A DNA stretch of 60,640 bases, filler included, from 5 parts of 5 records of this genome joined end to end with filler, not necessarily neighbours in it, one strand, 5' to 3'. Positions 1 to 60,640 are shown, numbered from the whole stretch's first letter. The notes: a model not told the origin generated them from the sequence alone. Numbers and translations: made by a program.

Positions 1-727
1 CGGATCATTTGATCCGCGTGTGCGCGTGGTGGCGGCAGGCCTGTTTGCCGTGATGGTGGTGGCCTTGCATCAGGTTGAATTTGCCTTTGGCGCATTTCTG
101 CTGGCCCTCGGGACCGTGTTTCTGACCGATCTTCCCCTGCGCTTGACCTTAAAACGCATGGCGGCGATGGACGGCTTTATCATTGTGATGCTGGTGATGT
201 TGCCCTTTACAACACCCGGCACACCGATGTTTTCGCTGTTGGGGGCGGATGCCAGCAAAGAAGGCCTGATGCATGCGGTTTTGATCGGTGTGCGGGCCAA
301 TGCGGTTGTCCTGATGATGCTAAGCCTGCTGTCTGGCCTGTCGCCGGTGGCATTGGGGCATACCCTGTATCGCTTGAAATGCCCGGCGGCACTGGTGCAT
401 CTGATGATGTTCACGGTGCGTTATATTTCCGTTTTGCATGACGAATATCACCGGCTGCGCATGGCGATGAAGCTGCGCGGGTTTCGGGCGCGCAACACAT
501 TCCATACCTACCGCTCGATTGGCTATCTTTTCGGCATGTTGCTTGTCCGCTCCCTTGAACGGGCCGAACGCGTGCTTGAGGCCATGAAATGCCGTGGCTT
601 TAGTGGCCATTTCCCGATGATTGATCATTTGGAATTTAAGGTCCGTGACGGCATGCTGGCCGTTGGTTTTGGCGTCATGATTGGCGCACTTGTCCTGTTG
701 GATCGAATTTATGTCTTCGCTTATTGA
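1..727 (+). CDS. cbiQ: Ni/Co ECF transporter T component (CbiQ/NikQ), 5' end probably just outside the window
   Basis: Hydrophobic ORF opening with the 'DPRVR' motif. Carries ECF-T signatures 'AMKLRGF' and 'RSLERAERVLEAMKCRGF'. Overlaps a CbiO-type ATPase. Confidence 0.9.
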   Translation, partial: GSFDPRVRVVAAGLFAVMVVALHQVEFAFGAFLLALGTVFLTDLPLRLTLKRMAAMDGFIIVMLVMLPFTTPGTPMFSLLGADASKEGLMHAVLIGVRANAVVLMMLSLLSGLSPVALGHTLYRLKCPAALVHLMMFTVRYISVLHDEYHRLRMAMKLRGFRARNTFHTYRSIGYLFGMLLVRSLERAERVLEAMKCRGFSGHFPMIDHLEFKVRDGMLAVGFGVMIGALVLLDRIYVFAY

Positions 728-1451
728 ACTCAACGATATTTCGTATGGCTATCGGTCCGGGCAAAAGGTGCTGGATCGTGTCAGTCTGACCCTTGATGCC
801 GGGGAACGGCTTTTTATCACCGGTCCGAACGGGGCAGGGAAAAGCACGCTTTTGCGCATTCTGGTTGGCCTGATCAAACCGCATCATGGTCGGATATCGG
901 CATTTGGTCAGCCGCGTGTTCAGGAAGCCGATTTTCATGATCTGCGCTGTCGGGTTGGGTTCATTGTGCAGGACCCCGATGATCAGCTGTTTTGTCCAAC
1001 TGTGGTAGAAGACATCGCCTTTGGTCCGCTCAACCTTGGCGCCAGCCGCGATGAGGCACTGGCGATTGTTGATGACGTTCTCGATCAACTGCATCTGCGT
1101 CATTTGCGCGAACGCATCACCCATGAATTATCCGGTGGGGAAAAACGGCTGGTGTCGGTCGCGGCTGTTTTGGCTATGCGCCCCGATGTGTTGCTGCTTG
1201 ATGAGCCAACCAATGCGCTGGACGAAGAAAACCTCGAACGGCTTGAAGAAATCCTGCGCGACCTGCCGCAGGCTATGATCCTGATTTCCCATGACCCGCA
1301 TTTCCGCCGTAAACTGGCCACTCGGACACTTGAACTGCGCGGCGGTAAGCTATCAGATCGTACTGCCCCAAAATGCAGTGCCGCTGATCGTGGACACGAC
1401 GCAGTCAACGTCAACGCCAATGCCAATGCCAGCGCATCTGCCGCTCAGTAA
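711..1451 (+). CDS. cbiO: ECF transporter ATPase (CbiO/NikO)
   Basis: Walker A GPNGAGKST, Q-loop 'QDPDDQLF', signature LSGGE, Walker B LLLDEPT. Start placed at ATG 711. Confidence 0.92.
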   Translation: MSSLIELNDISYGYRSGQKVLDRVSLTLDAGERLFITGPNGAGKSTLLRILVGLIKPHHGRISAFGQPRVQEADFHDLRCRVGFIVQDPDDQLFCPTVVEDIAFGPLNLGASRDEALAIVDDVLDQLHLRHLRERITHELSGGEKRLVSVAAVLAMRPDVLLLDEPTNALDEENLERLEEILRDLPQAMILISHDPHFRRKLATRTLELRGGKLSDRTAPKCSAADRGHDAVNVNANANASASAAQ

Positions 1452-1461
1452 GTTTTGATGA

Positions 1462-2922
1462 ATGGTTTCATCCATGTCGCCATTTTCCGTTTCCGCCTTT
1501 CGCCATTTGTTTGGCGCACAGATCACATCCCTTGTGGGGACGGGCCTCACCACAGTTGCACTGTCGCTTCTGGCATTTGATCTTGCCGGGGAGGACGCCG
1601 GGCTTGTTCTGGGCTCTGTTCTGGCGCTTAAAATGGTCGCCTATCTGCTGATTGCGCCGGTCGCGGGCGGTATTGCCCATCGAGTACCGCGCCGGGCGTG
1701 GCTGGTCGGTTTGGATGTGCTGCGCGCCGCAATCGTTCTCTGTCTGCCGTTCGTTGATCAAATCTGGCAGATTTTCGTTCTGGTGTTTGTCATCAACGCG
1801 GCATCGGCCGGTTTTACGCCAGTGTTTCAGGCCATCATTCCCGACATACTTGATGACGAAAAAACATATACCAAGGGGCTGTCCTATGCCCGGTTTGCCT
1901 ATGACCTTGAAAACCTTGCCAGTCCGGCCTTGGCCGCAGGCTTACTGTTTGTCTGGCAATTTGACAGCCTGTTTATCGTCAATTGCCTGACCTTTGTTGT
2001 CTCCGCTACCCTGATTGTTAGCGCTAACATCCCCGCTGCGGCTCAGACAGATCGGGTCGGTGGGTTTTATGAAAACACGCTGTTTGGCTTGGTGGCCTAT
2101 CTTAAAACACCGCGCCTGCGGGGATTGCTTGCGGTTTATTTTGCGGTGTCATGTGTCGGGGCAATGATCATCGTCAACACCGTTGTTTTGACCCGGTCTG
2201 TGCTGGGCGGCAGCGAAATCATGACAACGGTGTTTCTGGCATGTGCCGGGGCGGGATCGATGTGTGCTGCCTTCCTGATCCCCAGGGTGATTGACCAGCT
2301 TGGCGAACGCAGATTGATGTTGTCGGGGATCGTGTTTGCCGCCGGGGCGATGCTGGTGGGGGGCATCAATATGATGTTCGGCTTTGAAAGTGCGGTTTTC
2401 TATGCCGTTCTGTGGGCCATTGCCGGGGCAGGGACAACATTTGCTCAAACACCCGGCGGCAGGCTGGTGCAACGTTCGGCTGCAGTCGGCGATAAATCGG
2501 CGTTCTTTGCGGCAAACTTTGCGCTGTCGCATGGTGGTTGGCTGGTGGCCTATGCCATGGTCGGCTGGCTGGGTGGATTGGTTGATTTGTCCGTTGCCTT
2601 TCTGGCGTCGGGCAGCATGGCGTTGCTGGGGGTCGGGTTGGCCGTTTCAGTCTGGCCGCGCAAGGATCCGCTGGAAATTCATCACAGCCATCCGGGGTTT
2701 TGGCATGACCATCCCCATGACCATCATGATCCGCACCATACGCATGCACACCCGGGAACGCAAACCCATGCGGCGGATGCCAATGATCATGCTCATGCAC
2801 ATTCTGCCGATGGTGAACGCCATCGCCACGAACATTTCCACCCGCCGGTCACGCACAAGCATCGCTTTGTGATCGACAGCCATCACAGCCGCTGGCCGGT
2901 CGAAAGTGGCGAACAGGTCTAG
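1462..2922 (+). CDS. MFS transporter with His-rich C-terminal tail (NreB/NrsD-like nickel resistance permease)
   Basis: 'FRHLFGAQITSLVGTGL' N-terminus and about 12 TM segments. The tail has 24 His and ends 'HKHRFVIDSHHSRWP', as in the NreB family. Confidence 0.85.
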   Translation: MVSSMSPFSVSAFRHLFGAQITSLVGTGLTTVALSLLAFDLAGEDAGLVLGSVLALKMVAYLLIAPVAGGIAHRVPRRAWLVGLDVLRAAIVLCLPFVDQIWQIFVLVFVINAASAGFTPVFQAIIPDILDDEKTYTKGLSYARFAYDLENLASPALAAGLLFVWQFDSLFIVNCLTFVVSATLIVSANIPAAAQTDRVGGFYENTLFGLVAYLKTPRLRGLLAVYFAVSCVGAMIIVNTVVLTRSVLGGSEIMTTVFLACAGAGSMCAAFLIPRVIDQLGERRLMLSGIVFAAGAMLVGGINMMFGFESAVFYAVLWAIAGAGTTFAQTPGGRLVQRSAAVGDKSAFFAANFALSHGGWLVAYAMVGWLGGLVDLSVAFLASGSMALLGVGLAVSVWPRKDPLEIHHSHPGFWHDHPHDHHDPHHTHAHPGTQTHAADANDHAHAHSADGERHRHEHFHPPVTHKHRFVIDSHHSRWPVESGEQV

Positions 2923-2928
2923 TAACGC

Positions 2929-3600
2929 TTATGCCTTGCTCTGACGGCGCGCAACCACCCAGGCGCCGACACCAAAAATCCCGATGATAATGCCGATCCC
3001 GCCCAGAATGTCAGACATGCGGACATCATTGCGATAGGCATTGATCTCAGCACGCAACGGCCCGACCTGACGCGCAACCGCCCGATTGATCAAGGCCGTC
3101 AAATCACCCTCAGACAGCCCCTTGATGCCGATATTGCCATTACCTGCAATGGCCTCGGTACCTTCATCTACCGGGGCTGGCGAAGCCGTGGGGGCGGTAT
3201 CGGCCAAGGGGGCCGCGTCATGAAGGGCGCTAACCGTGATGGCATCGCCATCTGTTGCCTCGGGCAGGGTTTCTAAAAACTCGGTTTTGGGCAGTGCAAA
3301 ACTCGCGATATGGCCATCCCCTGTATCGGCGAAAACGGCATAATCGGCCCGGTGGCTGACGCGCAGGGCAAAACTGCCATCGCTGTCGGCTGTGGTTGTC
3401 AAAAGGGCGGTGTCAGAACCGTCTTTCAACGTGACAGTCGCATTGCGCGCCCGCGTACCGCCGGTAAAATAGACATATCCCTCAATCACTTCGCCGTCGC
3501 TGATAGCAAAGACATTTAAGTTATGCGCCTGTGCCATTCCAACCGGCAGAACAAGCAGCAAGGTCAGGACACTTAAGAATTTGCGATAGGGTGAGGTCAT
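2929..3600 (-). CDS. CbiL/NikL-like accessory protein of a Ni/Co ECF transporter
   Basis: Signal peptide ending 'AQA-HNLNVF', beta-rich periplasmic domain, C-terminal TM 'DILGGIGIIIGIFG'. Ni/Co transporter context. Confidence 0.7.
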   Translation of the reverse strand: MTSPYRKFLSVLTLLLVLPVGMAQAHNLNVFAISDGEVIEGYVYFTGGTRARNATVTLKDGSDTALLTTTADSDGSFALRVSHRADYAVFADTGDGHIASFALPKTEFLETLPEATDGDAITVSALHDAAPLADTAPTASPAPVDEGTEAIAGNGNIGIKGLSEGDLTALINRAVARQVGPLRAEINAYRNDVRMSDILGGIGIIIGIFGVGAWVVARRQSKA

Positions 3601-3670
3601 CGAGATTGCCTGTTTTAGGGATGTCGCAACGGAAAATGGCGGGCAGGAACCTGCCCGCATTTCACGCCAA

Positions 3671-4456
3671 TCAGTTCATTGCGTCGGTTTTTACCCAAAT
3701 CACTCCACCACGCTCGACAGGAACTTGTTCTTCGCTGTTGGGGGCGGCCATCGTGCCGTCTTCGATCAATGCGGCAAACACCCACCAGCCATCCTTTGGC
3801 ATGGCGTAATGGAAAATGCCGTTGGCATCGGCCTTAATCACCTGGGTGGCAAATGTCGCATTGGGTAAGGTGACACTGCCATCATTGGCATATTCAACTT
3901 CGACCTCGGCAAACGGCACCGGGTCGCCATTGTGGCGCACCATTCCGGAAAACACATTGCCGGTCCAGATGCCATATGGCCGGGTCAGCGGTTCGATCTC
4001 AACCGGAAAACCGACCATCTGGTCCCAGTCTTCCCCGGCATCAAAGGCATCAATGACGGTCTTGGTATATTGAATGATGTATTTGCCTTCTGCCGGCTCA
4101 AAATATGGAACCGGTTCAAGGTAAAAGGCATATCCCCCCGGTGCCTTAATAGTCGTCTTGGCGTCAAACGCGCCCTTGCCATCCACCGTCTTGGCGGTCA
4201 GCGACGACATAAGGTCGGTTTTTTCCCCATTGTGCTGCACACCAAACTGCAACGGTGTAACCATTTCCATCGCCGGGCCATTGGTCATTGGGTGGGTAAA
4301 GGTCAGATCAAATGTCACCTGCGTCCCGCTGTCCTGATCGACCACATTGGCCGACGGAATCATTTTCTGGAAATGCGCCTGCGCCGTGCCAACGACCGCA
4401 GTGCTAAAGGCCAGAGTAAGGGCAAGTTTGGGTAAAAAGCCGCTGGGCAGGGACAT
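3671..4456 (-). CDS. DUF4198 family periplasmic protein of Ni/Co uptake systems
   Basis: Signal peptide followed by 'HFQ..IP', 'FTHP', 'EIEPLTRPYG', 'VPFAEVEVE' and 'GWWVFAAL'. Start placed at ATG 4456. Confidence 0.82.
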   Translation of the reverse strand: MSLPSGFLPKLALTLAFSTAVVGTAQAHFQKMIPSANVVDQDSGTQVTFDLTFTHPMTNGPAMEMVTPLQFGVQHNGEKTDLMSSLTAKTVDGKGAFDAKTTIKAPGGYAFYLEPVPYFEPAEGKYIIQYTKTVIDAFDAGEDWDQMVGFPVEIEPLTRPYGIWTGNVFSGMVRHNGDPVPFAEVEVEYANDGSVTLPNATFATQVIKADANGIFHYAMPKDGWWVFAALIEDGTMAAPNSEEQVPVERGGVIWVKTDAMN

Positions 4457-4530
4457 TGTGCAATCCTTTGTTATGAAGTCTTTTACGCGAACAATTTCAG
4501 ATCGTTCTATGCCCTTTGAAATAAAGTAAA

Positions 4531-4555
4531 TCATACAAAAACGCAAAAGGTATGA
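4531..4555. promoter_or_regulatory. Inverted repeat TCATAC-N13-GTATGA, candidate metal-regulator operator
   Basis: Perfect 6-bp inverted repeat in the divergent intergenic region upstream of the DUF4198 gene. Confidence 0.35.
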
Positions 4556-4669
4556 ATCGTTATTTTGCGACGCCACCGTCAGTGCCCTGCATCAATCACA
4601 CTTTGCATTCGGTGTTTTTACGGTATCGTGCTTGCAAAATTACAGGGTGTGCTGCGAAAAGGGAATTGT

Positions 4670-6157
4670 ATGAGGATTGTATATGTGTCGCCAAACGCGC
4701 AGGAATGCTGGATTGATGCCGCATGGCGACCGACCAAATCCCTTGATGTGGCGGTCAAGGACAGCATGCCGGGCGACCTGATACGGCTTGTTGCAGGGGA
4801 TTACCCCCTTTCCGAGCCATTGGTCTTCCCGCGAAGCGGTCACGAAGGTGCCCCGATCATCCTGCGCGGGGATACCGGATCGCACATAAAAGTGAATAAT
4901 CAGCCGGATTATTCAGTTTCAGCGAATAATCCCGGCCGCGACCGGTTCGCCGCATTTCAGTTGATTGATGTCGCCCATATCCGGATCGAGAACCTGTCGA
5001 TCATCCGCTCCTGGCCAAGTGCGGTCTATATCGAAAACAGCCATGATCTGTGTTTCACCGGGCTTGATATCACGGCGGGCACCTATGCGGTGTATGCCAA
5101 CGGTGCCACAACGCAAGCCATTGAAATTACACAATGTCGCTGGACGCAGGATGATGAAATCTGGCGCAGCATTCGTTGGGATGACATCCATGACGGTGAC
5201 ATTCACCCGGATGGAAAAGCCCCGTTTCGCTACCTCAACGGCGCGTTTTTCGGGGCCGATGACATCATCGGCAATGTCCTGATCGCGCGCAATGACATCC
5301 GTGATTGTTACAATGGTGTTCGGATGGATGTGTCCGCTGAAAACCTTGCTGCCCCCATCGGCAGTTTTAACCGCAACGTTCGCATTTTTGATAATACTTT
5401 CAGCTATATACGCGACAACCCGGTCGAGCCCGAAGCCACCGCAGTTGGCTGGTGGATTGGGCGCAACCGGTTTTACAATTGCCACAAACTGTTTTCACAA
5501 GATGGTGTGCGCGGCGGTTTCTGGTACTATTTTGGCAATATCTGCTGGTTCGACAGCCGCCCGGGACCCGAAGGCGATGAATATAACGGCGGGGCGGTGT
5601 TTAAGCTGGGTAAGGGCGGTTCAGTGCCGCAGCCTGACTTCATATCCGCCTGTTTTCACAACAGCTTTTTCCTGCGTCAGAAATACATCAAGAAGGGCAC
5701 AACACGCGGTTTGATCAATGCGCGCAACGCGATTGAACATGCCGATCCATCTGCCTTGCCCCCCGACTTCATGCCAGCCGATCAGCCGTTTTTTGGCGAT
5801 ACCGATGGCCTTCAACTGTCTGCAGAGGAACCGTTGCCGGTGATGTTTTCTGGCGATCTGGCGAACCACTCAACCTATCCGGCCGTTTTTGACAGCTATC
5901 CGGGCGTGCTTGCCGATCCAAGAAGTGCGCAAACGCCGCTTTTTGACGATGGTTTGGCCGGGCGGTTTGATCTGCGCCGCGCATATCAGACACCATATGA
6001 CAGCAACCTTGCGATCCCGATGCCCGATGGAACCGTTTGGACAGGTCATCAGGATCAGTGGCCCGGCGCGATTACAGATGGAAAGCGCTACGAGGGACCG
6101 GAATTTGTCGCCGTCAATCTTGAATATGTTCGCGAACTTTTGAACACGCGGGATTAA
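4670..6157 (+). CDS. Right-handed parallel beta-helix repeat protein (pectin lyase-like fold)
   Basis: 'PGDLIRLVAGDY', 'SGHEGAPIILRG' and repeated 'NxxIxxNxF' units. No obvious signal peptide. Confidence 0.72.
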   Translation: MRIVYVSPNAQECWIDAAWRPTKSLDVAVKDSMPGDLIRLVAGDYPLSEPLVFPRSGHEGAPIILRGDTGSHIKVNNQPDYSVSANNPGRDRFAAFQLIDVAHIRIENLSIIRSWPSAVYIENSHDLCFTGLDITAGTYAVYANGATTQAIEITQCRWTQDDEIWRSIRWDDIHDGDIHPDGKAPFRYLNGAFFGADDIIGNVLIARNDIRDCYNGVRMDVSAENLAAPIGSFNRNVRIFDNTFSYIRDNPVEPEATAVGWWIGRNRFYNCHKLFSQDGVRGGFWYYFGNICWFDSRPGPEGDEYNGGAVFKLGKGGSVPQPDFISACFHNSFFLRQKYIKKGTTRGLINARNAIEHADPSALPPDFMPADQPFFGDTDGLQLSAEEPLPVMFSGDLANHSTYPAVFDSYPGVLADPRSAQTPLFDDGLAGRFDLRRAYQTPYDSNLAIPMPDGTVWTGHQDQWPGAITDGKRYEGPEFVAVNLEYVRELLNTRD

Positions 6158-6220
6158 CACAGCGCCATAGAGGGCCAGAACCACGACGTTGCCGTTAGGG
6201 CCGTCATTGGACGTGTCATG

Positions 6221-6237
6221 GTGACGTAAGCGTAAAT
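6221..6237. promoter_or_regulatory. LiuR-type operator (TGACGTAAGCGTAAA)
   Basis: Resembles the TTTACGTWWACGTAAA LiuR palindrome. Lies about 65 bp upstream of a LiuR-like gene. Confidence 0.55.
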
Positions 6238-6301
6238 AGGTTGACTGGCCTGTCTTAATGTTGCGATGGTGTCACATGGTCTTTAACAAACAAGAAAAAT
6301 C

Positions 6302-6739
6302 ATGAACGATAAGCTTTATAGTATTACCGAGCTGGCTGAAGAGTTTGACATCACGCCGCGCGCAATCCGTTTTTACGAAACCAAAAACCTGCTTGCCCCG
6401 CAGCGTGCAGGGGCCACGCGTGTTTACAACTACCGTGACCGGGCACGCTTGATGCTGGTTTTGCGCGGCAAACGGCTTGGCTTTTCGCTTGAGGATATCA
6501 AGGAATACATCGATCTTTATGATGCCGAGCGGAGCGGGACAGAGCAACTTGCGCATTTGATGCTGGTCGGGCGTCGCCGTATTTCCGAGCTTGAACAGCA
6601 GCTTGATGACGTTCAAACAACGCTGGGTGAACTCCGCAAGATTGAGCGTGAGGCGGCAGATGCACTGACGCAAAAGGGCATTGATCCGGAAAAGGCGCTT
6701 TTGGATATCCAGTCTAAATTGGCGATGGAAACCGTATAA
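6302..6739 (+). CDS. MerR-family regulator, LiuR-like
   Basis: 'YSITELAEEFDITPRAIRFYE...RDRARLMLVLRGKRLGFSL' is the LiuR subfamily pattern. Confidence 0.88.
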   Translation: MNDKLYSITELAEEFDITPRAIRFYETKNLLAPQRAGATRVYNYRDRARLMLVLRGKRLGFSLEDIKEYIDLYDAERSGTEQLAHLMLVGRRRISELEQQLDDVQTTLGELRKIEREAADALTQKGIDPEKALLDIQSKLAMETV

Positions 6740-6781
6740 GCAGATCCAAGGCAAACGCATCTAGCGATCTGCCCGATACGT

Positions 6782-6810
6782 AAAAAGCCCGGCATTTGAG
6801 CCGGGCTTTT
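6782..6810. terminator. Bidirectional intrinsic terminator
   Basis: AAAAAGCCCGGC-ATTTGA-GCCGGGCTTTT between convergent genes. Confidence 0.85.
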
Positions 6811-6830
6811 GTGTTTGGGCGACAGTTTTT

Positions 6831-9521
6831 CTATTGCGGGTCACGCTGCAGGGGCAGGGTAACTTCAAAGACTTCTTCGTCGGCGAGATACTTGCGGCTA
6901 AAGCCGAGTTTTTCACACAGTGTCAGCATGCGCCGGTTGTTGGGCAGGACCTGACCAATGAAGGTTTCCGTACCCTTGCGGCGGCAAAATTCGATCATTT
7001 GTTCCATCAACACGCGGCCAAGACCGCGCCCCTTGATGTCGGACCGGACCATGACGGCGTATTCGGCGTGTTCATTGTTCGGATCAATGACAACCTGCAC
7101 CATACCGTGGATTTGCCCTTGTTCTGGGCCATCGGGCACAATGGCCAGAAACGCCATGTCACGGTCGTAATCAAGTTGCGTCTGGCGGGCCATTTCGGAA
7201 TGGGGCAATTCACGGACTGATCCGAAGAACCTAAAATGAATGTCTTCGGGGGTGAGTTTTGACATGAACTCATAGTGAGCCGGTTCGTCTTCGGGTTTGA
7301 TCGGACGCAGCAAATAGGTTGTGCCGTCATCAAGCACCAGTTCCTTTTTCAGGTGCCGAGGATAGGGATGAATGGCCAGACGCTTATCATCGCTGATGAC
7401 TTTTGGTGTGACCTTGATCCGGGCATCAAGGGCGATGACACCGTCCTTATCAGCAAGCAACGGGTTCATATCAAGTTCGAGGACTTCGCCAAGATGCACC
7501 ACAAGCTGCGACAATTTGACCAGCGTCATATAGAGGTCTTCAAGGTTGACCGCCGGGACGTCGCGGTAACCTTTCAGAAGGTTATAAATACGTGTGCCTT
7601 CAACAAGTTCGCGGGCAAGTTTCATGTTTAATGGTGGTAAGGCCATCGCGCGATCACGGACAACTTCGACTTCAACCCCACCATGCCCAAACAGGATCAC
7701 CGGGCCAAAAATCGGATCGGTGGTCATGCCAACAATCAATTCGCGCGCACCGGATCGCTTGACCATTTCCTGTACGGTAAAGCCGCGAACCCGCGCGGTC
7801 GGGAAGGCCTTTTCAACGGTACGCAGCATCTTGGTCGCAGCGTTTTTAACCTCGTCACTGCTGTCAAGGTTGAGCGCCACGCCTCCGATATCTGATTTAT
7901 GGCTGATGTCATCTGACAGGATTTTTAGGGCAACTGGATAGCCAATGTCGTCAGCCGTTTTGACAGCATCTTGGACAGAGGTGGCTGCGAGTGTTTTAAC
8001 TGTTGGGATGCCGTAGCATTCCAAGACAGCCTTGGCTTCGGGTTCAGTCAGCATGTCGCGCCCGGCGTGAATGGCGGCATGAATGATTTGGCGAGCCTTG
8101 TCGATTTGCGGGGTAAAGTCGCGCGGCATCGAGGGCGGCGTTTCCATCAGCAGGTCTTGCAGTTTGCGGTAATTGACCATGTGCTGGAAAGCCGCAACGG
8201 CATTTTCCGGCGTGCGATATGTTGGGATGCCTGCGGCATAGAACATGTTGCGGGCTTCGGCGACGGTGGCTTCGCCGACCCAGTTGGTCAGGATGTTTTT
8301 CTTACTGGTTTTAATAACGTCAATCACGCCCTGCGCGACTTCGACCGGATCGGTAATCGCGGTTGGGGCATGCATGACCAAAAGGCTGTCGATGTTGCTG
8401 TCTTTTAAAACGCACTCAATTGTTTTGGCATAACGTTCGCCCGGCGCATCCCCAATGATATCGACCGGGTTGGCGTGCGACCATGTGCTGGGCAAAAGAC
8501 CATCAAGTGCGGTGATGGTGTCGTCACTCAACTGTGCCAGATGACCATGGCGTTCAATCAGGGCATCGACGGCCAAAACCCCAATCCCGCCACCATTGGT
8601 GACAATGCCCAGTTTATCGCCCCGGAACGGACGCATGCGCGACAGTGTCTCGGCGGCTGAGAACATTTCGCTGACGGTGTACACGCGAAGGACACCCGCA
8701 CGCTTGATCGCAGCATCAAACACATCATCCGCCCCGGCCAGAGCGCCCGTATGAGACGCGGCAGCCGCCGCACCTTCGGCAAAGCGGCCAGACTTGATAC
8801 ACAGGATCGGCTTGTTGCGGGATGCGGCACGGGCAGCTGAGATAAAGCTTCGGCGTTCATGAATGGATTCGATATAGAGCATGATCGCACGGGTTTGTGG
8901 ATCAGACCCGAGATAGTCGATGACATCGCCAAAATCGACATCGTCGCATTCACCCAGCGATATGAAGTGCGAGAAGCCAATGCCGCGTGCGGCAGCCCAG
9001 TCAAGCACAGCGGTACATAGCGCGCCGGACTGTGACACAAAGGCGATTTTACCATTTTCAATGCTTTGGTGGCTGAAACTGGCGTTTAGACCAATGCCCG
9101 GAACCATAAGGCCCAGACAGTTCGGGCCAAGAAGGCGCATTTTACGGCGAGCGGCAATGTCGAGCATTGCCTGTTTGATGCTGCGCGTCTCATCAAAGGG
9201 TTCCGCGCCAAGCCCGGCAGTCAGGACAATCGCCGCAAGGCATCCTTTGTCGGCAAGGCATTCCATCGTTGGCACAACGGCCTTTGGCGGCACACAAATA
9301 ACCGCAAGTTCCGGTGTCACCGGCAGGCTATTGACATCAGGGTAGGCCAGGACACCGCCAATCGATTGACTGTGCGGATTGACCGGCATGATCGGCCCTT
9401 TAAACCCACCAGCCAAAAGGTTCCGCATCATGACCTGTCCCACAGAATGGGGGCGGTTTGATGCGCCAATGACGGCAACAGATTTGGGTTTAAACAAATG
9501 GTCGAGGTTGATCGTGCTCAT
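6831..9521 (-). CDS. Acyl-CoA synthetase (ADP-forming)-like / GNAT fusion, Pat-type protein lysine acetyltransferase
   Basis: CoA-binding 'PKSVAVIGAS', 'GPNCLG', 'SQSGA', 'SHTGALAG', ATP-grasp 'HKSDIGGV' and C-terminal GNAT 'KGRGLG'. Confidence 0.9.
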   Translation of the reverse strand: MSTINLDHLFKPKSVAVIGASNRPHSVGQVMMRNLLAGGFKGPIMPVNPHSQSIGGVLAYPDVNSLPVTPELAVICVPPKAVVPTMECLADKGCLAAIVLTAGLGAEPFDETRSIKQAMLDIAARRKMRLLGPNCLGLMVPGIGLNASFSHQSIENGKIAFVSQSGALCTAVLDWAAARGIGFSHFISLGECDDVDFGDVIDYLGSDPQTRAIMLYIESIHERRSFISAARAASRNKPILCIKSGRFAEGAAAAASHTGALAGADDVFDAAIKRAGVLRVYTVSEMFSAAETLSRMRPFRGDKLGIVTNGGGIGVLAVDALIERHGHLAQLSDDTITALDGLLPSTWSHANPVDIIGDAPGERYAKTIECVLKDSNIDSLLVMHAPTAITDPVEVAQGVIDVIKTSKKNILTNWVGEATVAEARNMFYAAGIPTYRTPENAVAAFQHMVNYRKLQDLLMETPPSMPRDFTPQIDKARQIIHAAIHAGRDMLTEPEAKAVLECYGIPTVKTLAATSVQDAVKTADDIGYPVALKILSDDISHKSDIGGVALNLDSSDEVKNAATKMLRTVEKAFPTARVRGFTVQEMVKRSGARELIVGMTTDPIFGPVILFGHGGVEVEVVRDRAMALPPLNMKLARELVEGTRIYNLLKGYRDVPAVNLEDLYMTLVKLSQLVVHLGEVLELDMNPLLADKDGVIALDARIKVTPKVISDDKRLAIHPYPRHLKKELVLDDGTTYLLRPIKPEDEPAHYEFMSKLTPEDIHFRFFGSVRELPHSEMARQTQLDYDRDMAFLAIVPDGPEQGQIHGMVQVVIDPNNEHAEYAVMVRSDIKGRGLGRVLMEQMIEFCRRKGTETFIGQVLPNNRRMLTLCEKLGFSRKYLADEEVFEVTLPLQRDPQ

Positions 9522-9740
9522 GGCCGTGTTCCCGCGTTATGTTTGGGGCCGGTTCAGTGCATCCGCCAATGCGTCTATGGTCGTGACGGCCTTTTGACCG
9601 ATGCTATTGTTTCAGCTGCGAGAGGTTATGTCAGGCCAAATTATATTGATTTGCTTTGCATCAATAAAGCACTGAAGTGACAAAGTTTTTATGGAGTTGT
9701 CACATATCTGTCCTAGCGGGTCAGGTGCTACGTGTGCTCA

Positions 9741-10058
9741 TCAGTGCATATGACCACGATGGCTGTCGTCGTCATAACGTTCCGATTGCTCGATCCATTG
9801 TTCGACTTCATCGGCACTTTGCATCGCCAGTGCGATTTCAAGGTCATTTTGAACATGGGCAAGATTGTCAAACATCGGGCACCAGCCAAAGGCTTGAATG
9901 CGGGGATCGGTATTGGATGAAATTGTAAACAATTCCCCGTCAATCGGATGAACCATGCCGTGAATGACGTCTTGTTCACCGATAATCAACCAGCCCTGAC
10001 TGGCGCCAGACAGCGTGCCGAGCTTGACTTCACGCAGTTCAATTTTCACTGTTTTCAT
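9741..10058 (-). CDS. Hypothetical protein (105 aa, acidic)
   Basis: ATG-started ORF downstream of the tRNA terminator. No family recognised. Confidence 0.6.
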   Translation of the reverse strand: MKTVKIELREVKLGTLSGASQGWLIIGEQDVIHGMVHPIDGELFTISSNTDPRIQAFGWCPMFDNLAHVQNDLEIALAMQSADEVEQWIEQSERYDDDSHRGHMH

Positions 10059-10094
10059 GGTGATGCGTTCCCGTAAGATCAGACGGCTAAAAAC

Positions 10095-10129
10095 AAAAGG
10101 GACCGAACAAAATGTTCGGTCCCTTTTTT
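10095..10129. terminator. Intrinsic terminator downstream of the tRNA
   Basis: AAAAGGGACCGAACA-AAA-TGTTCGGTCCCTTTT perfect hairpin with A/T tails. Confidence 0.85.
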
Positions 10130-10131
10130 AT

Positions 10132-10159
10132 TGGCTCCGGCAGCAGGACTCGAACCTGC
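10132..10159 (-). tRNA. 3' fragment of a tRNA, probably tRNA-Asn, cut by the contig end
   Basis: Minus strand reads GCAGGTTCGAGTCCTGCTGCCGGAGCCA: T-arm, acceptor strand, discriminator G and CCA. The anticodon is not visible. Confidence 0.8.
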
Positions 10160-10259
10160 NNNNNNNNNNNNNNNNNNNNNNNNNNNNNNNNNNNNNNNNN
10201 NNNTTAATTAATTAANNNNNNNNNNNNNNNNNNNNNNNNNNNNNNNNNNNNNNNNNNNN
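10160..10259. other. Artificial contig linker (N44-TTAATTAATTAA-N44)
   Basis: Stop-in-all-frames spacer. Base composition changes sharply across it. Confidence 0.99.
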
Positions 10260-10260
10260 G

Positions 10261-10491
10261 GGAGACAATGAAGTCGAACGCTATCTAGAGTACTTAGTGT
10301 TAAAACAAAACGTTGCACCGCGTACGCAAGCCACAGCACTCAATTCATTGTCATTTTTATACAAGCACATAATAAAAAATGAACTGTCGTTAAACTTAAA
10401 TTTTGCCCGCAGTAAGAAACAAGCAAAACTACCTGTAGTTATGACGCCAGAAGAAGTTAAGCTGCTTATGACTCATTTAAATAAGCGTTAT
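10261..10491 (+). pseudogene. intI: Integron integrase (IntI) N-terminal fragment, truncated before the catalytic domain
   Basis: 'EVERYLEYLVLKQNVAPRTQATALNSLSFLYK...ARSKKQAKLPVVMTPEEV' is typical of IntI. Similarity stops where 'LLYGxGLR' should follow. Confidence 0.85.
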
Positions 10492-10531
10492 GGACTTCAC
10501 ATAGTTTGCTGGACGGTACCCGCTAACTTAC

Positions 10532-10588
10532 TTTGGGGCAATGGCGAGTCAGCAGATAACTTGCCAATGGACAGAAACGCGCTAAATT
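10532..10588 (+). repeat. Dispersed ~57-bp direct repeat, copy 1
   Basis: TTTGGGGCAATGGCGAGTCAGCAGATAACTTGCCAATGGACAGAAACGCGCTAAATT. Confidence 0.75.
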
Positions 10589-10764
10589 ATTTGCTCTAAT
10601 TCGATAAAAAAACAGGCCAATGATGAACACAAATAATTAAATTTCTATCCCTTACCAACAAATTTCTTTACTATTTTTTAATTTTTAAGTCTATGTTTTA
10701 GTATAAAAATGGTTATTATATAGGTGAATAAATAACCTAAACCATTACAGAGGATGATATACAT

Positions 10765-10887
10765 ATGTTCATTAAACCAGGACCGAAAAGAGAAAATGAT
10801 GATGGAACGCCGGATAAAAGACAACGTACTAACACACCAGATAAACATAAGCCGTTAAAACGACATGATCACCAACGAGGTGATTAA
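10765..10887 (+). CDS. 40-aa hydrophilic microprotein (not in the ORF track)
   Basis: AGAGGA RBS, then MFIKPGPKRENDDGTPDKRQRTNTPDKHKPLKRHDHQRGD*. More GC-rich than its flanks and followed by a hairpin with a T-run at 10936-10980. Confidence 0.6.
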   Translation: MFIKPGPKRENDDGTPDKRQRTNTPDKHKPLKRHDHQRGD

Positions 10888-11006
10888 TTTAGATCTAAAT
10901 CATTTGAAGTTATTATAATTTTGTTACTATTTTTTGGGAAAATAAACTCCAAGTTTTATTGGTTTTTTATTTTTCCCTTTATTTTCCACTGTACTATCCA
11001 ACTCAT

Positions 11007-11063
11007 AACGGGACAAAGGCGAGTTATATACATAACCCGTCTATTGGACAGAAATGAGTTAGG
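11007..11063 (+). repeat. Dispersed ~57-bp direct repeat, copy 2
   Basis: AACGGGACAAAGGCGAGTTATATACATAACCCGTCTATTGGACAGAAATGAGTTAGG. Confidence 0.8.
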
Positions 11064-11161
11064 ACGAATGCGTGCTTTGTGCCAGAAGCAGCCGTTAAAT
11101 GAAACCTATAAAATCAAAGTCACAGAAAGCATTGATCGACCCCATTGATCAGTTTTTGAAA

Positions 11162-11192
11162 GTATGTCGGATGACGCCTTCGCCGCCCGACA
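11162..11192. repeat. REP-like hairpin
   Basis: GTAT-GTCGGATGACGCCTTCGCCGCCCGACA: TGTCGG/CCGACA stem with a near-GTAG tetranucleotide. Confidence 0.45.
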
Positions 11193-11238
11193 ACAAATGA
11201 GCAGAAAACCCAACTTACCATGTTTGCCCTATTTTTTG

Positions 11239-11751
11239 TTAAAAGTCACTCATGGCGTCTAACTTTCCTTCTCCACGCAAGCTGGCTTCAAGTTGTTCAG
11301 ACATAGTCGCAAAACTACTTAATATTTGTTCATAACCATATTTAGAAGGAAGACTCCAAGCTGAGCATTCCGATATAGCTGGTATACCTGGAAGAAGTTC
11401 AAGTTGCAAGCGGGCTTTACTATCTTTTGCAACAAATCTAATATCATATTCAGAGTAACAATAAGGGCTTAGCGACGATGTTAACATCTTCCACCGAATA
11501 AGCCCTTTACCCATTAAGGTTCCGCTGGATTCGTCCTCAACTCGCAGAACAGCTTTACTATCACCATAAGCAGTTGCAATATAATTTCTAGCCCTCTTCC
11601 ACAATTCAGCTTTATCACTATCAAGATCGATATATGTAAAAGTTTCCGCTTGCACGTTTGATTGAGATATAGGGTAATCTGGGGAATTTGGGTTTGTTGC
11701 ACACCCTAGAAATACCAAGCAGGCAGTAAAACTTATTGAAAGCTTTTTCAT
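11239..11751 (-). CDS. Lipoprotein, DUF4468-like, cassette-like gene
   Basis: Lipobox 'FLGC' and 'KAELWKRARNYIATAYGDSKAVL..EDESSGTLMGKG'. The stop codon lies in TTTTAAC. Confidence 0.75.
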   Translation of the reverse strand: MKKLSISFTACLVFLGCATNPNSPDYPISQSNVQAETFTYIDLDSDKAELWKRARNYIATAYGDSKAVLRVEDESSGTLMGKGLIRWKMLTSSLSPYCYSEYDIRFVAKDSKARLQLELLPGIPAISECSAWSLPSKYGYEQILSSFATMSEQLEASLRGEGKLDAMSDF

Positions 11752-11779
11752 TAGTTTAAATTCTTATTAAAATATTCAC

Positions 11780-11842
11780 AGCTAACCGCTCCCAAGGAGG
11801 AGCAAAACCAATTTTTTGTCCCACGGATTTACCTTTTTACAT
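11780..11842 (-). mobile_element. Degenerate attC-like recombination site
   Basis: Minus strand: ATGTAAA (contains the stop) AAGGTAAATCCGTGGGACAAAAAATTGGTTTTGCTCCTCCTTGGGAGCG-GTTAGCT. Has R''/R'-like ends and fills the space between two tandem genes. Confidence 0.5.
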
Positions 11843-12454
11843 GCACTCTTGCAGTTTTAGTACAAAGGTTTGACCATCCATTTCCGAAGGAATAATAATC
11901 TCTGTAGAATATTTTAGAATAGCGCTTTCATTTCCTATTTTGTACTGTAGTAAGCTAAATAAATCCCAAAGACTAGATAAAAAAGCGTCAAGAGCCTCAT
12001 CATTTAGGCTTACTCCGCATCGTGTGCCCGAAAAAACTGTATGCAAGTCATTGTGAGATAAAACTTTGTTTCTGTAATTTTTTAAACCACTAGACTCAAA
12101 TTTATCCTTAATATCTGACAAACTGCTCATTATATCAGAGTCTTCAAGTAGTGAATGATTAGTTATGATGTATTCGAATGACAAGTTATCTTCACCACAA
12201 GATGACTTAGGGTCTAGCAATCGAGCCAATTTAGAATAGATGTTATTAATTAGACATTGTTGATAATTAGCAAATACCCAATCACTGAAATCTCTTAGGA
12301 TTTTTACATTTTGCTCAGTACCAAATATCTGCCGATAATACGTCAAATCAGTTGATACATTTACGAGTAAATTCTTCATTTGTAACAATGAGTTCAATAC
12401 ATGCTCCTTGCGCATATAGTCATAATTATCCCCACACACTGTTATCCTTTGCAT
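11837..12454 (-). CDS. HEPN domain protein, AbiU2-like (putative RNase/defence)
   Basis: 'LARLLDP..S.GEDNLSF' plus the HEPN RX5H motif 'RNKVLSH(ND)'. The start may be Met14 at 12415. Confidence 0.7.
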   Translation of the reverse strand: MQRITVCGDNYDYMRKEHVLNSLLQMKNLLVNVSTDLTYYRQIFGTEQNVKILRDFSDWVFANYQQCLINNIYSKLARLLDPKSSCGEDNLSFEYIITNHSLLEDSDIMSSLSDIKDKFESSGLKNYRNKVLSHNDLHTVFSGTRCGVSLNDEALDAFLSSLWDLFSLLQYKIGNESAILKYSTEIIIPSEMDGQTFVLKLQECM

Positions 12455-12989
12455 TTCAGAAAGTTAGCTAAAAAGTCAAAAACACCGTTTGGAAACGTAA
12501 TGAGTTTGAAATAAATATACAGTAGAAGATAGAGTAAATAAACATACTTTATATTGGCTTAGATACCTTTATAAAGGGTTTATGAATTAATGGGTTCACA
12601 TTGCAAAGTGCATGTTTTAGGTTGTAACTGCCTTATTCACGTTCAAAGCTGACCTGTAAAGTAATTGCTTCAACTTAACCTTGATTTTCGAAGTGCAGCA
12701 GAGGAAATCATAATAGATGCAATACAAGATTATAAGGCCCTAGATTTTAACGGAGACTTTAAACCATACAATTTGCCAATCGAGATCCGTCGTGTGCTAA
12801 TTGTATCTTTCTAGAGGATGCGTTCGAATGAGCATAAAAGAACAGGGTATCGCGGTAATGGAGGTGTTGCTTAATGAACTACCCTCCTTACTCTATACTT
12901 ATACTATAAACATAAGAAATATACGGGTAAATTTTGTAGGGCAAATCACTGTGAACAGAATGTGTTTAGTGGGTCGTCTACAAACACGC

Positions 12990-13044
12990 TTTGGGGCAAA
13001 GGCGAGTTATATTTATAACTCATCACTGGACAAAAGCGTTTTAG
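12990..13044 (+). repeat. Dispersed ~57-bp direct repeat, copy 3
   Basis: TTTGGGGCAAAGGCGAGTTATATTTATAACTCATCACTGGACAAAAGCGTTTTAG, with a perfect GAGTTATA/TATAACTC stem. Confidence 0.8.
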
Positions 13045-13091
13045 AGACTAAGGACAGCTTAAAATATAAGAGGTAAACGAATTAAGTAAAC

Positions 13092-13478
13092 TTGGCTGTA
13101 CAGAAAAAGCTTGAAGTATTAGCGCTAATTGAAAAACTTTGAAGTGTCAGTACAGCCTCACGTCAAAGTGGCGTATCGCGAGATACTATTCACCGTCACC
13201 TAAAGCTGGTTAAGCAAGGAGGGCCTGATACTTTAAAACGTCAAGAGACTCCAAACCTGCGACATAAAAATTGTGTAGATCAAGCGATAAAGGATGCGGC
13301 TGTGGAATTCTCAATTGAGTATTCACATCTTGGCCAGCAGAGAGTCTCAATTAAGCTGACTAAGGCACTTGGTGTTAATATTACTAGCATGTGGCTTAGA
13401 AATAACGAAAATACTACCGCATTGAGAGTTGAAAGATCGCAAGTGTCAAAAGGAGCAGCACAAACTCTAGCCAGTTAA
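13092..13478 (+). pseudogene. IS481-family transposase-like N-terminal HTH relic
   Basis: Manual translation: 'KLEVLALIEKL*SVSTASRQSGVSRDTIHRH..QGGPDTLKRQ..PNLRHKNCVD..HLGQQRVS..SMWLR'. In-frame TGA at 13140; no DDE domain. Confidence 0.7.
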
Positions 13479-13564
13479 CTCACTGGCTGGCATAATATTT
13501 ATGTTAAAGTTACTCGGTAATTAGACCTTCATAATCCCTTGGTAAACATACGAATACAGTTTAT

Positions 13565-14077
13565 TTACTCTACATTTTTTCGTTGAGTACCAAACCATTC
13601 TTTTAACTCTACAGCATATGTTCGATGTGATTTTGTGTAAACCTGTTGAGACAACATTGAGATATTGTGTCTAGCCAGCTCTTTCTCCATTTCAACTTGT
13701 GCTTTTCGCATAACGGCTTGAATCCCACACATCCCTTTACATGCCCAACTTGGCACATCATCTGAAAAAATATCCATTCGTTGGCGAATTTCTTTGCAGT
13801 CAAAAATGGATTTTTCACCATCAATTGCCCGCACAATATCAAGCACATTTATGTCTACAGGTAGCTTTGCTAACTTAAAGCCTCCTTTACGGCCTTCTGT
13901 GCTTTCGACTAACCCTGCCTTTGAGAGCTTAGTAAATATTTTGCCTAAATATTCATAAGGAACGCCTTGCAATTTAGCCGCTTCCCTAACCGACATGACA
14001 ATAGGCTGGTCGTGTTCATCGAGCATATTTACTAAACAATGAATACCATATTCCACACCTGAACTATAAAACGCCAT
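13565..14077 (-). CDS. Rrf2-family regulator, RsrR-like
   Basis: 'GVEYGIHCL', 'GRKGGFKLA', 'FDCKEIRQR' and 'CGIQAVM'. Confidence 0.88.
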   Translation of the reverse strand: MAFYSSGVEYGIHCLVNMLDEHDQPIVMSVREAAKLQGVPYEYLGKIFTKLSKAGLVESTEGRKGGFKLAKLPVDINVLDIVRAIDGEKSIFDCKEIRQRMDIFSDDVPSWACKGMCGIQAVMRKAQVEMEKELARHNISMLSQQVYTKSHRTYAVELKEWFGTQRKNVE

Positions 14078-14152
14078 GCTTTTCCTTTAAAACTTTTATT
14101 TGAAGTAGTAGTTGCAACTTGTTTCCTATCTTAATCGAAACAACTAAAAAAA

Positions 14153-14180
14153 TAAACTCCGATTAATGTTGTCGGATTTA
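14153..14180. promoter_or_regulatory. Candidate Rrf2 operator
   Basis: TAAA(C)TCCGA-N9-TCGGATTTA inverted repeat in the divergent intergenic region. Confidence 0.55.
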
Positions 14181-14236
14181 ATTTCATCTTGTATGATTCA
14201 TTTAAATCTTAATTGGCAAAAAAATAGGAATAAATA

Positions 14237-15436
14237 ATGAACAAAGAAATCGTAATTATTGGTGCTGGTTTTGCTGGCATGTGGGCTGCGTTAAGTGCAG
14301 CTCGTTTAGCTAAGCTGCAAGGGGCAGAAAATATTCAGGTTACTGTTATTGCTCCTGTTGCAGAGCTGCGTGTCCGCCCTCGCTTTTATGAAGCCAACGC
14401 TGGGTCGATGGTATCGCCACTAATGCCGGTGTTTGATGTTATGGGCGTGAGCTTTGTAACAGGTAAGGTTAGTGATATCGATTTAAAAAATAAAATCGTT
14501 CATTTTGTGGATGGCAATAACACGAAGAGTAAACAATATGACAGACTAGTGCTCGCTGCAGGTTCGAATCTACGAACAGATCTTGTCAAAGGTACAGCAG
14601 AGCATGCTTTTGACCTCGATCAAATCGAGTCAGCTATTGTACTTGATCAACACATCAACAATTTAGCAAATCAACCATTATCAAATGCCCGGAATACTGT
14701 CGTGGTTTGTGGTGGAGGCTTTACTGGTATCGAAATGGCAACTGAATTGCCAGCAAGGCTCAAAGCAAAATTTAATGACAACACCCCAATAAAGGTCATT
14801 ATTGTTGAGCGTAGTAATCAAATAGGTTCAAACTACAGTAAAGAACTACAAGATGTCATTAAGCAAGCTACAGATGACTTAGCAATTGATTGGATGCTTG
14901 ATGCACAAGTCGCTGAGATTTCAGCTCATGGAGTAACTTTGGCGTCTGGTGAAGTAATTGAATCAGATACAGTTATTTGGACTGCTGGCGTCAAAGCCAA
15001 TGACCTCACAAATGTATTTCCTGAGCAAAAAGGCCCACAAGGGCGATTGAAAGTTGAACCATCGTTGCAAGTTATAAATGAAGACCACATCTTTGCAACA
15101 GGGGATGTTGCTTATGCATTAACCGATAATAAAGGTAATCACGCACTGATGACTTGCCAGCATGCAATACAAATGGGTAAGTTTGCAGGTCACAATGTTG
15201 CTGCGAGCTTGATTGGTTGTGAAACAATTGATTACAGGCAAGAAAACTATGTAACTTGTTTAGATCTTGGAGCGTGGGGGGCTGTTTTTACAGAAGGTTG
15301 GGACCAACAAGTTAAGATGGTCAAGGAAGAAGCAAAAGCCGTCAAAATATCAATTACTAACGAATTAATTTATCCACCTAAAGCTGATATTGATATTATC
15401 CTTAAACAAGCTGACCCACTAGCTCCTTTTGTGTAA
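14237..15436 (+). CDS. NAD(P)/FAD-dependent oxidoreductase, type II NADH dehydrogenase-like
   Basis: Two Rossmann motifs (GAGFAG, GGGFTGIE), 'WTAG' and 'FATGD'. Confidence 0.88.
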   Translation: MNKEIVIIGAGFAGMWAALSAARLAKLQGAENIQVTVIAPVAELRVRPRFYEANAGSMVSPLMPVFDVMGVSFVTGKVSDIDLKNKIVHFVDGNNTKSKQYDRLVLAAGSNLRTDLVKGTAEHAFDLDQIESAIVLDQHINNLANQPLSNARNTVVVCGGGFTGIEMATELPARLKAKFNDNTPIKVIIVERSNQIGSNYSKELQDVIKQATDDLAIDWMLDAQVAEISAHGVTLASGEVIESDTVIWTAGVKANDLTNVFPEQKGPQGRLKVEPSLQVINEDHIFATGDVAYALTDNKGNHALMTCQHAIQMGKFAGHNVAASLIGCETIDYRQENYVTCLDLGAWGAVFTEGWDQQVKMVKEEAKAVKISITNELIYPPKADIDIILKQADPLAPFV

Positions 15437-15445
15437 ATAAAAAAA

Positions 15446-15474
15446 TCCCCATAAATAATTTATATTTATGGGGA
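15446..15474 (+). terminator. Hairpin after the oxidoreductase
   Basis: TCCCCATAAATA...TATTTATGGGGA stem directly after the stop. Confidence 0.55.
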
Positions 15475-15796
15475 CCTAATTGAGTTGATGCATGGCGAAT
15501 TAAAGTATCTATAAGTAATATGAAAAGCTGGTAGCTTACGAAGAAATCATGGGAGGCAATATTTTCTAGTTCAATTTTTTGAGCTGAAAACGCAAGTAAA
15601 ACACCTGATTGAAGATGCCTCGTGACATAATAAGTTTTATCGTCAATCTAAATAGTTTTGTGTCAAACCACTCTGGCTGAGTTGCGCTATTACTAATAGT
15701 TATACAGTAGTCGAAGTACATGCATCGCGGAACAAGCGAAATCATTTCATAAATAACAATGCCCCCTTCCCAGTAGTATTTTACAATCTATAAAAT

Positions 15797-15824
15797 AATT
15801 AATATACTAGCGAGTATGTTAATT
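15797..15824. promoter_or_regulatory. Palindromic operator upstream of doxX (candidate TetR site)
   Basis: AATTAATATACT-AGCG-AGTATGTTAATT, 11 of 12 positions complementary. Confidence 0.55.
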
Positions 15825-15842
15825 GTTGATAAAGGCTAAACT

Positions 15843-16253
15843 GTGGAAAACTATATTATTACTTTTTTAATACATCCCGCTACACTCGTTGTAGCTAAAG
15901 TAGTTTTAACTTTTGTATTTTGGATGGCGGGACTATTTGGTTTATTCAATTTCAAAGTGATTTACCAGGAAATGGTTGATGTCAATCTTCCTTCTCCGCG
16001 ACTTTTCGCGATCCTTACTATCATGACCCAATTACTAGGTTCAGCACTTATCATTACCAACTTCGGCGGATATGGCTGGGCCGGTGCTGGGTGGTTGGCG
16101 ATATTTCTTTTGTTAACCATCCCGCTAGGTCATCCATTTTGGAAGTTTGAAGAGCCGAAACGTACGCATGAGTTTCATATTGTACTTGAGCACGTAACAG
16201 TAGTTGGAGGTCTTATGCTGGCAGGTATCCTTTCAGTATTACCTGTGTCATAA
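15843..16253 (+). CDS. DoxX family membrane protein
   Basis: Four TM segments, 'HPFWK' and 'EHVTVVGGL'. Confidence 0.85.
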   Translation: MENYIITFLIHPATLVVAKVVLTFVFWMAGLFGLFNFKVIYQEMVDVNLPSPRLFAILTIMTQLLGSALIITNFGGYGWAGAGWLAIFLLLTIPLGHPFWKFEEPKRTHEFHIVLEHVTVVGGLMLAGILSVLPVS

Positions 16254-16595
16254 GTACTTTCTGGCATAAGAAATAAATATTATGCATTTGTTGACTTTCA
16301 ATTAAGCGTACACTTAATTTTTGGTGGGCGCTTAAAAAATTTAATTATGTGCTCCTTCTTGAGCATTCACGACGCTTCTACCTGATGTTATCTATGATAA
16401 CAACTCATTACGTCTCTTGTAATCGATGCCATAGCTTTCATTTAATTAATTATTTTGACAGTTAAGTGAGGTCACAAACCTTTTCAATCCTGATGATTTC
16501 TAGTAAAAATAGGAGCTATAAAGTTGGTTTTTAAGTAGACTTACGTCTATGATATTTACAGGTTATACGCTCAGCCAGAGTAGACTGGAGTTAAA

Positions 16596-17219
16596 GTGAT
16601 TGTAGAAAAAAAACAACGAGGCAGGCCTAAGGACAATACAAAGAAAGTAGCCATACTTGATAGTGCCCGTAATTTATTTCTAGAAAAAGGCCCTGATGTT
16701 ACTTTAGAAGAAATAGCGGCATCTTCCGGAGTTGCAAAAGCGACACTTTATGCAAAGTTTAAGGATAAAAAAAGTTTAATAGAAGCAGTAATACGCCGGG
16801 AATCAGACCTTACAATAACAGAGGAGCAGTATATAAGACTTGGACAAATTCCCGTTTCTCAAGCGCTCAATGAGTTTGGCTTGCAATACTTAGGCTTTAT
16901 TAATAACCGTGACTTATTAAATTGGGATCGGTTAATTTCAGCGTTAGAAATGAAAAATAATGAGCTACCAAAACGTTTTTTTGATTTGGGTCCCGGTCGT
17001 GGCCAGAATCTTCTAACAAAATTAATTGAACAGGCTGTTATTAAAGGACAGCTACCAAAATGTGAACCAAGCTATGCAGCAGATATATTGACGGGCCTTT
17101 GGCTTGGTTTTGTGAACCTTGAAATTAAGCTGGGTGTTCGCCCACCTCTGACAGACATTGAAATTGATGAGCGTGTAAAAAATGGCGTTAGAAATTTCTT
17201 CAAAATTCTGTCTGTTTAA
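16596..17219 (+). CDS. TetR/AcrR family regulator
   Basis: 'RGRPKD..K..AILDSA..LF' and HTH 'LEEIAASSGVAKATLYAKF'. Confidence 0.9.
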   Translation: MIVEKKQRGRPKDNTKKVAILDSARNLFLEKGPDVTLEEIAASSGVAKATLYAKFKDKKSLIEAVIRRESDLTITEEQYIRLGQIPVSQALNEFGLQYLGFINNRDLLNWDRLISALEMKNNELPKRFFDLGPGRGQNLLTKLIEQAVIKGQLPKCEPSYAADILTGLWLGFVNLEIKLGVRPPLTDIEIDERVKNGVRNFFKILSV

Positions 17220-17704
17220 AGTTTATTTAAGGTCCAAAGACCATACTTCGCGCATTAGGAATATATGGGATTTTATAACACCACATTGTTCTGATTAACC
17301 GTTCTTACAAATCAGGTTCATGTGGAAAATCACAACATGTGTAATAGTCTTATTGAGGCTACCACGGTAATTTCTCGCCAGGTAGAGTGAATTGGAGTCT
17401 GTCGTTGATAAAAACGCCGAATTAAGCCAGTTTTTCGTAACCGTCGTTCATAACTTAACATTACAAGGCAGTAATCTCTCTGTGTCAGGCTCAGGGTGAG
17501 TAAACACTTCGAGTAAATGCACTTGGGCCACGGTTACAGTTTTCTTAAAAGCAAATTAGTGGATTAAAAGAAATTATTCGTCTTAAAAAATGGGGGGTAA
17601 TTGTAAATTAAATTCAAACAATGCGGTATTCATTGAAAATTAGGAACGAGGTGTTAATGAAGATTATATCGCAACATCGAATATCTAGGTTTGTATTTAT
17701 AATA

Positions 17705-19087
17705 TCAAAAAAACGATAGCACGGCTTTAAAACGAGAGGCTAATTCATAGCATTGAGCTTCATCTTTTATATTAGTGAAGCTTAAAATGACCCCTGGTTC
17801 CTGTTGTGAATTAGCCCATTGAGATAACCCTTGGGCAAATAAACCCGCCTCTATCATCTTTTTAGCTAGCGTATTGTCGTTAATGCTTTTATCTGTGAAC
17901 ATCACAATCATATTCATGCCACCGGGCTGTGGGTCGATATTGATTGCAGAGCCTAAAACTTTTTGAAATACAGTTGCCATTATGTTGCGGCGTTCCCTAT
18001 ATAGCTTTCTCATGCGTTGAATATGACGAGAGAGGTGACCTTCTTTTATGAAAGAAAGAACCGAGGCTTGAGTCAACGCCGACACATTGCCAGCAAAGAG
18101 CTCTGATACTTGCTCAAAGGCGGTCAGTTGGCTTGGTGGTACGACAATATATGCTAAGCGTAGACTTGGAAACATGACCTTACTGAACGTTCCTGAGTAA
18201 ATCACTCTATTTTGTGTATCTATGCTTTTTAAAGCTGGTAAAGGAAGCCCTGTATGTCGATATTCGCCGTCATAGTCATCTTCAATAATCCACCGTTTAT
18301 TAGTTTCCGCCCAATTGAGTAAAGCTTGCCTTCGCTCTAAAGAAAGGTATACACAGGTCGGGCTTTGATGGGCTGGTGTTACAACAACTGCATCAGGTTT
18401 AGATTCGGAGTTAAAAATAATACCATTTTTATCAACCGGCGTTGGGAGCGGGGTTAAACCGTTGTTGATCAATAGTTGACGCGTTAGAGGGTAACCGGGA
18501 TCTTCCATTACAACTGAAGCATGTTTTTTTAATAAAACATGGAAAATCCAATTTATGGAATTTACATATCCTGAAGTAATAAACACTTGAGAGGGCTCAC
18601 ATTGAATACCACGTGATAACTGCAAATATTGAGCAATTGCTTCTCTTAATTGCGGGTTACCATAAACTGATGGGTAGGCAAGATCATCTTTATGTATATT
18701 CCTTGCACACCTAGCAGTCATACGAGCCCAAACTTCTTTTGGAAACTTATCGAGTGCTGGAATACCTAGTTGAAATGGCAGAACTTGAGGTATTTCTACC
18801 TCAGATTGAAGCCCAGGTTGACGAGCTGTCGTTTTGCTTTGTAATACCCGAGGCTGTGAATGAAGTTTTTCACTGACAAGTGTTCCAGCTTGGCCTTTTG
18901 ATTCGAGGTAGCCTTCGGCTTTTAGTAGCGCGTAGCCTTCTTCAACCGTCCCTCTTGAGACACCCATTTCTTTTGCTAATGTTCGTGTAGAAGGAATTCG
19001 TTCGCCAGGCTTTAATGTGCCTTTTAAAATAGCGCTATGAATTCGTTGGTAAACTTGTTTGTAAGCTAATATTTTAGGCATCAACAT
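17705..19087 (-). CDS. MocR/GabR family PLP-dependent GntR regulator
   Basis: GntR HTH 'IPSTRTLAKEMGVSRGTV', plus 'EDPGY', 'IIEDDYDGEY' and 'GTFSK'. Confidence 0.92.
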   Translation of the reverse strand: MLMPKILAYKQVYQRIHSAILKGTLKPGERIPSTRTLAKEMGVSRGTVEEGYALLKAEGYLESKGQAGTLVSEKLHSQPRVLQSKTTARQPGLQSEVEIPQVLPFQLGIPALDKFPKEVWARMTARCARNIHKDDLAYPSVYGNPQLREAIAQYLQLSRGIQCEPSQVFITSGYVNSINWIFHVLLKKHASVVMEDPGYPLTRQLLINNGLTPLPTPVDKNGIIFNSESKPDAVVVTPAHQSPTCVYLSLERRQALLNWAETNKRWIIEDDYDGEYRHTGLPLPALKSIDTQNRVIYSGTFSKVMFPSLRLAYIVVPPSQLTAFEQVSELFAGNVSALTQASVLSFIKEGHLSRHIQRMRKLYRERRNIMATVFQKVLGSAINIDPQPGGMNMIVMFTDKSINDNTLAKKMIEAGLFAQGLSQWANSQQEPGVILSFTNIKDEAQCYELASRFKAVLSFF

Positions 19088-19097
19088 ACCCGCTTAT

Positions 19098-19157
19098 TAT
19101 GGACTCTAAATATGGCCTATAATAATAGTTAATTTATGGCACTTATTATAATCCATA
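19098..19157. promoter_or_regulatory. Candidate MocR binding region (direct and inverted TATGG repeats)
   Basis: TATGGAC (19098), TATGGCC (19111), TATGGCA (19135) and inverted CCATA (19153). Confidence 0.55.
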
Positions 19158-19219
19158 TAGCACGATATTATAACCACCTTATGATAATTGGTAATTCAAA
19201 AATAACCATTTGAGGAAAT

Positions 19220-19822
19220 ATGAACGTATTATTGATTAACGCTAGCCCGAAGAAAGATCAAGCATCTACGCACCTCATTGCCCAAGTTATGGTGAACACC
19301 TTATTGGATAACGCAGAGGTTAAGCTAGACACTCTCGATGTGACAATGCTGCCTCATATAGATCGGCATTATGCTGAAGTTTTATGTGGTTCAGCAAGCC
19401 CACATACTGATTCTGCCAGCCTCAAATTATCAGATGGGCTTATTGCTTCTCTTGAAAAAGCTGACCTACTGATCATTACCTCTCCGATGCATAATTATAC
19501 ATTACCTTCTAGCTTAAAGTGTTGGCTAGATTATGTAGTCCGAGCAGGAAAAACTTTTGAGATAACTAACACCGGAAAGCTACCATTATTAAAAGATAAA
19601 CCGGTGTATATTTTGATTTCTTCAGGGGGGATCTTTTCTGGTGAATTGGCATATCAACCAGACTTTTTCACGCCCTATATGAAAGCGATTCTCGCGACGA
19701 TAGGGTTAACTAAATTGCATTTCTTCTCTATTGAGGGAACTGCGGGTGATCCAGAAGTTGTAGAGCAACAAATATATAAAATTCAGCAACAAGTATGTGA
19801 TCACTTACGTGCGAGTATTTGA
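19220..19822 (+). CDS. azoR: FMN-dependent NADH azoreductase / quinone reductase
   Basis: 'LLINASP', 'SPMHNYTLPSSLKCWLDYVVRAGKTF' and 'SSGG'. Confidence 0.85.
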   Translation: MNVLLINASPKKDQASTHLIAQVMVNTLLDNAEVKLDTLDVTMLPHIDRHYAEVLCGSASPHTDSASLKLSDGLIASLEKADLLIITSPMHNYTLPSSLKCWLDYVVRAGKTFEITNTGKLPLLKDKPVYILISSGGIFSGELAYQPDFFTPYMKAILATIGLTKLHFFSIEGTAGDPEVVEQQIYKIQQQVCDHLRASI

Positions 19823-19904
19823 TGTTCTTCTAATTTCTCTAGTCTTTATGGCTGTATTTACAAAAAACAGTAGTTATAAATTTCAATATAAATAGGATAA
19901 TGTT

Positions 19905-20969
19905 ATGTCAATACGATTGGTTCGTTGGATGAAAACATCTTTACTAACACTATTATGCTCAATTACTCTCATGCAGATGGCGCATGCAACCGATGATTAC
20001 TCTGCTGATGGTGAGCGAAGAGCAAAATCAGCGGGTGAAAACTTAGTTGGTACACCTGCCCCTCAAATGACTGTAAAAACAATTGATGGCAAAGAGATTG
20101 ATTTGGCTGAAGTGTATGGTAAAAAGCCGGTCTACATTAAGTTCTGGGCTACATGGTGTGTCCCTTGTCGCGAGCAAATGCCGGGCTTTGAAGAAATTTA
20201 CGAGAAATATGGCGAGCAAGTTCAAGTTATCGCGATTAATACTGGTATCAGCGACAATGTAAAATCGGTAACCGCGTTTCGTAAAAAAATGGGGTTAACT
20301 ATGCCAATTACAATTGATAATGGTGAATTAGCACGTGCTTTTCACTTACGTGTTACGCCTCAACATTTGTTGATCGATAAAAGTGGCAAGTTCGCTTATT
20401 TTGGTCATGTTGATGACAAAGAATTCCACCGAGCTTTAGATAAAGTAGTAGCTGAAAAACCAAGCCAACAAGCGGTGATAAACCCAACTTTTGTTGATAA
20501 CAATTCAGGTTATCAAGTAGGTGATAAAGTGTCAGACATGACTTTCTCCACTATTGATAACACAAATCTCGATGTAAAGTTTAATACGCCAACCAGTAAA
20601 AAAGTTGGTATGGTTTTTTTTGGTCCTTGGTGTGAATGGTACTTAGAAGAAACCGAACCAACCACGTCTAAAGCGTGTACTCAAGTGCGTGAACTATTAG
20701 AGCAGAAATCAAAATCATCAGAAGTACAATGGGTCACGGTATCGACGAACCTATGGTCTTCAATAAATGATCTAAACGATTATCGTAAAAGCTATGGTAC
20801 AACGTTACCTATCGTATTTGATAAAGATAGCTCACTATTCAAGTTGTTTGGTGTGACCCAACTGCCAACCATCACACTAATAGATTCTGAAGGTAAAGTG
20901 ACTATGAAGTCCTCAATTCAAGATGGTGACTTTAGTCAGGCATTAGAAACCATTTCTTCATTTAAATAA
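19905..20969 (+). CDS. Exported two-domain TlpA-like redoxin
   Basis: Signal peptide. Domain 1 'FWATWCVPC'; domain 2 'FFGPWCEWY'. Confidence 0.8.
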   Translation: MSIRLVRWMKTSLLTLLCSITLMQMAHATDDYSADGERRAKSAGENLVGTPAPQMTVKTIDGKEIDLAEVYGKKPVYIKFWATWCVPCREQMPGFEEIYEKYGEQVQVIAINTGISDNVKSVTAFRKKMGLTMPITIDNGELARAFHLRVTPQHLLIDKSGKFAYFGHVDDKEFHRALDKVVAEKPSQQAVINPTFVDNNSGYQVGDKVSDMTFSTIDNTNLDVKFNTPTSKKVGMVFFGPWCEWYLEETEPTTSKACTQVRELLEQKSKSSEVQWVTVSTNLWSSINDLNDYRKSYGTTLPIVFDKDSSLFKLFGVTQLPTITLIDSEGKVTMKSSIQDGDFSQALETISSFK

Positions 20970-21014
20970 TTGGTAGCTTTTAACCATATAATGCTATTTA
21001 AAAATAGGCGCACA

Positions 21015-23177
21015 ATGAAATCATCTTTATTACGATCATTGAAAAAATGGACAGCTTGTTTTAACTCTGTCTATTCATTTAAACCGAGTACTTTTTTAAA
21101 ACAAACACTTTTGTTCGTCCTCTTAGCATGCTCATCACATGCGATAGCTACGGGTCAAGGTGATACTCAGCGCCTATTATCAGTTTCTATGATGACAGAA
21201 TCCGGACACATAGCATCTGACATGACGCAAGATCTAGCTCTGATAATGACACCTAAAGAGGGTTGGCATGGATATTGGGCTAACCCGGGTGATGCCGGAT
21301 TTCCGACCCGCTTTGATTGGCATTTGCCAAAAGGGATTGAAGCAGGTGAAGTAAAATACCCCGCGCCAAGCCAACTTGTGACCAGTGATATTATGAATTA
21401 TATCTATCACGGGCAGTATGTATTACTTACTCCAATAACAGTTAGTAAAGCTATTGCGGTGGGAACTTCAGTACCTATCAAAGTCGATATAAGTTATTTG
21501 GTTTGTAATCCGACATCTTGCTTGCCAGAACAACAAACGGTAGAGCATACATTTACTGTTGGTGAAGACTCCCAATTGTTATTGGATAAAAAATCGAGTA
21601 ATAACTCAAATAAAGAACTGTTTGATCAATGGCGTCAAAAACTGCCACAACCAATGGCAGCTGTGGGGCGTTTTTCGGTCGATAAAAGTAAATTAACACT
21701 CGCATTACCCTTACCAAGTAGCGTGGATATTGAAGGTGCGCATATTTACCCCGTTATCAATGGCATGATTGTTAATAATGCGAAACAAGCTTTGCAGCAT
21801 AAGGGTGATGAGCTTTTGATGCAAACTCAAGTTGGAGACAATCTAGAACCTGTTTTTAAAGGGGTCTTGGTACTAAAAAGCGGTATCGGGCTTAGTTTTA
21901 GTGCAAATAAAACCGAGGCTATCGCTTTTACCCCGACCGTTGATAACGCTAAAGATACTAACGGGCCCAATTCATGGTGGTTAGCCATTACTGCTTTGTT
22001 AGGAGCAATCTTAGGTGGTCTACTGCTTAATATTATGCCGTGTGTGTTTCCTATTCTTAGTCTGAAAATACTGAGTCTTTCTCACCAAAGTTCAGAAGAA
22101 AGAGCCAAAATAGGCGCAATAGCTTACACTTTAGGTGCAGTATTAGTGTGCCTTGTTCTTGGCGCTGCTATTTTAGGCTTACGGGCTTTGGGGCATCAGA
22201 TTGGTTGGGCTTTTCAGTTACAAAGCCCAGTAGTGATTTCGGTCTTAATCGTATTAATGAGCGCAATAGGGTTCAATCTAGCTGGTTTATTTGAAATTGG
22301 TACTTTAACTTCTGGCTCAAAACTGCAAGATCAAAAAGGTCCTATGGGGGATTTCTGGACAGGGGGTCTAGCGGCCCTTATTGCAACACCTTGTACTGGT
22401 CCATTTATGGCAACCGCACTAGGTGCTGCCTTAGTATTGCCGATGAGTATTGCATTAATGATCTTCGCTGGCTTAGGTTTTGGTATGGCATTGCCGTTTC
22501 TTTTGGTGAGTTTTATACCGAAGCTAAGAACGTGTTTACCTAAGCCTGGTGGTTGGATGATAACCGCTCGTAAAATACTTTCTATACCGATGTTTATCAC
22601 AACTCTAGGATTGGTTTGGATCCTATTACGTCAATCAACTGATACGTATGTGATGATGATTTTAACGACGACAATGTTATCCACATTTGGATTATGGTTA
22701 ACTGGTGCATGGCAACAATCTCAACATAAAAGAAAATGGTGGCCTGCGCTTCTATTTACCTTCATTCCTTTGTTGCTCTCAATTTATACAATACCTAATT
22801 CGGATGAATTGAATGCTAGTTCAGTGCAAAAAGAAGGTACGCAAGTTTTGAGCTTTGATCAGAATAAATTAACTGAGTTGCGCGCTAAGCAGGATATGTT
22901 TGTATATTTCACAGCTGATTGGTGTTTAACTTGCAAAGTTAACGAGAAAACGTCGATTGATCGTGATGAAGTGCAACATGCATTTAAACAAAATAATGTT
23001 GCAGTTATGGTCGGTGATTGGACTAATGGAGATAGTCAGATAACGGAATTTCTATCGCAACAGGGACGCTCAGGTGTACCACTTTATTTATGGTATAAGA
23101 AGGGCGTAGATACTCCCGTTGTATTGCCGCAAGTCCTAACACCGTCAATATTAGTGGATCATGCAAAGCAATACTAA
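21015..23177 (+). CDS. DsbD/ScsB-family thiol:disulfide interchange protein
   Basis: N-domain 'WHGYWANPGDAG' and 'CNPTSC'; TM 'MPCVFP' and 'ATPCTGP'; C-terminal 'FTADWCLTC'. Confidence 0.9.
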   Translation: MKSSLLRSLKKWTACFNSVYSFKPSTFLKQTLLFVLLACSSHAIATGQGDTQRLLSVSMMTESGHIASDMTQDLALIMTPKEGWHGYWANPGDAGFPTRFDWHLPKGIEAGEVKYPAPSQLVTSDIMNYIYHGQYVLLTPITVSKAIAVGTSVPIKVDISYLVCNPTSCLPEQQTVEHTFTVGEDSQLLLDKKSSNNSNKELFDQWRQKLPQPMAAVGRFSVDKSKLTLALPLPSSVDIEGAHIYPVINGMIVNNAKQALQHKGDELLMQTQVGDNLEPVFKGVLVLKSGIGLSFSANKTEAIAFTPTVDNAKDTNGPNSWWLAITALLGAILGGLLLNIMPCVFPILSLKILSLSHQSSEERAKIGAIAYTLGAVLVCLVLGAAILGLRALGHQIGWAFQLQSPVVISVLIVLMSAIGFNLAGLFEIGTLTSGSKLQDQKGPMGDFWTGGLAALIATPCTGPFMATALGAALVLPMSIALMIFAGLGFGMALPFLLVSFIPKLRTCLPKPGGWMITARKILSIPMFITTLGLVWILLRQSTDTYVMMILTTTMLSTFGLWLTGAWQQSQHKRKWWPALLFTFIPLLLSIYTIPNSDELNASSVQKEGTQVLSFDQNKLTELRAKQDMFVYFTADWCLTCKVNEKTSIDRDEVQHAFKQNNVAVMVGDWTNGDSQITEFLSQQGRSGVPLYLWYKKGVDTPVVLPQVLTPSILVDHAKQY

Positions 23178-23280
23178 AACGAATAGAAATACATTTTCTG
23201 ATCTGGTAGGAGTCATTTTTATCAATTTATTAAATGGCTTTCGTCTAAAGCGAGTTTGAGCGACTGTCTCCTCACGCTCT

Positions 23281-23340
23281 TTTGAGGCAAGGGTTAGTCA
23301 AGTTAGAACAACGCTCGCGTATACGGAAACGCCCAAAGTT
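23281..23340 (+). repeat. Dispersed direct repeat, copy 4 (most degenerate)
   Basis: TTTGAGGCAAGGGTTAGTCAAGTTAGAAC...ACGGAAACGCCCAAAGTT. Hand alignment gives 20/29 and 14/18 identity to the two halves of copy 1. Confidence 0.55.
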
Positions 23341-23347
23341 ATTAGCT

Positions 23348-23447
23348 NNNNNNNNNNNNNNNNNNNNNNNNNNNNNNNNNNNNNNNNNNNNTTAATTAAT
23401 TAANNNNNNNNNNNNNNNNNNNNNNNNNNNNNNNNNNNNNNNNNNNN
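23348..23447. other. Artificial contig linker
   Basis: N44-TTAATTAATTAA-N44. Confidence 0.99.
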
Positions 23448-23922
23448 CGAGACCTGCGGCATGATCATCTGGATCGGACTGGGTGCTGCGGCACTTGTCG
23501 GGGTTTACAATCTCATGGGCGGTAACCGGTTCATCGAGAGTGCAATTCTCGACAGCGGCGCATCCCCGATGATGATTGTTCTGATCATGATGGGGATCCT
23601 CATCGTGCTTGGCCTGTTCATGGACTGGATCGGGATCGCGCTTCTGACGATGCCGATCTTCGTTCCGATCATCATCAAGCTCGGTATGGATCCGGTCTGG
23701 TTTGGCATCCTGTTTGCGATGAACATGCAGGTCAGCTACCTGTCTCCTCCTTTTGGTCCTGCGGCTTTTTACCTGAAATCGGTCGCCCCGAGTGACATGA
23801 GTCTGTCCGAAATCTTCCGGGCCCTGCTGCCCTTTATCGGGATCCAGCTGGTTGCGCTCGCGCTCGTTCTGTTCTTCCCGGACATCGCGCTGTGGTTGCC
23901 GGCATGGGTAAAGGGATACTGA
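23448..23922 (+). CDS. TRAP transporter large permease (DctM), 5'-truncated
   Basis: 'GMDPVWFGILF', 'LSPPFG' and 'FPDIALWLP'. Confidence 0.9.
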
Positions 23923-23923
23923 T

Positions 23924-24838
23924 ATGAGTGACACGACAACGCCAAGCCAGAACGTTGCGGTAATCGGCCTTGGCTCGATGGGATACGGCATCGCAAAGTC
24001 GGCGCTACGGGGAGGGCACAGCGTCTGGGGCGTGGATATCAATCCCGACCAGATGGCGCGGTTTGCAAGTGAAGGCGGGCAGGCCGGTTCATTGGCTGAC
24101 AGCTTGGACACAGTGGATGTGGTCATCGTCGCGGTGCTCAATGCCGCGCAGACCGAGACCGTCCTGTTTGGCGATCAGGGCATTGTGTCCGGGTTGCGCA
24201 AGGGTGCGGCCGTGCTGGCGTGTGCCACGGTGCCGCCTGCGTTTGCAAAGGATATGGCGGCGCGCTGTGCCTCGCTTGGCGTGCTCTATCTCGACGCGCC
24301 GATTTCCGGCGGCTCGGTCAAGGCCGCACAGGGCAAGCTCTCGATCATGGCCTCCGGCACTGATGAGGCGTTTGCCGCGGTGCAGCCCGTGTTGAACAGC
24401 ATTTCGGAAACCGTGTTTGCCTTGGGCGACGAAGCGGGTGCAGGCAGTGCGATGAAGGCCGTCAACCAGCTGTTGGCGGGCGTCCATATCGCCGCGATGG
24501 CCGAGGCATTGACCTTCGGAATGACCCAGGGTGTGAAGCCCAATAAATTTGTCGAAGTCATCTCCAAATGTGCCGGCACCAGCTGGATGCTGGAAAACCG
24601 CGCTCCCCATGTCGCAGCTGGCGATTATACGCCGCACAGCTCGATAAATATCTGGCCCAAGGATCTTGGCATCGTCCTGGACATTGCCAGGGAAGCGCAG
24701 TTTGCAGCCCCCATCACAACCGCAGCATTGCAGCAGTTTGCCGCTGCCGCCGAAATGGGTCTGGGCGGGGAAGATGATGCCGCCGTAGCCAAGGTTTACG
24801 CGCGAAATGCCGGGCTGAAACTGCCGGGCGAGATTTAG
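23924..24838 (+). CDS. ltnD: L-threonate dehydrogenase
   Basis: Beta-hydroxyacid dehydrogenase motifs (GLGSMG, LDAPISGG, KAVNQLLAGVHIAA) in an otn operon. Confidence 0.85.
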   Translation: MSDTTTPSQNVAVIGLGSMGYGIAKSALRGGHSVWGVDINPDQMARFASEGGQAGSLADSLDTVDVVIVAVLNAAQTETVLFGDQGIVSGLRKGAAVLACATVPPAFAKDMAARCASLGVLYLDAPISGGSVKAAQGKLSIMASGTDEAFAAVQPVLNSISETVFALGDEAGAGSAMKAVNQLLAGVHIAAMAEALTFGMTQGVKPNKFVEVISKCAGTSWMLENRAPHVAAGDYTPHSSINIWPKDLGIVLDIAREAQFAAPITTAALQQFAAAAEMGLGGEDDAAVAKVYARNAGLKLPGEI

Positions 24839-24982
24839 GCGGCGATGCCGGCCTGCCTCGCTCTTGTACCCACGTCGCTTGCGGGGATGCACTGATGGGC
24901 CGGCTTTCTTCATCGGTTCCATGACCGCCGAGCCATACGCGGTCGATGTAAAATCATTGCCGCCCTGGTAGGAGAAATAGAT

Positions 24983-26257
24983 ATGACGACCGTTTTGGGC
25001 TGTATTGCTGATGACTTTACCGGGGCGACCGATTTGGCGGGCCTTCTGGCGCGCAGCGGCGTCCGGGTATCGCTTCGCATCGGCGTGCCGGCTGAACCAC
25101 CCACCGAGACGAGCCCGTTCGAGGTCATTGCGCTCAAGTCGCGCACGGCCCCGGTGGCGGAGGCAGTGGCAGAGGCCCGCGCCGCACTTGAGTGGTTGCA
25201 GCGTGCCGGCGCGCAACGGTTTTTCTGGAAATACTGTTCGACATTCGACAGCACCGAAACGGGAAACATTGGTCCCGTGGCCGAGGCGTTGATGGAGGAT
25301 CTCGGCACGGATCAGACGATCTATTGCCCCGCATTCCCTGAAAACGGCCGCTCCATTTTCATGGGCAACCTGTTTGTCGGGCAGCAACCTCTGGCGGAAA
25401 GCCCGATGAGGGATCATCCGCTGACGCCCATGCGCGACAGCAACCTGATGCGATTGCTGGCCCCTCAGGTCGCCCGTCCCGTGGGGCTTGCCGACCGGTT
25501 GACCGTAGCCCGGGGTGTGCCTGCTCTGCGGGCACGATTGGACGCGCTGAAGGCCAAGGGCGTGGCCCATGTGGTCGTGGACGCGGTGGCTGACGAGGAT
25601 TTGCGGATCATCGCAGAAGCCTGCCGCGACATGCCGCTGATGACCGGCGGCTCTGCGGTCGCAATGCCGTTGCCTGCGCTGTATCTTGCGGATGGAACGC
25701 TTTCAGCGGATGCGCAGAAGGCCAGATCGCCGAATGTGAGCGGCGGGACAATTGTTTTGTCAGGCAGCTGTTCGGCGATGACCAACAGACAGGTCGCCGC
25801 CTATATCGCGCAGGGGGCGCCTGCCTATCGGCTGGATCCAATGGAGATCGCGAAGTCTGGTTCTTCGGGCGCCGTGCTGGCATGGCTCGCCGCACAAGAC
25901 CTGTCCAGGGCGCCGCTTGTCTATGCGACCGCAGACCCGGACAGTGTCAAAGCCGCGCAAAAGCTTCTCGGCACCGCGGAAGTTGGCGAGATGATCGAGG
26001 CCACACTTGCTGCATGCTCGGTCGCCGCGCGCGATGCGGGCGCCCGGCGTATCATCGTGGCGGGCGGCGAAACATCGGGTGCTGTGACCAAGGCGCTTGG
26101 CGTGACGCAGCTCAATATCGGCCCGGAGATTGCACCAGGTGTGCCTTGGACTTTCTGCGTATCGGACGGAAATCAGATCGCACTGACGCTGAAATCCGGT
26201 AACTTCGGGGCGGAAACCTTCTTTACCGACGCACAAGACAAGCTGGACGCCCTATGA
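24983..26257 (+). CDS. otnK: 3-oxo-tetronate kinase (DUF1537)
   Basis: 'IADDFTGATD', 'KYCSTFDS', 'AGGETSG' and 'LKSGNFG'. Confidence 0.9.
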   Translation: MTTVLGCIADDFTGATDLAGLLARSGVRVSLRIGVPAEPPTETSPFEVIALKSRTAPVAEAVAEARAALEWLQRAGAQRFFWKYCSTFDSTETGNIGPVAEALMEDLGTDQTIYCPAFPENGRSIFMGNLFVGQQPLAESPMRDHPLTPMRDSNLMRLLAPQVARPVGLADRLTVARGVPALRARLDALKAKGVAHVVVDAVADEDLRIIAEACRDMPLMTGGSAVAMPLPALYLADGTLSADAQKARSPNVSGGTIVLSGSCSAMTNRQVAAYIAQGAPAYRLDPMEIAKSGSSGAVLAWLAAQDLSRAPLVYATADPDSVKAAQKLLGTAEVGEMIEATLAACSVAARDAGARRIIVAGGETSGAVTKALGVTQLNIGPEIAPGVPWTFCVSDGNQIALTLKSGNFGAETFFTDAQDKLDAL

Positions 26258-26904
26258 CCCCTGAGACCCGCCTGCGCGAACACATATGCATGCTTGCCAA
26301 GTCCATGTTCGACCGCGGATTGACGGGCGGCAGCACCGGCAATATCTCCGCGCGCACGGAAGATGGCGGGCTGCTGGTCAGCCCCACCGGCACCAGCTTC
26401 GGTCGCCTTGATCCTGCACGGCTAAGCCGTTTTGACCCAGACGGCCATCTGGTTGAGGGCGACCCGCCGACCAAGGAAATGCCGTTGCACGCCGCGTTCT
26501 ATGACACGCGCTCGACGGCTGGCGCGGTGGTGCATCTGCACTCCTGCCACTCGGTTGCCTTGTCGATGATGCCGGATGTGGATGCTGACAATTTTCTGCC
26601 GCCACTGACGCCCTACGGCATCATGAAACTGGGCAAGGTCAAGCTGCTGCCCTTCTTCATGCCCGGTGATCCGGCAATGGGCGAGGCCGTTCGCGGACTG
26701 GCAGGAAAACGATCCGCAGTGATGCTTGCCAATCATGGCCCTGTCGTTGCCGGCAAGGATATCGAGGCGGCCTGCAATGCCATTGAAGAACTGGAAGACA
26801 CCGCGCGGCTGGCGATGATGACGCGCGGATTGTCGCCACGCGCGCTGTCAGCCAGCGACGTGCAGGCCCTGGTGACCAAATTCGACGTGGAGTGGGGCGC
26901 ATGA
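26254..26904 (+). CDS. otnC: 3-oxo-tetronate 4-phosphate decarboxylase (class II aldolase)
   Basis: 'GSTGNIS', 'PTKEMPLH', 'VHLHS' and 'LANHG'. ATGA overlaps with neighbours. Confidence 0.88.
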   Translation: MTPETRLREHICMLAKSMFDRGLTGGSTGNISARTEDGGLLVSPTGTSFGRLDPARLSRFDPDGHLVEGDPPTKEMPLHAAFYDTRSTAGAVVHLHSCHSVALSMMPDVDADNFLPPLTPYGIMKLGKVKLLPFFMPGDPAMGEAVRGLAGKRSAVMLANHGPVVAGKDIEAACNAIEELEDTARLAMMTRGLSPRALSASDVQALVTKFDVEWGA

Positions 26905-27671
26905 AGTTTTCGGCAAACCTGGGATTTCTCTGGAATGACCGTCCGCTCCCTGAGGCAATCCGCGCCGCCAAGGCCGCAGGCTTTGACGCGGTAGAGTGCC
27001 ACTGGCCCTATGATGTCCCTGCCGAAGAAGTGTCGAAAGCCCTTCTCGAAACGGGCTTCAGGATGCTCGGGTTGAACACACGGCGCGGCAATGTGGAGGC
27101 AGGCGACAACGGCCTGTCTGCCATCCCGGGGCGCGAGGCTGAAGCCCGTGCGGCGATTGACGAGGCAATAGACTATGCGACAGCCATAGGTGCCGCGAAT
27201 ATCCATGTCATGGCGGGGTTTTGCGCAGGAGAGCAGGCGCAGGCGACCTTTGTCGCCAACCTTCGTTACGCCTGCCAAAAGACGGCGCCATATGGCATAA
27301 CCATCCTGATCGAGCCGCTGAACAAATACGATGCACCGGGCTATTTTCTAACGACCACGGATCAAGCCATTGCCATCATCAAGGCGGTCGGCTTGCCCAA
27401 CCTCAAACTGATGTTTGATTGCTACCATGTTCAATTGATGGAAGGTGACTTGAGCCATCGCATTGAGAGGCTGCTTGCCCATATCGGTCATATTCAGTTT
27501 GCATCTGTGCCCGATCGCGGCGCGCCGGATCATGGCGAAATCAACTATGCTCATCTCTTTGGCGTGATCGCCGGGCTTGGCTATGACGCCCCGACGGGGG
27601 CTGAGTACAAGCCCAAAGGTCCAACCGAGCAGAGCCTTGGCTGGATGCAGGAATTGCGCGAAATCACCTAA
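26901..27671 (+). CDS. otnI: 2-oxo-tetronate / hydroxypyruvate isomerase
   Basis: 'KFSANL', 'IEPLN', 'MFDCYH', 'GHIQFA' and 'EYKP'. Confidence 0.8.
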   Translation: MKFSANLGFLWNDRPLPEAIRAAKAAGFDAVECHWPYDVPAEEVSKALLETGFRMLGLNTRRGNVEAGDNGLSAIPGREAEARAAIDEAIDYATAIGAANIHVMAGFCAGEQAQATFVANLRYACQKTAPYGITILIEPLNKYDAPGYFLTTTDQAIAIIKAVGLPNLKLMFDCYHVQLMEGDLSHRIERLLAHIGHIQFASVPDRGAPDHGEINYAHLFGVIAGLGYDAPTGAEYKPKGPTEQSLGWMQELREIT

Positions 27672-28711
27672 TTGTTGTTGGTCGCATCGATCATCGATGA
27701 TTGCCAGTCGCTGAGAAAGCGCGCGCGCTTCATGTCGTCCAGATAGGTCAGCAATCCCGGCCCCAGCCGTATCGGCAGAAGCGCCCGACTGGACTTCAAA
27801 AGCCCGACACTCGCTGGCGTGTGCCCTTCACCCTGCAACGGCAGAAGCGAGGAACTGCTGGCGATGATTGACTGGCCTTCCTTTGACAGCAGAAAGCTGA
27901 TCAGCAGGCTCGCTTCGTTTGGGTGCGGCGCATTGTGCATGACAAAGGCGGAACGGGTCATCACCAGTGCGTAATCACTGAACAGCGTTATGCCCAGTCT
28001 TGGTTCCTTTTGCGCTGCAGCAAGCGCATAGGAGCCAATGACATTGTATCCAAAAACAAGATCGCCCTTTGTAACCCTGCCGACAATTTCCGACGTGCAG
28101 CAATAGGTTTGCGCGCCGGCCCGGCCGAAGCTCTCCAGGACGCGAGAGAACTGGCCATCTCGCAGGGCATCCTGTGTGGCAAACATATAGCCAACGCCGG
28201 ACAGGCTGATGTCGTACAGACCGATTTTTCCGTCAAAAAACGCGCTGTCGTCGCGGATCATCGCTGCAAGTTCGGATCGTGTGCTTGGAAGCGGACGCTG
28301 TGCAAACGCGGCCTTGTTGTAGATCATCGCCACGGGTTCGTAGGTAAACCCGTACAATGTGCCGAGCCAATTCGACCAGGCAGGCAGATCATCAAAATTC
28401 TGAGGCCGGAATGGCTGCCCGAACCCCTTGTTGATCAAATCGGTCTGCAGGTCCATCGCCGAGGAAATGACGACGTCGACATCCAGCGGTTTGCTCTCGA
28501 TGATCTCGTGGAGTTCGCTGGTGTTGTATTCGGAATAGTCTATTTCGATTGACGGATATCTTGCCTCAAACGCGTCGATGATGGCCTGAATTGCCGAAGT
28601 GTCTGTCGCGCTGAATATCTTCAGACGGGTTTTTGTCTGGGCATCTGCAGGCCCGGCTGCCAAGAGCAGCAACATCCCGGCCAGCAGCAATTGGCCCAGA
28701 CGACTGGTCAC
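27668..28711 (-). CDS. Periplasmic binding protein co-transcribed with tctDE
   Basis: Signal peptide, 'SSAMDLQ' and 'YNVIGSYA'. Overlaps the kinase stop. Confidence 0.82.
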   Translation of the reverse strand: MTSRLGQLLLAGMLLLLAAGPADAQTKTRLKIFSATDTSAIQAIIDAFEARYPSIEIDYSEYNTSELHEIIESKPLDVDVVISSAMDLQTDLINKGFGQPFRPQNFDDLPAWSNWLGTLYGFTYEPVAMIYNKAAFAQRPLPSTRSELAAMIRDDSAFFDGKIGLYDISLSGVGYMFATQDALRDGQFSRVLESFGRAGAQTYCCTSEIVGRVTKGDLVFGYNVIGSYALAAAQKEPRLGITLFSDYALVMTRSAFVMHNAPHPNEASLLISFLLSKEGQSIIASSSSLLPLQGEGHTPASVGLLKSSRALLPIRLGPGLLTYLDDMKRARFLSDWQSSMIDATNNN

Positions 28712-30120
28712 AATGCTGCTTCCGTCGATGCAGTTGGGAATGTCAGTATCGTCTTCAGTCCGCCCATTTCACTGTCCTCCAGTTTTATCGAACCATTGTG
28801 GCTTTTGACCACGGCGTGAACGATTGCCAACCCGATCCCGCTGCCGGCAAACTTCCCGGCCTTGTAAAAACGCTCCCAGACGTGGGCCTGCTCCTCGATG
28901 CTCAGGCCAGGGCCGTCGTCGGAAACAGACAGCCGCATGCTGTCTCCCGCTTCCGATTGCAGCCGTTCAATTTCGATGTTGATCCTGCACCGGTTGCCGG
29001 AATGCTGGATCGAGTTTCGAACAATATTCCTGACCGCTTCCCGGACAGCGATCCCGTCGCCGAGAAATGAAAAATCAAGGCTGTCCTCGGCGTCAATTTG
29101 AAACTCGACATGATCACCCAGAGGTGCTCGCAGGATGTCCTCGATCTCGTTGCGGATGATCTGCAGCGGGTCGACTTTTTCACGAAAGTGATTGTCCTGT
29201 CGATGAATCACCATGGCATGAGCCAGCAACTGGTTTGTCAGATTGATGGTCTGTTTTGTTTCCTGATGTGCCCGGACAATCCGTGCGCGCATCTGTTCAG
29301 GCGTTTCCTGGCCCGCAGCCAATTGCAGTTGGCCCTCCACCGCAGTCAGCGATGTTCGCATCTGGTGCGTGACATCGGCAATGAAGGCCTGAGCGTTTTC
29401 CTTTGATGTATCCAGCCTCGACATGAAGCCGTTGATGGCATGGATCAGGCTCTCGATCTCCCGCGGCGGTTCGGCGCGAAGCGGGGAAAGATCAGTAGGG
29501 CTGCGCTTGCCGATATCGGCTTCGATCCCGAAAAGCGGGCGCATCGACCGGGTGATGGCAAACCGGACAAAAAACAGCGAAACGATGGCCAGGGCGAACA
29601 GCCCGACCATCCCCTTTGAGAAAATATCAAATTGCAATGCACGCCTGTCAGTCGTGGTTTGCCCAAGCTGAACCAGAACATAGGGCGCCGGAGCCTGGCC
29701 GATCAGAGACCGCGCCTTGATGGAAAACCGCATTGGCTCGCCAAGATAGGTGTCGTTGAAGAAGCTTGGACTGTCAGACAGTCTGGCATTGTCAGGCGGC
29801 GCAGGCAGGTCAGGCGTACCGGTTACCGTGGTCCCGTCGGGAAGGTACACCCGGTAAAAAACCCGGTCCTGCCGTGACAGGGCCAAGATCTCCAGCGCCG
29901 ACGGAGGCAGGTCGAGTGCGACCCCGTCTTCGGTCTGGGTTATGCGTTCTGAGATTGCGATCGACGCACCCTGAAGCAAAAGATCGTAGGTCTTGTTGGC
30001 GGAATCCAGCGCATATTTCCAAAGTGCTGCCGCGATAATGGACAGCAGGATCATGAATCCGCCGACCATGATGGAGGTCAGCCGTCTTCGCAGCGAATAG
30101 GCCCGCCTGTTCTCAGGCAT
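28708..30120 (-). CDS. tctE: Sensor histidine kinase, TctE-like
   Basis: 2CSK N-terminus 'YDLLL', H-box 'DVTHQMRT' and G-boxes 'DDGPG' and 'GSGIGL'. Confidence 0.85.
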   Translation of the reverse strand: MPENRRAYSLRRRLTSIMVGGFMILLSIIAAALWKYALDSANKTYDLLLQGASIAISERITQTEDGVALDLPPSALEILALSRQDRVFYRVYLPDGTTVTGTPDLPAPPDNARLSDSPSFFNDTYLGEPMRFSIKARSLIGQAPAPYVLVQLGQTTTDRRALQFDIFSKGMVGLFALAIVSLFFVRFAITRSMRPLFGIEADIGKRSPTDLSPLRAEPPREIESLIHAINGFMSRLDTSKENAQAFIADVTHQMRTSLTAVEGQLQLAAGQETPEQMRARIVRAHQETKQTINLTNQLLAHAMVIHRQDNHFREKVDPLQIIRNEIEDILRAPLGDHVEFQIDAEDSLDFSFLGDGIAVREAVRNIVRNSIQHSGNRCRINIEIERLQSEAGDSMRLSVSDDGPGLSIEEQAHVWERFYKAGKFAGSGIGLAIVHAVVKSHNGSIKLEDSEMGGLKTILTFPTASTEAAL

Positions 30121-30784
30121 CCTTGATGCTCGCAATATAGCCCAGCCCCCTGACCGTTCTTATTTTCACAGGCGAGCCCTCGAGCTTTTTGCGAAGCCGG
30201 GTAACGATCTGTTCGACGGCATTGAAGCTTGGTGTCTCGCTGTAGGTGTAAATCCGGTCTGTGACATCTTCCTTCGACATCAACCGATCGATATTCGCCA
30301 GGAACAATTCGAGCAATTGCATTTCACGCGGTCTGAGCTCGATATCTGATGCATTGACGGTGGCGCGCTTGGACCCCCGGTCGTATTCGAAATTGCCGGC
30401 CTGAAACAGATTGTTGGCCAGGCCGGACCGGCGCCGAAGCAGCGCCCTGCTTCGGGCCGCAAGCTCGCCAAAATCAAATGGTTTTGTCAGGTAATCATCT
30501 GCACCAATATCGAGAACGGTAATCCGGTCACCGATTTCCGACCGCGCCGTCAGAACCAGAACCGGCGTGGTGTCCTTGCGGCTTCGCATGTCCCTGAGAA
30601 CGTCATCGCCATTCTGGCCGGGCAGATTGATGTCCAGGATCACCAGATCGAAGCTTTGATGGCGCAACAGCTGCTCGGCCAGAAGCCCGTCACTTTCCCG
30701 GTCGATCGCATGGCCCTCCGCTGTGAAGCGTTCCATGATCATTTCCGCCAGGGTGTCGCTGTCTTCCACTAATAATATTCGCAT
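30113..30784 (-). CDS. tctD: OmpR-family response regulator, TctD-like
   Basis: 'LLVED', 'LDINLP', 'GADDYLTKPF' and 'TVRGLGY'. Divergent from tctCBA. Confidence 0.88.
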   Translation of the reverse strand: MRILLVEDSDTLAEMIMERFTAEGHAIDRESDGLLAEQLLRHQSFDLVILDINLPGQNGDDVLRDMRSRKDTTPVLVLTARSEIGDRITVLDIGADDYLTKPFDFGELAARSRALLRRRSGLANNLFQAGNFEYDRGSKRATVNASDIELRPREMQLLELFLANIDRLMSKEDVTDRIYTYSETPSFNAVEQIVTRLRKKLEGSPVKIRTVRGLGYIASIKDA

Positions 30785-30843
30785 ATGGGAGACATATCCG
30801 ATCCGAACTCGGGTTTTTAGCTGTACTGCGCAAATTCATCGCC

Positions 30844-30883
30844 ATGTCAGCCTCATGTCAGCTTAGTGTCAATGTCCTGTCAG
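30844..30883 (+). promoter_or_regulatory. Four tandem TGTCA repeats at 11-bp period (candidate TctD box)
   Basis: ATGTCAG 30844, ATGTCAG 30855, GTGTCAA 30866, CTGTCAG 30877. Confidence 0.75.
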
Positions 30884-30974
30884 TCAGGCTCACTAGTTTG
30901 CGCATCGGGAGTGGCCGCGCACCCCTTGCGCATCCGGGCCTGGACTTTTGGAAAAAATCGACTGGGAGGTCTAC

Positions 30975-31943
30975 ATGAGAATTCTTAAACTGGCATCAGC
31001 CGTTGTAATTGCTGCCGTGCTTTCATCTGGCGCGCAGGCTCAGGCAATCGACAAGCCTGAATGCATCGCACCGGCCAAGCCGGGCGGCGGCTTTGACTTG
31101 ACCTGCCGAGTCGCGCAATCCGGTTTGAAGGACCAGATTGCTGAACCGATCCAGGTCACTTTCATGCCCGGTGGCATCGGAGCGGTGGCCATCAGCCTCT
31201 TCAACACCACCAGAACCGATGATCCCAACGCGATCGTCGCCTTCTCCTCCGGCTCCTTGCTCAACATGGCAATCGGAAAATACGGCGAATGGACCGAAAA
31301 GGACGTCCGCTTTGTGGCAACCGCCGGCGCAGACTTTGGCGCAGTGGTCGTGCGGGCCGATTCAGAATTCAAGACACTCGACGACCTGATGAAATTTGCC
31401 GAAGGCAATGTCAGCGAGCTGGTGGTTGGTGCCGGCGGATCTGTTGGTTCGCAGGACTGGATGAAAGCCGCACTGCTGCTCAAGTCGCGTGATCTCGATC
31501 CCAAGAAAATGCGCTATGTGGCATTTGATGGCGGTGGCGAATCGATTGCCGGACTGCTTGGCGGTTCGATCCAGGTCTATATGGGTGATGTTGGCGAAAT
31601 GGTCCCGCACATTGATGCAGGCACCATGCGCATTCTTGCCGTCATGTCTCCAGAACGCCTGGACGCGCCATTTGCAGATATCCCGACCACCAAGGAGCTG
31701 GGCTATGATGCGGAATGGACCATTCTGCGCGGTTTCTACATGGGCAAGAACGTCTCGGACGAGGCCTACAATGCCTGGGTAAGTGCCTTCAATGCTGCCT
31801 TTGCCACGCCGGAATTTGCGGCAATCCAGAAGGAAAAAGGCTTGCTGCCGCTTAATCTGGCTGGCGACGAGCTCAATGCATCCGTTCTGCAACGCGTGGA
31901 GAATATGCGCGGCATTGCCAGGGAAGCTGGCCTGATCGAATAA
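30975..31943 (+). CDS. tctC: Tripartite tricarboxylate transporter substrate-binding protein
   Basis: GGGAGG RBS, signal peptide and 'ECIAPAKPGGGFDLTCR'. Confidence 0.92.
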   Translation: MRILKLASAVVIAAVLSSGAQAQAIDKPECIAPAKPGGGFDLTCRVAQSGLKDQIAEPIQVTFMPGGIGAVAISLFNTTRTDDPNAIVAFSSGSLLNMAIGKYGEWTEKDVRFVATAGADFGAVVVRADSEFKTLDDLMKFAEGNVSELVVGAGGSVGSQDWMKAALLLKSRDLDPKKMRYVAFDGGGESIAGLLGGSIQVYMGDVGEMVPHIDAGTMRILAVMSPERLDAPFADIPTTKELGYDAEWTILRGFYMGKNVSDEAYNAWVSAFNAAFATPEFAAIQKEKGLLPLNLAGDELNASVLQRVENMRGIAREAGLIE

Positions 31944-32006
31944 TTGAAGATCTGATGATGGCGGGCGGCTGTGGCTGCCCGCCATTTTGTCGGCTTGGGA
32001 GGGCAC

Positions 32007-32447
32007 ATGGCAGACCGTATTTTTTCATTCGTGATCCTTTTGATTTCAACAGGTTACGTAATCATGGCCTTCACGGTCATCAAGGCGCCGTTTCAATACG
32101 ACCCTCTGGGGCCTGAATCGTGGCCGCAGATCCTCGGTCTCGCCGCGATCCCTTGCTGCCTCTATATCCTGGCCAGGCCGGATGTCGCGTCACTGAACAC
32201 ATCCCAGCGCACAGCCCTGAGGCTGCTCACACTGCTCGCCCTCTTGTTTGCCTACGCCTGGCTGTTTCAGCCGCTGGGCTTCATTCTGGCCACTTTCCTT
32301 TTTTGTTTCGCGCTGTCGTTGCTGCTTGGCGCCACGCTCAAATCAAGCGTGATTTTCGGAGCCGCAACAGGAGTTGTGGGCTATTTCGTGTGCACCGGCC
32401 TGCTTGAGCTGAATTTGCCAGCCGGCATCCTCGAACAGATTTTGTGA
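32007..32447 (+). CDS. tctB: Tripartite tricarboxylate transporter small subunit
   Basis: Four TM segments, 'YDPLGP..WP' and 'LNLPAG'. Confidence 0.88.
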   Translation: MADRIFSFVILLISTGYVIMAFTVIKAPFQYDPLGPESWPQILGLAAIPCCLYILARPDVASLNTSQRTALRLLTLLALLFAYAWLFQPLGFILATFLFCFALSLLLGATLKSSVIFGAATGVVGYFVCTGLLELNLPAGILEQIL

Positions 32448-32455
32448 GATAGAAA

Positions 32456-33955
32456 ATGGATGCTGTCCTGTCAGGTCTTTCCGCCGGTTTCGGGGTTGCT
32501 CTGCAGCCCTTCAACCTCTTTCTCGTTCTGGCTGGTTGTTTCGCCGGAACCCTGATCGGTGCCCTGCCGGGCATTGGTCCCATCAATGGCGTCGCGATAT
32601 TGCTGCCGATCGCTTACAGCCTCGGCTTTCCGCCGGAATCGGCCTTGATCGTGCTTGCAGGCATTTACTACGGCGCTGAATATGGAGGCCGGATATCGTC
32701 GATCCTGCTCAATGTTCCCGGCGATGCCGGCGCGGTCATGACCACGCTGGACGGCCATCCGATGGCCAGACGCGGAGAGGCCGGGCGCGCCTTGTCGCTC
32801 TCGGCAATTGCGTCATTCGTGGGCGGCACCTTTGCCGTCATTCTGATGAGCCTGTTCGGTCCGCTTCTGGCAAGCTATGCCGTCACCTTCTCGCCTTCGG
32901 ACTATGTGGCCCTGATGGTCTTTGCGTTTGCCAGCCTTGCTTCTCTTGTCGGCAAGAATTCGGTCAAGACCCTGTTGGCAGCACTCATGGGGTTGATGCT
33001 CGCCTCGATCGGAATTGACGCCAATACAGGCGTGGCCCGTTATACATTCGGCATCCCCGACATCCTCGCAGGCATTGATTTTCTTGTGGTCGTGATCGGT
33101 CTTTTCGGCATGGCAGAGCTCATCCATCTGGTAGAGCAACAGATCACCGGCAAGCTCAAGGCTCTCAAGATCGACAAGAGCTTCGTCAGCAAGGCAGACC
33201 TCTGGTACTGCAAGTGGACGATCTTGCGGGCATCCATCATTGGCTTCTTCATCGGCATCCTGCCCGGCACCGGAGCGTCGGTCGCTTCGGCTGTGGCTTA
33301 CGGAGCAGAAAAACGTGTGGCGCCCAACAGCGAAGGCTTCGGCACCGGTGATCCCCGCGGTCTCGCAGCCCCTGAAGCAGCCAATAATGCAGCAGCCGGC
33401 GGCGCCATGGTCCCGATGCTCACGCTGGGCATTCCCGGATCCGGCACAACAGCAATCTTGCTGGGCGCGCTGCTGCTGTTCAATGTGACGCCCGGTCCCT
33501 TGATGTTCACCCAGCGTCCGGAAATCGCCTGGGGTCTGATTGCCTCCATGTATATCGGCAATATCGCGCTTCTCATCATCAACCTGCCGCTAGTTGGCCT
33601 GTTCGCGCGCCTTTTGACCATTCCGCAGCAGTATCTCAGCCCGTTGATCGCCGTTCTGGCATTCATCGGTGTCTACTCTGTGGTGTCCAATCCGCACGAT
33701 CTCTACATGATCATCCTGCTTGGAATGTTCGGTTGGGTCTTGCGCAAACTCGAGTTTTCCCTGGCGCCGGTCATATTGGGCTTCGTGCTGGGTGGCTTGT
33801 TCGAAGACAATCTCAGGAGAGCGCTTTCGATTTCCGCTGGAGACTGGGGCATTCTTTTCCAGTCGGCAAATTCGCTGCTCCTGTATGTGCTGGCGGCTTT
33901 GGTTGTTGTCGTACCGGTTGTGCTGGGCAGAACCCGCAAAAAGTCAGTCAGGTAG
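32456..33955 (+). CDS. tctA: Tripartite tricarboxylate transporter permease
   Basis: 'GALPGIG', 'YYGAEYGG', 'APEAANNA' and 'LTLGIPG'. Confidence 0.93.
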   Translation: MDAVLSGLSAGFGVALQPFNLFLVLAGCFAGTLIGALPGIGPINGVAILLPIAYSLGFPPESALIVLAGIYYGAEYGGRISSILLNVPGDAGAVMTTLDGHPMARRGEAGRALSLSAIASFVGGTFAVILMSLFGPLLASYAVTFSPSDYVALMVFAFASLASLVGKNSVKTLLAALMGLMLASIGIDANTGVARYTFGIPDILAGIDFLVVVIGLFGMAELIHLVEQQITGKLKALKIDKSFVSKADLWYCKWTILRASIIGFFIGILPGTGASVASAVAYGAEKRVAPNSEGFGTGDPRGLAAPEAANNAAAGGAMVPMLTLGIPGSGTTAILLGALLLFNVTPGPLMFTQRPEIAWGLIASMYIGNIALLIINLPLVGLFARLLTIPQQYLSPLIAVLAFIGVYSVVSNPHDLYMIILLGMFGWVLRKLEFSLAPVILGFVLGGLFEDNLRRALSISAGDWGILFQSANSLLLYVLAALVVVVPVVLGRTRKKSVR

Positions 33956-33963
33956 GAACCGGT

Positions 33964-34986
33964 TTGTCAGGCGCAATCTTCAAGGGACCGGATGTCTGGG
34001 TTGCTCTGGCAGCCGCAATTGCCGGCGCGGTGCTGTTTGATTTTCTCGGGCTGCCAGCGCCCGCGCTTGTCGGCGCGACGTGTCTGGTCACTCTTGCGTG
34101 TGCTGTGGGCCTGAAGCCGCAGGTCCCCAACGGCTTGCGCGATATCGGCTTTGTTGTCATCGGCCTGACATTGGGCACCGGAGTGACGCCGGATTTCTTT
34201 TCCAATCTCTCACATTATCCGGTGAGCATAGCAGCCTTGTTCCTCGCCATGCTCTCGATCATGTTCGTCTGTGGTCATTTTCTAAAATGGTATCTCGATC
34301 TTGATCGGGAGACGGCGATATTGTCGACCTCGCCCGGCGCCTTGTCCGTCGCCCTGGCTTTGGCTGATGACGGCAAAGGCGATGTGCGAAACGTCATGGT
34401 GCTGCAGAGCGTCCGTCTTCTGGCCATCACGGTTCTGTTGCCACCGCTGCTTGATGTCTTCGGAACATTGCCGGATACAATGGCACAGCAATCTGCAGGC
34501 ACCATCACCATGCTGACCAGCGTTGCCATGCTCATTGCTGGCTGGGGCGGCGGCCGTGTGTTGAGCGCACTCAATGTGCCTGCGGCCTATCTGTTCGCAG
34601 GCCTCCTCGTCAGCGGCCCGCTGCATGGATTTGATGTGGTGCAGGGCAAGCCGAGCGCGCTTTTGACATTCTGCGGCTTTACAATAGCAGGCGCCGTCAT
34701 CGGCTCGCGCTTTGCCGGGATAAGACTCGTTGAGCTGAAAAGAATTGGCGGCGCCGCCTTGATGGCGACAACCCTGTCGTTGCTCATCGCATCTGCATTT
34801 GCGGGGCTCACGTCACTCTTTCTGGGAATGCCTTTCGGTCAGGTTCTTGTGGCCTTTGCACCCGGCGGCGTGGAGGGAATGTCCGCCATGGCCCTGGGCC
34901 TTGGCTATGATCCGATTTTCGTCGCGACCCACCACATTTTCCGAATCGTAAGCCTGATCCTTCTGCTGCCGCTGTTGATGAAATAG
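33964..34986 (+). CDS. AbrB-family membrane protein (AbrB duplication)
   Basis: Hydrophobic duplicated halves with 'SPGALS' and 'APGGVEGM..MAL..G.DP.FVATHH'. Start uncertain (TTG 33964). Confidence 0.8.
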   Translation: MSGAIFKGPDVWVALAAAIAGAVLFDFLGLPAPALVGATCLVTLACAVGLKPQVPNGLRDIGFVVIGLTLGTGVTPDFFSNLSHYPVSIAALFLAMLSIMFVCGHFLKWYLDLDRETAILSTSPGALSVALALADDGKGDVRNVMVLQSVRLLAITVLLPPLLDVFGTLPDTMAQQSAGTITMLTSVAMLIAGWGGGRVLSALNVPAAYLFAGLLVSGPLHGFDVVQGKPSALLTFCGFTIAGAVIGSRFAGIRLVELKRIGGAALMATTLSLLIASAFAGLTSLFLGMPFGQVLVAFAPGGVEGMSAMALGLGYDPIFVATHHIFRIVSLILLLPLLMK

Positions 34987-35058
34987 GTCTTCCATCAAGC
35001 GTTTTTGAAGCCATCAGGCGCCGCCGCCTTATAGACGCGGGCTCCAAGGGGAAGCGGG

Positions 35059-35859
35059 TCAGTCGCAGCGTACTGTCATACCGCCGTCGACCACGATTTC
35101 CGTTCCGGTGATAAACCGCGCCTCGTCGGAGGCAAGAAACAGGGCGGCATTGGCCGTGTCGCGTCCATCGCCCATAAACCCCAGCGGAATGCGCGCAACT
35201 CTTTGTCTGAGCAGCGCATCCACGTCTCCCCCGGCTCTTTGTCCGGCAAGACGCGCTTCGACCATGGGCGTGTGCAGTTGTCCCGGCACGACCGTGTTGA
35301 CCCGGATGCCGCGCGCCGCATATTCAACAGCTGTTACGCGCGAAAACTGGATCACCGCAGCTTTGGTGGCCGCATAGGCGCACTGCGCCGCACCGGTCCA
35401 GCGCATGCCTGATGTCGATGAGGTGTTGACGATCGACCCGGCCTTCTGCGCTTCCATGACCGGCAACACGGCCTTGCAGGTCAGATAGACACTCTTCAGA
35501 TTGAAATCGATCTGCCGATCCCAGTCTTCTTCACTCAGATCGACTGCTCCGCCCTTCACCGAGCCGCCGACATTATTGACCAGAACATCAACCCGCCCAA
35601 ACCGCTCAATGCATGCCGCAACCATGGCAGCAACCGCCTTGCCATCGGTGACATCACACAGATGCGTTTCGATCTCGCCGCCGGCCTCCTGCGTTCGTGT
35701 CACCGTGTCCGTCAGGGTATCGGCGGACAGGTCGACCGCAAAAATCCTGGCTCCCTCTTCGGCAAACCGGACGCAAGCGGCGCGGCCGTTTCCCCAGCCG
35801 GGGCCGACGCAGCCTGCGCCGGTGACGATCACCACCTTGTTGTCAACGCGACCCGTCAT
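35059..35859 (-). CDS. SDR family oxidoreductase
   Basis: 'VTGAG..GPGWGNG', 'NNVG' and 'YAATK'. Confidence 0.9.
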   Translation of the reverse strand: MTGRVDNKVVIVTGAGCVGPGWGNGRAACVRFAEEGARIFAVDLSADTLTDTVTRTQEAGGEIETHLCDVTDGKAVAAMVAACIERFGRVDVLVNNVGGSVKGGAVDLSEEDWDRQIDFNLKSVYLTCKAVLPVMEAQKAGSIVNTSSTSGMRWTGAAQCAYAATKAAVIQFSRVTAVEYAARGIRVNTVVPGQLHTPMVEARLAGQRAGGDVDALLRQRVARIPLGFMGDGRDTANAALFLASDEARFITGTEIVVDGGMTVRCD

Positions 35860-36743
35860 GGCTGGTCCATCCTTGATGAAAATTGGTAGAGCCGATCCGG
35901 GTTATCGACCAGCAAGCGTCGCATCAGGTCGTCATTCGGTGCGATTGCTGGCAGGATGTTGACCAGTTCCCCATCGTCGGGCGGACCGGCATGATGGTTC
36001 GGATGCGGCCAGTCAGTTCCCCACAAGACCCGGTCTGGAAACGTCTCAACCAGCTGTCGTGCAAAGGGCACGGCATCGTTATACGGCGCGGCTTGGTGAG
36101 AGGCGCGGTCAACGCCGCTGACTTTCACCCATAGATGGGGCTTTTCCATCAGTCTGAGCAGGTCGAGGAAATGCGGATGCTCAAGACCAAGCCTGGCGTC
36201 CACGCGCCCCATATGGTCAATCACCACATCCACCGGAAGCTCGGCGAGCACCGGCGCCAATTCGGCGATGAGACCGGATTCCATGTGCACCTGCAAATGC
36301 CACCCCGCATGGGCGAGGCGCGGCGCCAGTGCACGCAATTGATCCGGTGTCGCGCCAGGCGTCAGGTGCGCCATATAGTTGAAGCGAAGTCCAACGAACC
36401 CCTCGCCTGACAAGCGCAGAATCTCTTCGTCGCTCACATCAGCCGGCGCGAGTGCCACGCCCAGATAGTTTCCGGGACGCGCCGCAATGGCATCGGCAAC
36501 AACCGTGTTGTCAAACCCGTGACAGCCGGACTGAACAATCACACACCGCTCAATTCCCATTGCATCGTGCAGGGCGAACAGGCTTTCCTTGGGTGCATCA
36601 CCCGGCTGATATTTGTTGTTCGGATCATAGGGAAACCGGTCAATCGGACCAAAGACGTGGCAATGTGAGTCTGTTGCACCTGCAGGAAGCTTGACCTTCG
36701 AGGCCGACGGCGCCGGGTTCCAGGTTATCGGTTTATCGTTCAC
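35856..36743 (-). CDS. Amidohydrolase-2 family lactonase, LigI (2-pyrone-4,6-dicarboxylate hydrolase)-like
   Basis: 'DSHCHVFGP', 'HGFDN', 'IDHMGR' and 'WGTDWPHPN'. GTG start overlaps the upstream stop. Confidence 0.85.
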   Translation of the reverse strand: MNDKPITWNPAPSASKVKLPAGATDSHCHVFGPIDRFPYDPNNKYQPGDAPKESLFALHDAMGIERCVIVQSGCHGFDNTVVADAIAARPGNYLGVALAPADVSDEEILRLSGEGFVGLRFNYMAHLTPGATPDQLRALAPRLAHAGWHLQVHMESGLIAELAPVLAELPVDVVIDHMGRVDARLGLEHPHFLDLLRLMEKPHLWVKVSGVDRASHQAAPYNDAVPFARQLVETFPDRVLWGTDWPHPNHHAGPPDDGELVNILPAIAPNDDLMRRLLVDNPDRLYQFSSRMDQP

Positions 36744-37318
36744 GACGGATCTTCTTCCGTAAGTTCGCGCGGCGCGCCCTCTGGCGGGGAAACGTTGAAA
36801 ATGTTGATCGTCAGCGAGATCAGCGAATAGTAGCCGAGCAGGCCCACCAGATCGATCACCACATCTTCGCACAGGACATCCACAGCCTGCTTGAACAGCG
36901 CATCGGGCACAGTGCGGTGCACGTGCGCAGCGCGTGAAAAGGCAAACACGATCTGCTCGTCCGCCCGATCAAAAGCCGGCTCTTGTCCAGTGCGGATCGC
37001 TTCAATGATGTCTGGTGACAATCCCGCCTTCAAGCCCGCCGGCTTGTGCGCATACCACTCATATTCAGCCTTCCAGATCTGGGCAATCGTCAAGATCGCC
37101 AGTTCGGACAGGCGCGGGTCCAGCAACGTGTCATAGCGGCAATAGCGCCCCAGCGCCTGCGCACTGGCCGCCAGTTCGGGCCGCCGCAGCCAGATCGCCA
37201 GGGGGCCGCGCACACGGCCGCGTGGCCCTGAAGCGATTGCATCATGTATTTCGCGCTGCTGGGCATCATAGGATTGCGGGTCGGCTGCAGCGACACGCTG
37301 GGGTTTCCAGTTGGTCAT
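36740..37318 (-). CDS. Carboxymuconolactone decarboxylase (CMD/AhpD-like) family protein
   Basis: 'GPRGRVRGP..WL..P', 'ELAIL' and 'YEWYAH'. Confidence 0.82.
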   Translation of the reverse strand: MTNWKPQRVAAADPQSYDAQQREIHDAIASGPRGRVRGPLAIWLRRPELAASAQALGRYCRYDTLLDPRLSELAILTIAQIWKAEYEWYAHKPAGLKAGLSPDIIEAIRTGQEPAFDRADEQIVFAFSRAAHVHRTVPDALFKQAVDVLCEDVVIDLVGLLGYYSLISLTINIFNVSPPEGAPRELTEEDPS

Positions 37319-37959
37319 TGGGGTTTCCGTGTCTGTTCGAAGGCAGGCTCGCGGGTACTGAAACTGTCGAGCCAGCCCACAAGCCCGGGATAGTCCGCAC
37401 GCCAATCAATCTGCTTACGCCAATCCAGGTAGCCCAGTGCGCAGGCCAGGGAAATGCTGGCGACGTCCGTCACTTCGGGGTTCGGCGGATTGCGCAGCAT
37501 TGTGCTCAAACCACGCTCGAGCTTGCCACGCTGGTGATCAAGCCACCGTTGCGAAAGCTGTTCCGGCTCTCTGAAGCGCGCTTCATAGGCAATCAGAAGG
37601 CTGGCATCGATGATACCGTCCGCAAGAGCGGACTTGGTGAGCAGGCGGAACCGTTCAATGCCCTCCTTCGGGATCAACTTGTCATACCCGGCCATTGCGT
37701 CGAGATACTCAAGGATGACGCGGCTATCGAAGAGGATATCCTGCTCGACGATCAGATAGGGCATTTTCCCAAGCGGATTATAGATGCGCAAATCATCATC
37801 CGGATCCAGCGAGTCGGCAGGGATCAACTCGATTTGGTCATCGATACCCAGGCTGATTGCGGCCATGCGAACCTTGCGGCCGTAAGGCGAAGTGACCGTT
37901 GAACGAAGAATCATTTTCGACGCGTCTGCTGGATGGTGAGCTGGAGACATGTTCACCAT
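37315..37959 (-). CDS. Glutathione S-transferase family protein
   Basis: 'SPYGRKVR', 'NPLGKMP', 'FDSRVILEYLD' and 'CALGYLD'. Confidence 0.88.
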   Translation of the reverse strand: MVNMSPAHHPADASKMILRSTVTSPYGRKVRMAAISLGIDDQIELIPADSLDPDDDLRIYNPLGKMPYLIVEQDILFDSRVILEYLDAMAGYDKLIPKEGIERFRLLTKSALADGIIDASLLIAYEARFREPEQLSQRWLDHQRGKLERGLSTMLRNPPNPEVTDVASISLACALGYLDWRKQIDWRADYPGLVGWLDSFSTREPAFEQTRKPQ

Positions 37960-39269
37960 CACTGCATCGTTTCAGGCAGAAACAGCGCAATCTGCGGGAA
38001 CAGGCACAACAGAATGAGCATGACGAATCCAGCCGTGACGAAGGGTACCAATCCCTTGAAGACGTCCTCAAGCTGCACCCTTCCATCAGATGCCGACTGG
38101 ACCACGAAACAGTTGATCCCCACCGGCGGCGTGACGGCGCCAATCTCCACCAATAGCACCACGAAGACACCAAACCAGATGGGATCAAATCCAAGGCTCA
38201 TCATCACCGGGTGGGTGATCGGCAATGTGATCGCAAGCAGCGCCGGCGCATCCATCATCATGCCAAGCGCCAGATAGATCAGCGCCACCAGGGCCACCAC
38301 GACCCAGCGGTTAACATCAAGTCCCACCAGGTACATACCCAGCGCATTTGCCAGGCCGCTCAGCGCCAGGAACTTCGAAAACACCAGAGCGCAAATGAGA
38401 ATGCCGAAGATCATTGCGGTCGTGCGGACGGCATCCGTCAGGGTTCGGGACAACTCGATCCCTCTGAATCCGCCATGCCGGATCACGGCAAGCACAAAGG
38501 TCAGGCTGGCGCCGATTGCCCCGGCCTCGGTCGGTGTGAAAATGCCCACGTAAAGCCCGGTGACGATGCAGGCAATGATGATGACCAAGGGGCCTGCCAG
38601 CTTGAGCGACGCCAGTTTCTCACGCAATGTGAAGCTGTTGCGTTCCATCGGCGCCAACGCCGGATTGCGCCAGACGGTGATCCAGATCGCAACGCACAAC
38701 ATCAGGGCAAACAGAAATCCGGGAATGAAGCCGGCGATCAACAAACTGCCGATGCTGCTGTCTGTAAGGATGCCGTAGACCACGATCAATGCGCTGGGCG
38801 GAATCATCACAGCGAGCGTGCCGGCAATGGCAATCGAGGCCGAGGCCAGCCGCTTGTCATAGCCACGGTCCAGCATTTGCGGCAACGCCAACTTGGTAAA
38901 CAGCGTGGCGGTTCCGACTGACGAACCAGAAGCCGCGCCAAACGCCGCAGCGCCCAATGTTGTCGAAATCGCAAGCCCGCCGCGCAGGTTCGACAGCCAC
39001 TTGCTCGTCGCCTCGAAAAGGTCTTCGCCCAATCCGGCCCGCATGGCGAAATAGCCCATGAGCAGAAACAGCGGAATGACCGAAAAATGGAAGGAATGCG
39101 TGCTGTCAAAAAATACGGTGCTCAGCACCGATGTCGCAGCACTCAGCCCGACCAGCGACGCCAGGCCAAGCGCGCCCACCAGACCCAGTGCGACCATGAC
39201 GTTGACGCCCAACAAGATCGCTGCAAACAGCGCGAACACACCCAAAGTGCCAATTAAAATGCCGCTCAT
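37959..39269 (-). CDS. TRAP transporter large permease (DctM)
   Basis: 'IPLF.LMG', 'SGSS', 'MIPPS', 'TPTEA' and 'TPPVG'. Confidence 0.92.
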   Translation of the reverse strand: MSGILIGTLGVFALFAAILLGVNVMVALGLVGALGLASLVGLSAATSVLSTVFFDSTHSFHFSVIPLFLLMGYFAMRAGLGEDLFEATSKWLSNLRGGLAISTTLGAAAFGAASGSSVGTATLFTKLALPQMLDRGYDKRLASASIAIAGTLAVMIPPSALIVVYGILTDSSIGSLLIAGFIPGFLFALMLCVAIWITVWRNPALAPMERNSFTLREKLASLKLAGPLVIIIACIVTGLYVGIFTPTEAGAIGASLTFVLAVIRHGGFRGIELSRTLTDAVRTTAMIFGILICALVFSKFLALSGLANALGMYLVGLDVNRWVVVALVALIYLALGMMMDAPALLAITLPITHPVMMSLGFDPIWFGVFVVLLVEIGAVTPPVGINCFVVQSASDGRVQLEDVFKGLVPFVTAGFVMLILLCLFPQIALFLPETMQ

Positions 39270-39274
39270 GACGC

Positions 39275-39790
39275 CTACGCCTCTTCACTGTCCGGGAGCT
39301 TGCCCCCGGCTGCGACAAAAATCGCGTCGATAAAAAACTGGATGGCCAGCAGAACCAGACCCACGAAAACCGCCATCTTGATCGGCCAAAGGGGAAAACG
39401 GATGGAGCCGCGCTCCATTTCGTTGAAGGCTATGGACTTCATCGTCATTCCAAAGGCCGCCCAGGCTGCCCAGGCGAACAGTCCAGCCCCCAAGAGCAGC
39501 GCGAAAACCCGCAGGATCTGCCGCACGGATGGCGGAAAATGCTGCGTAAGCAGCACCACACGGATATGGCCACCATGAAACTGCGTCACTGCGAGCGACA
39601 TGAAGATGACCAGCGGAAGTGCGCTTTCCGTCAGCTCCAGCGTGCCCGCAATCGGTGCATTCAGGGCATAGCGCAACACCGCATTTGCCACCACAAGGCA
39701 CATGATGGCGAAGAGAACGACACCTGCAAACAGTCCACAGATATTGAGCACGCTGCCGAATGAACGGCGCAGTTTTTCAAGCATTTGCAT
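39275..39790 (-). CDS. TRAP transporter small permease (DctQ)
   Basis: Four TM segments, 'LRY.LNAPI.G' and 'GHIRV'. Confidence 0.88.
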   Translation of the reverse strand: MQMLEKLRRSFGSVLNICGLFAGVVLFAIMCLVVANAVLRYALNAPIAGTLELTESALPLVIFMSLAVTQFHGGHIRVVLLTQHFPPSVRQILRVFALLLGAGLFAWAAWAAFGMTMKSIAFNEMERGSIRFPLWPIKMAVFVGLVLLAIQFFIDAIFVAAGGKLPDSEEA

Positions 39791-39842
39791 GAGGGGTCCT
39801 CCCAGACGGGCGGGAGGCACATGGAGTGCCTCCCTTCCCAAA

Positions 39843-40862
39843 TCAGAACTGCAAATCTGCAGCTATTTCTTCGGCCGGAACTCCAAGCGCATTTGCCTTG
39901 TCGAGCCATTCCTTGCGAACAGCCTGAATACGCTCGTCGCTCACCAGACCGATCAACTCTTCACGTGGAAACGCAACAACTTCCACACCCAGATCACCGG
40001 CCCAAAGCTCACGCACGCGTGCAGCATCTTCAGTCAGCAGACGGGTGTATTCCACCAGATAATCGTGGCCCAGCTGATTGACGATCGCCTTGGTTTCGTC
40101 ATCCATGCCCTTGTAGCTTTCAAGGTTCATGGCAAGGAGATGGCCGAACGACGCGCCGAATGGCACTTCGATGTAGTATTTGGCAACCTCGTCATATTTC
40201 CAGCCACGTGCGAGTGCGGGCCCGATCGGGGTGCAATCGACAACGGAACGCTGCAGAGCCTCGTAGGTCTCCGAGGTGGAAATCGATACCGGCGTGGCAC
40301 CCATCGCCTCGATAAGCGCCGGGTAGGCGAAACCGTAGCTGCGGATGCGCAAACCCTTCATGTCGGCCAGATTGTTGACCGGCTTCATGCAAAGCAGGCC
40401 GTAATCCTCCAGCGGGCGGAACCCGAATGCATAAAGGTTCTGGCTGGCGAGTTCTTCGGCCACTTGTGGATAATTCTTGTGCAGGTTTTCCATGAATTCA
40501 CCGACCTGCAATGAATTGCCCGGCTGTGGAATGAAAAATCCGACTGTATTGTTGAGCGGCATTCGGTCCGCGAAATAGGGCGTTACGATATCGCCGAAAT
40601 CGCCGACGCCGCCGGCAAGCGCGTCGGGAATTTCCCGGACTTTCGCGACGGAGCCACCCCAGAACACTTCGATCGAATGTTTGCCGCCGGTGCGCTTGGC
40701 GAATTCGTCGACCAGCCACTGCGTCGAAATCGCCTGCGCATCACCCGCGCCTTGAGGTTTGGACGTAATCCATTTGTATGTTTCAGCCTGGCTCACACCA
40801 GTTGTCGCCATGACGGCAGTCAATGCGACGCCAGTCGCGCGAAGAAGCGCCTTGATATCCAT
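39843..40862 (-). CDS. TRAP substrate-binding protein (DctP family)
   Basis: GGGAGG RBS, signal peptide, 'DMKGLRIR' and 'ETYEALQR.VVD'. Confidence 0.9.
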   Translation of the reverse strand: MDIKALLRATGVALTAVMATTGVSQAETYKWITSKPQGAGDAQAISTQWLVDEFAKRTGGKHSIEVFWGGSVAKVREIPDALAGGVGDFGDIVTPYFADRMPLNNTVGFFIPQPGNSLQVGEFMENLHKNYPQVAEELASQNLYAFGFRPLEDYGLLCMKPVNNLADMKGLRIRSYGFAYPALIEAMGATPVSISTSETYEALQRSVVDCTPIGPALARGWKYDEVAKYYIEVPFGASFGHLLAMNLESYKGMDDETKAIVNQLGHDYLVEYTRLLTEDAARVRELWAGDLGVEVVAFPREELIGLVSDERIQAVRKEWLDKANALGVPAEEIAADLQF

Positions 40863-40980
40863 AGTTTCCTCCCATTCGTGACCCGGCGTCCTCCGCCATC
40901 GTCCACACAACACGTTTCGGCAATTGATCGCCATAAATCAAATGCCTATTCTCGATGAACTCTATGCCTTTGCGGCATTG

Positions 40981-41919
40981 CTATTTCCAGACACCGCTGG
41001 CGGAGAGATCCGACACGATCGTCTGGATGGCTTCCTCAACCAGCTTGATCGCCATTTTGCGGCGCTGTTGGGCACGGGTGGCGATGCACAAGGTCCATTC
41101 AATCGGAGGGTCCGTGATCGGCGCCGCCGCCAGCGTGCCGGCCTGCACTTCGGACAGAACCCCGCCATAGGTGAGAATTGTAAACCCGTGCCCCTTGCGT
41201 ACCAGCGCCTTGAGCAACCAGACACCGTCAACCCGCTGCTGAAGATTCAACTCGATTCCCGCCATATCGGCGTGCTTGTCAATCAAGATGCGCAGGAAGT
41301 TGGGCCGGCTGGGCATGATCAAGGGCAGTCGAGCGGCCTCTGCAAGTGTATAGGACGCCTTGTCCAGAGACCCGGCCGGACCAATCACCTGCAGACGCTC
41401 ATCCAGAAGCCGGGAGACAAAGATCCCCTCCTGGAATGACGATTCATGCATCACCGCGAGGCTGATTTCGCCATTCGACAACTTGCTTTCCAGCGCCTGG
41501 CTGAAGCCTTCGACAAACCGGAGCTCGATCTCGGGATATCGATCGCGCATCAGGGCAAGCAGGGGAGGCGCGATAAACTCGCCCGGCGTTGGCGGAATGC
41601 CAACAACCACCACTCCGCGCGGCCGCTCCACCTGGGCGGTGATGTCGTGATGTGCCTGCTGTATCTGGGCCAGGATAACATAGGCCCGCTGCAGCAGGAC
41701 CTCTCCGGCTTCTGTCAGCTCCACTCCCCGCGTTGTCCGCAAAAAGACCGGCACACCCAGATCCGCCTCCAGATTTGCAATCTGGCGGCTTACCGCCGGC
41801 TGCGCAATTCTCAACCGTGCCGAGGCGCCGGTGAAGCTTTTTTCCTCGGCCACACACACGAAATAGCGCAATGTCCGCAGTTCCGGATGCCAGTCCCCGG
41901 TGAACTTCTCAGGCCGCAT
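40981..41919 (-). CDS. LysR family regulator
   Basis: 'LRYFVCVAEEKSFTGASARLRIAQPAVSRQI'. Confidence 0.92.
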   Translation of the reverse strand: MRPEKFTGDWHPELRTLRYFVCVAEEKSFTGASARLRIAQPAVSRQIANLEADLGVPVFLRTTRGVELTEAGEVLLQRAYVILAQIQQAHHDITAQVERPRGVVVVGIPPTPGEFIAPPLLALMRDRYPEIELRFVEGFSQALESKLSNGEISLAVMHESSFQEGIFVSRLLDERLQVIGPAGSLDKASYTLAEAARLPLIMPSRPNFLRILIDKHADMAGIELNLQQRVDGVWLLKALVRKGHGFTILTYGGVLSEVQAGTLAAAPITDPPIEWTLCIATRAQQRRKMAIKLVEEAIQTIVSDLSASGVWK

Positions 41920-42091
41920 GATGCCAGCCTCCCTTTTGCTGCATGTTGCAACTCAGAACCCGATATTCGCTTTTTTGCCTAACGCGCATGGTATGAGTTG
42001 TTCCCTGAATGTGCCCATTCACAAGTTGGTTCTGTTCACGTTGTTGTCCAATTGGGGGCGGGTTGCAATTCGTTTGAACGGCCCGGGCTTT

Positions 42092-42192
42092 GCCGACTTG
42101 CTCCATCTCACGCCTCCTGTTGAACCGGTCGAGCCATCCCATCATGGCAAACACGACGGCTTCGAAAGGCCGCCATGGTCCCCCCCGTCTTG
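42092..42192 (-). pseudogene. IS3-family transposase C-terminal relic
   Basis: Minus-strand 'RRGGPWRPFEAVVFAMMGWLDRFNRRR' resembles the IS3 OrfB tail pattern 'RRGPWRS.EAVE.ATLEWVDWFN.RR'. Confidence 0.6.
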
Positions 42193-42345
42193 TCGCACTC
42201 TTTTAGACTTGAAGCTTGACAGAGGAAGACATGAAATTTCATATATTTTACTGTCCAGAAGCCCACGTCGCGAATCTGCGGTGCCCCTCGGTCAGGGAGC
42301 GGGCATATGCCGGCTGCGGGCAAAGACATAACGAAAGGCCATTTC

Positions 42346-43266
42346 ATGAAAGCGGTAAGGATACACTCCCACGGCGGCCCGGAGGTTCTCGTTTTTGAGG
42401 ATGCGCCCGATCCTGCCCCGGGCACGGGAGAGGTTGTCGTTGCCATCAAGGCAGCAAGTGTCAACGCAGCCGACTGGAAGGTGCGCAGCGGTAAATCACC
42501 CGCTACCGTCGACTTGCCGCACATTCTCGGTCGCGATTTCTCCGGCGTTGTCGAAGCCGCCGGTCCCGGTGCGGATCTCGAGCCCGGCACAGAAGTCTAT
42601 GCAGTCTGTCCGCGCGATCTGGAAGGCGGTTACGCCGAGAAGATCGCCATCGGCGCGCAGTATCTTGGCCGCAAACCGCAAGGCCTCACGCATGTGCAGG
42701 CAACTGCCATCGGGCTTGCAGCTCTGACTGCTCTCGTCACCATTGAAGACACACTTGAGCTCAAGCGCGGCGAGAAGATCCTGATCCAGGGCGGAGCCGG
42801 AGGCGTCGCCGGCATGGCGATCCAGCTCGCGCACCATCTTGGCGCCGAGGTTGTCACCACCGCGCGGGCCGAAAATCATGCCTATGTGCGCAGTCTGGGC
42901 GCGGATCAGGTCATTGACTATACCAAGGATGATCCGGCGGCGCTTCTCGGCGATTGCGATGCCGCCTTCGACACCGTGGGCGGCGCATGCACCGCGCAAT
43001 GCTTCGCTGCGTTGAAGCCCGGCGGACGTGCAGCCTTCATCGCAGGTGGAGCCAGCGCACCCGAGGCGCCGCGCAACGACGTGACCGCCTTGCGGCCGGC
43101 CGTTGGCCGCAGCCGCGCGCTGATGGACCGTGTGACGGCCTATGTCGAGGCAGGCGTGCTCAAACTGCCGCAGATAACGACCATGCCGCTGTCCGAAGCT
43201 GTTCGGGCTCATGAGCTCAGCGAAGCCAAGCATGTCCGCGGCAAGCTGGTTTTCGAGGTCGGTTGA
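42346..43266 (+). CDS. NADP-dependent quinone oxidoreductase-like protein (MDR family)
   Basis: 'GGPEVL', 'VNAADWK', 'GRDFSG', 'GGAGGVA' and 'RGKLV'. Confidence 0.88.
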   Translation: MKAVRIHSHGGPEVLVFEDAPDPAPGTGEVVVAIKAASVNAADWKVRSGKSPATVDLPHILGRDFSGVVEAAGPGADLEPGTEVYAVCPRDLEGGYAEKIAIGAQYLGRKPQGLTHVQATAIGLAALTALVTIEDTLELKRGEKILIQGGAGGVAGMAIQLAHHLGAEVVTTARAENHAYVRSLGADQVIDYTKDDPAALLGDCDAAFDTVGGACTAQCFAALKPGGRAAFIAGGASAPEAPRNDVTALRPAVGRSRALMDRVTAYVEAGVLKLPQITTMPLSEAVRAHELSEAKHVRGKLVFEVG

Positions 43267-43353
43267 GCACGAGGGCGCGACAAACCCGCCATTTTCACTG
43301 GCCGTCGTGACCTGCCGATGCATGTCCTCGAGAGCTGGGGTAGATCAGTCGCA

Positions 43354-43453
43354 ATGGAAGCGAAGCGGGACGTAGTGGCTCATGCCTGTTCAAGGCATGG
43401 TGTGAGCCAGCGTCGGGCGTGCTCTGTGTTAGCTGCGGACCGGTTGAGTGTGC
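43354..43453 (+). pseudogene. IS3-family (IS407-group-like) OrfB N-terminal relic
   Basis: 'AKRDVVAHACSRHGVSQRRACSVLAADRLSV' followed by loss of similarity. Confidence 0.7.
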
Positions 43454-43619
43454 AAGGATCGTGTCTCTACAACGTCAGGCGACCGCAGTGGCTTAGCTGG
43501 GTGATACCATCAAACGCATAGACGCCGTCCAGCGAACTGCAAAGACGTGTCGCAAGAAGCAAATGCGGAATTCAGATTCGAGGAGTAATTGTTTAAATGC
43601 AGTGCCTTGAAAAGACGAA

Positions 43620-43676
43620 TGGCGGAGAGAGTGGGATTCGAACCCACGAGACGGTTCCCCGCCTACACACTTTCCA
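43620..43676 (-). tRNA. tRNA-Ser(GGA), 3' part, cut by the contig end
   Basis: Minus strand TGGAAAGTGTGTAGGCGGGGAACCGTCTCGTGGGTTCGAATCCCACTCTCTCCGCCA: GGA anticodon, long variable arm, T-arm and CCA. Confidence 0.92.
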
Positions 43677-43776
43677 NNNNNNNNNNNNNNNNNNNNNNNN
43701 NNNNNNNNNNNNNNNNNNNNTTAATTAATTAANNNNNNNNNNNNNNNNNNNNNNNNNNNNNNNNNNNNNNNNNNNN
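43677..43776. other. Artificial contig linker
   Basis: N44-TTAATTAATTAA-N44. Confidence 0.99.
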
Positions 43777-44091
43777 ATCCCAGCCCGGCACATAGGCCGA
43801 GTTGAAGCCCAGCATCTGCATCGAGCGTGAAACCAGATCTTTCAGCGTCTTGTTGAGCGCATGGCCGATATGGATATTGCCGTTGGCATAGGGAGGGCCA
43901 TCATGGATGGTGAACAGAGGGCGATCCTTGGCCTGCTCGCGCTGCAGGGCAAAGATGTCCATTTCTTCCCAACGCTTGAGCCATTCGGGCTCGCGCTGCG
44001 GCAGGCCCGCGCGCATGGGGAAGCTGGTTTCTGGCAAAAATAGGGTTGCCGAATAATCGGTTTCGGCGGCGCCTGTGACGGTATCGGTCAT
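43777..44091 (-). CDS. ileS: Isoleucine--tRNA ligase, N-terminal part (cut by the contig end)
   Basis: '[14 protein letters not shown]', '[15 protein letters not shown]' and 'VPGWD'. Follows ribF. Confidence 0.95.
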
Positions 44092-44186
44092 GGGAAACGG
44101 CAATCGTTCTGGAGATTTGGCTGCCTTTTAGCAAGGCAGGGGCCATGGGGCAAAGGCTGATTTGGGACAGCTGGCGTCGGTGGCGA

Positions 44187-45161
44187 TCAGCCGATGAAGC
44201 CAAGTCTGCTGTCTAGCGCGCCGATGGGGCGCGCGGTGCTAATGAGCTCCCGGGCCTTGCGGCTGTCGCGATCCATGGCAGTAATCAGTTCGTCGAGCCC
44301 GGAAAAGACTTCCTGGCCACGGATATGGCCAATCAACGCGACCGAAATGGTCTGCCCGTAAATGTCCTCATCGAAGTCGAACAGATGGGTCTCAAACGGC
44401 GGGCGCTGATTGTTAAACATGGGCTTGCCGAAGGCGGCTACCCCGTCAAGCAAGCGGCCGGCAACCTTGGCGCGGACGGCATAGACGCCTTGTGCCAGCT
44501 GAAAGCTGGCATGGGTCATGGTGTTGGCCGTGGGATAGCCAAGCTCCCTACCCCGCTGGTCACCCTTGACCACGCAGCCATCGAAAAACCAGTGATAGCC
44601 CAACAGTCGATTGGCTGCCGAGACCGCCCCTTCGGAGAGGGCTGCGCGAATACGCGAAGACGAGATGACCTCATCGCCTTCATCCATCAGGTCGAGCGTT
44701 TCGACAGCAAAGCCGTTGGCGTCGCCGGCAGCCTTGAGGAATGCTGGTGTACCGCGACGCTGACGCCCAAAGTGGAAATCGGAGCCAACAATGACGCCGG
44801 TCACTCCCAGCGCATCAATCAAAAAGCGTGAGACAAAATCCTCGGCTTCGATCTGCGAAAAGTCTCGATCGAATTTGAGGATGGTGACCGCATCAACACC
44901 AAAGGCCTCGGCCAGCCTGGCCTTGGAATCGCCTTCGGTAAGCCGGAACATGAAGGGAGCGGGTGCGAACACATCGCGGGGATGCGGCTCAAACGTCAGC
45001 ACCATTGCCGGAACACCTGCGGCGTCAGCACGGTCCTTGAGCGCTGAGAGCACCATTTGATGGCCGCGATGAAAGCCATCGAAGTTGCCGATGGCAATAT
45101 AGGCGCCGCGCAGCGAAGCGGGCACGGCATCGAGATTGGACAGGCGCTGAAACGTGCTCAT
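44187..45161 (-). CDS. ribF: Bifunctional riboflavin kinase / FAD synthetase
   Basis: 'IGNFDGFHRGH', 'TFEPHP', 'ISSSRIR' and 'GRELGYPTAN'. Confidence 0.95.
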   Translation of the reverse strand: MSTFQRLSNLDAVPASLRGAYIAIGNFDGFHRGHQMVLSALKDRADAAGVPAMVLTFEPHPRDVFAPAPFMFRLTEGDSKARLAEAFGVDAVTILKFDRDFSQIEAEDFVSRFLIDALGVTGVIVGSDFHFGRQRRGTPAFLKAAGDANGFAVETLDLMDEGDEVISSSRIRAALSEGAVSAANRLLGYHWFFDGCVVKGDQRGRELGYPTANTMTHASFQLAQGVYAVRAKVAGRLLDGVAAFGKPMFNNQRPPFETHLFDFDEDIYGQTISVALIGHIRGQEVFSGLDELITAMDRDSRKARELISTARPIGALDSRLGFIG

Positions 45162-45166
45162 CGCTG

Positions 45167-46033
45167 CTACCAGGTCAGCCGCGGCAGGAAGCCCGCCATA
45201 TTCGCACGGCTGGGTGACACCAGATCAACAATGGCCTGGGGATCAGGTTTTCCGAAAGCATCGAGCTCGGCGGCGTGGATCGAGCCGGTGACAAACAGCA
45301 GATCGAGCCCGAACTTGGCGGCGCCTGTGGCGTCGGTCCGCACGCTGTCGCCGATGGCCAATACGCGCGATTTATCGAGACTTTTTCCAGCAGCCTGCTC
45401 AGCCAGACGAAAGGCTTCCTCGTAGATTGGCTGATAGGGCTTGCCCGCCATGAGGACCATGCCACCCATGGCAGCATAGAGGTCGCCCAACGCACCGCCG
45501 CAATAGATGATCTTGTCGCCATGCTCGACGACGCGGTCGGGGTTCGCGCAGATCATGGGCAGCTTGCGCTGCAACCAGAACTTGGCGCGTTCACGGTACA
45601 TTTCAGGAGTATCATCATCGGTATCGAGATCGGTGACGACCACGGCCTCGGCCTCGTCGGCGCCCGTGCGGCGAACATTGAGCCCTTCATAGAGCGCATC
45701 ATCTTCAGTGGCCGGTCCGACATGATGGATGGCCTTGCCGGAATATTTGCCGATCATCACGCGCGTTGCATCACCTGACGACACGATGGCGTCGTAGGCG
45801 CCGCGTGTGACGCCAAGGCGATCAAGCATCTCGATCAGCGGACCAGAGGGACGCGGCGCGTTGGTGATGAAGACGACCTTGCCGCCCGCCTTGCGGTATT
45901 CAACCAGCGCATCAACGGCACTGGGGAATGCCGAGACACCGTTATGCACAACGCCCCAGACATCGCTCAGCACGGCGTCGTAGGAGCCGGCAAGGTCAGA
46001 TAGGCCGGAGATGGTGGGTAGCTGGCTGGTCAT
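45167..46033 (-). CDS. HAD-IIA hydrolase (TIGR01459-like)
   Basis: 'DVWGVVHNG', 'TNAPR', 'CANPD', 'GKP' and 'IGDS..TD'. Confidence 0.9.
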   Translation of the reverse strand: MTSQLPTISGLSDLAGSYDAVLSDVWGVVHNGVSAFPSAVDALVEYRKAGGKVVFITNAPRPSGPLIEMLDRLGVTRGAYDAIVSSGDATRVMIGKYSGKAIHHVGPATEDDALYEGLNVRRTGADEAEAVVVTDLDTDDDTPEMYRERAKFWLQRKLPMICANPDRVVEHGDKIIYCGGALGDLYAAMGGMVLMAGKPYQPIYEEAFRLAEQAAGKSLDKSRVLAIGDSVRTDATGAAKFGLDLLFVTGSIHAAELDAFGKPDPQAIVDLVSPSRANMAGFLPRLTW

Positions 46034-46119
46034 CGCTGAGATCCGGTGCGTGCGGGATGTGGGCTGTATGTGGCAGCTTGCCCCTTGGGATCAAGGGGAA
46101 ACCACAATGTGACTGGGTA

Positions 46120-46608
46120 TCACAGCTTTGGCGACAGGCCGAAATGATGGCAAATCTGCACCGCGCTAGCCCGCGGCGTGGCCATATCGACAATAGTAAG
46201 ATCGCTGAACTCGCGGCTGGCATAGCCCTCCACATACATCTGGCGCGTGCGGAGGATCTCGTCAGGGCGCAACTGGCGACTTCCGCGATTACTCGTGGCA
46301 GTTTCGACTGGCGGTGCCAGCGTCACAACACGCAAATCAGCGTGTCTGGTAGCGCTGACGCGCAGCAATCTTTGGTAATCGCTGTGACGCAGCGGTGTTG
46401 CCAGCACCAGTACCGCGCCATATGCGGTAGCAATGAGATGCTCTAGCCGCCGCATGGAGGCCTCGATACGGGCGACCAGAGGCGCATCATCGGGAGCATC
46501 GTGATCATCACCATCAAAAAACGCTGCCCGGGGCACAATGGCGGCCAAGGCTTTTCCGGTGGTGGTCTTGCCAGCATTGATGGGGCCGTTGAGCACCACG
46601 ACCAGCAT
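46120..46608 (-). CDS. Small P-loop kinase (shikimate/gluconate kinase-like)
   Basis: 'LNGPINAGKTT' and 'DGDD'. Confidence 0.72.
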   Translation of the reverse strand: MLVVVLNGPINAGKTTTGKALAAIVPRAAFFDGDDHDAPDDAPLVARIEASMRRLEHLIATAYGAVLVLATPLRHSDYQRLLRVSATRHADLRVVTLAPPVETATSNRGSRQLRPDEILRTRQMYVEGYASREFSDLTIVDMATPRASAVQICHHFGLSPKL

Positions 46609-46613
46609 GCAGA

Positions 46614-47858
46614 TCAGCTCTCGGCGCGGCGCAGCTTGGGCGTCGCACCGCGCGGCGCTTCGACAACAAGGTCTGGCCGGACGGGACCGGGCGCGGCAAT
46701 GTGAGGGCCTTGTACCAGAGTGATACCATCCTCGAGCAATTCAACGATCTGGCGTTCGCTGGCGATGCCGGTCGCCAGCAGCACGACTTCGAACCGCGCA
46801 ACATAGTCGGCGATATCGGAGGCATGGAAATCGGTAAAGCTCTCGGGTGCCTCAATGAAACGGGCCGCATCGACGCGCAGCGAGCGCACATTCTGAGCGG
46901 CCATTTCGGCAACATCAACGCGCAGTGATTTGACGTTGACGATGGAGAAGCCCGCGCCCTTTTTGGCGACGGCGTCGGCAATTGCGCGCTCAGCCGTGCT
47001 CATGCCCAGCCATTCACTCTCGGCAATGGCAAAGATCAGACCTTCGGCTATGGCCCGATTGGCCTCAAGTGAAGCAAGCAATTGCTCGGAGGACGCAGAA
47101 TCGCCAAGCGAAGCACGCGAAAGCGGAATATAGAGCGTGATGGGTTGACCGCTGGAGCGGGCGCGTCGGCAAATGGTGATTGCCTCAACCAGACCCACAC
47201 CTTCGATGTGGCGCAGCACATCCTGACCGTTGCGGCGCGGCGCGAAGTCTGCGTAATCGGCCAGATCGCCATCTTCGAGCATCAGGCGGGGCACCAGATC
47301 ATAACCTTGGGGACGACGCTGGGGTAGCGTAACAACAGGCTGGATGTGATAGACGAGCCGATTGTCGGCTAGTGCCTGACGCACCATTTCAAGCGGGATC
47401 GAGGGTTCAGGCTCGCGCGCTGGCGGTGCCGATGGTGGCGGGACGGCTGCCGCAATCATGCGCTCGCGCCCGGCGGGCTGAGGCTTGGCGGCACGATCCT
47501 CAATCTCGGCAACTGCCTCGGCAACCTGTCGGATCACCGTACCCAACACGGAAATATCGGCTTCAACGCCATCAAGGCGCTGGTCAGCATTGATATCAGC
47601 CATGGCATTAATGCGCTGGCCCAGCACTGCGCCGGCCTGAGCATCCGTTGCAAGAAGACGGGACAGGTCTTCGATGGCGCGTTCCAGCCGGTTTTCGGCG
47701 CGCTGACGCAACGTGCGTTCAAGCAGCACCACGAAGACACAGCCGACAACCACGGCAGCAAGAATCGCCTCGGCGGGCGTAAACGTCAGCCCAAAATAGG
47801 CTGTCGCGCCGACGCCGGCCGCAGCAAGGGCGATAAACGTGTAGACCAGTGCCTGCAC
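46614..47858 (-). CDS. Membrane-anchored EAL-domain protein (TipF-like), degenerate
   Basis: Two N-terminal TM segments, a coiled coil, then 'IQPVVTLPQRR..GYDLVPRL' and 'LVQG'. Confidence 0.78.
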   Translation of the reverse strand: MQALVYTFIALAAAGVGATAYFGLTFTPAEAILAAVVVGCVFVVLLERTLRQRAENRLERAIEDLSRLLATDAQAGAVLGQRINAMADINADQRLDGVEADISVLGTVIRQVAEAVAEIEDRAAKPQPAGRERMIAAAVPPPSAPPAREPEPSIPLEMVRQALADNRLVYHIQPVVTLPQRRPQGYDLVPRLMLEDGDLADYADFAPRRNGQDVLRHIEGVGLVEAITICRRARSSGQPITLYIPLSRASLGDSASSEQLLASLEANRAIAEGLIFAIAESEWLGMSTAERAIADAVAKKGAGFSIVNVKSLRVDVAEMAAQNVRSLRVDAARFIEAPESFTDFHASDIADYVARFEVVLLATGIASERQIVELLEDGITLVQGPHIAAPGPVRPDLVVEAPRGATPKLRRAES

Positions 47859-47969
47859 GGGCGGACCTATGAACCCTTTGTAATCGCCGGGATTCGGCTT
47901 CCCCTCATAGCACCGCGTCGGGTGCTGCAAAAGGCGAACGCCGCCTCTTCCAAGGCTAATTGCGCCTCA

Positions 47970-49175
47970 TCAGGTGGAAAACAGCTTCCAGGCCCGCGAG
48001 AAGAAGCGCTGGAACAGTATCAACTGCGCTGCACCCCGTGCGGCAGCGGAAGCGCCCATGCGGCCCATTTCGACAGCAGGATGATCTGCAGTGAGTGAGG
48101 GCAGCAGGTGGAGATGGTGCACAACGCGCTCGTGTAAACGTTCAACGATATCGCGCGGCATGATGCCATCAACGATGGCTTCGTCCACCTCGATCACGGC
48201 GCGTGTGTTGATAATCGCCTTGGCCAGTGCCGAGCCAGCCTTGTCTAGCCATTGTGTGGCAACAGGCTCGAGCGCATCCCAATCCCAATTGAAGGGGCTG
48301 CCAGTGGGCACATCCATCCCCGCCTTGGTCAGCATGTGCTGCAGAGCCATGATCGAGGCGACCAGATGGACAAATGTCAGATTGCCTTCATCGTCGCATA
48401 TCAGGATCGAGCCGAGATTGGCGGCGTGGCCTTCGCCCTCCCAGAGCTCACCATTGGCGACCAGCCCACCCCCGACAAATGTACCGACCTGAAAATAGGC
48501 CAACCCACGAGGCCAGGGAGCGGCGTGTGCGATCACTTCGGACCAACAGGCCGCGTTACCATCATTGTACCAATGCACAGGCAGATCGACATCTTTGGCA
48601 ATGCGTTCGACCAGATCGATGTCACGCCACAGAGCGGCCTGCTCTTCAGGGGCGTCCACCAGGCCAATATTGCGACCAATATGAGAGGGGCTGGCCACAC
48701 CAATACCGGCAAGGCGTGAGCGCTGAACATCGGTCAAGCCAGAGCGAATGGTGGCTACTTCTGCAGCGATATCGGAAAACAGGGTACTGGCATCGGGATA
48801 GGCGTAGCTGCGGCGGACGCTGGCCAGCGTCTTGCCGGACATCTCGATCACCAGCACTTCAAAATGCCGCCAACCGACTTCAATGCCAATGGCCACGGCC
48901 CCATGCGGGTTGAGAAAAAGTGGGGTTGCGGGCTGGCCGCGCCGACCGCGCAAGACTTCGCCGCGAATAACCAGGGCGCGGGATTCCAATTCAGCCACAA
49001 TGCGCGAGGTGGTTTGTGGTCCCAATCCGGACAATCGCGCGACGTCAGCATTTGACGCCCCAGGATTTAGCGCAAGCAGGGTGAGTACAGCCCGCTCATT
49101 GGTTATTCGCACGCCCGACTGAGCAACGCCGCGCGACATTGGATTGATATCAGTCGTTTCAGAATCCTTTTGCAT
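47970..49175 (-). CDS. ROK family transcriptional regulator
   Basis: 'NERAVL', HTH 'ADVARLSGLGPQTTSRIV', 'GRRGQP', 'NDGNAAC' and 'GTFVGGG'. Confidence 0.88.
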   Translation of the reverse strand: MQKDSETTDINPMSRGVAQSGVRITNERAVLTLLALNPGASNADVARLSGLGPQTTSRIVAELESRALVIRGEVLRGRRGQPATPLFLNPHGAVAIGIEVGWRHFEVLVIEMSGKTLASVRRSYAYPDASTLFSDIAAEVATIRSGLTDVQRSRLAGIGVASPSHIGRNIGLVDAPEEQAALWRDIDLVERIAKDVDLPVHWYNDGNAACWSEVIAHAAPWPRGLAYFQVGTFVGGGLVANGELWEGEGHAANLGSILICDDEGNLTFVHLVASIMALQHMLTKAGMDVPTGSPFNWDWDALEPVATQWLDKAGSALAKAIINTRAVIEVDEAIVDGIMPRDIVERLHERVVHHLHLLPSLTADHPAVEMGRMGASAAARGAAQLILFQRFFSRAWKLFST

Positions 49176-49350
49176 GGAGTGACTTAAACGACTGCGACGA
49201 CCCGGATCAAGCACAATGCATTTTTTCATTCAGCGAAATGCGGAACGGAAAATTTACCCTGATGAGAAACAATTGGCATAACACCGGGATAGCCGCGGCG
49301 GCGGCGACAAAACCGGAAACGAACAAGTCCAAACGCGAGGTCCGGGCCGC

Positions 49351-49930
49351 ATGGCGATGCAGAATCGAAGCAATGGTGATGCCAGCGGCAGACTATTGCT
49401 GATTGACCGGGACAATGCACAGGCACAGCTGATCGCTGAATCGCTGGCGCAATGCCTGGATCAGGCCGCTCGAATTACAGTGGTATCAGGCGGAAAGCCC
49501 GCGGCTGAACTGCTGCGCGACGGCACCTTCGACATCGTATTGGCGGATTTATCGAGCCTGAGCGACCTCGCAGAACATAGCGATGACGCCGTGCAGCGGC
49601 TTGTGCGGCTGGCCAGCGGCGCCTTGCTTGTCGCGCTGTCGGACGGTGTTTCGGTATCATCGGCGGTTGGCGCGATGCGCGCGGGCGCCCATGATTATGT
49701 GGCCAAACCCATCAATGGCCCAACCATGGCCGCCCGCATCGGCGAATTGGCGCAACGGCATGGCAAGTGCCGGTCGCTGGGCATGGAAGCCCGCAATGCC
49801 GCCGGACTCAGCGATTTCGCCGGTTTCATCGGTGCTTCGAGCGCGATGCAGTTTGTCTATGAGCAGATCGGCCGGATCGCGACATCATCAGCCCCCGTGT
49901 TCATCACCGGCGAAAGCGGCACCGGCAAGG
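49351..49930 (+). CDS. Sigma-54-dependent response regulator (REC-AAA+), 3'-truncated
   Basis: REC 'AMRAGAHDYVAKP' and AAA start 'FIGASSAMQ..Y' and 'VFITGESGTGK'. Confidence 0.88.
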
Positions 49931-50030
49931 NNNNNNNNNNNNNNNNNNNNNNNNNNNNNNNNNNNNNNNNNNNNTTAATTAATTAANNNNNNNNNNNNNN
50001 NNNNNNNNNNNNNNNNNNNNNNNNNNNNNN
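49931..50030. other. Artificial contig linker
   Basis: N44-TTAATTAATTAA-N44. Confidence 0.99.
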
Positions 50031-50078
50031 CGGTGGCGAATAGATCGTAAACAGGCTCTTAGAGCCGGCGTTGTGCGT

Positions 50079-51200
50079 TCAGGAAGAACGTCGGAACGGG
50101 AAGGTGAACTGTTGCACCACGCCTTCCGGTACCTGGGTGCTGGCGCGGGTGCCGTACCGTGCCGCCAGTTTGTCGGGCATGTGCAGCGTGCCGAACAGTT
50201 TGTCGTAGAGCGGCAGGAAGGCGGCGTAATTTTTGTCCACCGCCTCGTCCTCCGAGGAGTGGTGCCAGTGGTGGAATTCCGGGGTGGCGATGACCCAGCG
50301 CAGCAGCGGAAAACGGAAACGCACATTGGCGTGGATGAAAATCGCATGGAAGGAAATGAACACCAGATAGGCATACACCGCCGATGGCGAAAAGCCGAGG
50401 ATGAAGATCGGCAAATAACCGACGAAGCGGTTAGCGACGATTTCCACCAGATGCAGTCGTGATGAGGCAAGCCAGTCCATTTGCTGGGTCGAATGGTGCA
50501 CGGCGTGAAACTTCCACAACCAGGGCACTTCATGGAATGCCCGGTGAATCCAGTAGCTGCCCAGATCCACCACGATCAGAATCTCGATGAACTGCAGCCA
50601 CAGCGGCTGGCTGGCGATGGCCTGTTGGAAGCCGATATCGACCTTGTCGTGCAGGAACACCTGAATCGGGATCACGGTGAAGAAGCTGATTAACTGCAGG
50701 CCGACATGGCTGAACAGGAAGTACTTCATGTCCGTGATCCAGCCCCGGCGCAGCACTCTTTGCTCGGGGTCCTTCGGATAGATCCGTTCCATCGGGATGA
50801 ACACCAGGGCCAACACCAGGAGGGTGAGGATGAAATAGTCCAGCCCGGCATAGAGGCTGCGGCCGTCCACCGGCGGCACATCGATCCTGCCGGAGCCGAG
50901 CAGGGCGGCCATGCAGGCCATGATCATGCCGGCCAGGCCGTAGCGTGGATCCTGATGGCGCCAGACACTGATAAAGCCGGCACAGAAGGCGATGGCGATA
51001 CCGGCGAACAGCACCATGCGCAGCACGTCGGCGCTATAGAAAGCACGAAATTCCGGTGTGGTGAGCAGATTCGGGAACAGAAAACAGAAACCGCCGAGCA
51101 GGGAAAGCAGGCCGAGACCGACGGCGACGGTAGCGCTGATCTTGCCTTGGCCTGGGGTCAGATCCACGTCCTCGAAGCGTTCTCTCAAATAATCCGTCAT
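50079..51200 (-). CDS. Sterol desaturase / fatty acid hydroxylase family protein
   Basis: His boxes HRAFH, HAVHH, HAN and HHWHH. Confidence 0.9.
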   Translation of the reverse strand: MTDYLRERFEDVDLTPGQGKISATVAVGLGLLSLLGGFCFLFPNLLTTPEFRAFYSADVLRMVLFAGIAIAFCAGFISVWRHQDPRYGLAGMIMACMAALLGSGRIDVPPVDGRSLYAGLDYFILTLLVLALVFIPMERIYPKDPEQRVLRRGWITDMKYFLFSHVGLQLISFFTVIPIQVFLHDKVDIGFQQAIASQPLWLQFIEILIVVDLGSYWIHRAFHEVPWLWKFHAVHHSTQQMDWLASSRLHLVEIVANRFVGYLPIFILGFSPSAVYAYLVFISFHAIFIHANVRFRFPLLRWVIATPEFHHWHHSSEDEAVDKNYAAFLPLYDKLFGTLHMPDKLAARYGTRASTQVPEGVVQQFTFPFRRSS

Positions 51201-51379
51201 GTTGGGCTGTCCTTGGGTAATCACCGGGCTGGCGGCGTGATAGGGATCATAGCATCCGGAACGCCGGAGCCCTTGTTCGATATAGGGAGTCCGATATAGG
51301 GCGTCCAGTAACAGGAATTGGGAGCATTTTAAGCCTGAAAGCCGGCAAAGGAACCCGCTTCCTGTGGTAACAAACCGCG

Positions 51380-51826
51380 TCAGGCCCCCCGGCTATCGCA
51401 GAATGATACCGCGGCGCGGGTCTGTTCCAGAATCTCGGCCCGTTTTTCCTGGTCCAGAACCTCCATTTCGCCAGTCTCCGGGTTCTCGCGTCGCACCAGG
51501 GGCTTTTCCGTCAGGGCCGCCAGATTACGCCGGTGCTGGTCGCAGGCGGCCCGGGTTTCCTCGCTTACGGCGCCGTCAGCTCCGGTGGAGGCGTTTTCCT
51601 CGTCGGGACGGGCGCGCCGGGCGCGGTCCTGTTCCAGCCTTTCCAGGGCGTCGGCCTGGTCGGAGCTGGCGGAGCGGCGGGTGCGTACTGATTGGGCTTC
51701 CTGGCCCTCCGGGGGCTGCGCGTCATAGTGGGTGACACCCTGGTCGTCCACCCATTTGTAGTAGGTGGCGGCCGGAAGATACGGGCTGGCGATCAGCAAG
51801 GCGGCGGCAATGAGTAATGGTTTCAT
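51380..51826 (-). CDS. DUF4124 domain exported protein
   Basis: Signal peptide followed by 'YKWVDDQGVTHY..QPP'. Confidence 0.85.
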   Translation of the reverse strand: MKPLLIAAALLIASPYLPAATYYKWVDDQGVTHYDAQPPEGQEAQSVRTRRSASSDQADALERLEQDRARRARPDEENASTGADGAVSEETRAACDQHRRNLAALTEKPLVRRENPETGEMEVLDQEKRAEILEQTRAAVSFCDSRGA

Positions 51827-52074
51827 AGTGATCCGGCCCGGAAACGTGATCCGGGATTCCCTCCGAAAAAAGTATTAGCCACCCAAGCATGCCAATGAAG
51901 CCGCCGGCCAGGCAAGGTACTGTGGCCATTAGGGCTTTGAAATCGCCCGCATTTCTGACAATATTAAGACCTTTCCGGAGATCGGGACCCGCAACCACTT
52001 ACCGGTGGCTGTGTGGCCGGGATTCGGGGCGTCGTTACCGCGGCGTCCGGTGTCAGCAGTATGACTGCATTCTC

Positions 52075-52245
52075 GTCCCGCTGTGGGAACCTCCGGAGGT
52101 TTCTCACCCCGTCGCGGGCGCGATTCCTCCAGGTCCCTCTGCCTGTGTCTGTTGCCGGCCAACCGCCGCGACCGACCCCAGGGTGCTTAAATAGGGCGCC
52201 CTATTCCACAGGTAAACGTTGTCCTCCGCTCTCGGCGGAGTGATC
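52075..52245 (+). promoter_or_regulatory. Structured 5' leader of ilvIH (candidate cis-regulatory RNA)
   Basis: CTGTGGGA (52081) can pair with TTCCACAG (52204), enclosing internal hairpins. A further hairpin lies just before the RBS. Confidence 0.45.
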
Positions 52246-52275
52246 GCTATTGTTCTGAACTTAGAGGTAGCAACC

Positions 52276-53997
52276 GTGGAAATGTTATCCGGCGCGGATA
52301 TGGTTGTCCGTGCACTGCAAGAAGAGGGTGTGGAGTACATCTTCGGGTATCCCGGAGGTTCCGTTCTGCACATCTACGACGCGTTATTCAAGCAGGACAA
52401 AGTCAGTCATATTCTGGTGCGTCATGAGCAGGCCGCGACCCACGCCGCCGACGGCTACGCTCGCGCCACCGGCAAGCCCGGCGTGGTGATGGTGACCTCC
52501 GGCCCCGGCGCCACCAACGCCATCACCGGTCTGGCGACCGCCTTCATGGATTCGATCCCGATGATCGTGTTGTCCGGCCAGGTGCGCTCCGACTGGATTG
52601 GCGACGACGCCTTCCAGGAGACCGATATGATCGGCGTCTCCCGTCCGGTGGTGAAGCACAGCTTCATGGTGCGCGATCCCAAGGACATTCCGGAGATCTT
52701 CAAAAAGGCGTTCTATATCGCCACCACCGGCCGTCCCGGCCCGGTATTGATCGATATTCCCAAGGATCACACCGCGCCCAACAAGACCTTCCCGTACGAA
52801 TATCCGAAGAAGGTCAAGCTGCGTTCCTACGCGCCGGTGACCCGTGGTCATTCCGGCCAGATCCGCAAGGCGGTGGAAGAGCTGCTCAAGGCCAAACGTC
52901 CGGTTATCTATTCCGGTGGCGGCGTGGTCCAGGGCGAGGCCAGCGATGCGCTGACCAAACTGGCCCGTAAGCTCAACTTCCCGGTGACCAACACCTTGAT
53001 GGGGCTGGGCGCTTACCCGGGTACCGATCGCCAGTTCCTGGGCATGCTGGGTATGCATGGGACCTACGAAGCCAATATGGCCATGCATAGCGCCGATGTG
53101 ATCCTGGCCGCCGGTGCGCGGCTGGATGACCGGGTCACCAACAACACCAAGAAGTTCTGCCCCGGAGCCAAGCTGATCCACATCGATATCGATCCGGCCA
53201 GCATCTCCAAGAATGTGGCGGCGCATATTCCCATCGTCGGGCCGGTACAGCAGGTGTTGGATGAAATGCTGGCCATGCTCGACGAGCAGGACAGTGAGCC
53301 GGACCACAAGGCGCTGGAACGCTGGTGGCAGGAAATCGACGGCTGGCGGGAATTCCACGGTCTGCGCTACGAGACCAACGAAAGCGGCCCGATGAAACCG
53401 CAGCAGGTGGTGCAGGCTCTGTACAAAGCCACCGAAGGCAAGGCCTATGTAACCTCCGACGTGGGGCAGCACCAGATGTTCGCGGCCCAGTTCTACAAGT
53501 TCGACCGCCCGCGCCAATGGATCAACTCCGGCGGTCTGGGCACCATGGGCTTCGGGCTGCCGGCGGCCATGGGGGTGCAGTTCGCTTTCCCGGACGCGGT
53601 GGTTGCCTGTGTCACCGGTGAAGGCTCGATCCAGATGAATATCCAGGAGCTGTCCACCTGCCTGCAGTACGGCCTGCCGGTGAAGATCATCAACATCAAC
53701 AACCAGGCTCTCGGCATGGTGCGCCAGTGGCAGGACATGCAGTACGGCGGCCGCCACAGCCAGTCCTACATGGAGTCCCTGCCGGACTTCGTCAAACTGG
53801 CCGAGGCTTACGGCCATGTGGGCATCAAGGTGGAGAAATTCGAGGATCTGGAAGGCGCCATGAACGAAGCGTTCTCGCTCAAGGACCGGCTGGTCTTCAT
53901 GGACATCTACGTGGACCCCACCGAGCACGTGTACCCGATGCACATCGCCGATGGCGCCATGCGTGATATGTGGCTGAGCAAGACGGAGCGGACCTGA
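52276..53997 (+). CDS. ilvI: Acetolactate synthase III large subunit
   Basis: AGAGG RBS with GTG at 52276. Motifs 'FGYPGG', 'RHEQ', 'TSGPGATN', 'GLGTMGFG' and 'GMVRQWQ'. Confidence 0.96.
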
Positions 53998-54488
53998 TGA
54001 GACGTATCATTTCGATTCTGATGGAAAACGAACCCGGCGCCCTGTCCCGGGTGGTGGCTCTGTTCTCCCAGCGCGGCTACAACATTGAGACGCTCACCGT
54101 GGCCCCCACGGAAGACCCGACCCTGTCGCGCCTGACCATGACCACCACCGGTGACGAGTACAAGATCGAGCAGATCACCAAACACCTCAACAAACTGATC
54201 GAGGTGGTCAAGCTGGTGGATCTCACTGAAGGGGCCCACATCGAGCGTGAGATCATGCTCATGAAGATCAAGGCCACCGGTGCCCAGCGCGCGGAAGTGA
54301 AGCGTACCGTGGACATCTTCCGTGGCCAGATCGTGGACGTCACCGCCACCGTTTACACCGTCCAGCTCACCGGTACCACCGATAAGCTGGAGGCGTTCAT
54401 CAACGCCATCGGGGAAACCCAGGTGCTGGAAGTGGTACGCTCCGGCGTGTCCGGCATCGCCCGCGGGGAGAAAGTCCTGAGCCTCTGA
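53997..54488 (+). CDS. ilvH: Acetolactate synthase small subunit
   Basis: 'ENEPGALSRV..LFSQRGYNIE'. TGATG overlap with ilvI. Confidence 0.96.
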   Translation: MRRIISILMENEPGALSRVVALFSQRGYNIETLTVAPTEDPTLSRLTMTTTGDEYKIEQITKHLNKLIEVVKLVDLTEGAHIEREIMLMKIKATGAQRAEVKRTVDIFRGQIVDVTATVYTVQLTGTTDKLEAFINAIGETQVLEVVRSGVSGIARGEKVLSL

Positions 54489-54513
54489 CGGTTCGCGCTT
54501 TCCACCGCAAACC

Positions 54514-54546
54514 ACAGACCCCGCCTGGTGCGGGGTCTGTTATTTT
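54514..54546 (+). terminator. Intrinsic terminator after ilvH
   Basis: ACAGACCCCGC-CTGGT-GCGGGGTCTGT-TATTTT. Confidence 0.8.
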
Positions 54547-54651
54547 GCACGGTGTAAGGGAGCGGTGTATCAAGATACGGCAGCATGGAACGCTGTATCA
54601 TAAACAGCTCAAAAGAATTCATCTGAACCGAACCGGGGAAAGGTAGCCGCG

Positions 54652-55266
54652 ATGATCACCATGGAATTCTTACTGACCACTCTGGTTGTGGTGCTGATGC
54701 CCGGTGCTGGTGTGCTGTGCACGGTGGCGGCGGCGCTGGCCCAGGGGCGCGCGGCCGGCTTTTACGCCGCGCTGGGTTGCACGTTGGGTATTATTCCTCA
54801 TTTGCTGGCGACAGTGCTGGGGTTGGCGGCGATCATGCACACCAGTGCGGTGGTGTTTCAACTGGTGAAGTTCGCCGGGGTGGCCTATCTGCTCTATCTG
54901 GCCTGGATGACCTGGAAAAACGGGCTACAGCTCCAGGTGTCCGGAGACGCCGCCGGAATTCGTCCTCTGGCGGTTATCGGCCGTGCCTTTCTGGTCAATG
55001 GTCTTAACCCGAAACTCAGTCTGTTCTTCCTGGCGTTCCTGCCTCAGTTTATTCCGCCGGGCAGCCCGTCTCCCTTTGCGCAGCTGTTATTGTTAAGCAG
55101 TGTTTTGATGGCGATGACGTTCGCCGTGTTTGTCTGCTATGGGCAACTGGCCCATGGTTTCCGGCGGGTGATCATGGCGTCGCCGCGAGTGCAGAACGGT
55201 TTGCGCAGAGGGTTCGCCGCCGCCTTTGCCGGTTTGGGTGTGCAGCTGGCGATCAGTGGACGTTGA
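54652..55266 (+). CDS. LysE/RhtB family amino acid exporter
   Basis: 'MPGAG', 'GVAYLLYLAW' and 'LNPKL.LFFLAFLPQF'. Confidence 0.9.
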   Translation: MITMEFLLTTLVVVLMPGAGVLCTVAAALAQGRAAGFYAALGCTLGIIPHLLATVLGLAAIMHTSAVVFQLVKFAGVAYLLYLAWMTWKNGLQLQVSGDAAGIRPLAVIGRAFLVNGLNPKLSLFFLAFLPQFIPPGSPSPFAQLLLLSSVLMAMTFAVFVCYGQLAHGFRRVIMASPRVQNGLRRGFAAAFAGLGVQLAISGR

Positions 55267-55324
55267 AGCGGGTGGTTGCCGATAGGTAGAGTGCCAGGGC
55301 GATACCGCGGAGGTGCGAGGGGGC

Positions 55325-55855
55325 ATGGTGAAAGGATTTCGCCTCAAAAGGGGGCTATGGGCTTTGTTTGTCGTTGTGGCGGCCGGTTTACTGCTCCCGG
55401 AACATGCTCGCATTCCAGTGCAAGGCGCCACGGCCAGTGATTGGCACCCGAAATCCTTCTGGTTTGAACCCTGGGGCGCTTCCGGCGTGCATAAAGGCAT
55501 CGATATCTTTGCCGTCCGGGGGACGCCGGTGGTTTCCGCCGTTCCTGGTATCCGATTGTATCAGGGGGAACTCAGCCTGGGCGGGAAAGTGGTGATCGTA
55601 CTGGGGCCGAAATGGCGCCTTCACTACTACGCGCATCTGAATGAGCCGGCCACTCCGGTGCCACTATGGGTGGCGAAAGGGCGCCAGATAGGCGGGGTCG
55701 GAGATTCCGGCAATGCCAGGGGGAAGCCTCCTCATTTGCATTATTCGGTACTGTCCTTGATTCCGCTGCCGTGGCGGATAACAACGGAGACGCAGGGCTG
55801 GAAGAAGATGTTCTTTCTCGACCCTGTCGATGTGTTTACCTCACGGGGACACTGA
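55325..55855 (+). CDS. M23 family metallopeptidase
   Basis: 'HKGID', 'YAHL', 'GDSGNA' and 'PHLH'. Confidence 0.88.
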   Translation: MVKGFRLKRGLWALFVVVAAGLLLPEHARIPVQGATASDWHPKSFWFEPWGASGVHKGIDIFAVRGTPVVSAVPGIRLYQGELSLGGKVVIVLGPKWRLHYYAHLNEPATPVPLWVAKGRQIGGVGDSGNARGKPPHLHYSVLSLIPLPWRITTETQGWKKMFFLDPVDVFTSRGH

Positions 55856-56014
55856 GAACCATCCATTCTTCAATATGACCCTGCTGGCGCCGCCGGCACC
55901 TCCTCTCTCCCCCGTTTATGACGCTCCATGAAAACCATTCATTGGTCATGTCGGGCCAGCCCCGCCTAGGCTAGGGTCGATTTGTTCAGCCCATGACAAC
56001 AACAAGGAGCTGCC

Positions 56015-57652
56015 ATGACTGCAAGCCAGGCCCCGAGCCAGGTCAGGGACGCGGCGGCGTTCGCGGCGGAGCCGGTGTATCAGGCACTGGAAGAAACCGC
56101 GGCCCGCTTTCCGCAACGTCCCGCTCTGTATTTTGAAGGCGTACGGCTTTCCTATGCCGATTTTCATCGTTTGGTGAACCGGGCAGCCCGGGGGTTTCAG
56201 GACCTGGGAGTGAAGCCTGGCGTTCATGTCGGTCTGTTTCTCGGCAACACACCTCACTACGCCATCGCTTTTCTTGGTGTGCTGAGAGCCGGTGGCACCG
56301 TCGTCAACTATTCCCCTCTGGATGCGGAACGCACTCTGGCGCACAAGATTGAAGACAGCCACAGCGACATCATGGTGACGCTGGATGTGCCGGAACTGTT
56401 GCCACGGATCCGGGGGTTTCTGGAGACCTCCCGTCTGCGGACTCTGGTGGTAGGCACGCCCACGGACTTCGCCGGCGCTGGCGCTACCAGTGACGCAATG
56501 GAGGCGGTAATTCTCAGCTTCGCTGATCTGCTCAATAATGAGGGGGACTTTCAGCCCTACCCGGTGGCGGACCCGGAAAACACGCTGGCGGTGCTGCAAT
56601 ACACCGGTGGCACCACCGGCGTGCCGAAAGGGGCGGAGCTGACCCACGGCAATCTCACCTGTGGCTGCCAGCAACTGATGGCGGCTTTGGCCGGTGATTT
56701 GCAAACCGGTCAGGAACGGGTGCTGGCGGTGCTGCCGCCGTTCCATATTTACTCGATGACGGTGAACCTGCTGTTCGGTATCCGGCTGGCGGCCGAACTC
56801 TATTTGCACAGCCGTTTTGATCCCGATGCGGTGCTGAAAGCGGTGCATGAACACCGCCTGTCGGTATTGCCGGCGGTACCCACCATGTTCATCGCGCTGA
56901 TCCATCACCCTCAGGTGGGGGAGTACGATCTTACTTCTCTGCGGCTGTGTAATTCCGGTGGCGCCCCTTTACCGGTGGAAGTGCAACAGCGCTTTCAGGA
57001 GCTGACCGGGTGCCGTCTCGGTGAAGGCTGGGGCATGACGGAGACCACCGCGGTGGGTACCTACACGCCGCTCACCGGAGAACGCCCGCCGCAAGGTTCC
57101 TGTGGCTGTCTGGTGCCCGGTGTGTCGATGAAGATCGCACCCATGGACGCGGAAGGCTCGCTGGCCGCCGGTGAGCGTGGTGAGATTTGTGTTGCCGGCC
57201 CCAATGTCATGCCGCGCTACTGGAACAACCCTGATGCCACCACGGCCTCGTTCACCGAGGACGGTTACTTCCGCACCGGCGATGTGGGTTACATGGACCA
57301 GCGCGGCTATGTGTACATCGTCGATCGTACCAAGGACATGATCCTGTGCAGCGGCTACAACGTTTATCCGAGAGTGATCGAGGAAGCCATCTACGAGCAC
57401 CCGGACGTGGAGGAAGTGTCGGTGATCGGCGTAAAAGACAGTTACCGCGGGCAGTCTCCGATGGCTTTCGTTCGTTTGCGCCAATCCGCCGCCTCTTTGA
57501 CATTGGAAAGTCTGCAGGACTTTCTCGCTGATCGTCTTGGCAAGCACGAGATGGTGCGTGCATTGGCGTTGCGCGACGAATTACCGAAGACACCGGTGGG
57601 CAAGCTGTCCAAGAAAGAACTCTATGACGAGACGGCGTCTTTCTCATTGTGA
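56015..57652 (+). CDS. Acyl-CoA ligase, PimA/FadD-like
   Basis: 'YTGGTTGVPKG', 'GWGMTE', 'FRTGD' and 'LPKTPVGK'. 'VVNYSPLDAE' is PimA-like. Confidence 0.88.
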   Translation: MTASQAPSQVRDAAAFAAEPVYQALEETAARFPQRPALYFEGVRLSYADFHRLVNRAARGFQDLGVKPGVHVGLFLGNTPHYAIAFLGVLRAGGTVVNYSPLDAERTLAHKIEDSHSDIMVTLDVPELLPRIRGFLETSRLRTLVVGTPTDFAGAGATSDAMEAVILSFADLLNNEGDFQPYPVADPENTLAVLQYTGGTTGVPKGAELTHGNLTCGCQQLMAALAGDLQTGQERVLAVLPPFHIYSMTVNLLFGIRLAAELYLHSRFDPDAVLKAVHEHRLSVLPAVPTMFIALIHHPQVGEYDLTSLRLCNSGGAPLPVEVQQRFQELTGCRLGEGWGMTETTAVGTYTPLTGERPPQGSCGCLVPGVSMKIAPMDAEGSLAAGERGEICVAGPNVMPRYWNNPDATTASFTEDGYFRTGDVGYMDQRGYVYIVDRTKDMILCSGYNVYPRVIEEAIYEHPDVEEVSVIGVKDSYRGQSPMAFVRLRQSAASLTLESLQDFLADRLGKHEMVRALALRDELPKTPVGKLSKKELYDETASFSL

Positions 57653-57683
57653 AGATGTCACGTGATCCTGAATCAGGAGAATA

Positions 57684-58829
57684 ATGATGAAGCTACGAAG
57701 ATGCCTGGCGTTGCTGGCGTTTGCCGCTGTTTTCATGTCGGGGCCGGGGTACGCCAAGTCCCTGCGTTTCGCTTCCGGTTACCCGCCCAACTCGGTGGCG
57801 GAACAGGCCGCTCAGAAGTATACGCAAGTATTGAAGGATGAGACGGATGGCGCGCTTTCCGCCCGGGTCTTTTCGCTGACGCTGCTTAATCTGCTGGAAA
57901 GCTCCGCCGGTGTGCGTGACGGTATGGCGGACGCGGCCGTGGTATTGTTCCCGTACTTCCCGGGGGAGTATCCGCGTATCAACATGCTGGCGGAGATCTC
58001 CATGTTGCTCAACGCCGGTGGTGAAGATCCTGCCCACGCGGGGCTGATTTTCACTGGTGCTTTCTCCGAGTTTCTGTTCCAGTCCTGCCCGGGTTGTCAG
58101 AAAGAGCTGGCCGCGCAAAATCAGGTCTTTCTCGGATCCGGCTCCACTCCGACGCTGCCGCTGCTGTGTACCACGCCGATCCGGGAAGCAAAGGATCTGA
58201 CGGGCAAGCGGGTGCGCACCTCCGGTGCCCAGTGGGCCCGCTGGGTGGAGGAAATGGGCGCCACGCCGATCACCATGTCGGTGAACGAGATCTACGAAGG
58301 GCTGAATCAAGGGGTGGTGGATTGCACCGTGCAGACCACCACGGAGCTGTCGATCTTCAAACTGGATGAGGTGGTGACGGATATCACTCTGGGCGTTCCT
58401 GGTGGCGTGTTCGGTGGTTCCGGTGTGAACAATATGAACCGTGATACCTGGCGGGGGTTGAGTGAGGCCGAGCGTCGCGCGGTATTGAAAGCCTCGGCGG
58501 TGTTTTCAGCGGAGGCCTCCTGGGGCTATGACGCGCTGGGTGCGGAGAATCTGGCCGCCGCGAAAGAAAATGGCATCAATGTGCATCAGGCTGGTGACGC
58601 TTTCCGGGCCGCTACCCAGGCCTTCATCGATAAGGATGTGGAAACCATCGCGGAAAACTACCGCAAGCGCTACGGCGTGGAGAACGCCGCTGAGCTGATC
58701 GATGCCTTCCGGCCTTTGTTGCAGCGCTGGCAAGATCTGGTGGGCGGCGTTGAGAGTCCGGAGCAGTTGGCGCAGCTGTATTGGCGCGAGGTGTTCTCGA
58801 AAGTCGATCCGGCCCGTTACGGAATGTGA
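57684..58829 (+). CDS. TRAP substrate-binding protein (DctP family), orphan
   Basis: Signal peptide, 'DLTGKRVR', 'EIYEGL.QGVVD' and a 'CPGC' motif. Confidence 0.85.
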   Translation: MMKLRRCLALLAFAAVFMSGPGYAKSLRFASGYPPNSVAEQAAQKYTQVLKDETDGALSARVFSLTLLNLLESSAGVRDGMADAAVVLFPYFPGEYPRINMLAEISMLLNAGGEDPAHAGLIFTGAFSEFLFQSCPGCQKELAAQNQVFLGSGSTPTLPLLCTTPIREAKDLTGKRVRTSGAQWARWVEEMGATPITMSVNEIYEGLNQGVVDCTVQTTTELSIFKLDEVVTDITLGVPGGVFGGSGVNNMNRDTWRGLSEAERRAVLKASAVFSAEASWGYDALGAENLAAAKENGINVHQAGDAFRAATQAFIDKDVETIAENYRKRYGVENAAELIDAFRPLLQRWQDLVGGVESPEQLAQLYWREVFSKVDPARYGM

Positions 58830-58846
58830 TCGGATGGGAAGAGCCG

Positions 58847-60640
<1,794 letters not shown>

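What the first reader, a model, noticed from the sequence alone, without database searches (positions are those of the whole stretch)
10532..23340. Four direct copies of an unannotated ~57-bp site cut this contig into cargo modules
Seen: same-orientation degenerate copies at 10532, 11007, 12990 and 23281. Rough consensus is TTTGGGGCAAAGGCGAGTTAT-N4-ATAACYCGTCA.TGGACAGAAA.GCG.TA, with a central GAGTTAT/ATAACTC hairpin that is perfect in copy 3 and eroded in copies 1 and 4. Every copy falls at a functional boundary. Copy 1 is about 40 bp after the point where intI breaks off. Copies 1-2 enclose only a microprotein gene, copies 2-3 enclose two integron-type cassettes, and copies 3-4 enclose the IS relic plus the redox module. 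The contig ends 7 bp after copy 4. The site does not look like attC, dif, a CRISPR repeat or an IS terminal inverted repeat. Inference: it is the recombination or ori footprint of a gene-capture system acting in trans (a tyrosine-recombinase site or an IS91/HUH-type hairpin end) that stacks modules in tandem. No cognate enzyme is visible in the window.
Basis: partly seen in the sequence, partly recalled or inferred. Interest (0 to 1): 0.78.

Follow-up and report, generated by a model that had tools for sequence, protein, structure and literature searches.

The report
Lox-like sites bounding swappable gene modules
Three of the four repeats are real: each is a back-to-back pair of 28-base recombination-type sites that mark where gene modules have been swapped in and out of Pseudoalteromonas genomes, beside a broken integron integrase gene yet not behaving like ordinary integron sites.

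Summary
Copies 1-3 are real and copy 4 is half a site. A model built from relatives plus copies 2 and 3 scores them 38, 72 and 80 bits. It misses copy 4.

Each copy is a doublet of two 28-nt sites. A site has an 11-nt arm (TAACTCRTTTT), an asymmetric 6-nt core (GGGGCA or TGGACA) and the inverted arm (AAAAYGAGTTA).

The single 28-nt pattern occurs at 114 places in 66 of 140 Pseudoalteromonas genomes. Its reversed control occurs at 2.

Where one flank is shared between genomes and the other differs, homology breaks inside or at the edge of the core. It does not break at the G|TT of an integron attC.

The two arms of a site show no compensatory pairing (4.65 against 4.66 shuffled). Canonical attC sites of the same genus do (5.76 against 3.75).

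In one intI clade the left arm overlaps the stop codon (21 of 33 gene ends).

Best reading: core-type sites of a tyrosine recombinase acting in trans, which excises and inserts modules. The enzyme is not identified.

The 10-kb "redox module" is ordinary chromosome in a sister genome.

The parts
10260..10491 (+). 5' fragment of an integron integrase gene (intI). It starts at the contig edge and ends after codons ..NKRY.
   Evidence: Pfam Phage_int_SAM_4, E 1.2e-12. It is 90-97% identical to intI of six genomes, and homology stops at 10491 in all six.
10487..10540 (+). Junction piece. It begins with GTTAT, which overlaps the last intI bases, and runs into the left arm and core of site 1a.
   Evidence: 96% identical over 54 nt to G027 (L016 2002-2055), where other DNA lies on both sides.
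10524..10551 (+). Site 1a: arm TAACTTACTTT, core GGGGCA (10535-10540), inner arm.
   Evidence: The same left arm (TTAYTTT) follows intI in L012 and L014.
10557..10584 (+). Site 1b: inner arm, core TGGACA (10568-10573), right arm GAAACGC+GCTA (degenerate).
   Evidence: Metagenome contigs break at 10534/10535 and 10578.
10585..10998 (+). Module A, with a 40-codon ORF at 10765-10887.
   Evidence: 84% identical over 10597-11016 to G011 (L020). There it ends at the same core and is followed by other DNA. No Pfam match.
10999..11026 (+). Site 2a: arm CAACTCATAAC, core GGGACA (11010-11015), inner arm.
11034..11061 (+). Site 2b: inner arm, core TGGACA (11045-11050), right arm GAAATGA+GTTA.
   Evidence: Metagenome contigs join this right arm to another left arm at 11043/11044. 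The right arm plus flank is shared with L001.
11062..12981 (-). Module B: a DUF4468-like ORF (11239-11751) and an AbiU2/HEPN ORF (11837-12454), both on the - strand.
   Evidence: Pfam. The module is present with other flanks in contigs of runs X1, X2 and X3.
12982..13009 (+). Site 3a: arm AAACACGCTTT, core GGGGCA (12993-12998), inner arm.
   Evidence: In X2 and X3 this site stands without site 3b, with loose ends at 13008/13009.
13016..13043 (+). Site 3b: inner arm, core TGGACA (13027-13032), right arm AAAGCGT+TTTA.
13053..13560 (+). Remnant of an insertion sequence.
   Evidence: 68-85% identical to sequences in many Pseudoalteromonas genomes. The reading frame is broken: 13 stops in 13085-13480.
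13326..23241 (.). Chromosomal backbone: Rrf2, a pyridine-nucleotide oxidoreductase, DoxX, TetR, a GntR-aminotransferase, a flavodoxin-like protein, an AhpC/TSA protein and DsbD. It is not shown to be a captured module.
   Evidence: 97-99% identical to G087:C23, apart from a 2.2-kb indel at 15526-17715. Pfam.
23272..23289 (+). Half site ('copy 4'): a degenerate left arm plus core GAGGCA (23284-23289).
   Evidence: Not found by R1. Homology to G087 ends at 23241.
23290..23347 (-). First 58 nt of a GNAT acetyltransferase module. The gene is on the - strand and lies beyond the contig end.
   Evidence: 98.5% identical to L017, L018 and L019, each behind a different left arm. GNAT by Pfam.

Best explanation
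The repeat is a doubled member of a family of 28-nt sites built like the core site of a tyrosine recombinase. An 11-nt arm (consensus TAACTCGTTTT) is followed by an asymmetric 6-nt core (GGGGCA or TGGACA) and the inverted arm (AAAACGAGTTA).

The '57-bp' form is two such sites in the same direction, 33-35 nt apart. Their inner arms (AAGGCGAGTTAT / ATAACNCGCCTT) are complementary, which gives the central hairpin.

Gene modules lie between cores. Each module starts with a right arm and ends with a left arm.

Inferred mechanism: a recombinase supplied in trans exchanges strands within the core. Two sites in direct order release a circle that carries one hybrid site, and a circle can enter any other site. 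This stacks modules head to tail.

Shown here: the site family, its anatomy, the module boundaries, the position of the exchange point, and the link to one intI clade.

Inferred only: that the chemistry is tyrosine-recombinase type, that the substrate is duplex DNA, and which enzyme acts. The candidates are the integron integrase itself or another tyrosine recombinase.
For: (1) Family and anatomy. The 28-nt pattern TAAC-N7-GGGGCA-N7-GTTA is found at 114 places in 66 of 140 genomes of the genus, against 2 places for the reversed control. It is found in 21 of 301 genomes sampled from the family, with 31 places against 5 for the control. In 83 distinct sites in the loci I held, the cores are GGGGCA 43, TGGACA 33 and others 7.

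(2) Exchange point. One search gave 46 left-shared and 6 right-shared pairs.
- Six left-shared pairs sit at an unrelated TGGACA near attI and break at +43 to +45.
- In the other 40, homology ended between -3 and +16 relative to the core's last base (9 pairs at 0, 6 at +2).
- The 6 right-shared pairs ended at -6, -8, -17, -19, -24 and -50.
- The later and earlier values reflect arms that are alike across the family.
- The only interval that fits all of them is the 6-nt core.

(3) A natural swap. Two chromids with 95-98% identical flanks carry 1.6 kb and 5.8 kb of different genes between '..TCACTTT TGGACA|' and '|GGGGCA AAGG..'.

(4) One module, four contexts. The GNAT module is 98.5% identical behind four different left arms, and it is followed by three different right arms.

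(5) Metagenome contigs. Contigs from 4 runs of 4 studies break at 10534/10535, 11043/11044 and 13000-13009.

(6) Arms are re-assorted. Same-site complementarity of the inner 7 nt is 4.651, against 4.657 for shuffled partners (2797 of 5000 shuffles reach it). Covariation was also absent.

(7) Link to intI. 21 of 33 gene ends of one intI clade run straight into CTAGC-N7-GG[GA][GA]CA with the stop codon inside the arm. Many different right arms follow (my count from the listing).

(8) No enzyme nearby. Among 193 ORFs of 100 aa or more within 5 kb of sites in 27 loci, no gene family recurs in more than 3 loci.
Against: - No recombinase is identified and no circular junction was seen. The one 'goes back' joint is explained by the likeness of doublets 2 and 3.
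- The runs were contigs only, which cannot show rare forms.
- Modules are usually flanked by unlike cores (TGGACA on the left, GGGGCA on the right). Classical two-strand exchange tolerates that poorly.
- The outer boxes TAAC/GTTA are those of integron sites.
- The pairs are not independent. About a dozen intI ends give most of them.
- The mapping is ungapped and is blurred by arms that are alike across the family.
- Sites are about as common in genomes without any intI match: at least 6 of 17 such genomes, against 66 of 140 overall.
- Cre-like proteins are not conserved in the genus. 39 of 140 genomes have only weak matches, and the best is E 1e-17 in a single genome.
- At one hotspot the core points the other way relative to the same neighbouring genes in another genome (L034 against L064). 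I did not explain this.
Confidence: 0.5

Rival explanations
1. Ordinary integron attC sites, forming a cluster of attC sites beside a decayed integrase. The integron integrase would process them as folded single strands, with the crossover at G|TT of the R' box.
For: - The outer boxes fit the recalled attC consensus RYYYAAC/GTTRRRY (for example CTCTAAC...GTTAGAG).
- The long form is a 69-nt imperfect palindrome that folds better than shuffles.
- It lies next to intI in the window and in 21 of 33 gene ends of one clade.
- The cargo resembles chromosomal-integron cargo: AbiU2, AbiH, PIN, GNAT and small ORFs.
- intI is present over the family cut-off in 107 of 140 genomes.
Against: - The breaks do not fall at TAA|C (-13) or G|TT (+8). 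Left arms, including rare 7-nt spacers, stay with the left flank, and right arms stay with the right flank.
- There is no compensatory pairing between the two arms. 37 canonical attC sites upstream of intI in the same genus show it strongly: 5.76 against 3.75, with 0 of 5000 shuffles reaching it.
- The common 28-nt form is far shorter than any attC.
- The two arms of the long form are the same length, with no extra bases on one side.
- These sites lie downstream of intI, while the canonical arrays lie upstream.
- I could not run IntegronFinder's attC model.
Confidence: 0.12
2. Sites of the integron integrase used in a non-canonical way: a folded hairpin cut at the boundary between loop and 3' arm. 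The intI gene itself would then be the last gene of a module.
For: - The stop codon of one intI clade lies inside the left arm.
- The arms carry TAAC/GTTA boxes.
- The window's intI is joined to the next piece within GTTAT, as in integrase-mediated events at secondary sites.
- Unlike cores on the two sides of a module are tolerable if only one strand is exchanged and replication resolves the junction.
Against: - No such cleavage position is known for integron integrases (recalled knowledge, not tested).
- The 28-nt hairpin has room for one protein-binding box only.
- Sites are not enriched in genomes with that intI clade: strict-pattern sites occur in 16 of 25 of them against 50 of 115 others (my tally).
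Confidence: 0.15
3. Ends or targets of a single-strand nicking (HUH: IS200/IS605, IS91 or Rep-like) system. It would cut after GGRCA in a hairpin loop and paste modules one behind another.
For: - The break lies at the 3' edge of a 6-nt loop between inverted arms.
- Modules are stacked on one strand.
- Many right arms are followed by a small hairpin with compensatory changes (GAGCCG/CGGCTC, GAACCG/CGGTTC).
Against: - Y2_Tnp was found in 0 of 5 site-bearing genomes, but the control genomes were silent too, so this says little.
- Y1_Tnp genes exist in 5 of 5 genomes. The RAYT-like ones are flanked by their own GTAG-type REP repeats, which are unrelated to these sites.
- No such gene lies near the sites.
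Confidence: 0.08
4. Not a recombination site: a conserved gene-end motif, such as a protein-binding site or a hairpin. Modules would then be exchanged by uptake of foreign DNA and homologous recombination in conserved flanks.
For: - No enzyme was found.
- There are only 1-6 copies per genome.
- At the HJ51/JSTW hotspot the exchange itself could have used the conserved flanks.
Against: - One left arm (the intI end) is joined to many unrelated right arms exactly at the core.
- One module sits behind four unrelated left arms.
- A core of 6 nt and arms of 11 nt are too short for homologous recombination (established knowledge).
Confidence: 0.1

Closest known systems
Integron attC sites and clusters of attC sites without an integrase (CALIN); Cury et al. 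2016, PMC4889954 (passages read)
   Same: - Short palindromic sites separate promoter-poor accessory genes and are stacked in one orientation.
- They have TAAC/GTTA boxes at the outer ends.
- They lie beside intI or a remnant of it.
- The cargo includes anti-phage genes.
- The enzyme acts in trans.
   Different: - The exchange point is in the central 6 nt, not at G|TT.
- The arms are not co-inherited and show no compensatory pairing.
- The basic unit is 28 nt.
- The sites lie 3' of intI and overlap its stop codon, whereas canonical ~90-120-nt attC arrays lie 5' of the same genes.
Core sites of simple tyrosine recombinases: Cre/lox of phage P1 and Xer/dif
   Same: - The architecture matches: inverted arms of 11-13 bp around an asymmetric spacer of 6-8 bp, with exchange inside the spacer.
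- The 11-6-11 layout equals the 28-bp layout of dif (recalled).
- The right arm ..ACGAGTTA differs by one inserted base from the P1 lox repeat TATACGAAGTTAT, read from the P1 record.
   Different: - No Cre relative is conserved in the genus.
- The dif-like site of the genus (TATAATTTATATTATGTTAAAT) is unrelated in sequence and register.
- Here many sites stack different modules and two core variants alternate.
pdif (Xer) modules of Acinetobacter plasmids (recalled, no paper read)
   Same: Discrete gene modules without their own recombinase are bounded by 28-bp 11-6-11 sites and found in many contexts.
   Different: As I recall, pdif sites flank a module in inverted order. Here the cores are in direct order and the arms do not resemble Xer arms.
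Hairpin ends of IS200/IS605 and IS91/ISCR elements; REP/RAYT repeats
   Same: A hairpin lies near the junction, there is no target duplication, and accumulation is on one strand.
   Different: No HUH gene is associated with the sites. REP repeats of the genus carry GTAG and flank their own RAYT gene.

Membership tests
integron attC | Outer boxes R'' RYYYAAC and R' GTTRRRY in inverted order (consensus recalled) | tested here: met
   TAAC and GTTA are near-invariant. Counts over 83 sites: T66 A79 A70 C81 and G77 T78 T78 A81.
integron attC | Crossover between G and TT of R', so both arms of one hairpin travel with one cassette | tested here: not met
   The breaks bracket the 6-nt core. Left arms stay with left flanks and right arms with right flanks.
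integron attC | Pairing of the two arms kept by compensatory change while the sequence drifts | tested here: not met
   4.651 against 4.657 shuffled, n=83. Covariation was absent. The positive control was 37 canonical attC sites of the genus: 5.76 against 3.75, with 0 of 5000 shuffles reaching it.
integron attC | Length about 57-141 nt, with extra-helical bases that make one arm longer | tested here: not met
   The commonest form is 28 nt. The long form is 69 nt with arms of equal length.
integron attC | Recognised by the IntegronFinder attC covariance model | not testable with these tools
   The model is not available here. Rfam has no match in 10260-23347.
integron attC | Array starts at attI, on the 5' side of intI | tested here: not met
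   The sites lie 3' of intI and overlap its stop codon. Canonical R' motifs lie 5' of the same genes.
tyrosine-recombinase core site (lox/dif type) | Two inverted arms of 11-13 bp around an asymmetric 6-8 bp spacer | tested here: met
   Consensus TAACTCGTTTT GGGGCA AAAACGAGTTA from 83 sites and 114 places.
tyrosine-recombinase core site (lox/dif type) | Strand exchange inside the spacer | tested here: met
   Met within the resolution of the comparisons: -6 to 0.
tyrosine-recombinase core site (lox/dif type) | A cognate recombinase that binds the arms | tested here: inconclusive
   None lies nearby. Cre relatives are weak. intI is linked by position only.
tyrosine-recombinase core site (lox/dif type) | Identical spacers in the two partner sites | tested here: not met
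   Modules are mostly flanked by TGGACA on one side and GGGGCA on the other.
IS or MITE with terminal inverted repeats and a target duplication | Identical short direct repeats on both sides of the element | tested here: not met
   The flanking cores differ systematically.
REP/RAYT | REP repeats with a 5' GTAG that flank a RAYT gene, in many copies | tested here: not met
   RAYT-like genes carry other repeats. These sites number 1-6 per genome.

The most novel reading that the evidence does not exclude
Pseudoalteromonas and some relatives carry a second gene-cassette system alongside the integron.
- Modules are bounded by 28-bp lox/dif-like sites and exchanged within a 6-nt core.
- The first site is fused to the stop codon of one integron-integrase clade.
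- Either that integrase has a second, non-attC mode of recombination, or the integron platform is itself a cassette of the other system.
Probability: 0.3. Interest if true: 0.8.

Novelty: new variant of a known kind. Interest (0 to 1): 0.62.

Why it matters
Integron-like capture of promoter-less genes is known only through folded attC sites. If these sites work as proposed, there is a second route to the same outcome in marine bacteria. It uses short duplex-type sites and moves anti-phage and other accessory genes between species: one module is 98.5% identical behind different left arms in three other genomes and the window.

The sites are unannotated in public records. Tools that look for attC structure would miss them or mislabel them. 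They also give a simple marker (28 nt) for variable hotspots, and a testable link between an integrase clade and a site at its own stop codon.

I found no description in print. Searches gave listings only, and I read passages of one paper. Supplements were not seen.

Tried and rejected
- A generic AAC...GTT hairpin finder of my own gave only noise.
- RNAalifold predicted only the inner stem.
- The whole-genome search failed because no genome is held for the window.
- A 180-kb scan between the two intI copies of G001 found no dense array.
- Rfam gave nothing.
- The earlier findings of this scan held nothing on this sequence or genome. The word search returned phage attC arrays that do not bear on it.
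- Plasmid BLAST found 5 records, none annotated at the match.
- The 5' ends of truncated intI copies gave no clear junction rule.
- The 2.2-kb indel against G087 has no site at its edges.
- Sequencing runs: no run held half or more of the words of the stretch, and all were contigs. Absence of circles or of cover means nothing.
- Target-duplication reading: rejected because the flanking cores differ.
- Xer/dif reading: rejected on sequence.
- Chance: rejected.

Full report
**What the window is.**
The 60.6-kb window is five contigs joined by N spacers. The finding lies in the second contig, 10260-23347. This contig has 33-42% GC, while the others have 52-64%. No whole genome is held for the window.

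The contig comes from a Pseudoalteromonas. Positions 13326-15525 and 17716-23241 are 97-99% identical to genome G087. Its first 232 nt are 90-97% identical to intI genes of six genomes of that genus.

**The observation.**
Copies 1-3 are real. I scanned one genome for each of 185,579 species for the exact inner core of copies 2 and 3. It occurred in 11 loci, ten in Pseudoalteromonas and one in Colwellia.

A covariance model built from those copies and copies 2 and 3 scores as follows:
- copy 3: 79.5 bits
- copy 2: 72.3 bits
- copy 1, which was not in the model: 38.4 bits (E 2.7e-8)
- copy 4: no match at E<=10

Copy 4 shares only a degenerate left arm and the core GAGGCA. From 23290 onward it is the start of a ~670-bp GNAT acetyltransferase module, 98.5% identical in three other genomes.

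**Anatomy.**
I lined up all family members in the loci I held. This showed a shorter and commoner form: TAAC-N7-GGGGCA-N7-GTTA. It has two inverted 11-nt arms around a 6-nt core.

That pattern occurs at 114 places in 66 of 140 genomes of the genus, against 2 places for the reversed control. It occurs in 21 of 301 genomes sampled from the family.

The long form is two such sites, 33-35 nt apart. The first has the core GGGGCA and the second TGGACA. The inner arms of the two sites pair with each other, which gives the 'central hairpin'.

The window holds six sites in three doublets, all on the + strand. The other four contigs hold none. In metagenome contigs the first site of doublet 3 occurs without the second.

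**Where exchange happens.**
Several independent comparisons place the break at the core.
- The GNAT module sits behind four different left arms and before three different right arms. It is shared from just after GGGGCA to TGGACA.
- Module A is shared with G011 up to the core of site 2a, and other DNA follows there.
- Two copies of intI in one genome share their 3' flank up to GGGGCA and then differ.
- Two chromids with 95-98% identical flanks hold 1.6 kb and 5.8 kb of different genes between a TGGACA core and a GGGGCA core. One holds two hypothetical genes. The other holds IS630, a LeoA-like GTPase and a DUF726 protein.
- In a systematic ungapped comparison, pairs that share the left flank lost homology at -3 to +16 relative to the end of the core. 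Nine were at 0, and the later values arise where right arms are alike by family. Six further pairs lie at an unrelated TGGACA near attI. Pairs that share the right flank lost homology at -6, -8, -17, -19, -24 and -50. Only the core fits all of these. The pairs are not independent.
- Contigs of four public runs from four studies break at 10534/10535, 11043/11044 and 13000-13009.

**Why it is not an ordinary attC.**
The outer boxes and the neighbourhood look attC-like, but three things do not fit.
- An attC keeps both arms with one cassette, because the crossover is at G|TT. Here the arms separate.
- For 83 sites, the complementarity of the two 7-nt inner arm parts is 4.651, against 4.657 for shuffled partners. 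For 37 canonical attC sites upstream of intI in the same genus, the same test gives 5.76 against 3.75, with 0 of 5000 shuffles reaching it.
- Those canonical sites are 66-120 nt long and lie 5' of intI. The new sites lie 3' of it.

**Link to intI.**
In one intI clade (protein ending ..LSKIF) the stop codon lies inside the left arm. Of 33 gene ends found, 21 run directly into CTAGC-N7-GG[GA][GA]CA, and many different right arms follow. The filter on the last base of the pattern misses about a quarter of gene ends.

In three species a single site separates intI from the same conserved chromosomal genes.

The window's intI is a member of this clade by its close relative G078. It is cut after ..NKRY and joined, within GTTAT, to a 48-nt piece that ends in the left arm of site 1a. 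The same piece occurs in G027 with other neighbours.

**Which enzyme.**
This is not settled.
- No gene family recurs near the sites.
- Cre relatives are weak or absent.
- The dif-like site of the genus is unrelated.
- RAYT-like genes carry their own repeats.
- Y2 transposases were not found, but the control was silent too.
- Sites are about as frequent in genomes without intI.

I therefore commit to a tyrosine recombinase acting in trans on core-type sites (confidence about 0.5). The integron integrase is the leading single candidate.

Module A (10585-10998) and module B (11062-12981) behave as modules. The stretch from 13326 to 23241 is conserved chromosome in G087, apart from a 2.2-kb indel without sites. 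It is not shown to be cargo.

**Literature.**
Four full-text searches listed nothing that describes these sites. I read passages of Cury et al. 2016 for the definitions of attC and CALIN. Supplements were closed and may hold attC lists for this genus.

Noticed in passing
window 1-60640: The window joins five contigs. Contig 10260-23347 has 33-42% GC and is Pseudoalteromonas-like, while the other four have 52-64% GC. The assembly or bin probably mixes organisms.
   Followed up: partly
window 15526-17715: A 2.2-kb stretch with DoxX and a TetR regulator is absent from the otherwise 97-99% identical G087. No site lies at its edges.
   Followed up: partly
window 12498-12583: An ~85-nt stretch upstream of the AbiU2 gene matches some 20 genomes of the genus at about 75%. 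Its nature is unknown.
   Followed up: no
right arms in many loci, e.g. L033, L034, L035; window 11058-11095: Directly after GTTA many modules carry a small hairpin with compensatory changes (GAGCCG/CGGCTC, GAACCG/CGGTTC), followed by TGTGCCA or its complement. Many left arms are preceded by a conserved ~45 nt (..GCTCAAAGCCGACCTTAGAGCATTTACGTTAAC).
   Followed up: partly
L012 13037-13978 and L014 6714-7655 (G001): Both intI copies of this complete genome carry in-frame stop codons at the same place (..DIDFD*), so both are probably inactive.
   Followed up: no
L064, L065, L009, L034: The locus next to the HupE/UreJ and DUF6488 genes is a hotspot with different cargo in four genomes. In L034 the core points the other way relative to those genes.
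   Followed up: partly
L030 530-2044; L006 5509-6762: Group II intron reverse transcriptase genes lie a few kb from sites in two genomes. L030 also has Tn7-like TnsA and an AbiH/PIN gene pair between sites.
   Followed up: no
L083-L087: RAYT-like Y1 transposase genes of the genus are flanked by tandem GTAG-type REP repeats, with a different repeat family in each species.
   Followed up: partly
window 10765-10887: A 40-codon ORF rich in Lys, Arg and Asp is conserved with few changes in G011 (L020). It may be a real small protein.
   Followed up: no
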